A stretch of DNA of 64,000 nucleotides from a virus. Taxonomy: Duplodnaviria > Caudoviricetes. Below the pieces are notes generated by a model. The model saw only the letters and a list, made by a program, of their open reading frames with translations, was not told where the DNA came from and searched no databases. The position numbers and the translations under genes are program-made. Below, piece after piece: positions 1 through 64,000 of the stretch. The stretch covers positions 32,001 to 96,000 of IMG/VR virus record IMGVR_UViG_651703056_000001. The stretch is one strand, 5' to 3'. The stretch's first letter is position 1. Each line of letters begins with the position of its first letter.

Positions 1-1
1 A

Positions 2-472
2 CCTGATAATTATAAGTCGGCAAGTCGTTGGGAAGCAATTGTTGAAGCAACAAAAGAAATTTATAAATTAACTCGCCCTGAGTCTGGTGGATTTAACCTC
101 CGCACTATGTTGACTGTTCAGTTGGCAGATAACCATATTAAAGATAAATTCCTTGGATATGATGCTATTGGTGAGGGTAAAGGAATGAAAAATGAAGCAT
201 CTATTTTGATGATGTATCGTCCTATTTTCGATGATGAATATGAAAAAATCAAACCACATCGTTTTGTTAAGAGTGACCTAAGTAAAGACGGATATGTTCA
301 AGAAGCAGTTTCACTAAAACGAAACAAAACTTATTATGTAATGTTTATTCCTAAAAACCGTTATGGTCAAAACACGGACAATGGACAAGACGCAATTATT
401 TATGAAGCTCGATTCCAGTACAACTCATTTGTTGAGGTTGGATTTGCAACTATTCCACGTGAATATAATTAA
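2..472 (+). CDS. Replicative DNA helicase, DnaB-like, C-terminal part (runs off left edge)
   Basis: Frame open from base 2 (PDNYKSASRWEAIVEATKEIYKL...TVQLA...PKNRYG); xQL and KNRxG SF4 helicase motifs; directly upstream of primase. Confidence 0.75.
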   Translation, partial: PDNYKSASRWEAIVEATKEIYKLTRPESGGFNLRTMLTVQLADNHIKDKFLGYDAIGEGKGMKNEASILMMYRPIFDDEYEKIKPHRFVKSDLSKDGYVQEAVSLKRNKTYYVMFIPKNRYGQNTDNGQDAIIYEARFQYNSFVEVGFATIPREYN

Positions 473-482
473 AGGATAAAAA

Positions 483-1475
483 ATGAATGATTTAGCAGAG
501 ATTAAAAAACGACTCTTTGAAGAGGATAAAGTTCAAGACCTGTTTGAATCAATTGGTTGTCAAAATATAAAGTGGGAACAAGGTGAGACTCTTATTACAG
601 CTCAGTTACCTGATGATTTTCACTCTACAAATACACGTGCTGTACAATGCAGAGTGAATGAGGGGCTATGGTGTTCAATAAGAAACAGGAATGACTTTAG
701 CGGAGATATCTTTAACTTAATCTCTTATCTCGTACACAAAGTAAAAGGAGATGAACTACAGGATAATTTAAATGAAGCAAAGCAATATATTTGTAAGTTG
801 TTTCATTGGAGTTATTCAAGCGGGAAGATTGAAGAAAGATATGACCCACTTAAAAACATCAAAAGTATGATGTATAAAGGAAGAGGTAAGGTAAGAAAGC
901 CTAACAAAGTTCTTAATGAGAGTGTTCTATTCGATTTCTTAGATTTGCCTAATAAGCTATGGGAAGATGAAGGAATAAGTATAGAAACTCAAAGGACTTA
1001 TGACATTGGGTTTGATATTCTCACTAGAAGAATCACAATTCCTGTTCGTAATAAGTTTGGACAGTTAGTAGGGGTCAAGGGTAGAATGCTTTTAGAGGAT
1101 GATGTGAATGAGTCAGACCCTAAATATATATACATCTACAAGTGTAATCAATCACAGGAACTGTTTAATTTCTATATTGCTAATAAATCAGCAAAAGAAA
1201 AGAAAGAACTAATCATTGTAGAAGGTGAAAAATCTTGTATGAAATTTTATGAGAATAAGATTTACAATGTAGTAGCTCTTGGTTCGAGTGATATTTCTCC
1301 TGCTCAGGTTGATATGATTTACTCACTAGGATTTGACATTGAGATTGTTCTAGCTTATGATAGTGACAAAACAATTGATGAAATTCAAAAGACAGCAGAG
1401 AAGCTCAATCAAAGAAGTGTGTCAATGGTATTTGACAAAGAAAAGAAAACTGGCAAAAAAATCTGCCCCCATTGA
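483..1475 (+). CDS. dnaG: DNA primase (TOPRIM); C-terminus probably continues in another frame to 1533
   Basis: RITIPVRN..G.LVGVKGR, PKY, IIVEGEKS and LAYDSD motifs; between helicase and RecJ. Confidence 0.85.
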   Translation: MNDLAEIKKRLFEEDKVQDLFESIGCQNIKWEQGETLITAQLPDDFHSTNTRAVQCRVNEGLWCSIRNRNDFSGDIFNLISYLVHKVKGDELQDNLNEAKQYICKLFHWSYSSGKIEERYDPLKNIKSMMYKGRGKVRKPNKVLNESVLFDFLDLPNKLWEDEGISIETQRTYDIGFDILTRRITIPVRNKFGQLVGVKGRMLLEDDVNESDPKYIYIYKCNQSQELFNFYIANKSAKEKKELIIVEGEKSCMKFYENKIYNVVALGSSDISPAQVDMIYSLGFDIEIVLAYDSDKTIDEIQKTAEKLNQRSVSMVFDKEKKTGKKICPH

Positions 1476-1539
1476 TAATGGTATCAAGGTTTGGAAAGAT
1501 TTATATAATAACTATAAATACGATTTGGAGTGATGAAAC

Positions 1540-3321
1540 ATGGTAAAATGGATACAAAAGAAAGCAAAGATTAAAGCTGATAGAGAGGATGATTTAAAGA
1601 CAAAAATTTTAAAAGCACGTGGGATTCCCTTAGAAGACCATCAGGAGTTTTTGTTTCCTGATGAAAAGTGGGAAAATCACCCTTTTGAAATACGCAATGT
1701 AGAGAGGGCTGTCAATCGTATCTTGGAAGGTATTGCAGACAAAGAAACAATTGTAGTAAGTGGAGACCCTGATGCAGACGGAATCACAGCAACAGCCATT
1801 ATGTTCAATCGACTGAAAGCACTACAAGATTTTAATGAGTTCAACTTAGATTACATCTATCCTCAACGTGATACAGGTCATGGATTGTATGGTCAATTAT
1901 CAGTTCAAGACCATTGGTTAAATAAAGCGGAAAAGGCAAAGGCTGAAAAAGATAAAGAAAGTCTTGCTAAGTGGGAAAAGTTGATTGACCTTAGTCGTTC
2001 AAACATTGAAAAGACAAAAGTAGCTGACATTCTCATTGTTTTGGATAGTTCAAGTAATGACTTAAAAGGTGTTGAGCGTGCTCGAACATTGAATCCTGAT
2101 TTAGATATTATTATCCTAGACCACCATGAGTTCGACTCCAAAGAGATTGCGAACAAAATGGACAAGGAAGTTATCTTATGCAACCCTCATCATCACCTAG
2201 ACGAATCAGTCAATAAAGATTTATCAGGTGCTGGTATGGCTTATAAAGTAGCTAAAGGAATTGATGAGGTATTAGATGATGATGGATTCTCTAATAAATT
2301 TCGTGATTTAGTCGCAATCGGTTTGGTAGGAGACATGATGAGTGTTCTTAATTTTGAGAATCGTTACCTTATCTCACAAGGGTTGCAAAATGTTAACAAC
2401 ATTGGTTTATCACGAATCCTTAAAGGTGCTAAAATTAATACATACCGATACAACACTAAAGACATTGGATATAGTATTGCACCATTGATTAACTCATCTG
2501 CTCGTATGGGAGAGATTGAACTTGCTTTTCAAATTTTAATGGTAGATAATGATACTGATGCCAAAAAACTCCGTCTCAAAATGGATAAATTGAATAAGAA
2601 ACGTCAAGAAACTCAAAAAGCCGTCATGCAAAAATATGAAGACACTCAAAATATGGAAGACAAGATTGTCATTGTTATTGATTCAGAATCAAACAAAGGT
2701 ATGAATGGTCTAGTAGCTCAGAATATTGCTCAAAAATATCATCGTCCATGTTTCGTTGTTACAGAAGGCAAAGATGGAATCTGTCGTGGTTCAGGTCGTT
2801 CTTATGGTAGCTTTAATACTAATGAGTTCTTGAGTGAATTGGACTTCGTAGAAGCACAAGGACATGGACAAGCTCATGGATTGAATTTTCCTCTTGACCG
2901 ATTAGATGATTTAAAAGAGTATATCGAAGAAAATATGCCAGATAATCTTGAAACAGAACAGACATTCTATTACGACATTGAATTGGAAAATATTGAAGAA
3001 GCATTCATGGACTTGACTGACTTAATCAATATCAATTACATTACAGGTAATAAATTTCCAGAAGTTGTAGTACGTATGAATAATGTTATGATTGAGGAAC
3101 GTGCAGTTATTGGTAAAACAAAAGAAACAGTTAAATTTAAAACAAGTGGAGACTTAGTTTTTATTAAGTTTAAAGTTAATGAAGACTGGAATAAAGATAT
3201 TGATACATTTGACACTGTTAGTGTTGTAGGTAATGGTACAATTAATGAGTTTTATAACTTCGCAACAAAAGAAATGACACGAACACCTCAAATTATTATC
3301 ATGGATATTATAAAGGAATGA
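1540..3321 (+). CDS. recJ: RecJ-like ssDNA exonuclease (DHH family)
   Basis: GDPDADG, ILDHH, LSGAG, GSGRS and GHGQAHG motifs. Confidence 0.92.
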   Translation: MVKWIQKKAKIKADREDDLKTKILKARGIPLEDHQEFLFPDEKWENHPFEIRNVERAVNRILEGIADKETIVVSGDPDADGITATAIMFNRLKALQDFNEFNLDYIYPQRDTGHGLYGQLSVQDHWLNKAEKAKAEKDKESLAKWEKLIDLSRSNIEKTKVADILIVLDSSSNDLKGVERARTLNPDLDIIILDHHEFDSKEIANKMDKEVILCNPHHHLDESVNKDLSGAGMAYKVAKGIDEVLDDDGFSNKFRDLVAIGLVGDMMSVLNFENRYLISQGLQNVNNIGLSRILKGAKINTYRYNTKDIGYSIAPLINSSARMGEIELAFQILMVDNDTDAKKLRLKMDKLNKKRQETQKAVMQKYEDTQNMEDKIVIVIDSESNKGMNGLVAQNIAQKYHRPCFVVTEGKDGICRGSGRSYGSFNTNEFLSELDFVEAQGHGQAHGLNFPLDRLDDLKEYIEENMPDNLETEQTFYYDIELENIEEAFMDLTDLININYITGNKFPEVVVRMNNVMIEERAVIGKTKETVKFKTSGDLVFIKFKVNEDWNKDIDTFDTVSVVGNGTINEFYNFATKEMTRTPQIIIMDIIKE

Positions 3322-3322
3322 G

Positions 3323-3610
3323 ATGAAAATTGAAGAAATTAAACATGTAAAACCAGAAGATCTTGCTGTCATTGAAGATGGTACTGTATATGGTTATGTT
3401 GTAGACAGAGGATATAAAGATGGGGCAATCATAGTCGATGAATACCCTAAACTATATACAAAAGAAAGCATGATGAAATTTATGCAAGAAAATGTTAAAC
3501 ATGCGTTAGCTATGTATGGTATGACATTCGACAGCAAAGATGGAATGGCGGAAAATCGAAGACTAACAAAAGAAGAAAGAGATATCGTAATTGAAGATTT
3601 CTTTTCATGA
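3323..3610 (+). CDS. Hypothetical phage protein
   Basis: ORF coupled to recJ, AAGGA RBS. Confidence 0.7.
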   Translation: MKIEEIKHVKPEDLAVIEDGTVYGYVVDRGYKDGAIIVDEYPKLYTKESMMKFMQENVKHALAMYGMTFDSKDGMAENRRLTKEERDIVIEDFFS

Positions 3611-3620
3611 GGAGAACATA

Positions 3621-3851
3621 ATGAATCATAAAAGACAAGAATATGGATATAATCAAATGTTGTTCAACTATATTACAGATTATTCACAGCAGATTAATGA
3701 AGCGGTAAGTCACATGGAATTTATTTGGCAGAACAGAGATAACTTCAAAGAAGATATTGAAGTCGAAGAAGTGATTAAGACATTCAAAAAAGTTATTGAA
3801 GAGAAAGTGGAACTTTTTCTATCATATCTTGAACCGCTAGACGAAGAATAA
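3621..3851 (+). CDS. Hypothetical phage protein
   Basis: ATG 3621 with GAGGAG RBS. Confidence 0.7.
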   Translation: MNHKRQEYGYNQMLFNYITDYSQQINEAVSHMEFIWQNRDNFKEDIEVEEVIKTFKKVIEEKVELFLSYLEPLDEE

Positions 3852-3888
3852 AATGATAACAAAACATTAGAAACTTCACATTATTTTC

Positions 3889-3917
3889 AAAAGAGTAATT
3901 TATTTACTCTTTTTTTT
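3889..3917 (+). terminator. Intrinsic terminator
   Basis: AAAGAGTAA/TTACTCTTT stem followed by T-run. Confidence 0.75.
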
Positions 3918-3926
3918 ATTTTATGT

Positions 3927-3955
3927 TTGACAAAAGTATTGTAATTTGATATAAT
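3927..3955 (+). promoter_or_regulatory. Sigma70-type promoter
   Basis: TTGACA-17-TATAAT with extended TG. Confidence 0.85.
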
Positions 3956-3984
3956 TATAAATATAGAAAGTAGAGGAACTAAAC

Positions 3985-4284
3985 ATGGCAAACATCACTA
4001 TCGAAACACGCAATGCATCATTTGAAGAAATCCTTGAAACAATCAGCGACCGACAACGTGTAGTTATTGACTACTTGGAAGCATTTGACGAACCTTTATC
4101 TGCAAGTGACATTGCGTATGGCTTATATATTAACGGACTTGTTCCAACACCTGAACGCAATTCAGTACATCCTCGATTAACAGAATTGACAAAAATGGGA
4201 ATTGTACATGCGGTCGGTAAGAAAAAAGACCGAGTTACAAATCGAAAAGTTGCGGTATATGAATTAGTAAAGGAAGTTCGATAA
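3985..4284 (+). CDS. Winged-helix DNA-binding protein
   Basis: RQRVVIDYL...LSASDIA...RNSVHPRLTEL..G.V wHTH pattern. Confidence 0.7.
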   Translation: MANITIETRNASFEEILETISDRQRVVIDYLEAFDEPLSASDIAYGLYINGLVPTPERNSVHPRLTELTKMGIVHAVGKKKDRVTNRKVAVYELVKEVR

Positions 4285-4517
4285 TGAAAAAACTTAATGC
4301 AAATCAAACAATTCCAACAAACATTGTGAAATACTTGAATGGAGTCCATCATAATGAATATGAAAGTGTAGTTGATGCATTTATTGAATCATACGATGAC
4401 TGGACATTACCTGATGAACTTAATGATTTCTGCAAAGACATTAAGAACTTTCACTTATGTGTAATCTACTTGCTAGATAGCGAAAGGTCATTACATATGT
4501 TTGAGAACGGAGAATAA
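4284..4517 (+). CDS. Hypothetical phage protein
   Basis: TAATG coupling, AAGGA RBS. Confidence 0.65.
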   Translation: MKKLNANQTIPTNIVKYLNGVHHNEYESVVDAFIESYDDWTLPDELNDFCKDIKNFHLCVIYLLDSERSLHMFENGE

Positions 4518-4544
4518 TATGTATCCTATAAGAAAGGAGAAAAT

Positions 4545-4865
4545 ATGGGAAAGTTTTTAAAATTTAAACAGTTCTGGTGTGGTCACTTTGCTCTTGGTCA
4601 TCGTGGAAGTGTAGATGGTTTCAAACTGAATGTCACATGGCTTTCACACAATAAAAAGGTTGAAGTTGAAATCACAAATAAGTGTGTAAAATGTGGTGTA
4701 GAAACTTTAGTGTATCTTGGATTTTTAACCCCCTCAGAATACGTCAGATTCAATTCTAAGCATCTTTTTGACAAATTTGTCCAAACATACGCTGATGAGC
4801 GTGTGTATGACCATGTGGTCATTTCAGAGGGTATTAAAAAGGAGAGGCGAGTAAGAAAGGTGTAA
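4545..4865 (+). CDS. Hypothetical protein, possible Zn site
   Basis: AAGGAG RBS; CxH...CxxC. Confidence 0.65.
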   Translation: MGKFLKFKQFWCGHFALGHRGSVDGFKLNVTWLSHNKKVEVEITNKCVKCGVETLVYLGFLTPSEYVRFNSKHLFDKFVQTYADERVYDHVVISEGIKKERRVRKV

Positions 4866-4905
4866 AATAAGAATTTTATATATGGTTTATTATGGTGCTT
4901 TTTAT

Positions 4906-4934
4906 TTGACAAAGACAAATAAATAGTGTATAAT
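4906..4934 (+). promoter_or_regulatory. Sigma70-type promoter
   Basis: TTGACA-17-TATAAT. Confidence 0.8.
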
Positions 4935-5026
4935 AGTGTATAGAATAAAGAAACAAAAATAAACGTTTAATTAGTAAGAGGTTGTAAGTTTGAAGCATGG
5001 GGACTAGAATTTAAGGAGATTGAATT

Positions 5027-5200
5027 ATGAAAAAGGTAAAATTTGAATTTAATGACAGTTACCAAATACCTGTAACAGAAGTTTTTGAATTTGAAGACGA
5101 AACGACAGAAGAGGAAATCGAAAAAGAGTTTCGTGAGTGGTTTTTTAACGAACTTGATATAGCTGGTATAGGAGGAAATTTTGAGGAGATAGAAGAATGA
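5027..5200 (+). CDS. Small acidic protein (57 aa, not in ORF track)
   Basis: AAGGAG RBS; MKKVKFEFND...EEEIEKEFREW; ATGA overlap with next gene. Confidence 0.7.
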   Translation: MKKVKFEFNDSYQIPVTEVFEFEDETTEEEIEKEFREWFFNELDIAGIGGNFEEIEE

Positions 5201-5325
5201 CCGACAAAGAATTTAGAGTTTGCACCAATTGTGGTGTTATGGATTTAAAAAGTAATATGTGGAACATGAATTACGGATACTATCTCTGTGATGACTGTTA
5301 CTGGGAAGACGAGGCCTCAGAATGA
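5197..5325 (+). CDS. Small Zn-finger protein (42 aa, not in ORF track)
   Basis: GAGGAG RBS; MTDKEFRVCTNC...LCDDCYW. Confidence 0.6.
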   Translation: MTDKEFRVCTNCGVMDLKSNMWNMNYGYYLCDDCYWEDEASE

Positions 5326-5371
5326 CCGACAAACTAATATCGCTGGTCAATGACTGGTGGGGAGGGATTGA

Positions 5372-5587
5372 ATGAAATCAAGCTGGAAGAAGCAAAGACA
5401 AGCAACTAAAAAACGGCAAATTAAAAATATAAGAATCGTTAAATTTTATTTAGGGAGCGAATGCTGGCTTTATTACCAAGAGCTTGAAAAGAACTGTCCT
5501 GAATGCGGTTATATAATGGGTTACTATGAAAATTTTGATGATTGTTACTATTCGTGCAGTAGATGTGACTTTCAGGAAGAGGATTGA
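5372..5587 (+). CDS. Zn-ribbon protein, lactococcal prophage type
   Basis: MKSSWKKQR start; CPECG...CSRC; GGAGG RBS. Confidence 0.7.
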   Translation: MKSSWKKQRQATKKRQIKNIRIVKFYLGSECWLYYQELEKNCPECGYIMGYYENFDDCYYSCSRCDFQEED

Positions 5588-5797
5588 ATGACGCTTAAAG
5601 AATTATTAGATTCGTACAATATTGAAGGCTCGGAATACTATAAAATAGAAATTTCAACTAATAAAGTCAAATTTGGATGGAAGGGAAAATACCCATCTTG
5701 TGCATTAAGTTCAGACTTACTATATAGAGCTGTAAATAATTGGGGTATTGACTCTCAAAAAAGAGAAATATTTATCATTTTGGAGGACAACCAATGA
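5588..5797 (+). CDS. Hypothetical phage protein
   Basis: GAGGA RBS, coupled on both sides. Confidence 0.65.
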   Translation: MTLKELLDSYNIEGSEYYKIEISTNKVKFGWKGKYPSCALSSDLLYRAVNNWGIDSQKREIFIILEDNQ

Positions 5798-6000
5798 AAC
5801 TTTTGTGTAAGCTGTTCGGGCATAAGTGGGAATATATAGGAACTTTAAGCAATGGAGAGTACCAAAGGTATAAAGAAAGGTGTGAAAGATGCGATAAGGT
5901 TGTAATTGCAACATTTGCGACGAAAAACCCCTATGTTATCAACCGCTCAGACCTTGACGAGTCTGAAAGTATGGTTAAGGAGGAATACAAAAATGAATAA
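5794..6000 (+). CDS. DUF1660-like lactococcal phage protein
   Basis: MKLLCKLFGHKW...CERC...NRSDLDESE signature. Confidence 0.8.
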   Translation: MKLLCKLFGHKWEYIGTLSNGEYQRYKERCERCDKVVIATFATKNPYVINRSDLDESESMVKEEYKNE

Positions 6001-6328
6001 ATTAATTGAAAAATATATTTTAACAATTATTGCACTTATTTGCGATGTTTTGGCAATGGCAATCTCAATTGTAACGCTTAGTTTAAGTTGGAATCACTTT
6101 ATTGTACCAGCTTTTAATGCTCCAAAGTTAGGATTCATGTTAACATTTGCAATTATGGTGATGTGGGAGTTGTTTGCATATAGAGCAGAGATAACAGGAA
6201 TTACAACTCTTTTATCTAAAACTACAAATACACCCAACGAACAAATTGCAGTTGATTATGCTGTAACCAACGTAATGGTTTCACTAATAATTGGATTGAC
6301 TCTCTTAGTGCTAAGCGTATTTATTTAA
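5993..6328 (+). CDS. Membrane protein
   Basis: ATG 5993 after AGGAGG; three hydrophobic segments. Confidence 0.7.
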   Translation: MNKLIEKYILTIIALICDVLAMAISIVTLSLSWNHFIVPAFNAPKLGFMLTFAIMVMWELFAYRAEITGITTLLSKTTNTPNEQIAVDYAVTNVMVSLIIGLTLLVLSVFI

Positions 6329-6381
6329 AACTATCTAATGATAGTTTTAAATTTGACTTTTGAATGATATTATGATATAAT
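6327..6381 (+). promoter_or_regulatory. Terminator hairpin immediately followed by sigma70 promoter
   Basis: AAAACTATC/GATAGTTTT hairpin; TTGACT(6353)-17-TATAAT(6376). Confidence 0.75.
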
Positions 6382-6410
6382 ATATATTATAAAGTTAAGG
6401 AGAAACGTAA

Positions 6411-6668
6411 ATGAAAAAGAAACTTGATACAATTAATGAACGTATTCAACAGTTAGCAGAATTGTATGAATGTCAAATGGATGTCACTCTATCTACAAAT
6501 GATAAAGAAAAGTTATTTCAAATTTACTTAGAATATCAAAAAGAGAGTGCAAAAGTAACGAGTTCAAGAATGATATATTTAGCACGAAGTTCTGGAAACA
6601 CTCAGCTTCTAAGACATTTTGGTGTTTTTGAAATGTTTGAATATATGGAGACAAAAAATGGAAAGTAA
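6411..6668 (+). CDS. Hypothetical phage protein
   Basis: AAGGAG RBS after promoter. Confidence 0.7.
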   Translation: MKKKLDTINERIQQLAELYECQMDVTLSTNDKEKLFQIYLEYQKESAKVTSSRMIYLARSSGNTQLLRHFGVFEMFEYMETKNGK

Positions 6669-6894
6669 AGAAATATTTACTAAAGCACAACTATCAATCT
6701 ATCGAAACTTACTTATTATCTGGATGAATAATTCAAACTTAAGATTTAATCAACTTATCTCTAATCTTCAAGTAGATTTTAATAATCAGCAGTTTAGAAA
6801 ATACTCACGTAGCGATGGGACACCAGATTTATTCTGTTTGAGCGATGAGAAGTTTGCAGAATTTTTAGAAGATTTAATAGAGGAGAATAGTTAA
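6658..6894 (+). CDS. Hypothetical phage protein
   Basis: ATG 6658 with GGAG RBS; LRFNQL...DLF..SDE. Confidence 0.65.
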   Translation: MESKEIFTKAQLSIYRNLLIIWMNNSNLRFNQLISNLQVDFNNQQFRKYSRSDGTPDLFCLSDEKFAEFLEDLIEENS

Positions 6895-7187
6895 TGGAAT
6901 ATAAAAAATCATTTGTACACAATGGATTAAAATATCAACGCTCAGAGGACACAGTTCTCTTTACACTTAGAAATAAAAATAACCAATACATTGGAATTGA
7001 TTTAGGTCGTAATGGTAATGAATTTGTTATTGAAAAGACCGTTTTAACAACAAGTGACGAAGCATTTATCTTTATGATGGATAAAGAGATTTTTGAAGAA
7101 AAAGGAATCTCTAACACAATTGCTATGCTACGTAAAGAGGCTAGTAACAAAATGAACTATGCAGGATTTAAGCCAGTCATGGTGTAG
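6894..7187 (+). CDS. Hypothetical phage protein
   Basis: GAGGAG RBS, TAATG coupling. Confidence 0.7.
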   Translation: MEYKKSFVHNGLKYQRSEDTVLFTLRNKNNQYIGIDLGRNGNEFVIEKTVLTTSDEAFIFMMDKEIFEEKGISNTIAMLRKEASNKMNYAGFKPVMV

Positions 7188-7197
7188 GGAGACTAAT

Positions 7198-7494
7198 ATG
7201 GTACGGTATTTAGTACAATGGAAGAATGGAGAAAATTTTACCAATCATGGATTCTTTCGAATAAGTGAACAGGCATTTGAGTCAATCAAAGATTGGTGGG
7301 AACTAAATAGTTTTAAACCTAATTATGTTCGTGTTCTTGGTGAAGACGACACAATCAAAGCAATTGACTATGGGAGTTATACATCATTTTATTATATTAT
7401 TCCAGTAACAGAAGATACCTTTAGCGATTTATTAATCAATGGTGTAGAAGCATATGGAATGAATGTAAATTGGAATAAATATAAAAGTAATTAA
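7198..7494 (+). CDS. Hypothetical phage protein
   Basis: ATG 7198 with GGGAG RBS; IDYGS..FY motif. Confidence 0.65.
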   Translation: MVRYLVQWKNGENFTNHGFFRISEQAFESIKDWWELNSFKPNYVRVLGEDDTIKAIDYGSYTSFYYIIPVTEDTFSDLLINGVEAYGMNVNWNKYKSN

Positions 7495-7501
7495 ACTGTA
7501 A

Positions 7502-7530
7502 TTGACTTTGTTATTTAAATATGGTATAAT
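7502..7530 (+). promoter_or_regulatory. Sigma70-type promoter
   Basis: TTGACT-17-TATAAT with TG. Confidence 0.8.
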
Positions 7531-7558
7531 TATTATATCAAGTTAAGGAGAAACGTAA

Positions 7559-8002
7559 ATGAACATAAAACAAATTTTAGACATGGAAGTTGTCAAAGAA
7601 GTACGTGTTGATTGGAATGACAATCACGATGGAGTATCTCATTTTGATATCAACACTCTTGATACAGCATTTTTTATGGAGGATGAATGGGATAAAGTAG
7701 CAGAACACATTATGTATAAATTTGTTATTTATCATAATGTTGATGGTCGAAGAATTTGGGCTTTAGGATATGCAACTTTTGATAACGTTCCATTTATGAT
7801 TATTCAAAATGCAGGTCGTGAGGGTGATGATTATGTTCAAGAGTATATCTTTAATGAAGAGGTGTATGAACAAGCCGTAGAATTATTACTTGATATTCAA
7901 AGGGCTATCCCAAGAGGAGTCAGAAAGCCAACTATTTATAGTATCGAAGAACACAATAAGAATTTGAACTCGTTTTATGGTTATGAAATTAAGGAGAACT
8001 AA
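7559..8002 (+). CDS. Hypothetical phage protein
   Basis: AAGGAG RBS; QNAGREGDD motif. Confidence 0.75.
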   Translation: MNIKQILDMEVVKEVRVDWNDNHDGVSHFDINTLDTAFFMEDEWDKVAEHIMYKFVIYHNVDGRRIWALGYATFDNVPFMIIQNAGREGDDYVQEYIFNEEVYEQAVELLLDIQRAIPRGVRKPTIYSIEEHNKNLNSFYGYEIKEN

Positions 8003-8005
8003 AAC

Positions 8006-8227
8006 ATGGAAATTAAAAAAAAGACTGGTGGATTTGCTGATATGTCTGGGTGGCTGATTGAAGGTGCAAACATATCTATTGCGGTTGATGAATTAACTAA
8101 TACACAGAGTGTAGTTTGTTATCCAGACCATAAAGTTGAATCCCATCAAGAAGCAGATAATTTGATAGTTTATCTCACAGAAGATGAACTTGAACTCTTG
8201 AAAAAGATTTTCAGAATCGAGGAATAA
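8006..8227 (+). CDS. Hypothetical phage protein
   Basis: AAGGAG RBS. Confidence 0.7.
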   Translation: MEIKKKTGGFADMSGWLIEGANISIAVDELTNTQSVVCYPDHKVESHQEADNLIVYLTEDELELLKKIFRIEE

Positions 8228-8329
8228 AATTTAATTGACAAGGAAAAGTCAATAACACCTAATCACTATATACATGAGTGCGTGGTCAGCAGAGTAGCTG
8301 GTGTAAAATAACTCATGTATATAGATTTA

Positions 8330-8466
8330 TATATCGTTAGTCGTGGTTGACTGATTGAATAGCTTGATAGATGATTTTCAATGTATGATGAGACAGTCTT
8401 GTAAAGGATTCTGAATTGTTAATCGGAGAGTGAAAAATTTTGCAGGTTCGATTCCTGTCGATATAG
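8330..8466 (+). ncRNA. Expanded tRNA-like RNA (137 nt)
   Basis: Acceptor TATATCG/CGATATA, T arm GCAGG-TTCGATT-CCTGT, several hairpins in between. Confidence 0.55.
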
Positions 8467-8482
8467 TTAAGGAGGTTCTCAT

Positions 8483-8746
8483 ATGAAAGAACATATTGTA
8501 GTAGTCGATGAAGTTCACGAAGATAACATGGAGAAACTAAAAAACATAAATAATGTAAAAGAATCTGTACAAGTGCTTTCCGACTCTTTTGTTGAAGTTG
8601 CAGGAAAAATGAAAGAATTGGCAGATTCTTTACGTGGCGAACCTGTTGATGTTTATGACCCATTAACAGACAAACGTAAGAGAGAACAATCTTTCAAAAA
8701 TGGTGTAAGTAATCTTAAACATATCAAAAAACGTGGAGGAAAGTAA
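8483..8746 (+). CDS. Hypothetical phage protein
   Basis: AAGGAGG RBS. Confidence 0.7.
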   Translation: MKEHIVVVDEVHEDNMEKLKNINNVKESVQVLSDSFVEVAGKMKELADSLRGEPVDVYDPLTDKRKREQSFKNGVSNLKHIKKRGGK

Positions 8747-8797
8747 TATGTTAGTTAAAGTAGGAAAACGTATAAAAAAACAAAAGGAACAAAAATT

Positions 8798-9196
8798 ATG
8801 AGAATAACTAAATACATCAAAAATAATAATGTTAAAATAGTTGTGTTATTAACAATTATTACATTAATCATTAGCATTGCATACGCATTTAATTATTCAT
8901 CAAATAAAAAAATAAATGACAAAAAAGAATCAATAAAAACTGAAATTTATTTAAATAAACTTAATGAATTAAAAGATGAAAATGATAGAATATTAGAATT
9001 ATATCGTGTTACAGATGGAATATCAGAATACGAATATGAAACTTATGAAGAAAGAGAATTAAAAAATCTTAAAGACTGGCAAAAAGATAATAATATGACA
9101 GATGAAGAATATAATGATATGAAAGATTTTGTAGAATTAAATACTAAAACATATAGTGATGTATATTTTAATCAGCCAACGAGAAATAATTACTAA
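8798..9196 (+). CDS. Very AT-rich membrane-anchored protein
   Basis: N-terminal TM helix then acidic domain; visibly lower GC than neighbours. Confidence 0.65.
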   Translation: MRITKYIKNNNVKIVVLLTIITLIISIAYAFNYSSNKKINDKKESIKTEIYLNKLNELKDENDRILELYRVTDGISEYEYETYEERELKNLKDWQKDNNMTDEEYNDMKDFVELNTKTYSDVYFNQPTRNNY

Positions 9197-9213
9197 AAAT
9201 AATGACTTTATTC

Positions 9214-9242
9214 TTGACAAGTGTTTAAGGATATGATATAAT
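9214..9242 (+). promoter_or_regulatory. Sigma70-type promoter
   Basis: TTGACA-17-TATAAT with TG. Confidence 0.85.
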
Positions 9243-9296
9243 ATATACATAGAGTCAGGGTAATAACCCACACGAACTCGAAAAGGAGAAAACATA

Positions 9297-10373
9297 ATGA
9301 CAGTAATTAACGTAAGTAACAAATTCCAAATCTTTCCAGATGACCTTAAAACATTCGATAAACTTCCAAAAGGAACGTATAATGTCCGTTTTAACAAAAT
9401 GGAGGGATTCTCTCTTATTAAACGTGATAACTTAACTGTAGATGAAAAAATGTACGGAAATCACAAAGAAAAAGCTCAAAAAGCTATTAAAACATTCGGT
9501 TTATTTGAACGCTCTATGGGTATTATTCTTTCAGGAGATAAAGGAATTGGAAAAACAATGTTTACACGCTACCTTGCAAATCAATTTGTAGAGGAAAATG
9601 AACTACCTGTGATTTTAGTTGACCAACCATACTTTGGTATTGCTGATTTCCTTTCTTCTATCAAGCAAGAAGCAATGATTCTTTTCGATGAATTTGAAAA
9701 GGTCTTTGACCAAAATGATGATAATGCTGAGAGACAAGATTCATTGCTTGGATTGTTTGATGGGCTATCTAGCACAAAACACATGTATGTAATCACGGTT
9801 AATGACTTAAATCGTTTAAGTAGTTTCATGCAAAATCGTACTGGACGATTTCATTACCATTTCCGATTCAAATATCCTAAAGGTCAAGAAGTTCGTGATT
9901 ACATCCATGACCACGTTCAAGACATTGATGAATCAGTTTTAGATAAAATTGTTGACTTTAGTACAAAAGTTAAAGTTACATTTGACACACTTCGTTCAAT
10001 TGCTTTTGAAGTAGCAAATGGACATAGCTTTTCTGAAACTATTGAAGACCTTAATATTAGCCAAGGAGACGCTTCTCGATACTCTATCTTGGTTAAACTT
10101 AAAGATGGCACAATTCATAAAATTCAAGATAAGTACGAAGTTGATTTATTCGAAGATTTTGTAAAATTTGGTGGTCATATTGATGGAGAATGGGTTAAGT
10201 TTGTCTTTGAATCTAAGAACTTACAATCAATTGCGTCCGAGGATGGATACCTTGTAGACACAGGTATTGAAGCTAAAGTTTATGATGATGAAGATGGCGA
10301 ATATGTTCCACTAGAAATTGCCGAGATTCTTCTTAAAATCAACAATGATGCAAGTATTAAATATACAGTTTAA
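9297..10373 (+). CDS. AAA+ ATPase
   Basis: Walker A GDKGIGKT, Walker B ILFDEFEK, Arg finger RTGRF. Confidence 0.9.
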   Translation: MTVINVSNKFQIFPDDLKTFDKLPKGTYNVRFNKMEGFSLIKRDNLTVDEKMYGNHKEKAQKAIKTFGLFERSMGIILSGDKGIGKTMFTRYLANQFVEENELPVILVDQPYFGIADFLSSIKQEAMILFDEFEKVFDQNDDNAERQDSLLGLFDGLSSTKHMYVITVNDLNRLSSFMQNRTGRFHYHFRFKYPKGQEVRDYIHDHVQDIDESVLDKIVDFSTKVKVTFDTLRSIAFEVANGHSFSETIEDLNISQGDASRYSILVKLKDGTIHKIQDKYEVDLFEDFVKFGGHIDGEWVKFVFESKNLQSIASEDGYLVDTGIEAKVYDDEDGEYVPLEIAEILLKINNDASIKYTV

Positions 10374-10402
10374 AAAAATATTAGACACGCAAGTGTCTAT
10401 AA

Positions 10403-10475
10403 GGCTCTTTAGCTTAATTGGTAAAGTCCTCCGCCCATAACGGAGTAAGTGCAGGTTCAAGCCCTGCAAGAGCCA
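10403..10475 (+). tRNA. tRNA-CAT (Ile2 or elongator Met)
   Basis: GGCTCTT/AAGAGCC acceptor, CTCCG-CCCATAA-CGGAG anticodon arm, GCAGG-TTCAAGC-CCTGC T arm; no encoded CCA. Confidence 0.85.
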
Positions 10476-10523
10476 TTCCCTAAAAGGAAAATAGACAGAT
10501 AGATAGAAAGAGAGGTACTAACC

Positions 10524-10754
10524 ATGATTTTAAAATATGGAGTACATAATGGCAAAGGAGAAACCGTTGTTTGTATCGTAGACAACATCACAAGTGTAGA
10601 GGAGATTGAAGGAAGTAATGCCCCAATCTTCCATCATGAACGAGGAGAGAAACCTCGAACATACTTTGGAGATATCCTTGATAATAAAGAAATTATCTTT
10701 ATGTATTTGATGAATGATGATTTCAAAACAATTAAGATTTATAAGAAGGCTTAA
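10524..10754 (+). CDS. Hypothetical phage protein
   Basis: GAGGT RBS; YLMND..KTI C-terminal motif. Confidence 0.7.
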   Translation: MILKYGVHNGKGETVVCIVDNITSVEEIEGSNAPIFHHERGEKPRTYFGDILDNKEIIFMYLMNDDFKTIKIYKKA

Positions 10755-10756
10755 AC

Positions 10757-11128
10757 ATGAAACGTATAAAAACACAGACTGTATCATTTGATGTAGATGA
10801 AGTGAAAGCATTGACAGGTTTTACTTTAAAAAACTCATGGGGAAACTATATTCTTGAACATGAAAAATATGGAATTGTCCATGACATGCTTGAAGATGAA
10901 GATGATGAATCTTTTACAGAAAATAGTCTGTTTAATTATTACATGACTGAGTTAGAAGATACCCTAAGACATTATGTTTATCAAAACTTTAGTTATGATT
11001 ATGCTCATATCGTACAAAATGGTCGATTCGAGTATGCTACTCGTGAATTTACTGTTCAATTCCATTCTGATAATAAAGTTACAGTATATTTTATCCTCGA
11101 AGAAGGTTACTCTTTGGAGATAACTTAA
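10757..11128 (+). CDS. Hypothetical phage protein
   Basis: Coupled ORF. Confidence 0.7.
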   Translation: MKRIKTQTVSFDVDEVKALTGFTLKNSWGNYILEHEKYGIVHDMLEDEDDESFTENSLFNYYMTELEDTLRHYVYQNFSYDYAHIVQNGRFEYATREFTVQFHSDNKVTVYFILEEGYSLEIT

Positions 11129-11176
11129 TTTACTTTTTATTTTATTGCTTTTGAATATAATATGTAAGGAGAAAAT

Positions 11177-11371
11177 ATGGACACAACAACTGCATTAAAG
11201 ATAACAGTAACGGCTGTGATTGGGTATATCTTTGAGTATGGATGGTATAAGAGTGTCGAGTGGATTTCTGAATGGAATTATACATGTGGAATGATATGGT
11301 TATTAGCGACATTTGCAATACAGTTATTTTTAGTTCTTAGATTTATGGATGATTTTCTTGATTTATTTTAA
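11177..11371 (+). CDS. Small membrane protein
   Basis: AAGGAG RBS; two hydrophobic segments. Confidence 0.65.
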   Translation: MDTTTALKITVTAVIGYIFEYGWYKSVEWISEWNYTCGMIWLLATFAIQLFLVLRFMDDFLDLF

Positions 11372-11380
11372 AGTTTATGC

Positions 11381-11409
11381 TTGACAAATAATAAATAATA
11401 TGGTATAAT
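11381..11409 (+). promoter_or_regulatory. Sigma70-type promoter
   Basis: TTGACA-17-TATAAT with TG. Confidence 0.85.
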
Positions 11410-11434
11410 ATACATATAACGTAAGGAGAGAAAC

Positions 11435-11647
11435 ATGGAAGATAAATATACCGACATAGTAGTTCGTACAACACTTATAAACATAATTACAGTTCCAGAA
11501 GAAGTCGCTCATGATAGAGATTTGGTTGATGATTTTGTGGAGAAGTTTGGAAAAACAAAAGAAGTGCTGGATACAGATAACATAGAAACTGATGTCTTAG
11601 AGTACTGGTTTGAGGATGAATATGGACATGAACATCGACATTATTGA
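11435..11647 (+). CDS. Hypothetical acidic protein
   Basis: AAGGAG RBS. Confidence 0.7.
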   Translation: MEDKYTDIVVRTTLINIITVPEEVAHDRDLVDDFVEKFGKTKEVLDTDNIETDVLEYWFEDEYGHEHRHY

Positions 11648-11661
11648 GAGGAAGTTTGACT

Positions 11662-11907
11662 ATGAATTTAAAAATTAAAATTACAGTATCTTATTCAAGG
11701 TATGACATGGATGATTTTAATGACGGTAGCAAAATAGACTTTGTAGTCGACATACCAATGAAACGCACCAAGAACAAAGATAAGTTAATAGAAGATATAT
11801 CTTGTTTTTGTAGTGAAACAGCAAAAAGTTTGCTTATTGCAAATGATATTGAGTTCAGAGAATATATGATTCGGACTGAATATTTAGAAAAATCAACGCC
11901 AGTATAA
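11662..11907 (+). CDS. Hypothetical phage protein
   Basis: ATG 11662 with GAGGA RBS. Confidence 0.6.
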   Translation: MNLKIKITVSYSRYDMDDFNDGSKIDFVVDIPMKRTKNKDKLIEDISCFCSETAKSLLIANDIEFREYMIRTEYLEKSTPV

Positions 11908-11934
11908 AATAATTAAAAAAATTCAACTTTATGC

Positions 11935-11963
11935 TTGACATTATATCTGAAATGTGGTATAAT
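11935..11963 (+). promoter_or_regulatory. Sigma70-type promoter for tRNA-Arg and HNH gene
   Basis: TTGACA-17-TATAAT with TG. Confidence 0.85.
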
Positions 11964-11985
11964 ATTAATATAGAGTTGATAATAA

Positions 11986-12058
11986 GTTCGGTTAGTGTAA
12001 TTGGATAACACACATAATTTCTAATTATGTACTCTGGATTCGAGTTCCAGACTGAGCA
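11986..12058 (+). tRNA. tRNA-Arg(TCT)
   Basis: CATAA-TTTCTAA-TTATG anticodon arm; GTTCGGT/ACTGAGC acceptor; CTGGA-TTCGAGT-TCCAG T arm. Confidence 0.8.
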
Positions 12059-12130
12059 TTGTGTATGAAAACCTCCACCAAAAAATAAAAGAGGAAATTG
12101 CAAAAGGACACAGTTTGCAGAGGAATACAC

Positions 12131-12619
12131 ATGGAATGGAAAACAATAAACTTTATTTATGGTTTTGAAAACCTTTATGAGGTAAACAAACTTGGACAAG
12201 TTAGAAGAATTGATTCTCAAAAAATATTAAAGCCAACGCTAAATAATACTGGGTATCATACAGTTCATCTATCTAGCGGGAAAAAGAGAAAAAGAATTGG
12301 TATCTCTATATTAGTTGCTAAAGCATTTATTCCTAATCCTGAGAATAAGCCAGAGGTTGACCATATTGATACTAATAGAACAAACAACCATATATCTAAT
12401 TTAAGATGGGTTACTCGTCAAGAGAACATGGATAACCCATTGACATTAAAACATCTTGAAGTCAACAAAGGAAATAAATATTCCGATAAAGGATATAGAG
12501 ATGATATATTAAGTTTGAGAGAAAAAGGTATGTCATATGATGAAATAGCTAAAACTCTTAATTGTTCTAAATCTACCGTCCATTACCACATCAAAGGTAA
12601 AGGAAACGAAAATAATTAA
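12131..12619 (+). CDS. NUMOD4-HNH homing endonuclease with C-terminal HTH
   Basis: EWK...YEVN..G.VR (NUMOD4); VDHIDTNRTNNHISNLRWVT..EN (HNH); MSYDEIAKTLNCSKSTV (HTH). Confidence 0.9.
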   Translation: MEWKTINFIYGFENLYEVNKLGQVRRIDSQKILKPTLNNTGYHTVHLSSGKKRKRIGISILVAKAFIPNPENKPEVDHIDTNRTNNHISNLRWVTRQENMDNPLTLKHLEVNKGNKYSDKGYRDDILSLREKGMSYDEIAKTLNCSKSTVHYHIKGKGNENN

Positions 12620-12637
12620 AGTATAATTACTTTATAC

Positions 12638-12666
12638 TTGACAAACATTAAACAATATGTTATAAT
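12638..12666 (+). promoter_or_regulatory. Sigma70-type promoter of the RNA-gene cluster
   Basis: TTGACA-17-TATAAT with TG; followed by ~1.27 kb without a long ORF. Confidence 0.85.
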
Positions 12667-12687
12667 AGTATATAGTGATTATTAAAT

Positions 12688-12838
12688 GAAATAGAGTGCG
12701 AGGTCAGTCATATTATTATGATAGTGGACTGAATGACTAGAGTAAAAAGACTAACAATCTTCTAGTCTTAGAATAGGCAAGTTCCGTTCAATGTCTCCCA
12801 AGATTCGGCTGGAGAGACCGAGAAGACAGCTTTATTTC
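12688..12838 (+). ncRNA. Structured RNA of unknown class
   Basis: Closing stem GAAATAGAGT/GCTTTATTTC; inner stems CAGTC/GACTG, AAGACTA/TAGTCTT, GTCTC/GAGAC. Confidence 0.45.
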
Positions 12839-12842
12839 TAAA

Positions 12843-12915
12843 GATTCATTGGTGTAGTGGTTATCACGCTTGCCTGTCACGCAAGAGAACAGGGGTTCGA
12901 ATCCCCTATGAATCG
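12843..12915 (+). tRNA. tRNA-Asp(GTC)
   Basis: GATTCAT/ATGAATC acceptor; CTTGC-CTGTCAC-GCAAG; AGGGG-TTCGAAT-CCCCT; G73. Confidence 0.93.
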
Positions 12916-13027
12916 TAGATGATATAGATGATAATTACATTATTGCAATTAATTATTTATATCATCAAGTCCATAGTAAGGCAATCACATTTCATGTGAT
13001 ATTGTTTACGACATTGGGCGAAATTTT

Positions 13028-13115
13028 ATCGAGTTAGCTCAATGGTAGAGGCGATGACGGTGTACACCGTAAAAACGGGAGGTCATAGACAGAGGTTCGA
13101 TTCCTCTACTCGCTG
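13028..13115 (+). ncRNA. tRNA-like RNA with 23-nt anticodon loop
   Basis: Normal D arm (TAGCTCAATGGTAGAG), ATGAC/GTCAT stem around a 23-nt loop, AGAGG-TTCGATT-CCTCT T arm. Confidence 0.7.
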
Positions 13116-13116
13116 T

Positions 13117-13197
13117 AATTAACTGAGGACGGAACAGGCAACCGTCACACCCTAGTGGTTTAAAGAGATGTGGGAAATGTCACCCCACCAGTTAATT
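13117..13197 (+). ncRNA. Degenerate tRNA-like element
   Basis: AATTAACTG/CAGTTAATT stem, GACGG/CCGTC D-like hairpin, GTGGG/CCCAC stem with non-canonical loop. Confidence 0.4.
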
Positions 13198-13200
13198 TAA

Positions 13201-13267
13201 AACAAGTCTGCTTATGTATCTTAAATGATATACTGATTAGATTAGGGTTGGATTCCCTAACTTGTTA
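13201..13267 (+). ncRNA. D-armless tRNA-like RNA
   Basis: AACAAGT/ACTTGTT acceptor stacked on TAGGG-TTGGATT-CCCTA T arm; one central hairpin. Confidence 0.6.
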
Positions 13268-13462
13268 TAGATAAGATAGTAACACGAGTCTTATCGTCCC
13301 TCGCGGATGAAATCTGGCGAGCTATCAAAATTTGAGGTGCTTAGGAAAATAATAAAGATAGTCCTAATTGTTAAATGAGTAAAGCTATCCAAGTCGACAG
13401 TAACTAACAGCCCTTTATTTATTATATGTCAGTGAATCTTTAACGTAGCTGGTATATAATAA

Positions 13463-13534
13463 CAGGATATGGTGTTAATGGTAGCATGCGTGTTTTGGGA
13501 ACATGTAGTGCTGGTTCGAGTCCAGCTATCCTGA
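13463..13534 (+). tRNA. tRNA-Pro(TGG)
   Basis: CAGGATA/TATCCTG acceptor; CGTGT-TTTGGGA-ACATG; GCTGG-TTCGAGT-CCAGC. Confidence 0.92.
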
Positions 13535-13701
13535 TGAGTGGTGTATAGTCCACGAAGTGCTAAGCTATTGCGCAGTACCTTGGCTCAACTATACAAGAAC
13601 CATATTGAACATAACTGGTGCATGGTTATTAGGATATGGGGTTAGTTAACGGAAGACCTAGTGTATTAAAGTGTCACAGGCTTAATTAAGTGACAGCTGA
13701 T

Positions 13702-13758
13702 TAGAGTAACAGGTGTGCTAACGTATATTGCGAGAGGCTCGATTCCTCTCTGCTCTGT
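13702..13758 (+). ncRNA. Miniature D-armless tRNA-like RNA
   Basis: TAGAGTA/TGCTCTG acceptor, GAGAGG-CTCGATT-CCTCTC T arm, GTGTGC-TAAC-GTATAT hairpin. Confidence 0.55.
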
Positions 13759-13765
13759 TGAGGGA

Positions 13766-13818
13766 GCATAAACCTGGCGAAAAGTTATGTGGAGGAATGA
13801 ACCTGGCGAAAAATTCAT
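13766..13818 (+). repeat. Two tandem hairpins sharing loop sequence ACCTGGCGAAAA
   Basis: GCATAA-ACCTGGCGAAAAG-TTATGT and ATGAA-CCTGGCGAAAAA-TTCAT. Confidence 0.7.
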
Positions 13819-13875
13819 CTGATATTATGGTTAAATAAAGGACGCTTTATGTTGGTTCGATTCCAACTATCGGAT
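13818..13875 (+). ncRNA. Miniature D-armless tRNA-like RNA
   Basis: TCTGATA/TATCGGA acceptor, GTTGG-TTCGATT-CCAAC T arm, ATAAAG-GACG-CTTTAT hairpin. Confidence 0.65.
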
Positions 13876-13936
13876 ATAGGTGTTGCTTATTCACCGTATA
13901 ATAAGCTAGAAAAGTAAGTATAGTAGGTAAATAAAA

Positions 13937-14452
13937 ATGACAAATCCAATTCTAATCAAAGAATTAAGTTTTCAACTTAAGGAATACCGAGATATCTTAA
14001 CAGATATTATTAAGTTATCTGCACGTTCTGATGACCAAGCAAATTCAGCTAAAAATATATTATTTCAAATATTTTATCATACAGAATGGATGATTCAAAT
14101 GTATGCTGGTAATTATGAAGAAAAACCACATAGAGATTCCGAAGATTTAAGTTTCAAAGAGGGAAAAGTTTCTCAAAATATTGTAAAATATATTATGGAC
14201 AACTTCAAAGGTATTCCACTCACAGAAGAAGGTTTGAGTAAGTTGACTAATAAAGAAAAAGAATTTTTAAAACCTTTCGAAGACCTAGTATCTATCACCC
14301 ACAGAATGATAAGGGCTGTTGTGGATTATTCAGATAGTCATTCTGAAAGTAAAACCATAGACAGAACAGATGCACAACCTCTTAGTATTTTATATTTCAT
14401 TGATTCACTAAAAGAAAGAACGACTTATGCTATGGAAAAAGAAGTCTACTAA
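13937..14452 (+). CDS. Hypothetical protein embedded in the RNA cluster
   Basis: 171-aa ORF with AGGT RBS. Confidence 0.7.
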   Translation: MTNPILIKELSFQLKEYRDILTDIIKLSARSDDQANSAKNILFQIFYHTEWMIQMYAGNYEEKPHRDSEDLSFKEGKVSQNIVKYIMDNFKGIPLTEEGLSKLTNKEKEFLKPFEDLVSITHRMIRAVVDYSDSHSESKTIDRTDAQPLSILYFIDSLKERTTYAMEKEVY

Positions 14453-14454
14453 AT

Positions 14455-14858
14455 TAGGTGACTCATTACAGTTAGATTAGGCGTATGATATTATCCTTTG
14501 GTTTAAATCCATAAAGACAGAGCATAAAGCTCGACTGTGTGTCTATTGCGTGCAATAGATGACGGTTATATCTTGATACAATTAAAAGGAACTTTGAGTA
14601 GTTCGCCTTTATGGAAATGGGTTGTTAGTGTATACCGCAAAATAAAACTATCTGTATCCGTTACTCTTGACGATATAAGAAGCTTAAAATCATGTTTGGT
14701 CTTTGCATATCCTTCCTAAAGACTAAGGTGTACCGATTGACGGTACTTAAATGTCATAGAGTTGACAGCCAAGCAGAGGGTGCATAGCATAGAAGCGAAT
14801 CTAGGGAGCTATAAGTTAAATGATACAGCCAAACAGAAACCGAAACTAACAGCTCTTT
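14455..14858 (+). ncRNA. Candidate large structured RNA
   Basis: No credible ORF; many hairpins (GTCTATTGC/GCAATAGAT, TAAAGG..CCTTTA, GTACCG/CGGTAC, GAGCT/AGCTC). Confidence 0.45.
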
Positions 14859-14865
14859 GCATAGT

Positions 14866-14936
14866 GCGAACATAGTATAGTGGTAATGCTACAGACTCTA
14901 AGTATGTAAACGTAGGTTCGATTCCTACTGTTCGTA
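14866..14936 (+). tRNA. tRNA with CTA anticodon (amber suppressor-like, Gly-like body)
   Basis: GCGAACA/TGTTCGT acceptor; ACAGA-CTCTAAG-TATGT (one G.A mismatch); GTAGG-TTCGATT-CCTAC. Confidence 0.65.
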
Positions 14937-14992
14937 TATCAGTACCTTATCCGCTTAAGTAGAAATACAGCGCATTAGATAAGGGCGATTGA

Positions 14993-15064
14993 ATCCGTTT
15001 AGTGTAGTGGTTAACACATCAGATTCCAAACCTGATAACGTGGGTTCGATTCCTACAATGGATG
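14993..15064 (+). tRNA. tRNA-Trp(CCA)
   Basis: ATCCGTT/AATGGAT acceptor; TCAGA-TTCCAAA-CCTGA; G73. Confidence 0.85.
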
Positions 15065-15069
15065 TTTTA

Positions 15070-15272
15070 TATGTGTGCAAGTCTCTCGTAAGGGAGATGG
15101 TGTTAAATGAGGAAGATGTCCGACAGCCATATAAAAACAACACACCAAAATACGACTCTATATAGTATTTTGGCTGGCAATCTTGGTGGTAATCGTTATA
15201 GGGACGGTAAGTCCGAAAATGATAGGGAAGGTGTTGTATGCCTATCTGCGAGAGTGTTCAAGAAACTCTCAT
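15070..15272 (+). ncRNA. Candidate structured RNA between tRNA-Trp and tRNA-Met
   Basis: Hairpins GTCTCTC/GGGAGAT, CCAAAATAC/GTATTTTGG, GGAC/GTCC, GATAGG/CCTATC, GAGAGT/ACTCTC. Confidence 0.5.
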
Positions 15273-15277
15273 TTTAT

Positions 15278-15349
15278 ACAGGGTGGGTGGCAAGGCGTCA
15301 CGCTAGTTTCATAAGCTAGAATAGAACGGTTCGATTCCGTTACCTTGAA
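15278..15349 (+). tRNA. tRNA-Met(CAT), initiator-like
   Basis: 1:72 mismatch (ACAGGGT/ACCTTGA); CTAGT-TTCATAA-GCTAG; AACGG-TTCGATT-CCGTT; lacks the three G-C anticodon-stem pairs. Confidence 0.8.
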
Positions 15350-15480
15350 TATTGCTGAAAAGTAAGAACCGACTGTCCGAAATATATCAATATAGAAGTC
15401 TACGGTATAGAAAACGTTCATAAGGGTGTGATTGTTCCGTATGGGAACTTGACCATAAGTTGCTCGTTAACCCTTAGCCA

Positions 15481-15547
15481 GAAAGAGTGGTCTAATGTAA
15501 GACACTTGAAATTTCAAGAGTTGTGAGTTCAAATCTCATCTCTTTCA
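15481..15547 (+). ncRNA. tRNA-like RNA lacking an anticodon loop
   Basis: Perfect GAAAGAG/CTCTTTC acceptor, GTCT/AGAC D stem, CTTGA-AATT-TCAAG arm with 4-nt loop, GTGAG-TTCAAAT-CTCAT T arm. Confidence 0.75.
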
Positions 15548-15658
15548 TATATTGGTCTTAACAGATAATGTGAAGGTTATATTAGCTAGTCTATGATATA
15601 ACTCAAAAAACTACTCGTACAGTACTCGATTTGTAGTTTACCAATACACAATTTGGTT

Positions 15659-15735
15659 TCCCACTTCGTTTAAATATTGGAATAAGACTGCCTATTCGAG
15701 AACAGGTAACCTCGGTTCGATTCCGAGGGTGGGAA
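15659..15735 (+). ncRNA. tRNA-like RNA with enlarged (8-10 nt) anticodon loop
   Basis: TCCCACT/GGTGGGA acceptor, CTCGG-TTCGATT-CCGAG T arm, GCCT-ATTCGAGAAC-AGGT arm. Confidence 0.7.
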
Positions 15736-17041
15736 TTTAATTTAAAATATTATTACTTAGGAAAGAAGGAGGTAGGATAGTGTCCACACACAAAATTGCT
15801 CAGAAAATACCTTTTAAACCAACAAAGAAACAAGTGAAGTTCTTTAAGGATTGTTTTGGTGCAAGAAGATTTGCATATAATAGTCAAGTTGCTGTATTCA
15901 ATACCTACTCAGAAGAAAATAAAGATTTGACCTATCCTAAAATTACAGACCTAAAACGTGAGAATGAATGGTTGAAAACAAGTGTTGTTCCAGCTCATAG
16001 TCTGTCTAATGCGCTCATGGACTTCGGAAAAGCTCGGACGGCTTACTTCAAAAAAGCCAATTATGGTAAAAATCGTCCAAGCTTTCATAGTCGTCATGAT
16101 TATATTCAATCATTTAGAAATGGAATGCCATTCAAAACAATACGTGAAAATGGAAGATACCAACTTTCAAAGAAACTAGGCTACATTAAAATTCGAAAAC
16201 GTGATAAACTACGCTACCCAATTGAACAAATGACACAATGGACGATTAAGCGTGAAGGAGAAAAATACTATATTATTTTCTTGTTCACGGTTGAAATTGA
16301 AACACGACCTGAAATCACAGGCTCAGTTGGTATAGACCTCGGTATTAAAGATTTTGCAATAACATCAGACGGTGAAAAGATTGACCTACCTAAATCTCTT
16401 GGAGAGTTGGAAGCCAAAGTCATAAAAGAACAGCGTAAACTCTCACGTAAACAAAAAGGGAAAGGTAAGCAGTCGAACAACTTCTATAAGCAAAAAGCCA
16501 AGTTACAAAAGGCTCATGCAAAAATACGCCATGTTCGTGAGAATTTCCAACATCATGTTTCAAAACAGCTGATTGAAGAAAACCAATTCATCGCTATTGA
16601 GACATTGAGACCATCCAACATGATTAAGAACCACAAGCTGGCACGTTATATAGCAAGAGCCAGCTGGCGACAGTTCACAAATCAGCTAGAATATAAAGCG
16701 GATTGGTATGGAAGAACTTTACAAAAGGTGGGAACATACTATCCAAGTTCAAAAACTTGCGGAAATTGTGGGAATATCTATCACAATTTGAAGCTCTCAG
16801 AACGGGAGTGGACGTGCGCTAAATGTGGTACTTATCATGATAGAGACCTTAATGCAAGTCAAAATATCCTCAAAGAAGCACAACGATTAGCTTCTTAAAA
16901 TATTTGTAATCGTTAAAGAACCGACCGACAATCGGGGATAGCTCACTCCATATAGGCGACCTCTGGCACGAGGAAACAAATCCGAAGCTAAGTGTACCTA
17001 GTTCGTGAGAATCACGGCACTTTAATGCCGTGAGTGTTCAA
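15736..17041 (+). mobile_element. IS1341-like tnpB-only element (left end uncertain)
   Basis: tnpB plus IS605-type right end; no tnpA and no clear left-end hairpin. Confidence 0.7.
15780..16898 (+). CDS. tnpB: TnpB RNA-guided endonuclease (IS200/IS605 family, no TnpA)
   Basis: N-terminal HTH (FG.RRFAYN), RuvC-I GIDLG, RuvC-II IAIETL, Zn finger CGNC..CAKC, RuvC-III DRDLNA; AAGGAGGT RBS. Confidence 0.95.
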   Translation: MSTHKIAQKIPFKPTKKQVKFFKDCFGARRFAYNSQVAVFNTYSEENKDLTYPKITDLKRENEWLKTSVVPAHSLSNALMDFGKARTAYFKKANYGKNRPSFHSRHDYIQSFRNGMPFKTIRENGRYQLSKKLGYIKIRKRDKLRYPIEQMTQWTIKREGEKYYIIFLFTVEIETRPEITGSVGIDLGIKDFAITSDGEKIDLPKSLGELEAKVIKEQRKLSRKQKGKGKQSNNFYKQKAKLQKAHAKIRHVRENFQHHVSKQLIEENQFIAIETLRPSNMIKNHKLARYIARASWRQFTNQLEYKADWYGRTLQKVGTYYPSSKTCGNCGNIYHNLKLSEREWTCAKCGTYHDRDLNASQNILKEAQRLAS

Positions 17042-17061
17042 CTCTTGACAAACTCATTTGA
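16899..17061 (+). ncRNA. TnpB omega/reRNA scaffold, right end and guide
   Basis: Subterminal hairpin TCACGGCA/TGCCGTGA (17012-17033), TTCAA end (17037-17041), guide = flank from 17042. Confidence 0.75.
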
Positions 17062-17073
17062 TTATGATATAAT
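17045..17073 (+). promoter_or_regulatory. Sigma70-type promoter
   Basis: TTGACA-17-TATAAT with TG. Confidence 0.85.
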
Positions 17074-17111
17074 AATATATGTAAGTTAAAAAAACGTAAG
17101 GAGAACATAAT

Positions 17112-17219
17112 ATGGGGTGCATAATTCCGATTGTATTGATTTTAATATTTCTAGCAAATCCAGTTCTGGGTTTAGTCGCAACGGTTATTGTATTAGCAAT
17201 AGCAAGTCTTAAAAAATAA
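17112..17219 (+). CDS. 35-aa hydrophobic peptide (not in ORF track)
   Basis: AAGGAG RBS; MGCIIPIVLILIFLANPVLGLVATVIVLAIASLKK. Confidence 0.7.
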   Translation: MGCIIPIVLILIFLANPVLGLVATVIVLAIASLKK

Positions 17220-17233
17220 GGAGAATAAACACA

Positions 17234-17890
17234 ATGACACAAAGTAAAACACTCACAGTACAAGAAGCGCTTAATGAACTTAAAGTTCTTGACAAACGTA
17301 TTGAACGTAAACTTGGCGACACTAAATATGTAGGTGTTGTTCAAGAAGACAAACTTGTTTATCCTGCATCATCAAAAGGTGATAAAGATAAATTCATTTC
17401 AGACGCAAAATCTAGTATTGATTCATTACTTGATTTGATTGCTTACCGTCATGCTTTGAAAGCTGGTGTATTGCGTTCTAATGCGTTAACAGAAGTTGTA
17501 ATTGGAGACAAAACAATGACAGTTGCAGAGGCAATTGATTATAAAACTTCAATCCAAAGTGAAAAAGATTTGGTTCAAACTCTCGTTAATGATTTGACCC
17601 AAGCGACAACTAAGATGACACGTATTAATGAGGATATTGATAAGACTCTTGAAAAGAAACAAAATAGTTTGTTAAGCTCAGATAAAGATGATAAAAATCC
17701 TGATATTATTAAATTCTTGAAAGAACAAGCTGAGAGCGAAAAAGCAACAGTTCTTGAATTGGAAGTTGGTAAAGCTATTGTAAGTGATTACACTAAAGCT
17801 AAACTTGATTCAATTGAACAATTTGAACAAACAGTTGATTTCAAGTTAACTGCATCAAATGTTTCAACAGAAATTACCGTTGAGTGGTAA
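17234..17890 (+). CDS. Coiled-coil protein of unknown function
   Basis: AAGGAG RBS; internal repeat LTVQEAL / MTVAEAI; long amphipathic helices; C-terminal VD..L..SN..T.I. Confidence 0.85.
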   Translation: MTQSKTLTVQEALNELKVLDKRIERKLGDTKYVGVVQEDKLVYPASSKGDKDKFISDAKSSIDSLLDLIAYRHALKAGVLRSNALTEVVIGDKTMTVAEAIDYKTSIQSEKDLVQTLVNDLTQATTKMTRINEDIDKTLEKKQNSLLSSDKDDKNPDIIKFLKEQAESEKATVLELEVGKAIVSDYTKAKLDSIEQFEQTVDFKLTASNVSTEITVEW

Positions 17891-17905
17891 TAATTAAGTT
17901 ATAAT

Positions 17906-18267
17906 CATGTTATGACGAACAACTTAAAGTATAGATTTCCAGACAGTTTTGTTGAAAGATTCTTATGACTGGAAATAAAATATTAAATATAATGAATCTT
18001 TAAAAAACTATAAAAGAATATACTAGAAGTCTCTCTTGGAGACAATTATCAATTTTGATTGGCATAGAGACCTCTCAAAATTGATAAAGATGACTAATAG
18101 ATTATAGTTTAAAGCTCATGCTTTATAGCTTAGAGTTTATATCTTATATTGGATAATGAATCCAGTTATAGATTAAGTTTGAGGGGTTAAGTTTTCTTAA
18201 AAATCCTAGAGTTACGTTTTGTGACTTTCTATATCAGTTTGGTTGTACGCTAGGCTGTCATAACATG
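17906..18267 (+). ncRNA. Ornate ~360-nt RNA with heptamer tract
   Basis: Perfect 11-bp closing stem CATGTTATGAC/GTCATAACATG, 13-bp internal stem, pseudoknot-type complementarity, 7-nt repeats, then terminator. Confidence 0.7.
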
Positions 18268-18270
18268 GTA

Positions 18271-18305
18271 AAATAAGGACTACTTCGGTAGTTCTTATTT
18301 TTTTT
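18271..18305 (+). terminator. Intrinsic terminator
   Basis: AAATAAGGACTAC-TTCG-GTAGTTCTTATTT plus T-run. Confidence 0.9.
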
Positions 18306-18316
18306 ATACTTTTCTC

Positions 18317-18345
18317 TTGACAAAGGAAATTAGTTATGGTATAAT
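18317..18345 (+). promoter_or_regulatory. Sigma70-type promoter of topoisomerase operon
   Basis: TTGACA-17-TATAAT with TG. Confidence 0.85.
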
Positions 18346-18379
18346 ATATTATAACCGATTGAAAGGAATGGTATTAACA

Positions 18380-20335
18380 TTGACAGAAAAAATTAGAAAG
18401 CTGAGCAATCGTGACCAAGCTCGTGAAAAGATTGCGGTATGGTACGGTTCAGCAGATAACTACCAACATGGACTAAAAGAACTCCTAGCCAATGCAACAG
18501 ATGAAATTATTAATAATTTTGAAGAGGGAACTATTACGGTCAAGCTGAGTGAAGATGGTTCAACAGTAACTGTTACAGATACTGGTCGAGGTATTCCAAT
18601 TTCAGGCGAAACCGATGGAATCCCTAACTATGAATTACTGTTTTTGACTCTCTTTGCAGGAACTAAGTATGGAGATAGTGGAGTAACAAATGGAACTTAT
18701 ACAGGCTCAAACGGTGTAGGTACTACAGTTCTTAACTATACGTCAGTTCTTTTTGAAGTAACATCAATTATTAAGGGAGTTAAATACCATATTAAATTCA
18801 CTAATGGTGGTGAAGTCACAGAGGATTTAACAGAAGAAAAGACAAGTGATATTGATGGAACAACTGTGACATTTTCACTTGACCCAACAGTTTATACAAA
18901 AACAATCTTTAAAGATGAAGATGTCCGTGAGATTGCACACCGTTATGCTGTTAGTTCAAACAAGATTACAGTCGATTATATTCATGGAGAAACTGAATTA
19001 ACATATCATTATACAGATTTGAAAGAATATTATTCAGAACTTACAAGTGCTGTCAACACAAGTGGGATTGTCTTTGGTGATTTGGTTGAGTATCAAGATA
19101 CAATTACGAGTAATCAACATGATGTTTTCACATCTCATGAAGAATTAACTTCTCTTTCGATTGCATTATCAACCTCAACAACACCGACACAAGAATCTTA
19201 CTTAAACTTAAACTATTTGCCTAACGGTGGGAAGATTAACGAAGGAATCATTAATGGTATTAAACTTTACGTTAATAAATACTGTCGTGCAAATAATCTT
19301 TTTCCTAAGAAAGTCAACTCTTTCTCAGACTCAGACATCACAGAATCATTTAGTTTCGTAGCTGTTATGTTTTCAAACAATGTTGAGTTTGCAAATCAAA
19401 CTAAATTCTCTACAAATAAAGAACTATATAAAGAAGTTGCTAAACGCAGGGTTACACAAATCTTAGAAGTCACAGAGATTGAAGACCCTAAAAACTTTAA
19501 AGACATTATTAATCACTTATTGCTTGTTCAAAAAGAGAATACAGTCAACGCTAAACACAAAGAGAAACTTAAAAAGAAATTGACTGAAAAAGTAGATACA
19601 ATGTCAAATCGTATTGACAAGCTAGTTGACTCTCGTGTTCACGGAGAAGAAGCGGAGCTTTATCTAGCAGAGGGAGATTCAGCTCATGGTTCAGTAGTTT
19701 CAGCTCGTGATAGTAAGTTCCAAGCAAGTATGCCTATGGGCGGTAAGTTCCTTAACGTTGAAAAGGCAATGAACATTGAGGATATTGTTAATAATGAAAC
19801 AATTATGAATGTTATTAAAGCACTTGGTTGTGGAATTGATTTAGGTAAGAAACAAAAAGACTTGCCTAAATTCGACATTACTAAGCTACGCTATGGAAAA
19901 ATTATTTGTGCATCAGATGAAGACCCAGATGGTGCACAAATTCAATGCTTAATTATCACTCTGTTTTATAAGTTAATGCCAGAAATTATTCATACTGGTC
20001 GCCTATACTTGGCTCAAACACCTTTGTTTGAAATTAAGCTTAAGGATGACTCAGTTCTGTATGCTTATACAGATGAGGGACGTGATGAAATTCTTAAAGA
20101 ACAAGGGAGTAAAGTGGTTCAATACACACGAGCAAAAGGCCTTGGGGAGCTGGATGCACACATTATGGCTGAGACAGCAATGAATCCTGAAACTCGTCAC
20201 TTGACACGTGTCACAATTGAAGAAGCTAAACATGCAGAACAGGCTATCGTTGACTGGATGGGTACAAACGTAGACAATCGTAAACTATTCATTTCACGAA
20301 ACCTTAATAAATTTACTAAAGAAGGGTTAGAATAA
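18380..20335 (+). CDS. gyrB: Type II topoisomerase subunit B (GyrB/ParE-like)
   Basis: ELLANATDE, DTGRGIP, GSNGVG, EGDSA and DEDPDG motifs; TTG start 18380 after AAAGGA. Confidence 0.93.
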   Translation: MTEKIRKLSNRDQAREKIAVWYGSADNYQHGLKELLANATDEIINNFEEGTITVKLSEDGSTVTVTDTGRGIPISGETDGIPNYELLFLTLFAGTKYGDSGVTNGTYTGSNGVGTTVLNYTSVLFEVTSIIKGVKYHIKFTNGGEVTEDLTEEKTSDIDGTTVTFSLDPTVYTKTIFKDEDVREIAHRYAVSSNKITVDYIHGETELTYHYTDLKEYYSELTSAVNTSGIVFGDLVEYQDTITSNQHDVFTSHEELTSLSIALSTSTTPTQESYLNLNYLPNGGKINEGIINGIKLYVNKYCRANNLFPKKVNSFSDSDITESFSFVAVMFSNNVEFANQTKFSTNKELYKEVAKRRVTQILEVTEIEDPKNFKDIINHLLLVQKENTVNAKHKEKLKKKLTEKVDTMSNRIDKLVDSRVHGEEAELYLAEGDSAHGSVVSARDSKFQASMPMGGKFLNVEKAMNIEDIVNNETIMNVIKALGCGIDLGKKQKDLPKFDITKLRYGKIICASDEDPDGAQIQCLIITLFYKLMPEIIHTGRLYLAQTPLFEIKLKDDSVLYAYTDEGRDEILKEQGSKVVQYTRAKGLGELDAHIMAETAMNPETRHLTRVTIEEAKHAEQAIVDWMGTNVDNRKLFISRNLNKFTKEGLE

Positions 20336-20336
20336 A

Positions 20337-22451
20337 ATGGAAATTGTAGAAAAGGAATTACAACATATTGTGACGGACAATATGGGTCAATATTCAACAT
20401 ATGTACTACTTTCACGTGCTATTCCTGATTTTCGAGACGGATTAAAACCATCTTATCGAAGAATTTTATGGGCTATGCAAGAAATGAAAGCTACAAGATT
20501 TACAAAATCATTTAACGTAGCTGGTGCAGTCATGCTTTATCACCCTCACGGTTCAACATATCCAACTATGGTTGGTATGGCTCAGAAAGATAGCCAACTA
20601 AATCCTATGGTTATAGGAAAGGGGAACTTCGGACAACATGCAAGCGAATTAGCCTTTGGTGCTGAACGTTATACAGAAGTTAAACTTTCTGCTATTGGTC
20701 TCGACATGATGGCTGATGTTAAAAAGGGCGGTGTTGACTTCATTGATAACTATGATGGTACACGTAGGATTCCAGAAGTGTTTCCAGTTAAATATCCAAC
20801 TATATTAGCTTATGCTCAATCAGGAATTGGTGTAGGATTTAGTTCAAGTATTCCTTCATTTAACACAACCGAATTGTGTGAAGCTATTATTAAACGAATT
20901 GAAGATAATGAACAGACATTGCTTATTCCCGACTTTGGTACTGGTGCTTATATTATCAATGACCCTGATGTTATCAAGTCAATCAATGAAAATGGTAGTG
21001 GTTCAATCAATCAACGTGCTAAAGTTGAGTTTGATAAAGATAGTCGTGAGATTATTGTTAAAGAAATTCCTTATGGAACAACAAAAGAGAAAATCATCGA
21101 ACGTATTATTAAATTAAATAAAGAAGATAAGCTCAAAGAAGTTGCTAAAGTAGAAGATACAAGTGGATTGAAAGGTCTTGAAATTGTTATCACAGCTAAA
21201 CGTGGTGTTGACCTTGAACAACTACTTGAAAAACTTTATCAAATGACACCGATGCAAGCAAGCTATTCTACCAACTTAATGGTTATTAATCGTGAAGGAT
21301 TACCAGAAAAAATGGGTGTATGGACACTTATTGCTAAGTGGTTAGATTGGCGCACAGATACATACCAACGTATGATTACAAAAGATATTCAAACTAAACA
21401 AGTACAGCTTGAAATTTTGTACGGATTGGAAAATATCAAAGATGATTTGGAACATGTAATCAAAATTATTCGTAATTCTACAGATGATAATGTCATTCAA
21501 AATCTATCTAGCGAGTTTAATTTGAGTAAACTTCAAGCAGAACGTGTTTCAGGGTTGAAGCTTAAAAATCTTACAACTACTTTCATTAAAAAACAATTGA
21601 GTAGTATTAAGAGTCTCGAAAAAGAAATTGAACAACTTGAATGGACAGTTGAAAAACCTCAGCGTATCCATAAATTGATTGTTCAAGATATGAAAGATGT
21701 TATTGCTCAATTTGGAACACCTCGTAAATCACAACTCATTGACAAATCTATAGTAGCTAAGAAAGCAAAACTTTCTCCTGTAAATACTGTAGAAGAATAT
21801 AATGTAAAAGTTATTGTAACTAAAGATGGTTATGTTAAAAAGATTCCTTTGACTTCTCTTCGTGGTAATGCAGAGATTCAATTTAAAGAAGGAGATACCC
21901 CCACATCAGAAATTGATACTGATAATGGAGAAGAACTTCTTATCTTCACAAATAAACAGAATGTTTATAAGAAACAACTTAATGATTTGAGTGATACTAA
22001 ACCAAAAGATTTAGGTAATTACATTCCATCTCTAATTGATTTAGAAAAGGGCGAAGAAATTAAGGGTATTATAACGCTTTCTAAGGACACCAAATACGTT
22101 CTTTTGGGATTTGAAGACGGAAAGGTCGCTAAAGTCAACGTAGAGGCTTATAGAACGTCCACAAAGCGTTCTAAACTTAAGAATGGTGTAGTTGGTAAAA
22201 TGATAGTTTTACTGACGACATTAACTGACGATGTAGATATTATGTCTATCTCTGAAAGTAATAAAGCTATCGTTACTAACACATCTATGATTTCTGCTAA
22301 AAATTCTAAAGCAACACAAGGTATTACTAACCAAAAATTAAAAGAAGGAGAATCAATTAAGAAATTACTTGTTCTTCAAGAAGATGAAGAGGATAATCGA
22401 GAATATTATCGTGTACAATCAGCGGGTGCTGGTAAGAAATTTAAAGGATAA
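20337..22451 (+). CDS. gyrA: Type II topoisomerase subunit A (GyrA/ParC-like)
   Basis: RAIPDFRDGLKP, YHPHG, active-site AERYTE; beta-pinwheel C-terminal repeats. Confidence 0.93.
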   Translation: MEIVEKELQHIVTDNMGQYSTYVLLSRAIPDFRDGLKPSYRRILWAMQEMKATRFTKSFNVAGAVMLYHPHGSTYPTMVGMAQKDSQLNPMVIGKGNFGQHASELAFGAERYTEVKLSAIGLDMMADVKKGGVDFIDNYDGTRRIPEVFPVKYPTILAYAQSGIGVGFSSSIPSFNTTELCEAIIKRIEDNEQTLLIPDFGTGAYIINDPDVIKSINENGSGSINQRAKVEFDKDSREIIVKEIPYGTTKEKIIERIIKLNKEDKLKEVAKVEDTSGLKGLEIVITAKRGVDLEQLLEKLYQMTPMQASYSTNLMVINREGLPEKMGVWTLIAKWLDWRTDTYQRMITKDIQTKQVQLEILYGLENIKDDLEHVIKIIRNSTDDNVIQNLSSEFNLSKLQAERVSGLKLKNLTTTFIKKQLSSIKSLEKEIEQLEWTVEKPQRIHKLIVQDMKDVIAQFGTPRKSQLIDKSIVAKKAKLSPVNTVEEYNVKVIVTKDGYVKKIPLTSLRGNAEIQFKEGDTPTSEIDTDNGEELLIFTNKQNVYKKQLNDLSDTKPKDLGNYIPSLIDLEKGEEIKGIITLSKDTKYVLLGFEDGKVAKVNVEAYRTSTKRSKLKNGVVGKMIVLLTTLTDDVDIMSISESNKAIVTNTSMISAKNSKATQGITNQKLKEGESIKKLLVLQEDEEDNREYYRVQSAGAGKKFKG

Positions 22452-22469
22452 AAAACAAGGAGAGTTTAC

Positions 22470-23312
22470 ATGGATTTTATAAAATCGCCACTGAATTATA
22501 CAGGTGGAAAATTTAAACTGTTGCCAAAAATAATGCCACTGTTTTACGAAGCAGAGACATTTATTGATTTGTTTGGTGGCGGTGGTAATGTTGGAATTAA
22601 TTCTAAGAGTGAAAAAATTATTATTAACGATAGAGAAAAAGTTGTAATTGATTTTTTCAAAAAAACACAAAAACTCTCGATAGAAGATGTTCTTGAATCA
22701 ATTAAAGGCTATATTGAAACTTATGATTTAAGTAAAGTGAATCAAGAAGGTTTTTTAAAGATTAGAAAAGATTACAATGCTTCAAAAGAAAAAGACCCAT
22801 TAATGTTCTATACAATGCTAATGTATTCTTTTAATTATCAAATTAGATTTAATTCTAAAGGTGAATACAATATGCCATTTGGAAAAGACCGCAGTAGTTT
22901 CAATAAAAATACTGAAAAGAATATCCGAAATTTCCACAATGCGATTATCTCTAAAAAAATTATTTTTACAAATAATGATTTCAGAGATATAAAAGTGGAA
23001 AAAATTAATAGTGATACAATGGTCTATTGTGACCCACCATATTTAATTACTACTGCTTCATACAATGAAAATGGTGGCTGGACAGAAAAAGAAGAGATAG
23101 ATTTATTGAATTTACTAGATGAATTAAATGATAAAAATATTAAATTCGCTTTATCAAATGTCCTTGAACATAAAAATAAAAAAAATACCATACTAATAGA
23201 ATGGTCTAAAAAATATAATATACATTTCTTAGATATGAATTATAACAATAGTAATTACCAAAGTACGGCTAATCAGGCTAAAACAGTAGAAGTACTTATA
23301 ACAAACTATTAA
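22470..23312 (+). CDS. Orphan N6-adenine DNA methyltransferase (D12 class)
   Basis: SPLNYTGGK, DLFGGGG (SAM binding), YCDPPY (catalytic). Confidence 0.92.
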   Translation: MDFIKSPLNYTGGKFKLLPKIMPLFYEAETFIDLFGGGGNVGINSKSEKIIINDREKVVIDFFKKTQKLSIEDVLESIKGYIETYDLSKVNQEGFLKIRKDYNASKEKDPLMFYTMLMYSFNYQIRFNSKGEYNMPFGKDRSSFNKNTEKNIRNFHNAIISKKIIFTNNDFRDIKVEKINSDTMVYCDPPYLITTASYNENGGWTEKEEIDLLNLLDELNDKNIKFALSNVLEHKNKKNTILIEWSKKYNIHFLDMNYNNSNYQSTANQAKTVEVLITNY

Positions 23313-23337
23313 AAATAAGAAATTTAAAGGATAAAAA

Positions 23338-23634
23338 ATGGAAAAAACAATATTTAGTGTTATCAGAGGAGTTCTGATGACAGTAATCACAATAGGTTTA
23401 CTCTTGGGTTATATTTGGTTTACCTTTGATTTGAGTATGCTTGCATGGGGAACATTTCTTGCAGGAATTATGTTTCAGGGGACTGTAGTTATGTTGATAG
23501 TTGGCTTATGGTTAGAAATATTAAGTTATATCTTCTTCTTTGTCTTAGGTATGGCATTAATATTCTGGATATCAGTTTTATTTAATAAAATTGAAGAATA
23601 TATTTTCGAAGAAGGGAAAACACAAAATGATTAA
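23338..23634 (+). CDS. Membrane protein
   Basis: Mostly hydrophobic; AAGGA RBS. Confidence 0.7.
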   Translation: MEKTIFSVIRGVLMTVITIGLLLGYIWFTFDLSMLAWGTFLAGIMFQGTVVMLIVGLWLEILSYIFFFVLGMALIFWISVLFNKIEEYIFEEGKTQND

Positions 23635-23980
23635 AGTTTACAAATGTCGAGCACAAATTAATACACCTTATCTGACATCAAATTCACGTTCAGGATTCTT
23701 TAAAAAAGGAGAAGACTTTCTCATGTATCGTAGCTCAAAAGGTACATGGGTTGTAAGTTCTCCTAAGAACTCAACAATGCACACAAACGCTATTCCAATC
23801 AAACATGCTTTTGATACGAAGCGCTCATGGCTCTTAGACCTTAATATCACGAGTATTGTGAATATTTTTGAAGCACCAAACAAGACACATCTACGTCACT
23901 CATTCGCTCTATTCAAATACCCTAGCTTTGCAAATTTTGTAAATATAGAGAATTTTGAACTCAATCTTAAAGGAGAATAA
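23627..23980 (+). CDS. Hypothetical protein
   Basis: ATG 23627 overlapping previous gene. Confidence 0.65.
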   Translation: MIKVYKCRAQINTPYLTSNSRSGFFKKGEDFLMYRSSKGTWVVSSPKNSTMHTNAIPIKHAFDTKRSWLLDLNITSIVNIFEAPNKTHLRHSFALFKYPSFANFVNIENFELNLKGE

Positions 23981-23982
23981 TA

Positions 23983-24501
23983 ATGAACAAAATTAAAATT
24001 TACTTTGCCAGCCCATTATTTTCAGATATGGAACGTTGGTTCAATACCGATATTGTTGACAGCTTACGCTACACTCTTCCTGAAAATGTAGAGATTTATC
24101 TACCACAGGAAAATGAAGCAATTAATGATAAGTCAGGATATGCAAACTCTGTAATGATTGCAGAAGCTGATACAAATGAACTATTAAGTTCTGACTTTAT
24201 TGTAGCTGTCTTAGACGGTGCAACAATTGATGTTGGTGTAGCTAGTGAAATTGGAGTTGCCTATGCTAAAGGCATTCCAGTTATTGGTCTGTATTCAGAT
24301 TCACGTCAAGGTGCTTTTGGAAACACAAACAAAATCAATGCTCTTGAAGAAGTGGGAGAATCCCAATTCTCTTATATCAATCTCTATACTGTAGGATTAG
24401 TTAAATCCAACGGTGCTCTATTTAAAGATGTTAGCGACTGGTTCAACTACATTGTTGACGAAGCTAAAAAATTATCAGAAGAAAAGGAAACAAATGACTA
24501 A
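23983..24501 (+). CDS. Nucleoside 2-deoxyribosyltransferase family protein
   Basis: IYFASPLFS, YLPQE, D.G...EIGVAYA, NLY motifs. Confidence 0.88.
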   Translation: MNKIKIYFASPLFSDMERWFNTDIVDSLRYTLPENVEIYLPQENEAINDKSGYANSVMIAEADTNELLSSDFIVAVLDGATIDVGVASEIGVAYAKGIPVIGLYSDSRQGAFGNTNKINALEEVGESQFSYINLYTVGLVKSNGALFKDVSDWFNYIVDEAKKLSEEKETND

Positions 24502-25153
24502 ACTAATTAACAAACCAGCGTTCCAATACGCATACATCACTATTATCGTGCTTGCTCAATTAGTAGTACTCTGTACAGTTCAAACACCTATTATTCAATG
24601 GGTCTCAGGTATTTCAGGTGCATTATATGTATCAACTTTAACGTTCAGTAAGAAATATACTTTCTTAGTTGCTCTTGTATTTAACACGACAATGTTATTT
24701 ATCGGTATTCAACATGGTATCTTATCTGAAAGTATTCAACAACCATTATTTATGGCAATGGGTATCATTGGATTCATTCACATGAACTTCAAAGGACGAT
24801 ACAAATTTATCAATAATACTCTTCAACGAATTAAAAATATTGAAGTTTGGAAAATTCTCTTACTTAGTGTGGTTGTTATGATAGTTTGGACTTTCATCTC
24901 TAAAGGTCTTGGTTCTCCCATTTGGTGGAAAGACGGAATCCTTGGTGGTGTAGCCATCTCAGCACAGTTATTCTCTATTGCAGGAAGCAAATATAGTTGG
25001 TTCTACTGGATGACACTAAATGCTCTTACAACTTGGACATGGTTTACCTTAGCGACACCTAATGTTACTATGGGTGTTCTATATCTAATCTTCCTTGTAA
25101 ACTCAATCTTTGGTTACGTTTTCTGGAATGTATCTAATAAAGAAATCCTTTAA
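24494..25153 (+). CDS. pnuC: PnuC-like nicotinamide riboside/nucleoside transporter
   Basis: Multi-TM; P.W.D, AQ, W.YW..LN, Y...SIFGY..W motifs. Confidence 0.8.
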   Translation: MTKLINKPAFQYAYITIIVLAQLVVLCTVQTPIIQWVSGISGALYVSTLTFSKKYTFLVALVFNTTMLFIGIQHGILSESIQQPLFMAMGIIGFIHMNFKGRYKFINNTLQRIKNIEVWKILLLSVVVMIVWTFISKGLGSPIWWKDGILGGVAISAQLFSIAGSKYSWFYWMTLNALTTWTWFTLATPNVTMGVLYLIFLVNSIFGYVFWNVSNKEIL

Positions 25154-25198
25154 ATGAAGAAAAATACAGCCACAGTTAATTCTGTGGTTTTATGTTAC

Positions 25199-25227
25199 TT
25201 GACAAACCATGAAAAATATGGTATAAT
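25199..25227 (+). promoter_or_regulatory. Sigma70-type promoter of nrdD
   Basis: TTGACA-17-TATAAT with TG. Confidence 0.85.
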
Positions 25228-25256
25228 ATAACTTGTATAGAAATGGGAGGAAATAG

Positions 25257-28200
25257 ATGGACAATTTATTTGTTGTTAAGAAAAGAACAGATGAGAAACA
25301 AGAAAGGGTGACAGAGGAGTGGAACTTCGATAAGGTAATTTCTGCTTGTCAAAAGTCAGCCCAACACATAGACAAACCTCTAACTAAAGAACAAATCGCT
25401 AAGATTAAATCCTTGGTGGAACTTGCTATTGCTAAACGTAGAGACGATATTTTAGCTGATACAAGTATACAGCATGAAGATAAACTTCATTACATTAATG
25501 TGCGTGAAATTCACGATATTGTTTTGTTAGCTCTTAAACAAGTTGATACTGATATCTATGATTCATATCATGAATATCGAAATTATAAAATATCGCAAGA
25601 TAAGCATTATCGTGAACTATACAAGGATTTAGATAGTCTTAAGAATGGAATTTATACTGAGAATGCAAACAAAGATAGCTCTATTAATTCAACTAAACGT
25701 TCTCTTCTTGCTGAAATGACCCAGAAGAAAATTGTGACTGACTTTATTCTTCAAAAGAACTGGGCTAAGGCTCATGAAGAAGGATGGATTTATATTCATG
25801 ACTTAGGAGATTTATACTGGCGAAGTTTCAATTGTGATAACGTTGATTTAGCAAATATCATTAAGACTAAAAAGCAAAAAGACGGAGAGTATGCTTTTAC
25901 TTTAAATGGTATTAAATATCCTGAACCTAAATCAATTAGTTCAGCATTCAATTTAGTGGCAGATTTGATTTTACAGATGTCTAGCCAACAGCACGGAGGA
26001 CTGAGTGTCCAGAACTTTGACTATTTCCTAGCACCTTATGCAGAATTAACTTACGATAAAGCATTCAAAAGATATATGGAAAAGGGAATTGCATATGACA
26101 CATCACGTGAAATGGCAGAAGAAGATACTCTTTATGCAATCAAACAAGGTGTTCAAGGGTTTGAACTTGAAATAAGTACTATCTCTAATGCATTGGGACA
26201 AATTCCATTTACATCAATTGGTTTTGGATTAGATACATCGAAATGGGGTCGTGAAATTACTCGTGCCTTCTTGCTTGAGCGTTCTGAACCAGATTGTGTA
26301 CTTGTCTTTCCTAAATTAATTTTTGCTAGTGCTAAAGAAGTTAACTTGAATCCTGATTCACCTAACTATGATTTATTCCAATTGGCTATTAAATGCAGTT
26401 CAACTAAACTATATCCTGACTATGTTTCAATGGATAATGGTATTCTTGCTCCTGCGTACAGTCGTCACAAAGATGACCTAGACCAAATTTTATCAGTACC
26501 AATGGGTTAGTGAAAATGTAGCCCATTTAAAACCTTGTGAACCTCTCTTAGAGGGTGTGGATTAATATAATCTGCTAACAGTTAGGTCTTATTGATGTTT
26601 GTAGCAATCTTTAAGATGAGACTGTGCCAAGCCAAACTATGTTTGGAAGGTGCAACGACTATCCGTGATGAGTGTAGCGGAGCTTAGAAATAAGATATGT
26701 TTTAAAAACATATAGACCATGAGATAAGAACATGGTCGGAGCGCAAGGCAACTTTATGTTGATGATATAGTCTGTCCCATTGGTGACAATGGATTTTAGA
26801 GAAAATCATAACTCTAAACAAAGTATGTGCAGAAGCTACAATAATGTTGAATTTATTAATCCTTTAGAAGATTCAGAAGACTTCCAAAAAGAAGTTTATA
26901 AAGGACGTGGAAATGTTGGTGTAGTAACAATTAATTTCCCTAAAATTGCTATAGAATCAGGTGGTAACTGGAATAAATTCTATGAATTACTACATAAATA
27001 TACCAATATGACGATGGATATCTTAGATTGGAGATATTATTATGCTGGAGAGGCTAGAGCAGAAAGCAATCCTCTCATGTGGATGGAAGGTGGTGCATGG
27101 AGACGACTCAATCATGATGAAAAAATCTCTAAAACAATCTTTAATTTCACTGCCTCTGTTGGTATTATTGGGTTCAATGAAGCTTTGAACTACATGTATT
27201 TGAATAATGGGTATGAAGTTGATAACTTACCAAATTATAAGAGTGGTGAACAACGTCAACAAGACCAAATAAAATTCATGGAAGTACTTAATTCAATTAA
27301 AGAATTTAGAAATATCCATGATGCTGTTCGTATTGATGAAGAGGGTATTCAAACTCGTGTTTGGGATGATGAAGGAAACTTTATTAATCCAGACCCCGAT
27401 AAGAAATACCTTGAAGTTTATGAAAAGTTAGACACTACACGCAAAACAACTATTATCCCTCGTATGTATTCTATCTATGGAACACCTGCTGAATCTCTTG
27501 TGTATAAAATGATGAAGCAATTACAAGAACAGTATGGATTCATCAATGGTATTACATCTCAAGAAGATGGAAAAGGACGTAATTACATTACTAATTCATT
27601 CCACCAGCCAGTGTGGGTAGAATCAAATGTATTTGATAAGATTGATTTTGAAGCACCTTTCCATTTGGACAAAATGGCAAGTGGTGGACATATCAGTCAA
27701 AATGAATTTGCATATGGTACACCTGTGACAGTTCTTGAACAAACTGTTAAATATGCTATGGAACGAGGCATGTATTATGGGATTAATATCGCATCTAGTC
27801 ATTGTTTTGATTGTGGATGGAATGGAGAGACAGCAGACACTTGTGCTGAGTGTGGTTCAGAGAATGTAGTAACAATTCAACGTGTTTGTTTCACAGGAGA
27901 AAACCTTGTATTTACCGACAAGGGGTACGTAAAAATCAAAGATATCAAAGTGGGTGACAAGGTTTGGACAATGAATAAGAGATTTAAACCTGTCGTTCAA
28001 GTTGGTAAAAAAGAAGTAGAAAAAACAATTAATCTTAAAATTTCAGGAACAGAAGATGTTGTATCAACCTTAGACCATCCTTTCTTTGCTAAAAAAGATA
28101 AAAATTCAGAAACAGAATTAATCGAAGCACAAAACCTAACAAAAGACTCTTATATTGCAGTACCAATTAATCAAGAATCTATTGTTCCAAAAGTGGAAGG

Positions 28201-29074
28201 GTTGCCTGTTGAAGATAAAGATTTCTGGTGGTTAGTTGGTCGTTATTTAGGTGACGGTTGGGTCAAACAACATAGTGAAAACTCTATTAGAAGTTATATT
28301 TGTGTTGGGAAAGACGATTCTAATGGTATTGAAAAAATTCAATATGTAATAGATAAGTTTAACCTTGGCTATACAGATAAAAGAGAGACTCGAACTACAT
28401 ATATTTGGTCGACGTTTGATAAAACATTTAATAATTTTATGAAACAAATGGGACATAGAGCTGAAAATAAACAGATTCCTGTGGAATGGCTTAATCTACC
28501 TATTGATTTGGCGAGAGAACTTCTTTATGGATATCTTTCTGCTGATGGGTGCGTTCATAATAATAAGCAAATTTGTAACTCTGTTTCTCGTAAATTGTTA
28601 TATGGAATTGGACAACTTGTATTAAAAGTTGAAAATAAAGGATATACTATTTACAAAAATAGAGATGCTGGAATTATGGAGATAGAAGGTAGAACAGTAA
28701 ACACCAAAGCGAGATATGACCTAAAATTCTCTTTAAACAAACCAACTATGAGTTTTGTTCAAAATGGTTATGCTTTCTTTAGAGTTAGAGGTTCTGAAAT
28801 TGTAGAAAAAAATGATACAGTTTACTCTTTGACAGTTTTAGATGATGCAAGTTATACTATTCAAAATCTACTTGTTAAGAATTGCGGTTACCTTTCTATT
28901 ACATCACGCAACGGACATAGTGTCGTAAATGCTGGTAAAACCGAAGAATTACTTGAACGTGTTAATCATGTTGGAAATGCTAAAAAAGAATACACTAAAA
29001 ACTTTGAGAAAAAACACGACATACAAAGAGATGTTGTATCTAAAGAGTTCTCAATGTTTGAAACAGGAGAATAA
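25257..29074 (+). CDS. nrdD: Anaerobic ribonucleotide reductase, spliced: exon 1 25257-26507, exon 2 26828-29074, with intein
   Basis: ATP-cone, ENANKDS, HIHD-like YIHDL, FPKL; PMG|CRS restored by splicing; TPAES, YITNSFH, SGGHI, CxxC-CxxC, RV|CGY. Confidence 0.93.
26508..26827 (+). mobile_element. Group I intron (320 nt, no homing endonuclease)
   Basis: P1 ATGGGT|TA..TAGCCCAT with U.G at 5' splice site; R GCAACGACTA and S GATATAGTC core; terminal G before TGCAGA. Confidence 0.92.
27887..28882 (+). mobile_element. Intein (332 aa) with LAGLIDADG domain in NrdD
   Basis: CFTGENLV start, TLDHPF block B, GRYLGDG and GYLSADG blocks, LVKN|C end. Confidence 0.93.
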
Positions 29075-29670
29075 TGGCTTATATACACCAAATAAATGCT
29101 ATGGACTTTGAGAACAGCTTCCAAGAGGGCGGATTTAGACACGATAAACAATCTAAAATCCCTGTGGGGGCTGTTGTTTCAGTCTTTATAAACTACTGTT
29201 CATTCCATTGTTTGGGATGTTGGAATAGTGATACGTGGGATAGGAAGGATGACCTTTACATTCCAGATGAAAAAGTTGCAGAACAAATCATCGAAGGATT
29301 AGACCAGTTTGACTTAAATCCATCGATAGGGTTGAGTTTCTTGGGTGGCGACCCTATTTTACCACAGAATGCAGAATCAACAGCTAATATAATTAGACTT
29401 GTTTTAGAGAAGAGACCTAATGTTGTTATTGGTTTATGGACTGGATATAAATTTGAATATCTTTTAAAACATGCTGATGAGAACCAAAAATACATTTTAA
29501 AGCATATAGATGTTATCATTGATGGCAGATTTATTGAAAAGAAAAAGATAGCAAACAAAAGATATGGTTCTTATAACCAACGAGTTATTAATGTTCCTGA
29601 GTCATTAAAAGAGGGTCAAACAGTAATTACAGAATTTTATAAACAAGATATGAAAGATTTTCCAGTATAA
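29074..29670 (+). CDS. nrdG: Anaerobic RNR activating enzyme (radical SAM)
   Basis: CSFHCLGCWN, GLSFLGGDP, DVIIDGRF, GS.NQR. Confidence 0.95.
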   Translation: MAYIHQINAMDFENSFQEGGFRHDKQSKIPVGAVVSVFINYCSFHCLGCWNSDTWDRKDDLYIPDEKVAEQIIEGLDQFDLNPSIGLSFLGGDPILPQNAESTANIIRLVLEKRPNVVIGLWTGYKFEYLLKHADENQKYILKHIDVIIDGRFIEKKKIANKRYGSYNQRVINVPESLKEGQTVITEFYKQDMKDFPV

Positions 29671-29674
29671 ATTT

Positions 29675-29715
29675 AAAAGCTATTCCTTGACGGGGGTAGC
29701 TTTTTGTGGTATAAT
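29675..29715 (+). promoter_or_regulatory. Terminator hairpin with embedded promoter
   Basis: AAAAGCTATTCC..GGGGTAGCTTTT; TTGACG(29687)-17-TATAAT(29710). Confidence 0.75.
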
Positions 29716-29745
29716 AGTATTAACATAAAATGAAAAGAGTGAATA

Positions 29746-30474
29746 ATGCGTGGAAAAAGATTAACAACAGAGGAAGTAAAGGAAAGAATTGAATACTTAA
29801 CAGGCAATGAGTACTTGTTACTTGGAAATTATGTTAATGCACATACTAAAATATTAATTAAACACAATCTCTGTAGAAATACCTATGAGGTAAAATGGGG
29901 TAGTTTTCAACAAGGAACAAGATGTCCAAGATGTTTTGGCAGTGAGAAATTAAACAATAAAGAAATTGATAAGAGAATATTTGAATTAACAAAAAATGAA
30001 TATATTAGGATTGGGGATTATAAAGGTACACATACTAAAATACAAGTCAAACATAGTCTCTGCGGAACAAAATATGAGGTAACATGGAGTAGTTTTCAAA
30101 GTGGTAGAAGGTGTCCAAGATGCAACGAATCTAAAGGAGAAAAAGAAATCTCAGATATCTTAAACTCTTTAGGTATTAAATACATTTCTCAAAAAAGATT
30201 TAAAAAATGTAAATATAAAAAGACTTTACCTTTTGACTTTTATGTTCATGACAAAAAATCTAAGCTCCTTATTGAGTTTGATGGAGAACAACATTTTAAA
30301 TCTGTAGAATATTTTGGCGGAGAGAAAGCTTTTCGAGATACTCAACTCAGAGACCAAATCAAAAACGATTTTGCACTGTCAAATAACATTCCTTTATTAA
30401 GAATCCCTTACACAGAACAAGACAATATCGAACAAATCATAACAAATAAACTAAAAGAATTAAATTTTATTTAA
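29746..30474 (+). CDS. Free-standing endonuclease: repeated Zn-binding units plus Vsr/DUF559-like nuclease domain
   Basis: Two KH.LC..YEV.W.SFQ.G.RCPRC repeats; SKGE, LPFDFY, IEFDGEQHF, RIPY. Confidence 0.8.
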   Translation: MRGKRLTTEEVKERIEYLTGNEYLLLGNYVNAHTKILIKHNLCRNTYEVKWGSFQQGTRCPRCFGSEKLNNKEIDKRIFELTKNEYIRIGDYKGTHTKIQVKHSLCGTKYEVTWSSFQSGRRCPRCNESKGEKEISDILNSLGIKYISQKRFKKCKYKKTLPFDFYVHDKKSKLLIEFDGEQHFKSVEYFGGEKAFRDTQLRDQIKNDFALSNNIPLLRIPYTEQDNIEQIITNKLKELNFI

Positions 30475-30477
30475 CTC

Positions 30478-30506
30478 TTGACAAATTAAAATAAATATGT
30501 TATAAT
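30478..30506 (+). promoter_or_regulatory. Sigma70-type promoter
   Basis: TTGACA-17-TATAAT with TG. Confidence 0.85.
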
Positions 30507-30527
30507 ATTATATAGAAGGAGAATAAT

Positions 30528-30725
30528 ATGAATTTATTAGAACACTATATTGAGGAAATTGTTTTTGAAAAGCCTTATAAAGCTGACTGGACAAAACAAC
30601 ATAAAGAGAAATTCATAGAAGTCGAAATGATTGTAAATGTTCATGGTGGGCTATCTAGCGCACATAAAATTTTTACAGTTGACAAATGGAAAAAAGTTAA
30701 AGAAAAAGGCTTCTATATTGCGTAA
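30528..30725 (+). CDS. Hypothetical phage protein
   Basis: AAGGAG RBS; MNLLEHYIEE...KGFY. Confidence 0.75.
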   Translation: MNLLEHYIEEIVFEKPYKADWTKQHKEKFIEVEMIVNVHGGLSSAHKIFTVDKWKKVKEKGFYIA

Positions 30726-30745
30726 TTATAAAGGAGGTGTGTAAA

Positions 30746-30997
30746 ATGACACTAGGTTCAGTAACTTTCACAATGAAAGGTTTGGTAAAATCAGAATCGG
30801 ATAATTTTGTTTTAGTTCAGCACGACAATCTATATCAAGTATTCGAGAAAGATAGTGATAATCCATTTATCGTTTACGATGATAAAACAAAGCAATTAGA
30901 CTACCTAAACAAAAATGTTTATTCTGCTGATAATCAAAATAAAGCTCGTGCTATATACGAGAAATTACAGATTATCAAAAATAACAGAACGTTTTAG
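30746..30997 (+). CDS. Hypothetical phage protein
   Basis: AAGGAGGT RBS. Confidence 0.65.
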   Translation: MTLGSVTFTMKGLVKSESDNFVLVQHDNLYQVFEKDSDNPFIVYDDKTKQLDYLNKNVYSADNQNKARAIYEKLQIIKNNRTF

Positions 30998-31035
30998 TTG
31001 ACAAAATAAGACTATTATGGTATAATAGTCTTATT
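30998..31035 (+). promoter_or_regulatory. nrdH promoter with 14-bp inverted repeat over the -10
   Basis: TTGACA(30998)-17-TATAAT(31021); AATAAGACTATTAT-ggt-ATAATAGTCTTATT. Confidence 0.8.
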
Positions 31036-31060
31036 GCTTTATATAGAAGGAGATATAAAA

Positions 31061-31300
31061 ATGGTTAAAGTATACAGTAAATACAATTGTAAAAATTGTA
31101 AACAAGTTAAACGCTTACTCAAATTCTCAGGAATTGATTATATTGAGATTAATGTTGAAGATGATGAAGAAGCCTTTAAATATATTAAAGAAGGACTGGG
31201 GTTCTCTAATCTTCCAGTTATCGTAGCTCAAGATGTAGAACCATTTGAGTTCAACTCTACCAAAGTAAATGAATTTGTTAAAGGCTATACACATGGATAA
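31061..31300 (+). CDS. nrdH: NrdH-like redoxin
   Basis: VYSK..CKNC..VKR.L, G...LPVI; AAGGAG RBS. Confidence 0.88.
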   Translation: MVKVYSKYNCKNCKQVKRLLKFSGIDYIEINVEDDEEAFKYIKEGLGFSNLPVIVAQDVEPFEFNSTKVNEFVKGYTHG

Positions 31301-31664
31301 TATTTTAATTGCTTATAAATCATTAGGTGGAAATTGTGATAGAGTAATTAAAAAACTGGGTATCGAAGGATTCAAGATTGATGGAGATAACATCTACGAC
31401 TTTAATGAGGATAGTAAATTTTATCTCTTGATTCCCACTTATGAGGAAGAGTGGATTGGAGATGCGTGGGATTTTATGGACGATTATCATGAGAACTGCC
31501 TAGGCATTATAGGGTCAGGAAATTTTAACTTTGGAGATGACATGTTCATATTTACAGCGAATGACATGAGTAAGAAATATGATATTCCTGTAATCTATTC
31601 CATTGAGAATTTTGGAAACAAGAAAGACATCAATAACATTAAAGAGTTATTGCAAATAAATTAA
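31293..31664 (+). CDS. nrdI: NrdI flavodoxin
   Basis: Y.S..GN, LIPTY, GIIGSGNFNFG..F. Confidence 0.9.
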   Translation: MDNILIAYKSLGGNCDRVIKKLGIEGFKIDGDNIYDFNEDSKFYLLIPTYEEEWIGDAWDFMDDYHENCLGIIGSGNFNFGDDMFIFTANDMSKKYDIPVIYSIENFGNKKDINNIKELLQIN

Positions 31665-31677
31665 TAGGAGGTTTCAC

Positions 31678-33177
31678 TTGACAGTCACAAAGATTGAAAC
31701 AAAAGAATCAGTAACACCAGAGTATTTTATGCTCAACAACCAACTAAATATCATTAAAGATGGTAAAATTCAGTTGAACGCAGACAGAGAAGCTGTCCAT
31801 AGCTATTTCATTGATTACGTAAATCCACATACAGTCTATTTTGGAGACTTGCGTGAGAAGCTCGACTATTTAGTGAAACATAAGTATATCAAAGGCGAAG
31901 TGCTTGATAAATATACTTTCAAATTTATTAAAAAATTATTTAAAACTCTATATGATAAAAAGTTTAGATTCACAACTTTCATGGGTGCGTATAAGTTTTA
32001 TACACAGTATGCTATGCACACAACAGATGGAAAATCAATTCTTGAACGATATGAAGACCGTATTGCTTTTAATGCCTTAGTTATGGCTGATGGCGATGAG
32101 CAATTGGCTCTCAACATTGCAAATGAAATGATTTCACAAACCTATCAACCTGCAACACCAACATTTTCTAATGCTGGTAAATTGCGTGGGGGTAATGCTG
32201 TATCATGTTTCCTCTTGAATATTGAAGATAATATGACTTCTATCGGACGCTCAGTAAACTCAGTTCTTCAATTATCTAAAATGGGTGGTGGAGTTGCAGG
32301 TACAACTGTGGCTTTATATCTTGCTCGTGCAGGATTTGAACCTGTCCTATTGACAGATGGTGAAATTGGTGGAAATCTTAATTCTATTGATACTATTCAA
32401 AATTACGTTGGAATTTATAACGCAAAAGGTAGTGATATTACAGAAGCAATTCGCTGTCAACTTTATCAAGCTGGATGTGATATGGGTAGCAATATTAAAG
32501 AAGATACTAAAGTCACTAATGTTTCTAAAGATAAGAATGGTATTTATCTGATTACGTATGAAGACCTTTTAGGTGATGAGAGTACTATTCTGTCTAAAAA
32601 CCTTGTCATTGCAACAGGTCAGCATAACCTTAAACTTCCAATTGATGTGGAACAGCACAACTGTGTTTTATGTGATGGTTTTATGTTTAAAGGTGAACCA
32701 GTAGTTGTAATTGGTGGTGGAAATTCTGCTTTAACAGAAGCAATCGAACTAGCTAAAACATCAAGTAAAGTTTATCTCGTTACACGTAGACCTGAGTTCC
32801 GTGCAGAACAACACTTACAAAATGAAATCAAAGAACATGATAACATTGTTCATTCAGTAGGCAATCTTAAATCGGTAGTTGGTGATTCATATATTTTTGA
32901 TACCCACACACTTATTGCAAAAGGGCTTTTTGTTTACATTGGCTCAAAACCTAATACACAGTTTATGGAAGACGAATTAATTCTAACAGATAGCGGACAT
33001 ATTGATACAATGGGTTATAATGCTTTGGTTGGTGTTAAAGGTAGTCGCCACATGGATATTGACCGTAATTTATATGTTGTTGGAGATGTGAATGGTTCAG
33101 TTGAAGCAAAACAATTTGGTATTGCAATTGGTCAAGCCACAGAGGTTGCAGTTCAGCTTATTAAAAAATTGTCATAA
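31678..33177 (+). CDS. Chimera: NrdE N-terminus (~200 aa) fused in frame to thioredoxin reductase
   Basis: NrdE motifs YKFY..YA, LERYEDR, PATPTF.NAG, SCFLL, LQLSK.GGG; then TrxB motifs GGGVAG, IATG, CVLCDG, VIGGGNSA, GDV. Confidence 0.88.
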   Translation: MTVTKIETKESVTPEYFMLNNQLNIIKDGKIQLNADREAVHSYFIDYVNPHTVYFGDLREKLDYLVKHKYIKGEVLDKYTFKFIKKLFKTLYDKKFRFTTFMGAYKFYTQYAMHTTDGKSILERYEDRIAFNALVMADGDEQLALNIANEMISQTYQPATPTFSNAGKLRGGNAVSCFLLNIEDNMTSIGRSVNSVLQLSKMGGGVAGTTVALYLARAGFEPVLLTDGEIGGNLNSIDTIQNYVGIYNAKGSDITEAIRCQLYQAGCDMGSNIKEDTKVTNVSKDKNGIYLITYEDLLGDESTILSKNLVIATGQHNLKLPIDVEQHNCVLCDGFMFKGEPVVVIGGGNSALTEAIELAKTSSKVYLVTRRPEFRAEQHLQNEIKEHDNIVHSVGNLKSVVGDSYIFDTHTLIAKGLFVYIGSKPNTQFMEDELILTDSGHIDTMGYNALVGVKGSRHMDIDRNLYVVGDVNGSVEAKQFGIAIGQATEVAVQLIKKLS

Positions 33178-33191
33178 TAATGACTTTATTC

Positions 33192-33220
33192 TTGACATAT
33201 ACTATTAATTATGATATAAT
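33192..33220 (+). promoter_or_regulatory. Sigma70-type promoter
   Basis: TTGACA-17-TATAAT with TG. Confidence 0.85.
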
Positions 33221-33255
33221 ATTATGAGCAATATGTTTAGAAAGGAGAACATGAA

Positions 33256-33936
33256 ATGAGTACGAAAAGTGAACTAATATTTGATAATTTAGAAAATATG
33301 GACAATATCCTTGTTTTTGTTGGTGCAAGTGGCAGTGGTAAATCAACTCTTGTAGAACATATCAGAAAAAATTTAGGCATTCCCCAACTTGTCACTACTA
33401 CAACACGACACAAGAGAAAAAATGAAAAAGAAGGAGAAGATTATCACTTTATTGAGTCAGAAGAGTTTAACCGCCTAGCTAATAATCAGTCTTTTTTGGA
33501 AACCACAAGTTATTCTGGTAACTCATATGGCTTAACAAAAGAAGAAATTGATAAAAATTCTAATAATGTATCAACTGTTATCACAGATATTAATGGTGCT
33601 CGTACATTGGCAAATCTGTATCCAGACCGTGTTATGGTCTTTTGGATGAAAAGTACACCACTTAATCTTGTTAAGAGATTGAGAAAGCGTGGCGAAAGCT
33701 GGCTCATAATTATAACGAGACTATTTAATGCTTATCGTTGCCATGAATTTTCCGTTCCATCATCAGAGTTTGCTGATGTAACATTTACGGTTATTCATTC
33801 GGAAGATGATATGGTTAATAATTTCGGAATAGTTTATTATAAGCTATTGACAGATGAGTTCAAAAAGAACACAGATTATCTACAACAACTAGAAAAAGAA
33901 AAGGAATTGAATAATGGCAGAAAGACGTTACTATAA
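33256..33936 (+). CDS. gmk: Guanylate kinase
   Basis: GASGSGKST, TTR..R..E.EGEDYHF, YG. Confidence 0.9.
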   Translation: MSTKSELIFDNLENMDNILVFVGASGSGKSTLVEHIRKNLGIPQLVTTTTRHKRKNEKEGEDYHFIESEEFNRLANNQSFLETTSYSGNSYGLTKEEIDKNSNNVSTVITDINGARTLANLYPDRVMVFWMKSTPLNLVKRLRKRGESWLIIITRLFNAYRCHEFSVPSSEFADVTFTVIHSEDDMVNNFGIVYYKLLTDEFKKNTDYLQQLEKEKELNNGRKTLL

Positions 33937-34657
33937 AGCAGGAGAACAGGTATGGTCAAATCAAGATGGTGTAGTAGCTATCGTTAAAAGTGTTGATACT
34001 GTAAATAAGGAAATGACAGTTTATCTTCTTGATGAAAAAGGTAAGACAACTACAGTAACACGTAACCTTTGGGAATTTGATAAACTTCGTGGATTCAATA
34101 AATATGAAGCTGGGACAATTGGTTTTGCTAAATTCCGTCCGACAGCTAAAATCCCTACTAAAAATCATTTTGAAGATGCAGGATTTGATGTTTATTTAGA
34201 TATTCCTAAAGAACACAAATGGAAAGATTTAGCAGGTCAAGAACATGATTCATGGAATAATGGAGTCCTCTCACTTCATATCTTTAAAGGTAAACCAACT
34301 CTATTACCAACTGGTATTGGAGTGAAAGTTTCAGAAGACTATTATACTGATTGGGCTAATGAACGTGGTTCAACTGGTTTGCAAGGTATGGCTACACTTT
34401 CAGGTGTTGTTGACGCAGGGTATCGTGGTGAAGTATTCCTTGATATTGCTCCGACTTATAAAGATATTATTATCACAAATGCCTATCAAGATGTCAAGGA
34501 AACTGATAATGAAATCTTCTTCCCAATCACAAAAGCTGTTGCTCAAATGATTGTACGTGATAATTTACATTTACGTGAATATGAGTTGTCTATTGATGAT
34601 TTTAAAGATGATGTAACTAATCGAGGAGATTCTAAATTAGGTGCTTCTGGGAAATAA
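33914..34657 (+). CDS. dut: Trimeric dUTPase with N-terminal extension
   Basis: AGFD, RGSTG, GVVDAGYRGE, AQMI, RGDSKLGASG. Confidence 0.9.
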   Translation: MAERRYYKAGEQVWSNQDGVVAIVKSVDTVNKEMTVYLLDEKGKTTTVTRNLWEFDKLRGFNKYEAGTIGFAKFRPTAKIPTKNHFEDAGFDVYLDIPKEHKWKDLAGQEHDSWNNGVLSLHIFKGKPTLLPTGIGVKVSEDYYTDWANERGSTGLQGMATLSGVVDAGYRGEVFLDIAPTYKDIIITNAYQDVKETDNEIFFPITKAVAQMIVRDNLHLREYELSIDDFKDDVTNRGDSKLGASGK

Positions 34658-34666
34658 TAACATATT

Positions 34667-34725
34667 AACTAGCTTCGGCTAGTTTTTGTTTTTCTCTTGA
34701 CAGGTAGGAAAAAATATGATATAAT
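34667..34725 (+). promoter_or_regulatory. Terminator then sigma70 promoter
   Basis: AACTAGC-TTCG-GCTAGTTTTT; TTGACA(34697)-17-TATAAT(34720). Confidence 0.85.
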
Positions 34726-34753
34726 ATTATTATAACAAAAAAAGGAGAAAATA

Positions 34754-35515
34754 ATGAATTTAGAGCAATACTTAAAATTAACTGGCTTTGATAAGCCTGA
34801 GCCAAAAGGTATCAATATTGCAATTCTTGATAGTGGTTTTAATACACAAAATAAAAATGTGAAATATAGATTTAATGCCTTTGACAAATCAGATGACGTA
34901 AAAGATGAACGTGGGCATGGTACTGCTATTTTTGATATTATCAGTACAATTTCACCAAACTCAAACTTCTATTTATTCAAGGCTTTAGATAAAGATGGGA
35001 AAGGAACAATGTTATCAATTTATGAGTCATTGATTCGTGTACGTGATATTGAAGAGATTGATATTGTCTGTATGAGTTTTAGTAGTTTTCAGCAACTTAG
35101 CATTACGACAGATAAAGCAATTAAAGAGTGTCTTGAGAATAAAAAGATTCTTGTATCAGCACTAGGTAATGATGAACGACAACAAGACACTTATCCAAGT
35201 GCTGTAGAAGGTGTATATAAAGTAGGTGCACTTTCTGAAAGTCTAATCTCACGTTACCACCTATCAAACTATTCTCCAACAACCCACTTTGTGGCATTAG
35301 GTGAAAATATTCTTGCTAATAATGAACTACGTGAAGGTACAAGCTTTGCAACCGCTATTGTTGTTGGACAGATTGCGGAGATTATGGCTCATTATCAAAT
35401 CAAAAAAGAAGAAGTTAATTATGAATTATTTGAAGATTCATTCCTATCTAGTTCATCACGGACTATGGACATGGCTAGGGGTCATCTTCTTAAAGGAGGT
35501 AACGATGACTTTTAG
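34754..35515 (+). CDS. Subtilisin-like (S8) serine protease
   Basis: ILDSG (Asp), GHGT (His), LGN oxyanion, GTSFAT (Ser); no signal peptide. Confidence 0.88.
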   Translation: MNLEQYLKLTGFDKPEPKGINIAILDSGFNTQNKNVKYRFNAFDKSDDVKDERGHGTAIFDIISTISPNSNFYLFKALDKDGKGTMLSIYESLIRVRDIEEIDIVCMSFSSFQQLSITTDKAIKECLENKKILVSALGNDERQQDTYPSAVEGVYKVGALSESLISRYHLSNYSPTTHFVALGENILANNELREGTSFATAIVVGQIAEIMAHYQIKKEEVNYELFEDSFLSSSSRTMDMARGHLLKGGNDDF

Positions 35516-36026
35516 TGATGAGTTTGAATTTAACTACCTGAAAACAATGTATGCAAGTGGATATAGTCTTGAAAACATTGACAAGTACCTATCAGATTCA
35601 GAATATACTGCACAGGATTTCATCAACGAACTAGTTTTACGTGAGGTTACAGTCAGCGAAACTAAAAAGACTGGTAAACGATTATCAGAAGACTTGAAGA
35701 AGTTAATTGCACAGCGTGATGGAAATGGAATCTCTCGTACAGAAATATTTAAAGAACTTAATCTTAATTTTTTAACTGTTCGTAGAGCCTGTGAAAAATA
35801 TGGCTCTGCAAACAAATATAATGGACGAGTGTCATATCGTGACATTTATGAGGTTGTTCCTTTTGCTATCAAGCATGTAACAGATGGCATCACTTGTCCT
35901 ATCTGTAGAGGACGTGCTAATAGCACAGAGGGTTCTCCCAATGTTTTCTTCTGTGTTAAATGCTTAGAGGAATATACTATTCGTCATAGAAAATTATATC
36001 GCACACGTTGGGAAAATATAGACTAA
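35505..36026 (+). CDS. HTH/Zn-ribbon protein
   Basis: AAGGAGGT RBS; ISRTEIFKELNL..LTVRRA; CPIC..CVKC. Confidence 0.7.
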   Translation: MTFSDEFEFNYLKTMYASGYSLENIDKYLSDSEYTAQDFINELVLREVTVSETKKTGKRLSEDLKKLIAQRDGNGISRTEIFKELNLNFLTVRRACEKYGSANKYNGRVSYRDIYEVVPFAIKHVTDGITCPICRGRANSTEGSPNVFFCVKCLEEYTIRHRKLYRTRWENID

Positions 36027-36066
36027 AAAAATCAAAAGAATAAAAAAGAACACAAGGAGAAATAAA

Positions 36067-36699
36067 ATGACATACCAATTGAAAGTAATTTACCCTAAAC
36101 AAGAATCTATTGAATCAAATAAATTCACTGAACGTAGCCATAACGAGTTGATTGATGATGTATCTGCTGAGGACGCAATTAAGACTTATAAAGATTTGCT
36201 ATTACAAGGATACTCTATCGCAACATCATTTACTCCACCAGAAATTGTGGAAGATGAAAATTTTGATGCATTTGTTGTAGCTAAAAATCTTGAATTGGCA
36301 GGATTACAATATACAGCAACCATCAAGCTCAAAAGTAAAACAGATTACGATGGTGCTAAAGAGATTACTAGGGTTATTGAACAACAAGGGTTTGATTATT
36401 CAGTGACAGCTAAATTAAATATTAACGAAAATTCACCTGTAGACTTTGAAAAGGAAAGTACTTGGTTTGATTCTGAATACGCTTCATACTCTGTATTACC
36501 TAAAGCTAAAAGCTACGACATTATGGATTTAAAATCTCTATATGAAACACTATCAGATATGAATCTAAAAGTGTCAATCGGTCTTAAGATGCGTACTAAA
36601 AAAGACAACGATGAGGTTTTTGAACAGCAACTGGATTCTTATCCAGATGACACACTTATTATTTTAAAACTAAAGGATGGAGATATATATGGTGAATAA
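36067..36699 (+). CDS. Hypothetical protein
   Basis: AAGGAG RBS, 210 aa. Confidence 0.75.
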   Translation: MTYQLKVIYPKQESIESNKFTERSHNELIDDVSAEDAIKTYKDLLLQGYSIATSFTPPEIVEDENFDAFVVAKNLELAGLQYTATIKLKSKTDYDGAKEITRVIEQQGFDYSVTAKLNINENSPVDFEKESTWFDSEYASYSVLPKAKSYDIMDLKSLYETLSDMNLKVSIGLKMRTKKDNDEVFEQQLDSYPDDTLIILKLKDGDIYGE

Positions 36700-37024
36700 A
36701 GTATATGCTGATGCCATATTATTAAAGTATGAACAAGGTGAATATGAAGACTATAAACTAGTAGTTTTTAATGTTTTAGATAAAAATTCAACACTACTAG
36801 AGATTACTGATGTTGCAAAGTTATTCTTAAAAGAGTATGTTCATAATGAAGATTACCTATCTTATACTGGAATGACGATATTTGCTGAACATTGGAAAAA
36901 CGGAAAAATGGTAAAGAATATTAAAATAGGTAACGTTCACGATGATGACGATAGAGATGGTTTACCAGTTTGGAAATGCGATTGGGAAATTGATGAAACT
37001 GAATACTTTTATCCATATGGTTAA
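36689..37024 (+). CDS. Hypothetical protein
   Basis: GGAG RBS before ATG 36689. Confidence 0.65.
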   Translation: MVNKVYADAILLKYEQGEYEDYKLVVFNVLDKNSTLLEITDVAKLFLKEYVHNEDYLSYTGMTIFAEHWKNGKMVKNIKIGNVHDDDDRDGLPVWKCDWEIDETEYFYPYG

Positions 37025-37030
37025 TAAATT

Positions 37031-37079
37031 AAAATAGTTAGGGCTTAGTCTTGACTATTTTTTTGTTTTATGATATAAT
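37031..37079 (+). promoter_or_regulatory. Terminator hairpin with embedded dnaE promoter
   Basis: AAAATAGTTAGGGC-TTA-GTCTTGACTATTTT; TTGACT(37051)-17-TATAAT(37074). Confidence 0.8.
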
Positions 37080-37120
37080 AGATATATAACAAAATATTTA
37101 AAAAATATAGGAGGAATTGA

Positions 37121-40100
37121 ATGACAGACTTAAATGCACTAACATATCAAAACATTCACTCACACAGTTTTTATTCAAATATTTCAACACATGACTCAGT
37201 TATCTCTCGTACAGATGTTGCAAAACGTGCTGTCGAGCTAGGACATACAACTTTATCATGTATTGAACATGGTTATATGGGGAATGTATTTGAAACTTAT
37301 AGAATTGCCAAAGAATTTAATCTTAAACTAATCTTTGGAACAGAGTTCTATTATGTTAAAGACCGCTTCGAGAAAGACCGTACCAACTCTCACTTACTTG
37401 TTGTAGCTAAGAATGAGAATGGAAAAGAAGCTATCACAGGGCTTATTTCAGAATCATATCAAACTGGATTCTATGGACGTAACCGTATTGACGAAGAATT
37501 ATTATTCTCTCTTCCAAAAGACGATGTTATTGTAACAACTGCTTGTATTGCAAGCCCTATCAATCTCTATGAAGGATATGCTGAGTATTTTATTCCAAAA
37601 GCTAAAGCTTACTTTGGTGATAACTTCTTTTTGGAAGTTCAACCACATTGGAATAAAAAACAGGCTGACTTTAACGAGAAACTTATTGGATATCGTAAAA
37701 AATATAATGTTCCATTTATTCTTGGTGTAGATACTCATTACATCAAAGAAGAAGACTACAAAATGCGTGACATTTATCTTAAATCTCGTAAGATTGTTTA
37801 TGATAAAGAAGAAGGATTCTTCATGGACTATCCTGAAACAAAAACAATCATTGAGAGATTTAAAAAACAAAATGTTTTAAGTGATGAACAAATCATAGAA
37901 GCTTTTGATAACAGTCATGTTGTTGATAAGTTCGATGCTATTGTAATCAACGATGATATTAAGATGCCATCTGTTTATCCAGATAAGACTGAGAAAGAAA
38001 AAGTTAAAATTTTAAAGAAACATATTAATAAGGCTTGGACTGAAGACCGCAAACATATTTCAAAAGAACGCTGGGGTGAATATCTCGATGCTATCAAGTA
38101 TGAAATGTCTATTGTTGAAAACACTCATATGACTGATTATTTCTTAATGAATGAAAAGATTATTCGTTTAGGTAAACAAAAATATGGTGGGGTCTTGACG
38201 AAGACAGGAAGAGGGTGTTTTGAAGAAACGGCTCTTGTTCAAACAAAAGATAGTCTTAAAAAGATATCAGAAGTAGAAGTTGGAGACAAGGTTATCAATC
38301 GCTTTGGAGAATGGGATAACGTAATTAATAAATTCACTTACGATATTGAAGAAGAAATGATTCAAATTGACCACTTAAATAGTGCTGGAAAATACAATCC
38401 TATCATTGCAACCTTTGACCACAAAATCCTTATCAAAGATGGTAATGGAACTAAATTTGTTCAAGCTAAAGATTTGACTAAAAATGACTATGTTGTGTTA
38501 CCAAAACTTAAACATATTGTTGAAGAAACTTATCGTAAAGATTTTATTGACCTCAACGACTTTAACGACTTTGGATTCGAATATGATGATAAGTTTATTT
38601 ATGAGACATATGAAGGGGCAAATAATCGTAGATACAATAAAACCATTAACCGCTTCATTCCTAATGACAAAGTACATAATATTTTTGTCGGATTAATGTA
38701 TGGTGATGGCAATGTACACCGAAATGATGTAAGTCTATATGTCAATACCAAAACGCATAAAATTTATAAGAATAAAAATATTTTTAAACTTATCTCTGAT
38801 AGGGTTGGAGTTTCAATGAAAGTCTACTCAGCTAAGAATAAGAACTTAGAACATCTAATTTCTACCTCTAAAATCTTTGCTTCATTCATTAAAAAAGAAT
38901 ACTTTACATCCAATAAAGATAGTTTTAAGAAATTTAATAAATCTCTCTTTAATCAGTCTAATGAAAACTTGTCAGGGTTAAAAGAAGGTCTCATCCTTTC
39001 AGATGGCTCTGTTTCAGATGGTAGAATTTCATTTGATAACACCTCTAAAGACTTGATGTATTCCTATAAAAAATTAAATGATATTCTTCACGAGACTCCT
39101 GTATCTATGAGTGTTCGTCTTAAACATACAGACTCACGGGGTTATACTTCAAAAGAATCTTACAAAATGAGAAAAAGAGATGATAATGTTTGCAAAACTG
39201 CTTCGAGAGTCTTAGAAGATGAAGAACATTTCTATCTGCCTATCACTAAACTAACTATCATTCCAAAACGTAAGACAAAAGTTTATGATTTACAAGTAGA
39301 AAATGACCCTAGTTTTGTTATCTATAATATGGTTGTGCACAATTCAGCCCCTTCTTTCTACTTAAATAAACTACTTGATTTTACAGCAGTAGACCGTGTC
39401 AATTCGCCATTAAAATTATATCCTACTCGATTTATGTCTGAATCACGTATACTAGAGGCAAAAAGTTTACCAGATGTGGATTTTAATACGGCTAATCCAG
39501 AACCTTTTATGAAAGCTCAAAAAGAGATTTTAGGTGAAGACAATGCTTATCAAATGATTGCTTATGGAACAATGCAAGAAAAAGATGCTTTCAAAACATA
39601 TTGTCGTGGGTTAGATATTCCGAAAAATGAATACTGGACAATTGCAGAAGACCTTGAACGTTGGGTTAAAACTGATAAGTGGAGAGATATTATTAAAGCT
39701 AGTCAGCAATTCATTGGAGTCGTAACTTCTTTCTCACCTCATCCATGTTCATCATTGTTGCTTTCAGACCCTATCTCTCGCAAGATTGGTGTTATTAAAA
39801 CAAAAGAAGGTGTCGACGTTGCTCTAATTGGTTCTTATGATTCTGATGTATATAAATATCTTAAAAATGATTTATTAGTTGTTACGGTTTGGGATATTAT
39901 TGCTAAAGTATGTAAAGAATTAAATATTGAAATTCCTGATGTACGTACTCTTACAAAACTAGTAGAGAATAATGATAAAGTATGGGATTTGTATAAAGAT
40001 GGAATGGTTGCAACTCTCAATCAAGCTGGAACACCATCTGGTAAACCTCAAGTGATGCAATATAAACCTCAAAGTGTTCGTGAATTAAGTATGTGGGTTG

Positions 40101-41410
40101 CAGGTATTCGCCCTTCATTTGCAAGTATGAAATCCTACTTCTTAAATAGACAACCTTTTAGCTATAATATTCCAGCTTTTGATGAACTTCTTAAAGACAG
40201 TGATAACTTCGTGCTCTTCCAAGAGTCAATTATGGCAACCTTACAATTTGCTGGATACGAAGAAGATGTTACCTACGGACTTCTCAAAGCTATTGCCAAG
40301 AAGAAAAAAGGTATTATTGAACCTATCCACGACAAATTTATTGAGGGATTCGTAGCTAAAACTGGTTCAGAAGAACAGGCTTTAAAAGTTTGGACTATCA
40401 TTGAGAATGCCGTGAATTACGGATTTAATTCTAGCCATGCCTACTCTGTTGCGTTAGACTCTTTATATGGTGCATGGCTCAAAGCTACTTACCCTCTTGT
40501 TTATTTTGCTGTAGTACTTAATGTATATAAGAACTCTAAAGATAAACAAGCTGAGTTAATCAATGAATTAGAATATTTTGATATTTCTTTAAAAGGACTA
40601 CAATTTGGTAAATCTAAATCTGATTATTCTTATGAAACAGAAACGAACACAATCTATAAAGGAATCTCTACAGTTGCATATTTGAATCAACAAGTCGCAG
40701 ATAACCTCTATAATCTAGCAAAAGAAAGACATTATGAAAAAGATGATGTTATTCAACTCTTTCTTGATATCTTAGATGGTGCTCTTGCTGACAATCGACA
40801 AATGAATATTTTGATTAAACTTGGGTTCTTTAAAGAGTTTGGTGAAGAATCAATACTTCTTGAACTCTACAATACTATGACTGGATATCAAACTAAAAAG
40901 CCTAATCCTATCTTTACGGATAATAAGAAGCTTGATGTTAAATATTCACGTACACACAAAGAAAAAACTAAGCTTGTACGTATTGAGAATATCAAAGAAT
41001 ATTATGGTTTAATCTTGAAGAACGTTCATTTACTTCCTACGACCAATCTATTCGATAGACTTACAAGTGAAGTTGAGTACATGGGATATGCTGAAACTCT
41101 TGACCAAAGTCTTGGAAAAGATGTTTATGTTGTTATGGATATTAATACTAAGTATACACCAGTTTATACTCTATATAATATGTATGATGGACATATCTCT
41201 GTTGCTAAGATTGACAAAAAGAAAGCCTATCGTGATACAAAATCAACTAAAGATGGAGAATTAATCATCAAATTAGGAGACCAGATTGAAGTTATGGAAT
41301 TTGCTCAAAGACCTAAGATGGCTTTAGTTGATGGCAAGTGGGAATCAAACTATGACCAAATGCAAGACTACATCGAACACGTTCGAATGATTGAACGTTA
41401 TAAAGATTAA
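37121..41410 (+). CDS. dnaE: DNA polymerase III alpha subunit (family C) with intein
   Basis: PHP HSHSFYS/EHG/DTHY; GRG|SA; PDVD and KNDLL catalytic Asp; YGFN.SHA..Y. Confidence 0.95.
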   Translation: MTDLNALTYQNIHSHSFYSNISTHDSVISRTDVAKRAVELGHTTLSCIEHGYMGNVFETYRIAKEFNLKLIFGTEFYYVKDRFEKDRTNSHLLVVAKNENGKEAITGLISESYQTGFYGRNRIDEELLFSLPKDDVIVTTACIASPINLYEGYAEYFIPKAKAYFGDNFFLEVQPHWNKKQADFNEKLIGYRKKYNVPFILGVDTHYIKEEDYKMRDIYLKSRKIVYDKEEGFFMDYPETKTIIERFKKQNVLSDEQIIEAFDNSHVVDKFDAIVINDDIKMPSVYPDKTEKEKVKILKKHINKAWTEDRKHISKERWGEYLDAIKYEMSIVENTHMTDYFLMNEKIIRLGKQKYGGVLTKTGRGCFEETALVQTKDSLKKISEVEVGDKVINRFGEWDNVINKFTYDIEEEMIQIDHLNSAGKYNPIIATFDHKILIKDGNGTKFVQAKDLTKNDYVVLPKLKHIVEETYRKDFIDLNDFNDFGFEYDDKFIYETYEGANNRRYNKTINRFIPNDKVHNIFVGLMYGDGNVHRNDVSLYVNTKTHKIYKNKNIFKLISDRVGVSMKVYSAKNKNLEHLISTSKIFASFIKKEYFTSNKDSFKKFNKSLFNQSNENLSGLKEGLILSDGSVSDGRISFDNTSKDLMYSYKKLNDILHETPVSMSVRLKHTDSRGYTSKESYKMRKRDDNVCKTASRVLEDEEHFYLPITKLTIIPKRKTKVYDLQVENDPSFVIYNMVVHNSAPSFYLNKLLDFTAVDRVNSPLKLYPTRFMSESRILEAKSLPDVDFNTANPEPFMKAQKEILGEDNAYQMIAYGTMQEKDAFKTYCRGLDIPKNEYWTIAEDLERWVKTDKWRDIIKASQQFIGVVTSFSPHPCSSLLLSDPISRKIGVIKTKEGVDVALIGSYDSDVYKYLKNDLLVVTVWDIIAKVCKELNIEIPDVRTLTKLVENNDKVWDLYKDGMVATLNQAGTPSGKPQVMQYKPQSVRELSMWVAGIRPSFASMKSYFLNRQPFSYNIPAFDELLKDSDNFVLFQESIMATLQFAGYEEDVTYGLLKAIAKKKKGIIEPIHDKFIEGFVAKTGSEEQALKVWTIIENAVNYGFNSSHAYSVALDSLYGAWLKATYPLVYFAVVLNVYKNSKDKQAELINELEYFDISLKGLQFGKSKSDYSYETETNTIYKGISTVAYLNQQVADNLYNLAKERHYEKDDVIQLFLDILDGALADNRQMNILIKLGFFKEFGEESILLELYNTMTGYQTKKPNPIFTDNKKLDVKYSRTHKEKTKLVRIENIKEYYGLILKNVHLLPTTNLFDRLTSEVEYMGYAETLDQSLGKDVYVVMDINTKYTPVYTLYNMYDGHISVAKIDKKKAYRDTKSTKDGELIIKLGDQIEVMEFAQRPKMALVDGKWESNYDQMQDYIEHVRMIERYKD
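38216..39343 (+). mobile_element. Intein (376 aa) with LAGLIDADG domain in DnaE
   Basis: CFEETALV start, TFDHKI block B, GLMYGDG and GLILSDG blocks, VYDLQV..VVHN|S end. Confidence 0.93.
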
Positions 41411-41420
41411 ATAGATTTGT

Positions 41421-41462
41421 AATACACCTATAATTGACTTTATGGGTGTATTTTGGTATAAT
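41421..41462 (+). promoter_or_regulatory. Hairpin with -35 in its loop; sigma70 promoter
   Basis: AATACACCTATAA..TTATGGGTGTATT; TTGACT(41434)-17-TATAAT(41457). Confidence 0.75.
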
Positions 41463-41490
41463 TAATATATAGAAAACGTAAGGAGAAAAA

Positions 41491-41763
41491 ATGAAATTTG
41501 ATATCAAAACAGCGGTAATTACAGGCGGGGCATTATTAACACTTGGAATGTTGCAAGGTTCAAGTATTGAGAATCCTAACAAAAACTTCACAAACGTTAA
41601 CCGAGTGAAATTATTCCAGAATTATTACGGTTATGGTGAAATAGACAAGGGGTATACAGATTACACAAAAATGAATGACTTTATTAAGAAACATCCCCAA
41701 GGCTTCTTAACAGAATCAGCCAATAGATATAGAGTTAATTACACATATACCTATCACGAATAA
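41491..41763 (+). CDS. Exported/membrane-anchored small protein
   Basis: Signal-like N-terminus; AAGGAG RBS. Confidence 0.7.
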   Translation: MKFDIKTAVITGGALLTLGMLQGSSIENPNKNFTNVNRVKLFQNYYGYGEIDKGYTDYTKMNDFIKKHPQGFLTESANRYRVNYTYTYHE

Positions 41764-41775
41764 GGATAAAATAAC

Positions 41776-42108
41776 ATGAAAATTAATTTAAACAATGAAG
41801 ACCTTATGCAAATGATGCTTGAGCCACGTGAATTTGTAGATGTCAGCTTTATCTTTATTAACGTTGTGATGGAGGGGTTGTCACCAGAAGACTGGTATCT
41901 CACAGAAATTCCTTCTGAACGTGTTTATCTTTTTGAGAATACAAGTAGTGATAAATTCTTTGACATTTATTTCTTAGATGATAATATTGTCCGTCCACAG
42001 TACTTTAAATCACCCGAGAACTGGGATGGTAAAGCAGAAACATATATCAATCTTCATGATGCAGAAACAATCAAAGAAGCTATTGAAAAATACGAAATAG
42101 GAGAATAA
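41776..42108 (+). CDS. Hypothetical protein
   Basis: AAGGA RBS. Confidence 0.7.
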   Translation: MKINLNNEDLMQMMLEPREFVDVSFIFINVVMEGLSPEDWYLTEIPSERVYLFENTSSDKFFDIYFLDDNIVRPQYFKSPENWDGKAETYINLHDAETIKEAIEKYEIGE

Positions 42109-42110
42109 CC

Positions 42111-42407
42111 ATGAATAAAGAAATAGAATCACAACTAAAAAGAATCAAACCTGTTATTGAAAAGGTGGATTCTTACACTCAAGAACAAATGATTGAATTT
42201 GCAAAATTTGTTTCTGGGTACACAGCAGAATATGTTTCACAAGAAATAGAAGAAGCTTGTTGGGAAATGGAAGGTCATATGCTAGGAATATTTTATAGTG
42301 CTGAAAATGCAATTAAAGAATTATTTGAGGATGATGATGAAAAAGAATTTTCAGATAGCCACCCAAAACTTACTCTCGAAGATTTTTTAGGAAAGGATGG
42401 AATATAG
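42111..42407 (+). CDS. Hypothetical acidic protein
   Basis: AGGAG RBS. Confidence 0.7.
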   Translation: MNKEIESQLKRIKPVIEKVDSYTQEQMIEFAKFVSGYTAEYVSQEIEEACWEMEGHMLGIFYSAENAIKELFEDDDEKEFSDSHPKLTLEDFLGKDGI

Positions 42408-42619
42408 TGACAGTAGATATTTTTACGAGTTATGAAGTACATTGCGATAGCTGTAATGGTGGAACACAACCACTTAGAAGATATGACCGAACGGAAGTAG
42501 GAATAATTTCTAATAAACAGATGGCTATTAAATATTGGCAAAATCAAGGATGGATTTTTGGAAATGGAAGTTTTTGTCCAGATTGCTATAAGAGAATGGA
42601 AGGAGAGCTAAGTAAATGA
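42407..42619 (+). CDS. Small Zn-binding protein
   Basis: CDSC...GW...CPDC. Confidence 0.7.
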   Translation: MTVDIFTSYEVHCDSCNGGTQPLRRYDRTEVGIISNKQMAIKYWQNQGWIFGNGSFCPDCYKRMEGELSK

Positions 42620-42628
42620 AGACTAAAA

Positions 42629-42886
42629 ATGGAACTACTTGCTAATTATGATTTTAAGTCAGATATGGATTGTTTCCGTCAAGGAGAAATATTTTATTAT
42701 CCTTGTGATTATAGCAAATGTGATAATTACCTTAGAATATTGAATGGTAAAGAAGATGAACTTGCTTTTCGTATCTACGGTACAGAGGAATCATCTGGTT
42801 TATTTTATGATAATAGTTATTGTTCACAAGAATGCTTGTGTAATACTGTAAAAGCTGGTAAATCTATTGGCATCATGATTAATTAA
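42629..42886 (+). CDS. Hypothetical Cys-rich protein
   Basis: C....C...YCSQEC; start uncertain. Confidence 0.55.
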   Translation: MELLANYDFKSDMDCFRQGEIFYYPCDYSKCDNYLRILNGKEDELAFRIYGTEESSGLFYDNSYCSQECLCNTVKAGKSIGIMIN

Positions 42887-42904
42887 ATAAAACACACTTA
42901 TCTC

Positions 42905-42933
42905 TTGACAATCATCTGTCATTATGATATAAT
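42905..42933 (+). promoter_or_regulatory. Sigma70-type promoter
   Basis: TTGACA-17-TATAAT with TG. Confidence 0.85.
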
Positions 42934-42996
42934 ATATATATAGGTTAAAGCAATAGCCTAAATAACAAAACTTAATTCCAAAAGGAGAAAAACACT

Positions 42997-43242
42997 ATGG
43001 CTAAAACAAAATTCTACGCACTCTACAATGGTACTCGTAAAGAAAAACATTCAGGAACTGAACGTGTCTTCGATAAGAAGTCTGGGAAACGTGTTCAAAA
43101 ACAAGTTGAACGTGAAGTCTCTGTTGGAACTTCTTACGTATTTGATTTGTTGTCTGAAACACGTATTGGTGCTCGTCAAGAAGCATTGGCAATTGCTCGT
43201 GAAGAAGGACTTAAATTTGCAGGTTTGCATTTGTATAAATAA
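42997..43242 (+). CDS. Small basic protein
   Basis: AAAGGAG RBS; own promoter and terminator. Confidence 0.75.
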   Translation: MAKTKFYALYNGTRKEKHSGTERVFDKKSGKRVQKQVEREVSVGTSYVFDLLSETRIGARQEALAIAREEGLKFAGLHLYK

Positions 43243-43243
43243 T

Positions 43244-43277
43244 AAAAAAGAGAGAAATTAATTCTCTCTTTTTTTTG
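43244..43277. terminator. Bidirectional terminator at the strand switch
   Basis: AAAAAAGAGAGAA/TTCTCTCTTTTTTTT between convergent genes. Confidence 0.85.
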
Positions 43278-43938
43278 CAATATTTTCAAGGTCTTTAAAC
43301 ATCTTATCAACGTCAAATTCTTTGGGAACTTTTGCCTCTTTAACGATTGTCTTTTTGGCAGTCGTTTTCTTTTTAGTTCCAGTTGCTTTCTTTTTAGTAC
43401 CCTTTTTAGGCTTTTTAAGAGCTTCAATCTCTTTCTTGGTATAGGCTTTAGGCTTAGTCCATTCAAGTCCATTCTTGACGAGATAAGCGTATGCAACAGC
43501 CATTGCATCAGACTCATCATCAGAATTAAATGTGATATTTAAATGTTTGCTTAAAATATCTGCAACTTCTTCTTTACTTGCATTTCCTTTATATAGCGTT
43601 TCACGTATTGTTTTTGCTGGATAATAAATATTGTCAACCTCGGAAAATACTAGGTTGAATATCCCATGAACACGGAACACCACCTGAGTCGATTTATTGA
43701 ATCGTGTGAATCCTCTTTCAATTACAGCGACACTGGGTGGATATTTTCTTGTAAGTTTGGTTAATTCTTCATAAATAAATCTTAATTTCTTTGGATTCCT
43801 CATTTCCTCTGGAAGATTCTTATAGTCTTTGATGTTGTCCGTTCTTATACCACCAACATGTACTATCTCTTTAGTGTCTTTGTCTATAATAACAATGCCA
43901 GAGTTCTTCAACGAAGGGTCTAGTCCATATATATACAT
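43258..43938 (-). CDS. ruvC: RuvC-like Holliday junction resolvase with Lys-rich tail
   Basis: GLDPS, VIERGF, A.KEEV, DESDAMAVA. Confidence 0.88.
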   Translation of the reverse strand: MYIYGLDPSLKNSGIVIIDKDTKEIVHVGGIRTDNIKDYKNLPEEMRNPKKLRFIYEELTKLTRKYPPSVAVIERGFTRFNKSTQVVFRVHGIFNLVFSEVDNIYYPAKTIRETLYKGNASKEEVADILSKHLNITFNSDDESDAMAVAYAYLVKNGLEWTKPKAYTKKEIEALKKPKKGTKKKATGTKKKTTAKKTIVKEAKVPKEFDVDKMFKDLENIAKKREN

Positions 43939-43991
43939 AAATAACTCCTTAACTCAAAAAATGGTGAGTATTTCACCCACCACATTAAATC

Positions 43992-44399
43992 TTATTCTTT
44001 AATTTTATCTGAAACTTCTGATGCTACAACATTTTCTCTAATAGATGGAGCTTCTAATGTTACTGTCTCTGTCATACCTTGTTTGAAATTGGCAACAGAT
44101 GCTTCAATCAACATATTTAATTCAGCGTCTGTGATTTTGATTCCTTTCTCAGATAGAATTTCAAGAGCTTTATTTTTAGCTTCGTTATATTTAGTTTTAT
44201 TGTCAGCTTCATTAAACACTTGTTGAACATATTTTACAGCAAGGTCTACAATTGTTTTGTTTGCATCTAACTTAGCTTTGATTGCATATTTATCTGCAAC
44301 TCGTTGTACTTGTATTCCTGCAATTTTTGCAAGATATCCAATAATAGCTACCAATAGAGCTAAGAGTATAGGTGTGATTGCTTGTATTAATTCATTCAT
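43992..44399 (-). CDS. Holin, LL-H family
   Basis: N-terminal TM; AV.YVQQ...K.NEA...IEA.V. Confidence 0.8.
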   Translation of the reverse strand: MNELIQAITPILLALLVAIIGYLAKIAGIQVQRVADKYAIKAKLDANKTIVDLAVKYVQQVFNEADNKTKYNEAKNKALEILSEKGIKITDAELNMLIEASVANFKQGMTETVTLEAPSIRENVVASEVSDKIKE

Positions 44400-44572
44400 T
44401 ATTTATTTTCTCCTTTTGTTAAAATAATATTTCCGTCTTCATCACGGCTTTTATCGAGTTCTTTTATTCTAGCTTCTACTTGTTTTTTAAGAAATGCTGG
44501 AACACGAGCTGATGTAATCTTTCCCTCAAGAATATTGAGAGCATACAACGTGGTAATTGCTTCATAAGCCAT
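44399..44572 (-). CDS. Small tail-module protein (57 aa, not in ORF track)
   Basis: GGAGG RBS; LYA.NI..G......VP..LK.QV pattern; TAATG coupling to holin. Confidence 0.7.
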   Translation of the reverse strand: MAYEAITTLYALNILEGKITSARVPAFLKKQVEARIKELDKSRDEDGNIILTKGENK

Positions 44573-44577
44573 ATAGT

Positions 44578-44868
44578 CTATCCTCCTTTCACACTGATTA
44601 AGTCCATTAAATCAAACGTAGATTGTTCATTAACTTCAACACGATTTTGAAGTGTCTTAATGTCTTCCTTTTGTTTTTCAATAATACTATCTTTGTCTTC
44701 TTCCCAGAGACCTCGTTCATAACTATAACGTGGGAATAAAATATTTTCGCTAGGTGGTGTGCGGACAAGACCCTCCCCTAGAGGAAGTTTGTCATCCACT
44801 TGATATGTCTTGTAGAATTTTCCATCTACTTTTTCATTTAACGGTTGATAAATTGTAATTGTTGCCAT
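44578..44868 (-). CDS. Tail-associated small protein
   Basis: PP....P.Y......WEE plus C-terminal coiled coil. Confidence 0.7.
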   Translation of the reverse strand: MATITIYQPLNEKVDGKFYKTYQVDDKLPLGEGLVRTPPSENILFPRYSYERGLWEEDKDSIIEKQKEDIKTLQNRVEVNEQSTFDLMDLISVKGG

Positions 44869-44886
44869 TTTTCCTCTTTTCTATTT

Positions 44887-46722
44887 TTAAGCTATTCTTC
44901 TAAAACGATATACAGAAACTGATGGTTGCCAGTTGTTGTGATTTGTATTATCTCCACTATTTTGAACACTAGCACCATCGCTATCCTGCTTGGTAAATAA
45001 ACCATTATGTGAAGGATTGCCAGCCATAGCAGATGTTCCGTTAATCGCTACCTGAGGATATACTATGCTACCAGTACCCCATGCATAAGTATATGACTGA
45101 TGCCCGTTGAAATGCTTAAAGTAGTGGCTATGTGATGTTAGGGGGTTAACTGAACCCACCGACCTATTTCCGCTGTTGATTGAATCATCTCCTTCATCAA
45201 CACCAACTGTTACCCGACCATTGCCGAATCGTTCCCAACGACCTCCCATGATATTAGCAGGATTTTCACTACTAGTACTTTCAAATATACATCCTACTGG
45301 GTAGAATATGTCAATTAGTAATTTACCATTTATTGACATATCACCAGAAACTTGGAAATTTTCTTTGCCCTCTTCAAATACCTTACCGACTGATGCACCA
45401 GTTGTACCCCAAGACATAGGCACTTGTGCCACAGGAATAACTGTAGTAGATACAGTTGACATAAATTCATCGTACATTGTAATTCTAATATTATATACTT
45501 TATCTATGTCTATAGCATCTTTAACTATTTTTCCTGACCAGCTTTCCCGAGTGGCACTACTATTTTGCTCTAATAAAATCCAACTTTTATTCATCTGTTG
45601 ATATTCTATTTTATACCCCATAGCATTATCGACACCAATTGCTTTTGAAGTTCCTGACCATGTGATATCTATAATCTCTTGAGCATCTTTCCTTCTTAGA
45701 GCCGATATTGTAGTGGTGGGATTGCTATATGGTGCTAGATTAATAGGTTGAGAGGAAGTGGCTTTATATCCACGACTATCTGTTACAGTCACTATGATGT
45801 CTAATTTTCCAGATTCTGCAACAAACCCTGAAACTATAGGGTTTCCTGTATATGTTGCATTACCAACTTTTGTTTCAATTTTAGAAATCGTACTATACAT
45901 TTTAGAACTTGCATTTGTATCAACTTTTAATTTTGATTTTGATTGGACATAAACAGCTCCCACTGCCGTGGTTACTTCTGGACTTCCTTCTGATATTGTA
46001 AATCCATTAATAACTGGTTGGAATCTACTATCATCAACTGTATTTATTGTTAACTTTGCACTAGAAGAACCTATTTTTGTTTCACCACTATATGTATCAC
46101 AAACTATTGTTCCCCATCCAGAAGTTTCGTTTGGAATGTACCTCGATAAATCCATACTTGGTGTTATATCTGTATCAACATAGTTAATTTTGTCTGCAAA
46201 AGTGTTCTCGTTTCCGTACCACTTGAATGTAAGAGTATGATTAAAACTACTACTAGCTCTATCAATATGTATATTTGCTCTATCACCAAAGTTGATTGTT
46301 GATGGATAAACAGAAACAGAACTTGTTCTTGGTATGGTGTTTAATGTTCCACCTCCAGAAACAGTCCGATTACCATAAAAAACTCCATTGAATGTTACAT
46401 TTATATTGTATGTAGCAGAGAAGCTAAACGATTTTGTTCCATCTGCATTATGAGGTATAGTCCAATTACCTGCAAAAAGCAATTTCTTTTGATTTGCACC
46501 TAAGTCAGAAGAATTTGTCCATGTTCTTCTTTCTCCGTTTATCGTCATAGAGCCTGCATTTTGAACTGGGGCATACATTGCTCCATAAACGTCCATTGAC
46601 TGTAAAAATAATTTACCTGTAATAACAGAGTTATTACTAGGTATGCTTTGAGATGCTATGTTCCACTCAAAGACTAACCTGTGTCTCGCAAATGAGACAT
46701 AGGTAGAGCCACTTGAAGCCAT
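44887..46722 (-). CDS. Baseplate/receptor-binding protein (DUF859-like N-terminus)
   Basis: QSI..N.S, HNADGTK, TIPR.S; C-terminal YPVG.I..S....NP....GG.W....GRV.VG and HNN.QP...VY..RR. Confidence 0.8.
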   Translation of the reverse strand: MASSGSTYVSFARHRLVFEWNIASQSIPSNNSVITGKLFLQSMDVYGAMYAPVQNAGSMTINGERRTWTNSSDLGANQKKLLFAGNWTIPHNADGTKSFSFSATYNINVTFNGVFYGNRTVSGGGTLNTIPRTSSVSVYPSTINFGDRANIHIDRASSSFNHTLTFKWYGNENTFADKINYVDTDITPSMDLSRYIPNETSGWGTIVCDTYSGETKIGSSSAKLTINTVDDSRFQPVINGFTISEGSPEVTTAVGAVYVQSKSKLKVDTNASSKMYSTISKIETKVGNATYTGNPIVSGFVAESGKLDIIVTVTDSRGYKATSSQPINLAPYSNPTTTISALRRKDAQEIIDITWSGTSKAIGVDNAMGYKIEYQQMNKSWILLEQNSSATRESWSGKIVKDAIDIDKVYNIRITMYDEFMSTVSTTVIPVAQVPMSWGTTGASVGKVFEEGKENFQVSGDMSINGKLLIDIFYPVGCIFESTSSENPANIMGGRWERFGNGRVTVGVDEGDDSINSGNRSVGSVNPLTSHSHYFKHFNGHQSYTYAWGTGSIVYPQVAINGTSAMAGNPSHNGLFTKQDSDGASVQNSGDNTNHNNWQPSVSVYRFRRIA

Positions 46723-49700
46723 TAAGTAATTCCTCCTACATATCTTATAATTGTTACTGGTGATTCATCTGAGAATTTAGTAATCAAATGATTACCAATT
46801 GTTGCTGACTCAAGGAAGACCCCTTTTTGGATATTAAGAACTTCCCCCGTAATAAATGCTACGTCAACGTTGTTATCCCAGAAGACGATTTTATCACTTG
46901 TTACTTGAATTGCCATTTTTGATTGTGCATTAGAAATGAACATTCCCTCTTCACTAAATGTAAATGATTCATTAATGAAATTCCATTTGACTTTCATTCT
47001 ATCATAGAACCCCTCAACAATAGTTGTTCTATCATTTACATTGTTTATATCTTCTTTGTTTTGAGTTGAAACATCTTGAAGATTGTTAATTGTAGTTTGA
47101 TAATCGTGTTCTAACCAAGATGTATAATCTTCATTAGAGACTGCATTTTGAGCCTGAACTAAAGCATCATTAGCTGTATTAGCAACAGATGCTAAATCAT
47201 CGAGTCCTGCTTTATTTGATAGACCACTATCAGAACTAGCTTGAACATATCTTGGATTTAATTGCCATCTATAATCTGATGGATTTTGAGAGTCTTTTTC
47301 TCCAACACCCACATACATAGGTATTGCATCCTGCCATTGAGCTTGTGACTCACTTTGGCTTGGTGTCAAAGGAGTAGCGATTGAACCTGGTTCTATCTTT
47401 AAGTCCCATATACTAAATGTACCTACTTTATTAGCAAACCCATTAATATATAGCTGTTGGTCTGACTCACTTGGAATACTAGAACTGGTTCTTAGTTGAA
47501 TAACAACTTTTTGGTCTCCGTTGCTAGATAAAATTGTAGGATTATTAAGTTGATTAACAAAATTATGTTGAGCTGGGGCATTGGCGAAGAGTACACCAGG
47601 TTTTATATCTGTTGATACGTTTGCCATGAAGCTTAGTACATAATCAGTATCAGGCTTAAATTTATCCTTTTGAAGACCTGAAAACATATAAACAGCCCAA
47701 TCAGTAGAAGCTCTGGTGTAAGTAAAATTATATTTATAGCCACTATTAAAAGGTACATATTGTGCCGTGTATTCACCATTTCCGCCCAGTAGCCAACTTT
47801 TATCATTTGAATTACTTCCATCCAGCAGATTCAAGTTCGGATAAGTAGTACTGAATCTATCAGTTCCGTCAGCGTTCCAAGAGTATGCGGTATACGCATT
47901 TGAGTCCTGTCCTTTGAAGATTGCCCATTGATATTTACTGTAGTCTAAGCTTGATTCAACATTACTGTCTGTGTACTGACCGATGTAGCTTGGCCAGTCA
48001 GCGGTTGTGACTTCACTTGATGAGGGCATCCAAGGAGTGGCAGTTGAACCTAGTTCCCATTTATGACCAGCATTCCATAAGATTGAATCTGCACCTGAAC
48101 CAGTTATTTCATATTTGGCATAAATAGTATCACCGGCTTTCAAAGTTACTTGAAATGAATCTCTTAACCAATCAAATGTATCACCAATTCGTTTATTGGG
48201 TATTATAGATCCAGTAGCACCACCATTTATAGTAACAAATCGATATACACTTACTGCACTACCAGACCCTTTTACATAAGCTGAGAAAGTGTAAACACCG
48301 TCTTTAGGGGCAGTAAATGTTTTATAGATACCGTTCCATTGAGCGGTTCTTTTCTTAACAGTTAATCCTTTATATGTTCCGTCAGTTACCCAACTACTTG
48401 AATTTGTCCAAGTCCCGCTAAAATCTTTAGTACCGTCTAACAAATTCAAATTCGGATAAACAGTGCTGAATCTATCAGTTCCGTCTGCGCTATAAGACCA
48501 TGCTGTGTGGAAATATGAGTTATTTCCATTTTCTCCTAAAATACGACTCCATGTATAATCAGAAGGATTGATGCTGTCAGTAGCAGTGTAATCTGTGTAA
48601 GTTCCTATATACGCATATTTAACAGGATTGGTTAGATTTTCCACCTCAATCTCGATATCAAAATCCACTTGTGAGCTATCTGCTACGCCACCAAAGTTTA
48701 ATTGCATCCAAACATTGCTAGTTGTTGCGGTGTATTCTAACTGATATTCCGTTGATGCTATAATTTCGTTTGGTAACACAATTTTACTTGTTGATGTAAC
48801 GCTCTCTGTATATGCGTTGTTTACTACAAACTGCAAGCCATAGTTATTATATAATCCAAAGGCTAGGCGGTTGGTATAGTGGACGGTAAATCTAAGTTTG
48901 TCACCAACTTTAGCTGGGAATGATTTAGATAATACTTCATATCCGCTAGTGCCTTTTCCAGTAACTTTAAAACTTCTGTCGGCATTACTAACAAAGTTGT
49001 AAGTAGAACTAGACATTGAAGTGTTTTTCGCCCAGCTAGTAAAATTTAAAATATCTAGTCCAACAGCTGATTTATAATCAGGATTAAAATCAAGAGTACC
49101 GTCTGCGCTGTTGGCATAAGCAGTGTGAGTATATGCTTTATTTCTATCAATAATAACTGGCAAGGTTTGTTCATCAATTAAATTAAGTGTGCTTCCTGCA
49201 AGATAAAATTGTAATTTTACATGTGTTATATCCTTATCGAATGGTTTATATGTTACTATAGATTCATCAGAAGATGAAGTGTATTTAAGAAAATAATTCT
49301 TCCCACCATCTTTTGATTCATAAATTTTATATCTACCTAGATATTCTGTTGTACTGCCACCTACTAATTCTTGATTCCCTATTACAGTGATTGGTGTATT
49401 GACCCATTCGTCATAAGGTGTTTTTCGCAAAGAATCAGAAGTAAGCATCCAGCGATTTATGTTTCCTGATGTATCTTTATATTTCTTTATTTTAAACTCT
49501 TTTTTCAGAGTTTCTTTTCCTTGGGTTGCAACTATAACTATTGTTTCCAAGTCTGTTTTTGCTGATAAGACTTTTACTGTATTTTTTGAAACTGTATAAA
49601 CTACATTGTTGTTTCTCTCAACAGAGAAAGTCCAATTGCTTGTATCTAAAACACCGTCTCTATATACATTCATTTCTGTCGAAGCATAATCATAATTTCC

Positions 49701-52448
49701 TGACGAGCCGTTAGGGTCTGTGAAAATTGTAATGAAGTCATTTGATAAAGTTGAAACTATAGTTCCCTTTAGAGGAGCTATATCATCTTCTGTAACGAGA
49801 TTGGAGTCAGCTCCAATTGTAACTTTCTTATTAAGTTTTATTTCACCTGTATTAAGGTTGATGATAATTCCATCATCTTTGCCTTTAATAACACCCGCAT
49901 TCATTACTAAGTCAGCGTTGAACTCTGTTTTACTATTAATCTCTAATAGCTTACCATCAATCTTGACACCTTCCTCAGAAAGATTTAATGCAGTAACAAC
50001 ATTATCATTTTTGACGTAATTCAAAGAAATTCCAGTTTCGAGAGTTTTTATTTCAGACCTAGTATAATCAAATGATATAATTGATTCTAACGCTTGTTTC
50101 TTTTTATCATAGTTGATAAATTTCTCTTTAAATACTTCTGGGGCAATTGTTGTTGTTTTTGTTATATTAGCATCATCTAAGATAGAATAACCATCTGATT
50201 GTTGTGTTTGATTTAAATATTTATTCAAATCTTCATATGCTATAACATACTCATTATACTCATCAGGATAAGGATTTTCTTTAGTAGGTTTTCCTCTTCC
50301 TTTCATGAAAGAAGAAATCATAGAGCTGTGTATATCTGTGATTTTAGTCCATTGATTCTTTAATTGTTTCTTTTCATACTCGTTGATTAAATTATCATTT
50401 GCAATCTCATCATAAGTAAGCAACAATTTATTCCATGATTCGATAACGTTCTTAGGGTTTCCCTCATGACCACTCATGATTTTAATTGAATCCATGTTGA
50501 CTGTCAGACCAGTATTGTCAATAACAAAGCTACCTGAATCGTTTGTAATAATCAGATTATTACCTGCTAAAATTTTACCGATAAGTGTTTCAGCAATAAC
50601 TCCATTAGGTGTAATTGATGTATTCCATGTCTTACCATTGTCTTTAGAGAGGGCTACAACACCTGATTGAATAATAATTACTTCGTTTGGAAAATCTGGG
50701 TTACGAACCATCATACCATGATTATCAAGAGTGATTGATTCATTTGCACCAGCGACAATACGATTATCGACCGCTTTAATTTCTTTATCTCTCCAAGCTG
50801 TAACTTCATCTTTAACTTCTACAATGTTGTTCCATTTGTATTTGTTATTTTCTAAGATTGAAGACGACGACTCCGCCTGATAAATAATTGTTGCTAATCT
50901 ATCAAGAGCATCAATGTCATCCATATTGTCAGATATTTCAAGTTGGAAATCGCCAGAAACTAAATCACCACTATAACCAATGATAATTGATGTATATTCT
51001 TCATCTAATTTGTTAGATTTAATCTTAACTTCTTCACCAATTTCTAATCTTCCATGATACTTCTTAGACTCAATAGAATTAATGAATGATGCTAAATCTG
51101 TCTTAAATGAGCGTGTTGGTTTTTGATATTTCTCAAATTCATCTACAGTTGCTTTATATAATTCTTTTGCATCAATATATCTGTCATCTGAGAAATCTTT
51201 CTCATAAATAAATAATTTTAACTCTTCCACTAAATCTGCTCTAAAAGAATTTGTTGAGATAATTTCTTGATAACCAACTATTGTCTTATTCCAAACTTCA
51301 ATAGTTTTATTTATAGAATCAATTTCTGAACCTTTGTCATCAACTTGTTTTTGTTTTGCAATGATTTCAGACTCTCTTTGAGCAGTCAAAGATTTATTGT
51401 TTGTTGACTTTGCAGTATCTAACAGAGCTTGTAGGGTAATCATTTCTCCGTCAAGGTCAGCTTTTTCAGACATTTTTTTTGTTAAATCAACATATCCTTG
51501 ATTGATTAATTTTTGTAGATTATCAATTTTTGGATTATAGACTTTTTGTAATTCCATCAAATCTAACAAAGCATGAGCTAAATCATCAGACATGTAATCT
51601 GAATGGTGTAATACATTTTTATGTTCATCACGCTTAAATGGCTGTATGAAATATGAGAAATCTTCAATATATCGCATACCAGTTGGATTCGCTGATGAAA
51701 TATCTAAATCTTCATTCCCTTTCGCATACATTCTTGTGACTATTTCTTCTGATGTTGATGAAATATCTATAGAATTTGCATAGTTTTCACGTTTAAGAAC
51801 AACACCACGAAACACTCTTAATTCATCAATTGTTAAAAGATTTAATGTTCTTGTTTCTCCATCGAAATCTGTTATTGCTCCATAAGCTTCAATACCGCTT
51901 TGAATGGCTTCATATCTTGTTTGCTTATCTTGTTCTGAAAATGTTCTATATGTATTTTTTAATTTATTTGAAATGTGTCCCAGTTTCCAAGGTGACTGTT
52001 CGAGAACTTTACGGAAATATTCTTCTGCTCCAATACTTGTTCCATCTATCGTAACATTTGTTGTTCTGAGTTCACTCTCTAAACTATCACAAGATATCTT
52101 AGTTGTAATTCCGTCACTTGAATCATTTTTTTCAATGGTTATGATTCTAAACCAATTTACTCTACCTCCATACCACGTTAATTTAATAAGTTTCTCTTCT
52201 TTGATGCTATCTAGGTCAGGGTTTTTGATGTATTCAATTTCATCAGTTACACCTTTACTTTTAGACTCTACCAAATAAGGTATTTCAAATTCAAAATGTG
52301 GGAGTGAGTTTAGTTTAACATCTGATATATTAGCTGTGTTAATATTTGAGATGTTCTGTGTTATGACTTTACTAGGAAGAGCAAGTTGAACCTTAAACGG
52401 TCTCTTACTTCTAGTTAGGTCTAGGTCTAACCCTAAATCTTTTAACAT
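46722..52448 (-). CDS. Tail tip (Tal)/host-specificity protein with carbohydrate-binding insertions
   Basis: Follows Dit; TRMYAKG tail-tip motif; repeated (H)TAY/W..SADGT, NLNLLDG and YIG.YTD..Y.W modules. Confidence 0.85.
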   Translation of the reverse strand: MLKDLGLDLDLTRSKRPFKVQLALPSKVITQNISNINTANISDVKLNSLPHFEFEIPYLVESKSKGVTDEIEYIKNPDLDSIKEEKLIKLTWYGGRVNWFRIITIEKNDSSDGITTKISCDSLESELRTTNVTIDGTSIGAEEYFRKVLEQSPWKLGHISNKLKNTYRTFSEQDKQTRYEAIQSGIEAYGAITDFDGETRTLNLLTIDELRVFRGVVLKRENYANSIDISSTSEEIVTRMYAKGNEDLDISSANPTGMRYIEDFSYFIQPFKRDEHKNVLHHSDYMSDDLAHALLDLMELQKVYNPKIDNLQKLINQGYVDLTKKMSEKADLDGEMITLQALLDTAKSTNNKSLTAQRESEIIAKQKQVDDKGSEIDSINKTIEVWNKTIVGYQEIISTNSFRADLVEELKLFIYEKDFSDDRYIDAKELYKATVDEFEKYQKPTRSFKTDLASFINSIESKKYHGRLEIGEEVKIKSNKLDEEYTSIIIGYSGDLVSGDFQLEISDNMDDIDALDRLATIIYQAESSSSILENNKYKWNNIVEVKDEVTAWRDKEIKAVDNRIVAGANESITLDNHGMMVRNPDFPNEVIIIQSGVVALSKDNGKTWNTSITPNGVIAETLIGKILAGNNLIITNDSGSFVIDNTGLTVNMDSIKIMSGHEGNPKNVIESWNKLLLTYDEIANDNLINEYEKKQLKNQWTKITDIHSSMISSFMKGRGKPTKENPYPDEYNEYVIAYEDLNKYLNQTQQSDGYSILDDANITKTTTIAPEVFKEKFINYDKKKQALESIISFDYTRSEIKTLETGISLNYVKNDNVVTALNLSEEGVKIDGKLLEINSKTEFNADLVMNAGVIKGKDDGIIINLNTGEIKLNKKVTIGADSNLVTEDDIAPLKGTIVSTLSNDFITIFTDPNGSSGNYDYASTEMNVYRDGVLDTSNWTFSVERNNNVVYTVSKNTVKVLSAKTDLETIVIVATQGKETLKKEFKIKKYKDTSGNINRWMLTSDSLRKTPYDEWVNTPITVIGNQELVGGSTTEYLGRYKIYESKDGGKNYFLKYTSSSDESIVTYKPFDKDITHVKLQFYLAGSTLNLIDEQTLPVIIDRNKAYTHTAYANSADGTLDFNPDYKSAVGLDILNFTSWAKNTSMSSSTYNFVSNADRSFKVTGKGTSGYEVLSKSFPAKVGDKLRFTVHYTNRLAFGLYNNYGLQFVVNNAYTESVTSTSKIVLPNEIIASTEYQLEYTATTSNVWMQLNFGGVADSSQVDFDIEIEVENLTNPVKYAYIGTYTDYTATDSINPSDYTWSRILGENGNNSYFHTAWSYSADGTDRFSTVYPNLNLLDGTKDFSGTWTNSSSWVTDGTYKGLTVKKRTAQWNGIYKTFTAPKDGVYTFSAYVKGSGSAVSVYRFVTINGGATGSIIPNKRIGDTFDWLRDSFQVTLKAGDTIYAKYEITGSGADSILWNAGHKWELGSTATPWMPSSSEVTTADWPSYIGQYTDSNVESSLDYSKYQWAIFKGQDSNAYTAYSWNADGTDRFSTTYPNLNLLDGSNSNDKSWLLGGNGEYTAQYVPFNSGYKYNFTYTRASTDWAVYMFSGLQKDKFKPDTDYVLSFMANVSTDIKPGVLFANAPAQHNFVNQLNNPTILSSNGDQKVVIQLRTSSSIPSESDQQLYINGFANKVGTFSIWDLKIEPGSIATPLTPSQSESQAQWQDAIPMYVGVGEKDSQNPSDYRWQLNPRYVQASSDSGLSNKAGLDDLASVANTANDALVQAQNAVSNEDYTSWLEHDYQTTINNLQDVSTQNKEDINNVNDRTTIVEGFYDRMKVKWNFINESFTFSEEGMFISNAQSKMAIQVTSDKIVFWDNNVDVAFITGEVLNIQKGVFLESATIGNHLITKFSDESPVTIIRYVGGIT

Positions 52449-52483
52449 AGCATTTACTCCTCTATATATTTCCTTTATACTCT

Positions 52484-52512
52484 ATTATACCATAATTCTT
52501 GCATAGGCGCAA
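52484..52512 (-). promoter_or_regulatory. Promoter for Tal gene
   Basis: TTGCGC-17-TATAAT with TG on - strand, after dit terminator. Confidence 0.6.
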
Positions 52513-52530
52513 GTGCAAAGTTATATATAT

Positions 52531-52560
52531 AAAAAAAATAAGATGCCTAAGCATCTTATT
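52531..52560 (-). terminator. Terminator after dit
   Basis: AATAAGATGC/GCATCTTATT hairpin with T-run on - strand. Confidence 0.75.
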
Positions 52561-53320
52561 TAATATAGTATGGTTGATAGGTAATAATGACCTTGAGGTT
52601 TTGACTTGCTGGGACACTAACTGTATTTACCTTTTTCAAAAAACTTAATTTAGATAAATCTCCCACATAATCTGAATAATGATATACATTATCTAAATTA
52701 CTAGAAATTTCTTCCTCGTAAGGATTTATTGTAACAACTTCATTTGCTTTCAAATTCTTTATCTGTAGTGTATATCCATTTACTGTTATTGAATATGCTC
52801 CATCTTTCAATGGATATAAATCAATATTCATCTCTGGATTTATTTTACCATCCAACGTAACACTAATTGAATCTTTGTTTGCCATCTTTTCAAATGACAA
52901 GATATTTCCATACATATATGGAGAGTTAGTTATCATAGAAACAACTATATAACCTCTTCCAGTTCCTGTATGTACTATCCTAGATTCTCCATTTGGCATC
53001 GCATAGACAAATTTATTCAATCCTTCAAATTGTAATTTACTGTAGTACTCTTTACCATAGAGCCAATCAATTACTTTGTTGATTAATTCATCTGTGAAAT
53101 CTTTCTCGAAAGCTAAATTCAATTCAAATGACAAATCTTCATAAGTCACACCATTGAATAGTGATTTTCGTACATCTTTCACCGTCTCTGAGTTAACAGT
53201 TCGACTTGCAACTAATGCTTCATCAAACATTCCATTATCCATAGAAACGTTTATAATTCCAAATTCGCTAGTATTCTTTCCGTTGTATGTAAAACTCATC
53301 TTATCTTTAATAGTACTCAT
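52556..53320 (-). CDS. Distal tail protein (Dit)
   Basis: FTYNG..T.EFG N-terminus, WL...L.F, SPY.YG; position after tape measure. Confidence 0.8.
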   Translation of the reverse strand: MSTIKDKMSFTYNGKNTSEFGIINVSMDNGMFDEALVASRTVNSETVKDVRKSLFNGVTYEDLSFELNLAFEKDFTDELINKVIDWLYGKEYYSKLQFEGLNKFVYAMPNGESRIVHTGTGRGYIVVSMITNSPYMYGNILSFEKMANKDSISVTLDGKINPEMNIDLYPLKDGAYSITVNGYTLQIKNLKANEVVTINPYEEEISSNLDNVYHYSDYVGDLSKLSFLKKVNTVSVPASQNLKVIITYQPYYIK

Positions 53321-53371
53321 TTTACCAACTTTCTATAAAAATAATTGAAGGGTGGGTTACACCCTATCCAA

Positions 53372-56300
53372 TTATCTACGTGATTTCAATCTATCCATAA
53401 CTTCGTCTGCAAATCTAACAGCACCTTCTTTGTCACCACGATAGTTTTCAAAGTTGAATTGCATATCGCCTACAACTAAGCTATTACCAGACTTAGAGGC
53501 TTGTATTGATTTTATAAAGTCATTGAGTTGATTTTTAGTTTTGTCTACAATTGATACTGTTTTTAAAATATCGCTTGTTTGATTTTTATTTAAGACCATT
53601 TCTTTCTTGTGGAGCATGGCAACTTTGCCTTGATTGCCGAACCAATCACCAGTATAACCACCAGTATCAAAGGGAATCAACAACTTTCTACCAATTGGAA
53701 CTCGGTAAGGGTCAATACCACCATTGGCTTTTTGAATCTTAGTCCATTGATAATAATTTCCATAATACTTCTTAGCTAAATCCCAAAGTGTATCTCCATT
53801 AACAACTGTGTGTGTAGCTTTTACTCCTGTTTGTCTTGCAGGTCTTGATGCAGGTTTTGGTTCAGGTGGAAGATAAGGATTTACATCTCTATGTGCTATA
53901 AACGAACTTGTTGCACCAGTAGTATAGTTAGGGTTGTTGACGTTGTTTCCTTTTTGTTGACTTGCATTCAAGTCATTTAAGTTTTTATTTATACTATTGA
54001 GTTCTGTTAATTGGTCTTTTATACTTAACCATATATTTGATACATCAGTTAGATTATCTCCAACAATAGATTTGATATCATCAGGACTCAAGTTTTCTGT
54101 CCCCATGATTCCTTTTCCATTGCCACTCATTAATTCAGATAGTTCATCTTGCATATCATTCATCATTTGAGTTAAGACATTTGTATCACCTGCATTCCAT
54201 TTGTCTACTGCATTTTTCCATGATGTATCATCACTGATTAACTTATCATAATAATCTTGAATTTGTTTAGACTTATCATTGATTTCACTGACATTATTAT
54301 CATAATTTGTGTTTTCATTATCTTTATTTTTATTTACTTGGTCGAGTTGTTCTTGTTTTTGTTTATCAAGTTGTTCTTTCCAGAGTGTATCTTGTCTCTC
54401 TAATTGAGCATCTGTGATATCTTTATTCAAGTCCGTCAGTTGCTTTTGCAAGTCTGCTAAAGCCTTTTTACCCTCTAACGAATTATCTCTTGAAGCTAAT
54501 GATATTTTTTGCATAAAATCTGCACGTTTAGCATTAAAGTCTTCTATCTTCTTAGCATATGTTTCTTCGGCTTTTTCCGAATCACGTTCTTTCACTTTTG
54601 CATCGTAGACTTCATTTATTTTTGAAATCTCATCATCGTATGATTTTATTTTTGCATCATGTGTTGTTTTTAGGTTTTCAAGCTCTTTTTCAGTAGATTG
54701 TTTGCTTAATGTTTGCATTTGTTTATAATAGTTTTTGAGTGAAGATACTTCGTCTTGTGCAACTTTTTCACGAGCATCGGCAACTGCTTTTTGTTCTTTT
54801 AAGGTATCAAGAACAGCACTATTATAATTCTTTTGAGCTTCCTCAAGCATCTTTTGCATTTCAATAGCTTGTTTAGATGAAGCACCATATTTTTTGCTTG
54901 CATTATTATATTCAGCTTGATATTTAGCAACTTGATTCTTGTACGTAAGTTCAAGTTTTTGTTGTTGCTCTATCATGTCATATTGAATCTTAAGCTGTTG
55001 ACCTACATCATTTGGATTGGTGTATTGAAGTTTCTCGTTCTTGAAGTTTAATGCATCTTTAGCTTTTTGAATAGAACCAATTGTCTTATCCCAATTGTTT
55101 CCAATATCAGCAATATAGTCAAGATAAATATCAATGTCACTTTGTCTGATTTCGTTATTAAGATTTTCAATTTGTGTTTCAAGTTTCCACAAGTTACCTG
55201 AGTTTGTGTCATACTCCTGTTGCAACTCATTGTAACGTTTGCGTTGAGCTTCTGTATGTTTATTTGTATGTCTTAATCCTTCAAGTTCTTTAGCAATTGC
55301 ATTTTGACGTCTAATCATTGCTTGATACTGAGCTTGTTGTTGGTTTAATAAACTCTTGTTTAAGTTTTGAATACCAAGTAACTGATTACGATAAGCAACT
55401 GTATTCTCAATTAATCGTTTCAAAACAGATTCTGATTTGTCAATCTTAGTTTGAGTTTGGTCGATTGTTAAACCTGCTGTGTCTCTATGATAGAGAGCAT
55501 CTAATGAGTTACCAGCACTTTCTCCGAACACAGGAATAAATTCTTGCATTGTCTGAATAGCTGGGGTGATACTAGGAACATAAGTACCTGCTCCACCTTC
55601 TCCTGAGCTACCAGAACCAGATTCGCCTTCACTTCCTGCAAATCCTCCGCCTAGTGCACCCATTCCATTAGTACCTCTTATTCCGAAGAGACTACCTAGA
55701 CCAAGTTTTTGAGCTGTTTGTAACCACAAATCAATACCACGGTCTCTACGTTGTGGGATAAGTGGGATGATTGCTTCTTCACCCTCTTCACCATGCCACG
55801 CAAGTTCAGGTGTATCAACGAATCCACCATTATAGTATCCGTGTCCACTATAAGCATTAACTAATGAACCATACCTACCGAGTGCATATCTGATTGAAGC
55901 AAGAATGTTATCGAGAGGGGAGTAGATATTATTATATCCTGGCATTTTATTCGCTTGGAAAGTTGGGTCAATAACTTGCATAAGACCTTTAGATGGTGTT
56001 CCATTCACAGCATTAACATCCCAACCATTGATTGCCATTGGGTTACCACCAGACTCAGTTTGCATTTGATATAGCAATGCTTGCAAGTTTTGTGGTGTGA
56101 ATTGACCAGTCATCATCAAAGCTTGTGAAGCTACGCCAGTCCATTGTTGAACACCTGCACCAGCGACACCTCCACCGCCTCCTCCAAACGCACCTGCTAA
56201 AGCAGAGAAGTCGCCTGAGACGTAAGCTTTAATTTTATCTAGTGTATCAAATACTCCGCCACCAAAGTCTTTAAATACTTCTTTACCAAGTTCTTTAAGG

Positions 56301-59300
56301 TTTCCACCTGTTAAACCATTACTCAAACCTGCAATTACATATCCACCTAATTCCTCGAACACACGAGATGGTGAGTGAATACCTAATGCTGATTTGAATC
56401 TTGTTACCATGTCATCTGCAAGTCTTTGTAGAGGGCTTGAAGCTGAACTCATGTTGTCACTAATACCCTTACCAATCTGAGCAGGGATTGTACTTGCAAT
56501 TCCATATAGTCCAGCAGTTCCAGCACGCAAAGCATGTTGCATAGCTGTTGACATATTATTAACTGCACTGACGGAACTAGCACCCATCTCTCGTATTTCA
56601 CGAACGACATTTTGTCTAGTCCATTCACCACGAGAAACAATATTTTGTGTTCCGCTATTCCAGCTACCAACCATTGAAGATGTAGTTTGACTTATTATAG
56701 ATGGCAATGTTTGTCTTACGGTATTCCAAATTCCAGTCAAAGATTGCACTACCGCAATAGATGTATTTTGATAGTTAATAAGTGAACTTGCATCAAACAC
56801 CATTTGTGCATTTGCTTGAGCTATCGCAGTCGCAACCATTCCTCCGAAACTAGAAAGTATTTCAGAAACTTCGTTCATTTTGGTTTGAACTTGACTTTTT
56901 AAGTTATCAAGAGAGCTAGTGTCTACATTTCCAATTCTTAAACTAGAAGATAGAACTCCTTTAATATACCCCATATCACCTGATAAAGCATTCTTCATTC
57001 TTGTTGATTGAGCAACAATTTCATCAACTCTTTTTGCAAAGTCTTCTGGCAAATCAAATGAACCTTTGACTGAAAATGAGATAGAGCCAGCTTTTGATTT
57101 TATATTATCAATTGCTGTTGAAGCTTCGCCAGCTCTCTTAGCAATATCTGCTAATTGTCCAGCTAAAGTTTGAACTAAAGGAGATTTTCCTAAAACATTT
57201 GTATCTAAGAGATTACCTGTTGCACCAGTTTGATTTTCTATAGATTCAATCAATCTGCTCAAAGCTCCAGATTTATCTTGAAGGTCTTCAACCGAAGTTT
57301 TAGCTTGACTCAAATTATCTAAGTCCACTGGTAAAACCGCTGTTTTAAAAGTTATAGGGGTTTCAGCTTTTTTAGTGATACTATTGATTGTTTCTGTAAC
57401 AGGGTTGAGTCCTAATGTATCACCTTGAGCTTTGACTGTTACAGTTGTCCCATCACTTTGTTTAAGTGTATCTGTTTTTTTCTGTGCCTCATCTACAGAA
57501 CTACTATCTACATTAACTTTTCCTTCTGTTGTTTGTCCAGCAGAATCGTGTAATTTATCTGAGGAATCTTTAGCTCCGTCAATTTTACCTTTAGCTTCAT
57601 CAGCTTTCTGCCCTGCTGTAGTAAATAAAGTATATTCCTGTCCATTTAGATTTACTTTGTAGGTAAATCCATCTACTTCATTACCAGTTTGAACAAGTTT
57701 ACCGCCTAATGCTTCAATCTCTTTGTTTGCTTCCACCATCCAAGTGTTTTGCTCACCTTTTTGATTTAAAGCAAATTGTAGCTTACCTTGCTTATCTATA
57801 ACTGTTTCAATATGGTCTCCAATATACCCGTATTGAGTAGATATTCCAGAAATCCATTGTTGTAGTGCACCTTGGTCATCTGGAGCTTGTTGTAATTTTT
57901 TAAAGTTGTCAGATAAGAATCCAGTTGCCATCTGTACTTTATCGAGAGAATTTCCTGTTGCATCAGCAGCACCTGATAACTCATACAAAATTCTGACATT
58001 ATTGTTTGCGTCTTTGAATCCAATAGACATAGCACCCGTTGTTTTATCTTTTACAACTTGAAGTTTATCTCCATATTTTTCCACCAAACCATTTAATTGG
58101 TCAAAATAAGATAATTTAGAACCATCGAGTAATTGAAAACTTTTAACAAACTTACCACTAGCATCAGTTGTTATAGAAAATTGACCCTGTAATTGATTGA
58201 GATTTTCTTGTAATCCATTGAATAAATTATTTTCAGTATTTGTATCAGTTGGATTTTTTGTCATCTCATCAATAGCTTTTTTTAATTCTCCTGCATGTTT
58301 ATCTACTTCTTCCTTATTTCCTTTTAAAGAGAAGATAAGTTGAGAGTTTACATCAGTCACTCCTTTTTTAGCATAAGACAACATTGTTTGAAGTATATTA
58401 AATGCTTCCTGAGACATATCGGGAAAGGCTTCCCTTAATTTATCTGCTGGCATATTTGCTAGAGCTGAAATCTCTGGAGCAGATTTACCATTCATCGCTT
58501 TATATGCTTCATATATTTCTGTTGTTTTATTTCGTATTTGGTCAGAAGCAATACCTGTTTTTGCAGATAATTCATTTATTCTTGCTGTAACATCAGCTGA
58601 GCTGTTAAATACATCGATATTCAACCCTTTTAAAGATGATAAGTATTCTAGTTTACTACTGACATCTTCCGACTCTCCATCTTTCAACCCTAAGAGTTCT
58701 TTTTGTGCATCTATAGCCTGATATGTTGAATTAGTCATATTGTCAACATCATCAGAATATGACGTTAAAGCATCTGATGCTATTTGAGCTTGAATTTTTT
58801 GATTACCTAATTCAGTACCAAGTTCCATAGTATATCTCTTGGCATCATTTGTTGAGAATCCTAGATTTTCTAGTTTGGTAATAAAATCAGCTGTATTAAA
58901 ATCTTTAGAATTAGAAGCCATCTCTGAAATAGCAGAGGATAACATTTTAATCTGTTCTGGTGCTTTTCCTGATTTTTTAGTCGCATCACTCATTGATGCA
59001 CCTACTCTATCAAGAAGTGCTACTGCCTTTTCGCCACCACTTCCACCTATGCTAGAAACCTGTTTGTAAGCCTCGGTAACTGCTGTACCAAATTCTTTAA
59101 CTTTACCTTTTAGATTTTCTTGAGACTTAGCGTAATCTTTTGATAATTCTTTACTATCAACAGAATATTGGTTTATCTTAGCAAAGGAATCAATCATTCC
59201 TTTTCCTGCTTCCGATACTCCTTTCATAGCCCCTTTTGATGTTAACCAAGCTTGTGTGTTTTCAGATATTTTTGTTGCATTATCTGCTAATTGTTTTGAT

Positions 59301-62300
59301 ATTTTACTTTTAGACTCGGTTATTTCCAAATCCATAGTTTTTATTTGATTTGGAATTTGTCCACTTCTATCATCACCGCTATCTAATACTTTTTGAAGAG
59401 TCTTTATTTCTTTACTATAGTATTGTATGTTTTCGTATTCTTTTTTATACTTAGCTTCTCTCTTAGACATATCGTCAGAAAACTTCTTATCATTTTCTTT
59501 TAATCTTTCAGCGTTTAATTCTGATGTAGCCTTAGCTTCTTTTTTAATAGCTTCTGTTGTCTTTAAATGTGCTTTACCATTGGCATCTGTATATGCTATT
59601 GCATTTGGCAAAATGTTGGCAAGTTCTTTTACAGTATTATTGTATTCTTCTTCTTGCTTAGAATCTAACTTGCCAGATTCTTTAGCTTTATTTAATTTGT
59701 CATATTTAGCAATGATGTCATCAAAATTATTTCCATATTTATTAAATTGTTCAATGGATTTATCTACGTTTGAGTTGTATTTATTTATTAAGTCTTCTTG
59801 ATGTTTTTTGGCTTTAATTATCTTTTCTGTAACAAACCCAACCGCAGCCATAAGAGCTGTTAAACCTAGCGTTACACCTGCTGTAGATGTTGCAAATGTC
59901 AACATTGCAGAACCAACACCCTTAAGAGTTGCTTTGGTTGCCATCAGTGATGTCGATAAGAATCCTTGTGCAGTACCAAGTCCTTTCGTTTCTGTATGAG
60001 CTTTTTTCATTTCAGTAACTGTTTTGCTGAATGAGCTATCGAAGCTTTCAAAGATTTTTGTAAAACCTAGTTTTTCCGACATTCCCATAGCTAATAATTG
60101 TACTTCATCACTAAGATACCTAAGAGAATTTTTTGAATCAATACTTTTCTTAGCTACATTGGAAAGACTCTTGCTGAGTCCTCCAAAAGTAGAACCTAAC
60201 AATGTGACAGTTCCAAGCATTGCTGGTAATGCACCAATATTACCAACTAATTTAACTGCGACATCTCCTAGTTTTGCTAGAGAGTCTATTCCTACCATCA
60301 TTCCATCAGACAAGAATGCTTTCCCAATAGCTAATGCCAATTCAGTAAAGCGAGTTTTTAATGCATTTATTTTCGCTTCGAAAGATTGCATGTAAACTCC
60401 TTGTTCTTTCATTGCTGAATTACTAGAATTTAAACCTGCATTTGTTGCATCTAACCCCATTTGCCAGTTGTTCATATATGCTAAGAAGCGTGACAGTTGA
60501 TTACGACCTGCAATTGTTACACCAATGTTTTGTTGTTGTTCTTCTGTAAGACCACTCCATTTGCCAGCCAATTCACCAAGGATATCATTGACAGGTTTCA
60601 TTTCTACTCCATTCTCACCAATTTTTCGAACAGAGACTCCTACTGAATCTAAAATGTCAATAGAGGGTTGCATTGTTGTTATGCGTGAATAGATTGTTTT
60701 TAAAGAGTTACCAATTATAGCACCAGATTCTTGAGTAACTGCACCGATTGCAGTTGTTGCACCTGCAACTTCTTCCATAGAAACCCCAAATGTTTTAGCT
60801 GTTCCTCCTGCTTTTGATAGAGATTCGGCAAGTTGTTTGGTTGAGATTGAGTAGTTATTGTCTATTTCATTTAATGCATCCACAATATGAAGAGAATCTC
60901 CCGCAGATATGTTGAAAGCATTCATCGTTCCGACTAAACTAGAAACCGATTCATCAAGATTCAAATCTGAAACATTAGACATAATTACAGCTGTCTTTGT
61001 TGCAGTTAATAATTGTTGTTCTGATAAATCACCAAAAGTTCGAGAATACTCACCCAATGCATCCAAAATATCATGAACGTTATTCCCCAACTCTTTAGAC
61101 TGCGTTATAGCACCAGTTAGAAGATTATCTGTATTGATTCCTGCACCAGCAACACGTTGGATTTCAATCATTTGTTTATCGATTTCCATTATCTCACTAC
61201 TAATACCCTTAAACCCATTAACAACAGCATATACCCCTTGCATAGATAAGATATAGCCAGGGATGCGCTTCATTGCAATTCCCATTTGTTCCATAAATCC
61301 TAATGATTTATTTTCATTATCTACAATGGCTTTACCAGTCTCTTTGACAGCCATTTGTGTAGCTGTTGTAGATTTATTTATCTGGAATGTGTATGCTTCA
61401 ACTGTTTTACCAGTCCCAGCCATTTTAACTTTTACTTCATTTACAGCTTGTCCAAATTGATTTGTTTTTTCTGTTACCGAAATAGTGTTGACTTCGCCTT
61501 GTTTTAATTCTCCAAAATATCTCTTTAAAGCAGAAGTGTCAACTGTTCCACCATTTAAAGCCCCAAAAATTCCACTTTGAATATTCTTTAGTTTAGGGTC
61601 ACTAGCACTAGCACTTATCAATTCAAAGTTACGAATCATATCTTTTTGGTCACGTTTTGCTTCATCTAATTCTAGTGATAAAGTCCGACCTAGTTGTTTT
61701 ACTGCTTCAATAGAAGTTTGCGATGCTTTACCTAATTGGTCAATAGCACTGCTTGCTTCTCCATCACCATATTTTCCGATATCTTTTAAGCTTTGAATTA
61801 ATTTCTCTACAGCACGTTGCTGTTGAGCCATACTAATAACTGCACTTGAATTACTAGAAGCCATTTGAATTTCTTTAAGAGAAAGTTGTGCTGTTTTTAA
61901 CCTCATAATAGATTCTGTTAAATCTTTTACGCTATTAGATTGGTTCTTAGTTGCATTTATTTGAGCAAGAATATCGCTAGTTCGACTCATTGCTTGTTGT
62001 TGATTTGCACCACCAGACATATTGTTTCTGATGCGATTATATTGTGCTTCTGTTTCCTGCAATGATTTAATGAGTTTTTCACGAGTTCTGAATACTTGTT
62101 CGTCACTCTTATATTGTGCTTGCAATGCTTTTAATCTTGAAGATGTCGCATCTAACTGGTGTGAATCCATATTGTTTAGATTTGCACCCAACTTCTTAAT
62201 TTCTGCCGACGCTTTAGAAACATCTGGAATCATTGAAGATATTGTTTGGTTCAAGTTTCTTTGTAATGCTTCACGTTTTTGTTGTGCAACTACAAGTTCT

Positions 62301-63202
62301 TTTTCAGCTCTAATAGCTTTATTAAGTGTTTCAATTTCACCAGTGGAGATAAATTTTTGGTCTTTAAGTTTGTTGAACATCTCAACGGAATTAGAGTCTT
62401 TGAGGTTTGTTTTCAAGACTTTAACAGTTTCACTGAGAGATTCCATTTGTCTACGAGCTTTATTTGTTTGAGCTTCCATCTTATTGACTTCTGACTCTTT
62501 CATCAACTCAAACCCACCAGTATCTTTGAGTTTAAACATAGCTGTATACATTTCGCCAGTTTCTTTTTTAACTGTCGCTGACATTGTTTCTACATTTGTT
62601 GTATAATCACGAAATACTTTAGTTGAAAACTCTCCACCACCAAAAGCTTCTGTCATGTATCTTTTAACGTCTGTAAGGTTGTTTTTGATATTGGCTGTAG
62701 TCTTATCACTCATGATATTGCCAGCTTCACTATCAGAAACCTCTTTTACTTTTTTAAGAGCTGTTGAATAGTCTTTTTCAAAATCATTAATAATCTTTTT
62801 GATTTTACCAAGTTCACCTGCAATACGAAGAGCAGAGCCATTGACGTCAACATCAACATCTAACTTGATAGGTCTAATGCTAGGAGACTTTTGAATCTTT
62901 GCTTGAATTTGTTGAATTTGATTACTTAGGTTTTTAATAGAACTATCAATAGTAACATCTAGTTTGATAGCATTTTGAATTGAAGAAGAAGTATTAATTT
63001 TGTTTTGTAGTTCTTTAAGTTTAGCATTTATATCTTTGATATTATCTGTTAATTCTACACCAATTTTAATAGAGAGGTCTTTATTTCCATTGATTAAAGA
63101 CTGCAATCCTTTTTTGATTTCTTCTGCCGAACGTTGTTTGTCTATACCAACAGCAATATCTATTTTGTTGGATTTTAATATTGCTTGTAATTGATTTGCC
63201 AA
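53372..63202 (-). CDS. Tape measure protein with lytic transglycosylase and LysM domains
   Basis: 3276 aa; TP901-type TMP core (GNSLKTI), GIHSPSR, ESGGNP..GLMQ SLT, HTVVNGDTLW LysM. Confidence 0.93.
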   Translation of the reverse strand: MANQLQAILKSNKIDIAVGIDKQRSAEEIKKGLQSLINGNKDLSIKIGVELTDNIKDINAKLKELQNKINTSSSIQNAIKLDVTIDSSIKNLSNQIQQIQAKIQKSPSIRPIKLDVDVDVNGSALRIAGELGKIKKIINDFEKDYSTALKKVKEVSDSEAGNIMSDKTTANIKNNLTDVKRYMTEAFGGGEFSTKVFRDYTTNVETMSATVKKETGEMYTAMFKLKDTGGFELMKESEVNKMEAQTNKARRQMESLSETVKVLKTNLKDSNSVEMFNKLKDQKFISTGEIETLNKAIRAEKELVVAQQKREALQRNLNQTISSMIPDVSKASAEIKKLGANLNNMDSHQLDATSSRLKALQAQYKSDEQVFRTREKLIKSLQETEAQYNRIRNNMSGGANQQQAMSRTSDILAQINATKNQSNSVKDLTESIMRLKTAQLSLKEIQMASSNSSAVISMAQQQRAVEKLIQSLKDIGKYGDGEASSAIDQLGKASQTSIEAVKQLGRTLSLELDEAKRDQKDMIRNFELISASASDPKLKNIQSGIFGALNGGTVDTSALKRYFGELKQGEVNTISVTEKTNQFGQAVNEVKVKMAGTGKTVEAYTFQINKSTTATQMAVKETGKAIVDNENKSLGFMEQMGIAMKRIPGYILSMQGVYAVVNGFKGISSEIMEIDKQMIEIQRVAGAGINTDNLLTGAITQSKELGNNVHDILDALGEYSRTFGDLSEQQLLTATKTAVIMSNVSDLNLDESVSSLVGTMNAFNISAGDSLHIVDALNEIDNNYSISTKQLAESLSKAGGTAKTFGVSMEEVAGATTAIGAVTQESGAIIGNSLKTIYSRITTMQPSIDILDSVGVSVRKIGENGVEMKPVNDILGELAGKWSGLTEEQQQNIGVTIAGRNQLSRFLAYMNNWQMGLDATNAGLNSSNSAMKEQGVYMQSFEAKINALKTRFTELALAIGKAFLSDGMMVGIDSLAKLGDVAVKLVGNIGALPAMLGTVTLLGSTFGGLSKSLSNVAKKSIDSKNSLRYLSDEVQLLAMGMSEKLGFTKIFESFDSSFSKTVTEMKKAHTETKGLGTAQGFLSTSLMATKATLKGVGSAMLTFATSTAGVTLGLTALMAAVGFVTEKIIKAKKHQEDLINKYNSNVDKSIEQFNKYGNNFDDIIAKYDKLNKAKESGKLDSKQEEEYNNTVKELANILPNAIAYTDANGKAHLKTTEAIKKEAKATSELNAERLKENDKKFSDDMSKREAKYKKEYENIQYYSKEIKTLQKVLDSGDDRSGQIPNQIKTMDLEITESKSKISKQLADNATKISENTQAWLTSKGAMKGVSEAGKGMIDSFAKINQYSVDSKELSKDYAKSQENLKGKVKEFGTAVTEAYKQVSSIGGSGGEKAVALLDRVGASMSDATKKSGKAPEQIKMLSSAISEMASNSKDFNTADFITKLENLGFSTNDAKRYTMELGTELGNQKIQAQIASDALTSYSDDVDNMTNSTYQAIDAQKELLGLKDGESEDVSSKLEYLSSLKGLNIDVFNSSADVTARINELSAKTGIASDQIRNKTTEIYEAYKAMNGKSAPEISALANMPADKLREAFPDMSQEAFNILQTMLSYAKKGVTDVNSQLIFSLKGNKEEVDKHAGELKKAIDEMTKNPTDTNTENNLFNGLQENLNQLQGQFSITTDASGKFVKSFQLLDGSKLSYFDQLNGLVEKYGDKLQVVKDKTTGAMSIGFKDANNNVRILYELSGAADATGNSLDKVQMATGFLSDNFKKLQQAPDDQGALQQWISGISTQYGYIGDHIETVIDKQGKLQFALNQKGEQNTWMVEANKEIEALGGKLVQTGNEVDGFTYKVNLNGQEYTLFTTAGQKADEAKGKIDGAKDSSDKLHDSAGQTTEGKVNVDSSSVDEAQKKTDTLKQSDGTTVTVKAQGDTLGLNPVTETINSITKKAETPITFKTAVLPVDLDNLSQAKTSVEDLQDKSGALSRLIESIENQTGATGNLLDTNVLGKSPLVQTLAGQLADIAKRAGEASTAIDNIKSKAGSISFSVKGSFDLPEDFAKRVDEIVAQSTRMKNALSGDMGYIKGVLSSSLRIGNVDTSSLDNLKSQVQTKMNEVSEILSSFGGMVATAIAQANAQMVFDASSLINYQNTSIAVVQSLTGIWNTVRQTLPSIISQTTSSMVGSWNSGTQNIVSRGEWTRQNVVREIREMGASSVSAVNNMSTAMQHALRAGTAGLYGIASTIPAQIGKGISDNMSSASSPLQRLADDMVTRFKSALGIHSPSRVFEELGGYVIAGLSNGLTGGNLKELGKEVFKDFGGGVFDTLDKIKAYVSGDFSALAGAFGGGGGGVAGAGVQQWTGVASQALMMTGQFTPQNLQALLYQMQTESGGNPMAINGWDVNAVNGTPSKGLMQVIDPTFQANKMPGYNNIYSPLDNILASIRYALGRYGSLVNAYSGHGYYNGGFVDTPELAWHGEEGEEAIIPLIPQRRDRGIDLWLQTAQKLGLGSLFGIRGTNGMGALGGGFAGSEGESGSGSSGEGGAGTYVPSITPAIQTMQEFIPVFGESAGNSLDALYHRDTAGLTIDQTQTKIDKSESVLKRLIENTVAYRNQLLGIQNLNKSLLNQQQAQYQAMIRRQNAIAKELEGLRHTNKHTEAQRKRYNELQQEYDTNSGNLWKLETQIENLNNEIRQSDIDIYLDYIADIGNNWDKTIGSIQKAKDALNFKNEKLQYTNPNDVGQQLKIQYDMIEQQQKLELTYKNQVAKYQAEYNNASKKYGASSKQAIEMQKMLEEAQKNYNSAVLDTLKEQKAVADAREKVAQDEVSSLKNYYKQMQTLSKQSTEKELENLKTTHDAKIKSYDDEISKINEVYDAKVKERDSEKAEETYAKKIEDFNAKRADFMQKISLASRDNSLEGKKALADLQKQLTDLNKDITDAQLERQDTLWKEQLDKQKQEQLDQVNKNKDNENTNYDNNVSEINDKSKQIQDYYDKLISDDTSWKNAVDKWNAGDTNVLTQMMNDMQDELSELMSGNGKGIMGTENLSPDDIKSIVGDNLTDVSNIWLSIKDQLTELNSINKNLNDLNASQQKGNNVNNPNYTTGATSSFIAHRDVNPYLPPEPKPASRPARQTGVKATHTVVNGDTLWDLAKKYYGNYYQWTKIQKANGGIDPYRVPIGRKLLIPFDTGGYTGDWFGNQGKVAMLHKKEMVLNKNQTSDILKTVSIVDKTKNQLNDFIKSIQASKSGNSLVVGDMQFNFENYRGDKEGAVRFADEVMDRLKSRR

Positions 63203-63219
63203 GTTTCACTCTCCTTTTA

Positions 63220-63999
63220 TTAAAATAATGCGTCTATCTCATCTTCATCATCTCTTACGATATATATTTCTGTTGTGCTAGACGAATTATGTCCTAGTAA
63301 TTGCTGAACAGCTTTGATGTCTTTTCCATCTTCAACAACACTATTAGTTGCCCTAGAGCTTCTAAGTAAGTGAGGATGAACTTTTTTACCGAGGAATTTA
63401 CCCCATTGTGTACACCAAGCGTTAAACATGTCTGGTGAAATTTGTTTATATTCACCTGTTTCTTTAGAACGAGAAACGAACATGTATTCACAATCATCTT
63501 CTCCACGTTCCTCAATCCATTTTTGAAGAGCAACCATAGCATCTTCACCGAATTGGAATTTTCTTATTTTTCCTGTCTTACCACGACCCTTAGCACGTAT
63601 GCTGTGGGTCATATAATAGTTTTTCTCGACCCCTTTAGGATTGACATACTTACTGTATCCAACTACTTCTTTTTTAAGCTGACGTGACTCTTCTCGTCTA
63701 CAGCCAGTTTGATAAGTGTAAGTAAGATAGGCTAGTTGTTGCCATCTTTTATTATCCATTAAATGTTGAGTTAATTTTTTAATCTCAGCACTTGTTAATG
63801 GAACTTTTTCTTTCTTCTTCTGATTACCAACATTGGGAACAGCCTTTGTAAATATGTTCCGTACATTAGGATACTCATCAGACCAGAATGCTTCGATGTG
63901 TAAATAGAATGCACTCACAACACTTCGTTTAAATTTAATAGCTGAATCACTAAGACCAATGTCTACTAATTTATTTTGATATCGCATTGCATCACGAAT
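63220..63999 (-). CDS. Tyrosine recombinase (runs off right edge)
   Basis: TGCR, KG, HPHLLR, LLGH...TTEIY catalytic residues. Confidence 0.92.
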   Translation of the reverse strand: MRDAMRYQNKLVDIGLSDSAIKFKRSVVSAFYLHIEAFWSDEYPNVRNIFTKAVPNVGNQKKKEKVPLTSAEIKKLTQHLMDNKRWQQLAYLTYTYQTGCRREESRQLKKEVVGYSKYVNPKGVEKNYYMTHSIRAKGRGKTGKIRKFQFGEDAMVALQKWIEERGEDDCEYMFVSRSKETGEYKQISPDMFNAWCTQWGKFLGKKVHPHLLRSSRATNSVVEDGKDIKAVQQLLGHNSSSTTEIYIVRDDEDEIDALF

Positions 64000-64000
64000 T

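Follow-up and report, generated by a model that had tools for sequence, protein, structure and literature searches.

The gene for a 218-aa protein and the structured RNA encoded directly downstream of it form one conserved unit, which is found from very distant phages to Bacillus chromosomes. In the DNA of the Lactococcus phage analysed here (a stretch of 64,000 nucleotides, referred to as the window) this pair of a gene and a structured non-coding RNA occupies positions 17234-18308 on the + strand. The same combination turns up in phages that differ widely from one another and in some Bacillus chromosomes, which gives it the appearance of a common two-part module. The literature searched contains no description of the RNA or of the gene-RNA pair (the supplements of the 2017 motif paper, PMC5737381, were outside its scope), and the full RNA and its protein partner appear to be undescribed so far. 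We hold with moderate confidence that the RNA is freed from the tail of the mRNA and works together with the protein as a ribonucleoprotein.

The transcription unit begins with a sigma-70-type promoter (17045-17073, +; TTGACA, 17 nt, TG-TATAAT) that matches the consensus at 12 of 12 positions, has the extended TG and is 96.5% identical among six 949-group phages. According to the ORF list and the PHROG profiles, it is followed by a hydrophobic ORF of 35 aa (17112-17219, +; phrog_9039) and by the ORF of the 218-aa protein (17234-17890, +; phrog_1491), which is helical in the structure model. No ORF of at least 30 aa occurs in 17891-18316. The structured RNA (17904-18269, +, 366 nt) has the same orientation as the gene and is closed by an intrinsic terminator (18270-18308, +; 18270-18301 in a narrower delimitation) with a 14-pair stem, a UUCG loop and a T run, which is 94.4% identical within the 949 group. 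The promoter, both ORFs, the ORF-free stretch and the strong terminator had been pointed out in an earlier, sequence-only reading of this DNA, and all of them were found as described. Most of the sequence features named in that reading do exist, and the principal ones exceed what chance would give. That reading had further combined membrane peptide, protein and RNA in one unit. For the gene and the RNA this was borne out, but not for the peptide: the 35-aa ORF is part of the transcription unit of this phage, yet it is missing in PMBT69, and a small hydrophobic ORF ahead of the gene was not found in any of the 85 distinct upstream regions from distant loci. Judged from these upstream regions, the membrane peptide is specific to the 949 group and lies outside the conserved module.

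The closing stem of the RNA, earlier described as 11 bp (17906-17916/18257-18267), is real and extends to 13 bp, with the 5' arm of this helix P1 at 17904-17916 (+) and the 3' arm at 18257-18269 (+). The 5' arm is followed by a conserved GA and the 5' strand of a second long helix, P2 (17917-17924, +; the strand itself, ACAACU, at 17919-17924), and then by a 5' hairpin with a pseudoknot (17936-18001, +). Here the TTTCCAG/CTGGAAA stem (17936-17942/17969-17975) encloses a loop of which one segment, AAAGATTC (17955-17962), pairs with GAATCTTT (17994-18001), as had been proposed. The variable insert (18002-18097, +) contains lineage-specific hairpins at 18031-18045 and 18046-18058/18075-18087. The latter is the 13-bp stem to which the sequence-only reading had drawn attention; it is present in this phage, but relatives carry a different hairpin, and the suggested contact of its AGAGAC loop with GTCTCT, which falls in this variable part, found no support. 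The tandem heptamer tract consists of two halves (18101-18149 and 18165-18199, +) with a small hairpin between them (18150-18164), and the 3' domain (18200-18256, +) is made up of AAAAUCC, the 5' strand of helix Pa (CCUAG, 18205-18209, +), an inner hairpin, the 3' strand of P2 (GGUUGU, 18241-18246, +), ACG, the 3' strand of Pa (CUAGG, 18250-18254, +) and CU. Two hairpins noticed before, TGGAT/ATCCA between the heptamer halves and AGAGTTAC/GTGACTTT at 18208-18228, are both there. In this conserved fold P1 and P2 bring the ends of the RNA together, and the 3' pseudoknot Pa locks onto P2.

A comparison of 35 RNAs argues for this fold with strong covariation. For P1, P2 and Pa taken together, 88.1% of the cells pair, against 59.1% in shuffles and 34-42% with slid partners, and the covariation score was 0.761 versus 0.194, with none of 500 shuffles scoring as high. 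P1 is paired in 97.1% of the cells with changes on both sides in eight of its nine pairs, and Pa in 98.9% with covariation in three of its five pairs, where it should be noted that the sequences were chosen partly for pairing at these two helices and that the independent checks are P2 and the 42 non-seed model matches described below. P2 pairs in only 68.6% of the cells at fixed alignment columns, because its register differs between lineages. Kept at a fixed register, P2, which had no part in the selection, shows 168 Watson-Crick, 29 G·U, 12 A·C and 43 other combinations, compared to 81, 17, 35 and 119, respectively, in the slid control. The motif GAA(A)AC is nearly invariant. As to the 5' pseudoknot, six other 949-group phages have CAGAGGTTC/GAACTTCTG at its two sites, which is a compensated change (by eye, alignment A1), and an equivalent was found in 29 of 45 distant RNAs at a score of at least 11 (control mean 6.1).

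The distant RNAs, 281-402 nt long across loci, share P1, P2, the 5' hairpin pseudoknot, a variable insert, heptamers (YUCAARN) and Pa (CCNNN/NNNGG) followed by GGCU, and this architecture is almost always present beside distant homologues of the protein. The closing stem, pseudoknots and repeats are conserved where the sequence-only reading had proposed to look for them, and the RNA is indeed far more than a 3' UTR needs: it combines a pair of long-range helices with two pseudoknots and an array of heptamers, each of which shows covariation. Conservation within the 949 group is uneven, with only 50% identity over 17986-18097 and 97.1% over the heptamers and 3' domain (18098-18269), compared to 89.5% at third codon positions of the gene, which speaks for selection. 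The heptamer tract, which had also been seen earlier, is truly periodic (lag-7 autocorrelation of 0.447 versus 0.30 when shuffled, 44 homologous tracts), with a spacing of 7 in 204 intervals, and the array of about 6-13 copies is single-stranded-looking. The YUCAARN heptamers fit T-loop and anticodon-loop patterns alike. Slippery frameshift sites or a reading frame were considered as well and rejected, as a 7-nt period and a consensus other than X XXY YYZ argue against them.

Thousands of diverged phage lineages have inherited the gene and the RNA together. Clustered at 50% identity, the protein family comprises 3,483 representatives; 717 sequenced phages carry it, the T5-like model phages among them, and the carriers are mainly virulent. 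Distant homologues, with about 30-37% identity, are encoded by T5-like phages, by phages of Vibrio and Bacillus, by metagenomic phages and by Bacillus chromosomes. In 50 of 77 distant-homologue loci CCNNN...NNNGGCUG lies 210-390 nt past the stop codon, accompanied by conserved flanks that were not part of the query, and 19 of the 27 other loci have P1 plus the GAAA/GC(U/A) flanks. A covariance model restricted to the 80 positions of the 3' domain (R1) gave, for 76 of 93 protein-positive sources, a single match, on the + strand and located where expected; 34 of these matches are sequences from which R1 was built, and 42 lie outside the seed. In the window the model matched once in 64 kb, at 18183-18258 (41.5 bits, E 6.7e-6), and in 83 other loci (697 kb of viral DNA) it matched three times, always with the protein gene directly upstream. 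Neither method showed the RNA in six of the 93 protein-positive sources (L058, L069, L091, L092, L096 and L237), of which L058 breaks off right behind the gene and L237 contains a premature stop. Moreover, 441 T5-like records match the stretch of gene and RNA, nearly all at 90% identity or more, and in 438 of them the match extends over at least 80% of the stretch. In Bacillus chromosomes the pair stands alone, in one case flanked by housekeeping genes, and the RNA is kept at 10 of 10 loci. A scan with 16-mers returned 949-group phages only, plus one chance coding match (L099). The control scan of IMG/VR for GATAAAATCC-N38-60-GGCUG yielded mostly chance matches among the matches listed, Pa being complementary in 4 of these 80 and Pa plus P1 in one.

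The protein matches phrog_1491 over its full length (E 3.4e-68, residues 4-218 on positions 2-211 of 211), the members of which are labelled 'tail fiber protein' in RefSeq records. This annotation is probably wrong: the gene sits among tRNAs and replication genes, and the model is a helical bundle resembling 3KDQ, a functionally unknown protein of Corynebacterium diphtheriae. Searches of Pfam, NCBIfam and the ESM Atlas with the protein returned no family. The helical nature noted earlier is reproduced by the structure prediction, and 3KDQ was the best match by three methods, namely HMM comparison (E 0.074, across the SNAxT...TVAEAI block), Foldseek (probability 0.98, E 0.014) and VIA-align (Z 10.4 versus 7.8 for the next row, 150 of 152 residues aligned). 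The protein is thus predicted to have a DIP1984/3KDQ-like fold, where the match is topological because the rmsd is high (10.3). The two proteins differ in length (152 aa for 3KDQ versus 218 aa) and share 14-19% identity, and no RNA is known to accompany 3KDQ. The family is acidic (mean pI 5.4 and net charge -5 for 23 members), which is unusual for an RNA-coating protein.

The window has no Rfam family match at E <= 1, in line with the earlier statement that no named family could be recognized. For one relative, however, this statement does not hold. In a locus of a Blautia MAG the model of RAGATH-27 (Rfam RF03100), an 86-nt orphan 'sRNA' motif, matches L238:3153-3235 with 78.2 bits (gathering score 76.1), directly 3' of the homologous protein gene, and the match covers the P1 5' arm, GAAAAC and the 5' hairpin. 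RAGATH-27 thus represents the 5' end of one sublineage of the present RNA. Its consensus contains CGAAAACUUuAAACUA, and the conserved ...CGAAAAC(N3)AAAC... followed by a hairpin has its counterpart in the window as GACGAACAACUUAAAG and the hairpin 17936-17975, the motif being common to the 35 RNAs compared. However, the model describes the 5' quarter only, with the P1 and P2 strands unpaired and a single hairpin, and lacks the partner protein, the heptamer array and the 3' domain. It misses 24 of the 26 sources checked, the window included; L061 reached only 37.4 bits and L238 alone passes. The literature searched, with the supplements of the 2017 motif paper, in which the motif may be covered, outside its scope, contains no paper that names RAGATH-27.

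Several other RNAs bear comparison. The tmRNA, which acts with the small protein SmpB, is built from a closing stem and a further long helix, with pseudoknots, a central tract that is single-stranded and a tRNA context. Its overall layout is like that of the present RNA, but P1 lacks conserved acceptor features and a CCA, stop codons interrupt the heptamer tract in every frame, and neither ARAGORN nor Rfam found a tmRNA in the window. RNase P RNA and group I introns, which the layout had brought to mind, were rejected, as they gave no Rfam hits and have a different helix order. The orphan motif RAGATH-18 sets a precedent, since an RNA derived from it and located downstream of the IS607 TnpB gene is reported to be the partner RNA of that protein (PMC11061315); TnpB is an RNA-guided nuclease, whereas the protein here is small, acidic and helical and has no nuclease match. 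Long non-coding RNAs are likewise described near the tRNAs of phage K (PMC9241854, in part). They were rejected as relatives, their upstream protein being unrelated (hhalign probability 0.1) and a shared motif not being visible by eye.

In the ribonucleoprotein reading that we favour, transcription from the promoter at 17045 would yield an mRNA of the protein with the RNA at its tail, and the RNA would then be released as a separate, stable molecule. The terminator would define its 3' end in this phage, RNase P cutting at an abutting tRNA in others and a twister-like ribozyme in one. In fact, a tRNA starts 5-12 nt past P1 in 9 of 45 RNAs, a terminator-like hairpin lies within 45 nt of P1 in 7 of 45, and in L030 a twister-P1-like match begins 1 nt 3' of the RNA. 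The RNA and the protein, which we infer to bind each other, would form the particle, with either the conserved P1/GA/P2/GGCU junction or the heptamer array as docking platform, and the variable site may display lineage-specific cargo, such as tRNA-like modules. RNA-library contigs of relatives (wastewater and others) cover gene and RNA alike, in libraries that may contain DNA. Run X1 has a spike in depth over 18107-18173, where the depth figures cannot rank the parts.

Alternatively, the RNA could act alone, as an RNA-only assembly or as a sponge that takes up a host RNA-binding factor or enzyme with its heptamer array, and the protein would then be a co-transcribed or co-regulated, non-binding neighbour. 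This is a serious though minority possibility. The acidity of the protein is in line with it, the heptamer array resembles a multivalent binding track, and there are precedents: GOLLD and ROOL are large ornate RNAs of unknown function, often from phages or prophages and located beside tRNA genes, with no known protein partner according to the covered parts of the reports (PMC5737381; 10.1101/2024.12.08.627333). Neither the window region nor any of 25 related loci matched their Rfam models at E <= 1, and the present RNA differs from them in being smaller, tied to one protein family and equipped with a heptamer array. Against an RNA acting alone, the coupling of gene and RNA is very tight in both directions across extreme divergence and persists in Bacillus chromosomes, whereas a link by co-transcription only should have been lost more frequently.

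As to what the ribonucleoprotein would do, its genomic context gives an indication. Same-strand tRNAs were present within 2.5 kb at 42 of 60 scanned loci, and in two cases (L032 and L046) the variable site itself contains tRNAs. The pair is usually located within phage tRNA arrays, and for this reason it would most likely act in tRNA handling, or in a tRNA-centred host take-over and counter-defence; the function of the RNA is possibly tRNA-related. The five Bacillus loci tested have no tRNAs near the pair, and a tRNA-centred function is therefore not obligatory. A more elaborate version, which we regard as rather doubtful, sees a hitherto unrecognised, very widespread phage ribonucleoprotein in which a DIP1984-fold oligomer reads the heptad RNA track on a double-pseudoknot scaffold and which, with tRNAs or tRNA mimics at the insertion site, acts as a tRNA-mimicking platform. 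Such a particle could decoy tRNA-targeting host defences or tRNA-modifying enzymes, or else manage the phage's own tRNA pool, and in Bacillus the domesticated copies would put it to the opposite use. The protein may oligomerise on its RNA, as was also suggested earlier; the toxin/RNA-antitoxin and counter-defence roles suggested earlier are speculation.

A mode of action like that of Y RNA and Ro, in which the protein docks on the closing helix and its conserved bulged junction while interior modules, some of them tRNA-like, recruit RNAs or nucleases for surveillance or decay, is improbable. The present RNA resembles YrlA of the Ro/Rsr system in its 5' and 3' ends paired in a conserved stem, its fixed unpaired GA and GGCU, the adjacent protein gene and the nearby tRNAs. 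In addition, tRNA-mimic matches to YrlA occur in the variable site of L080 (35 bits, E 2.8e-4), L059 (33.4 bits) and L053 (27.4 bits), all of them below the gathering score of 69 and confined to some lineages. The window has no YrlA module, however, and a Ro/TROVE protein is not evident, as the protein has no Pfam match.

It is very unlikely that the pair is a toxin-antitoxin or abortive module of type III, in which a toxic protein is neutralised by a repeat RNA. The gene does adjoin a tandem-repeat RNA, stand-alone copies exist in Bacillus chromosomes, and PADLOC reported a weak AbiQ match (E 0.0087, 14.4 bits) for the window protein only, with none for two relatives and no fold match listed. 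However, ToxI repeats are units of 34-36 nt that lie upstream of the toxin gene, whereas the repeats here are 7 nt long within a large fold and the RNA lies 3' of the gene; moreover, the protein, which is helical and acidic, shows no match of a nuclease type, and the carriers are mainly virulent phages.

The strand-symmetric finder counted 653 Watson-Crick, 81 G·U and 18 A·C cells for P1, and this excess of G·U over A·C suggests that the + strand is the one read as RNA. A DNA element (a replication origin with iterons and an upstream protein) or a cis-acting, mRNA-stabilising 3' UTR would agree with the AT-rich sequence, the short tandem repeats, the adjacent conserved gene and folding z-scores that are alike on both strands (RNAfold z = -6.2 on either), but is highly improbable in view of this strand bias, covarying helices that span more than 300 nt, tRNAs or terminators that abut the P1 3' arm, a 7-bp repeat that is out of phase with the DNA helix, the persistence in Bacillus chromosomes and an elaborateness far beyond that of known 3' stabilisers. 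The terms 'origin of replication', 'non-coding', 'intergenic' and 'orf109' do not occur in the PhiL47 paper.

Thus, a widespread protein family carries a misleading 'tail fibre' label, and its partner RNA has gone unannotated except for an 86-nt orphan motif in one sublineage. The module is directly testable in T5-like phages and in strains of the Bacillus pumilus group. It sits in tRNA arrays, whose role in the conflict between phage and host is under active study. If the ribonucleoprotein reading is true, a pseudoknotted RNA of about 300-400 bases with a heptamer array and an obligate protein would constitute a new large structured RNA of bacteria and phages.

Most distant loci that encode a homologue of the 218-aa protein (gene at 17234-17890, plus strand) have an ORF-free gap of 290-690 nt 3' of the gene. 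In the annotated genomes of Vibrio phage Thalassa, Bacillus phage BCP8-2 and Salmonella phage rutana the gap is likewise unannotated and measures 362, 504 and 443 nt, respectively. These gaps and the structured RNA of the window (17904-18269, plus strand) have one common architecture, with a length of 281-402 nt from P1 to P1. The closing stem P1 (7-20 bp) starts 5-56 nt past the stop codon and its sequence differs in each lineage. The 5' strand of a second long-range helix, P2 (consensus AAACNNN), lies directly 3' of a conserved GA. A 5' pseudoknot, formed by a hairpin loop that pairs just downstream, was found in 29 of 45 RNAs at a score of at least 11 (control mean 6.1), and a variable insert differs in content by lineage. 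The heptamer tract comprises about 6-13 tandem units, spaced by 7 nt in 204 intervals, and its autocorrelation at lags 7, 14 and 21 is 0.447, 0.431 and 0.394, versus 0.30 in shuffles. The heptamer, YUCAARN, resembles the patterns of the T-loop (UUCRA) and of the anticodon loop (YU-NNN-RN) alike, which we take as a lead only. The 3' domain consists, in order, of AAAUCC-NNN, an inner hairpin, the P2 3' strand, three bases, NNN-GG, CU and the P1 3' arm. The helix Pa has its 5' strand between the two strands of P2 and its 3' strand beyond both, so that the two helices form a pseudoknot.

The three helices were tested for covariation in a tool-made alignment of 35 full RNAs (P1, 9 pairs; P2, 7; Pa, 5). 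Taken together, 88.1% of their cells were paired, compared with 59.1% after shuffling and 34-42% when the partners were slid, and the covariation score of 0.761 (versus 0.194) was reached by none of 500 shuffles; the numbers for P1 and Pa are inflated because both helices helped to choose the sequences, whereas P2 did not. For P2, in fixed sequence register, we counted 168 Watson-Crick, 29 G·U, 12 A·C and 43 other combinations, against 81, 17, 35 and 119 in the slid control. For P1, a stem finder in which G·U and A·C count equally yielded 653 Watson-Crick, 81 G·U and 18 A·C pairs.

The RNA accompanies the protein gene in most loci. The strict Pa pattern was present in 50 of 77 loci, and P1 with its conserved flanks in 19 of the 27 others. 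From 34 sequences a covariance model was built for the 3' domain (80 positions); it matched 76 of 93 protein-positive sources (42 of the matches outside the seed), in each case once, on the plus strand and at the expected distance. Among the 17 sources without a model match, P1 and flanks were detected by script in 11; model and script both failed to find the RNA in the other six (L058, L069, L091, L092, L096 and L237), and L058 ends right after the protein gene. Conversely, 83 other loci (697 kb) gave three model matches, and in all three the protein gene immediately precedes the match on that strand. As a control, Pa was complementary in four of 80 chance matches to a loose pattern, and Pa plus P1 in one, which was phage BCP8-2 itself. 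The core proposal of the sequence-only reading, that protein and ornate RNA constitute one unit, survives the broad comparison.

The observation itself is confirmed, and nearly all sequence features listed in that reading were found in the window. The promoter at 17045 matches the consensus at 12 of 12 positions, the 35-aa and 218-aa ORFs are both present, and 17891-18316 is without ORFs. The perfect 11-bp closing stem grows to 13 bp (17904-17916/18257-18269) and the terminator lies at 18270-18301. The loop (17955-17962) of the TTTCCAG/CTGGAAA hairpin pairs with 17994-18001 downstream, the two small hairpins and the heptamer tract were located, and both strands fold more stably than shuffled sequences (z = -6.2 for each).

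The window comes from a Lactococcus phage of the 949 group (genus Audreyjarvisvirus; virus record of 114,768 bases). The segment 17045-18305 is common to 19 of 20 matching phage records at about 90% identity; the remaining one, PMBT69, is the sole distant Lactococcus relative (64% identity). A comparison with six 949-group relatives gave 97.1% identity for the heptamer tract and 3' domain (18098-18269), 95.4% for the 218-aa gene (89.5% at third codon positions), 88.4% for the RNA 5' domain and just 50% for the middle of the RNA (17986-18097), a drop due to another hairpin at that place in the relatives. The stem of 13 bp noted earlier (18046-18058/18075-18087) does exist, but these identities show it to be a lineage-specific insert, with purifying selection acting on the rest. 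The pairing between the 5'-hairpin loop and its downstream partner is compensated in the alignment as read by eye (CAGAGGTTC/GAACTTCTG in relatives, AAAGATTC/GAATCTTT in the window). PMBT69 has kept the RNA, with P1 and P2 compensated, and has no 35-aa ORF; the membrane peptide drops out as a member of the unit.

The 218-aa protein belongs to phrog_1491 (E 3.4e-68) and matched no Pfam family above threshold. Relatives are encoded by 292 IMG/VR stretches and in 717 phage records, which include T5-like phages of Salmonella and Escherichia and phages of Vibrio, Pseudomonas, Klebsiella and Bacillus (among them phage G). Of 1.84 billion representatives, 3,483 matched in a profile search at E <= 0.001, and 1,551 of these reached E <= 1e-30; the best 150 of the 3,483 are about 202-222 aa long. 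The AlphaFold model is confident (pLDDT 87.6, pTM 0.65) and has five helices, one of 52 residues, with short strands at helix ends. The only match standing out was 3KDQ, a functionally unknown Corynebacterium protein (HMM E 0.074; Foldseek probability 0.98; VIA-align Z 10.4 versus 7.8 for the next row). The RefSeq label 'tail fiber protein' is spread over hundreds of records of the family (e.g. L001, L106, L107 and L108); the position among tRNAs and replication genes and the predicted fold both speak against it.

An array of seven tRNAs (10403-15350) lies just upstream of the unit, with a TnpB gene (15780-16898) in between, and two topoisomerase II subunit genes come just after. The TnpB element (15780-17040), with Cas12f1-like TNB, OrfB_IS605 and HTH domains, is trailed by about 140 nt of non-coding sequence, and its presumed guide RNA had no Rfam match; it seems to be an insertion confined to this phage, because in phage AM4 just 666 nt separate the homologues of the flanking genes. 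A tRNA at 14865-14937 (Rfam 55.7 bits; 'tRNA-Pyl' in ARAGORN) carries a CTA anticodon, would thereby decode the amber codon UAG, and is possibly a suppressor; L052 and L081 also have stop-codon-reading tRNAs. Another (15481-15547; Rfam 53.1 bits), absent from the ARAGORN list, is shortened in the anticodon-loop region of the alignment. In PMBT69 a skipping-rope RNA (377-455 of locus L002; RF02924, 75.8 bits) directly follows tRNA-Asp in the array. In the T5-like phages falkor and bobsandoy (H89, H94) an annotated homing endonuclease gene splits the gene and RNA stretch in two.

In 42 of 60 scanned loci tRNAs occur at a distance of 2.5 kb or less, without exception in the orientation of the gene. 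Among 45 distinct RNAs, a tRNA gene starts 5-12 nt past the P1 3' arm in nine, and seven have, like the window, a terminator-like hairpin within 45 nt. In L030 a twister-P1-like match (3487-3548; E 5e-6), which at 41.3 bits falls short of the gathering score of 67.2, begins one base past the RNA 3' end (3486) and may cut the RNA free. A tmRNA-model match that adjoins the RNA 3' end in L061 (3488-3567; 48.4 bits, gathering score 47) skips most of the model and is probably a tRNA-like element. Whole ordinary tRNAs are nested in the variable site of L032 and L046, and tRNA-like modules with sub-threshold YrlA (Y RNA-like) matches occupy that of L059 (3204-3328), L080 (1621-1730) and L053 (3197-3252); in these the two tRNA halves stand in inverted order, 3' before 5', and a small hairpin caps the acceptor end.

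The statement that the RNA belongs to no named family holds for the window, which has no Rfam match at E <= 1, but a fragment had already been catalogued. A Blautia MAG locus (L238) matches the orphan motif RAGATH-27 (RF03100; 78.2 bits, gathering score 76.1), and the matched stretch is precisely the 5' arm of P1, GAAAAC and the 5' hairpin; L061 scores 37.4 bits, and Rfam gave no match to it in the window and 23 other loci. RAGATH-27 thus models the 5' end of this RNA narrowly and in part; the conserved 5' half that it treats as 'unpaired' consists of the P1 and P2 strands, with partners about 300 nt away. The name RAGATH-27 was not found in the literature searched, nor does 'RAGATH' occur in the body text of the 2017 motif paper (PMC5737381). 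A precedent is RAGATH-18, which subsequent work identified as the RNA partner of a TnpB encoded upstream (PMC11061315). Literature searches on T5-like, 949-group and other phages did not turn up any account of this RNA. In Staphylococcus phage K (L109, L110) two long and abundant non-coding RNAs are reported to adjoin tRNAs (PMC9241854); they seem to be different RNAs, because the upstream gp233 is unrelated to the 218-aa family (hhalign probability 0.1).

We have shown a conserved, pseudoknotted plus-strand RNA that is genetically locked to a conserved protein. The RNA would be co-transcribed with the protein gene from the promoter at 17045, be released as a discrete RNA and act jointly with the protein as a particle, in which the fixed P1/GA/P2/GGCU junction or the heptamer array may be the docking site and the variable site a display position. 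The main argument against simple coating of the RNA is that the family is acidic (mean pI 5.4, net charge -5 in 23 members); the strongest rival to joint action is an RNA that works by itself, either as an assembly of RNA or as a sponge for a host factor. The excess of G·U over A·C is as expected of RNA read from the gene's strand and argues, on these pair counts, against a DNA element; an origin of replication is less likely and fits poorly, as do a 3' UTR and a type III toxin-antitoxin system.

The association with tRNAs is not obligatory. Chromosomes of the Bacillus pumilus and licheniformis groups keep the gene and a shorter RNA in 10 of 10 loci, and no tRNA was found nearby at the five tested; in one of the Bacillus loci (L229) the neighbours are homocysteine methyltransferase, amino-acid permease and subtilase genes. 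The gene and its RNA thus behave as a self-contained, movable unit.
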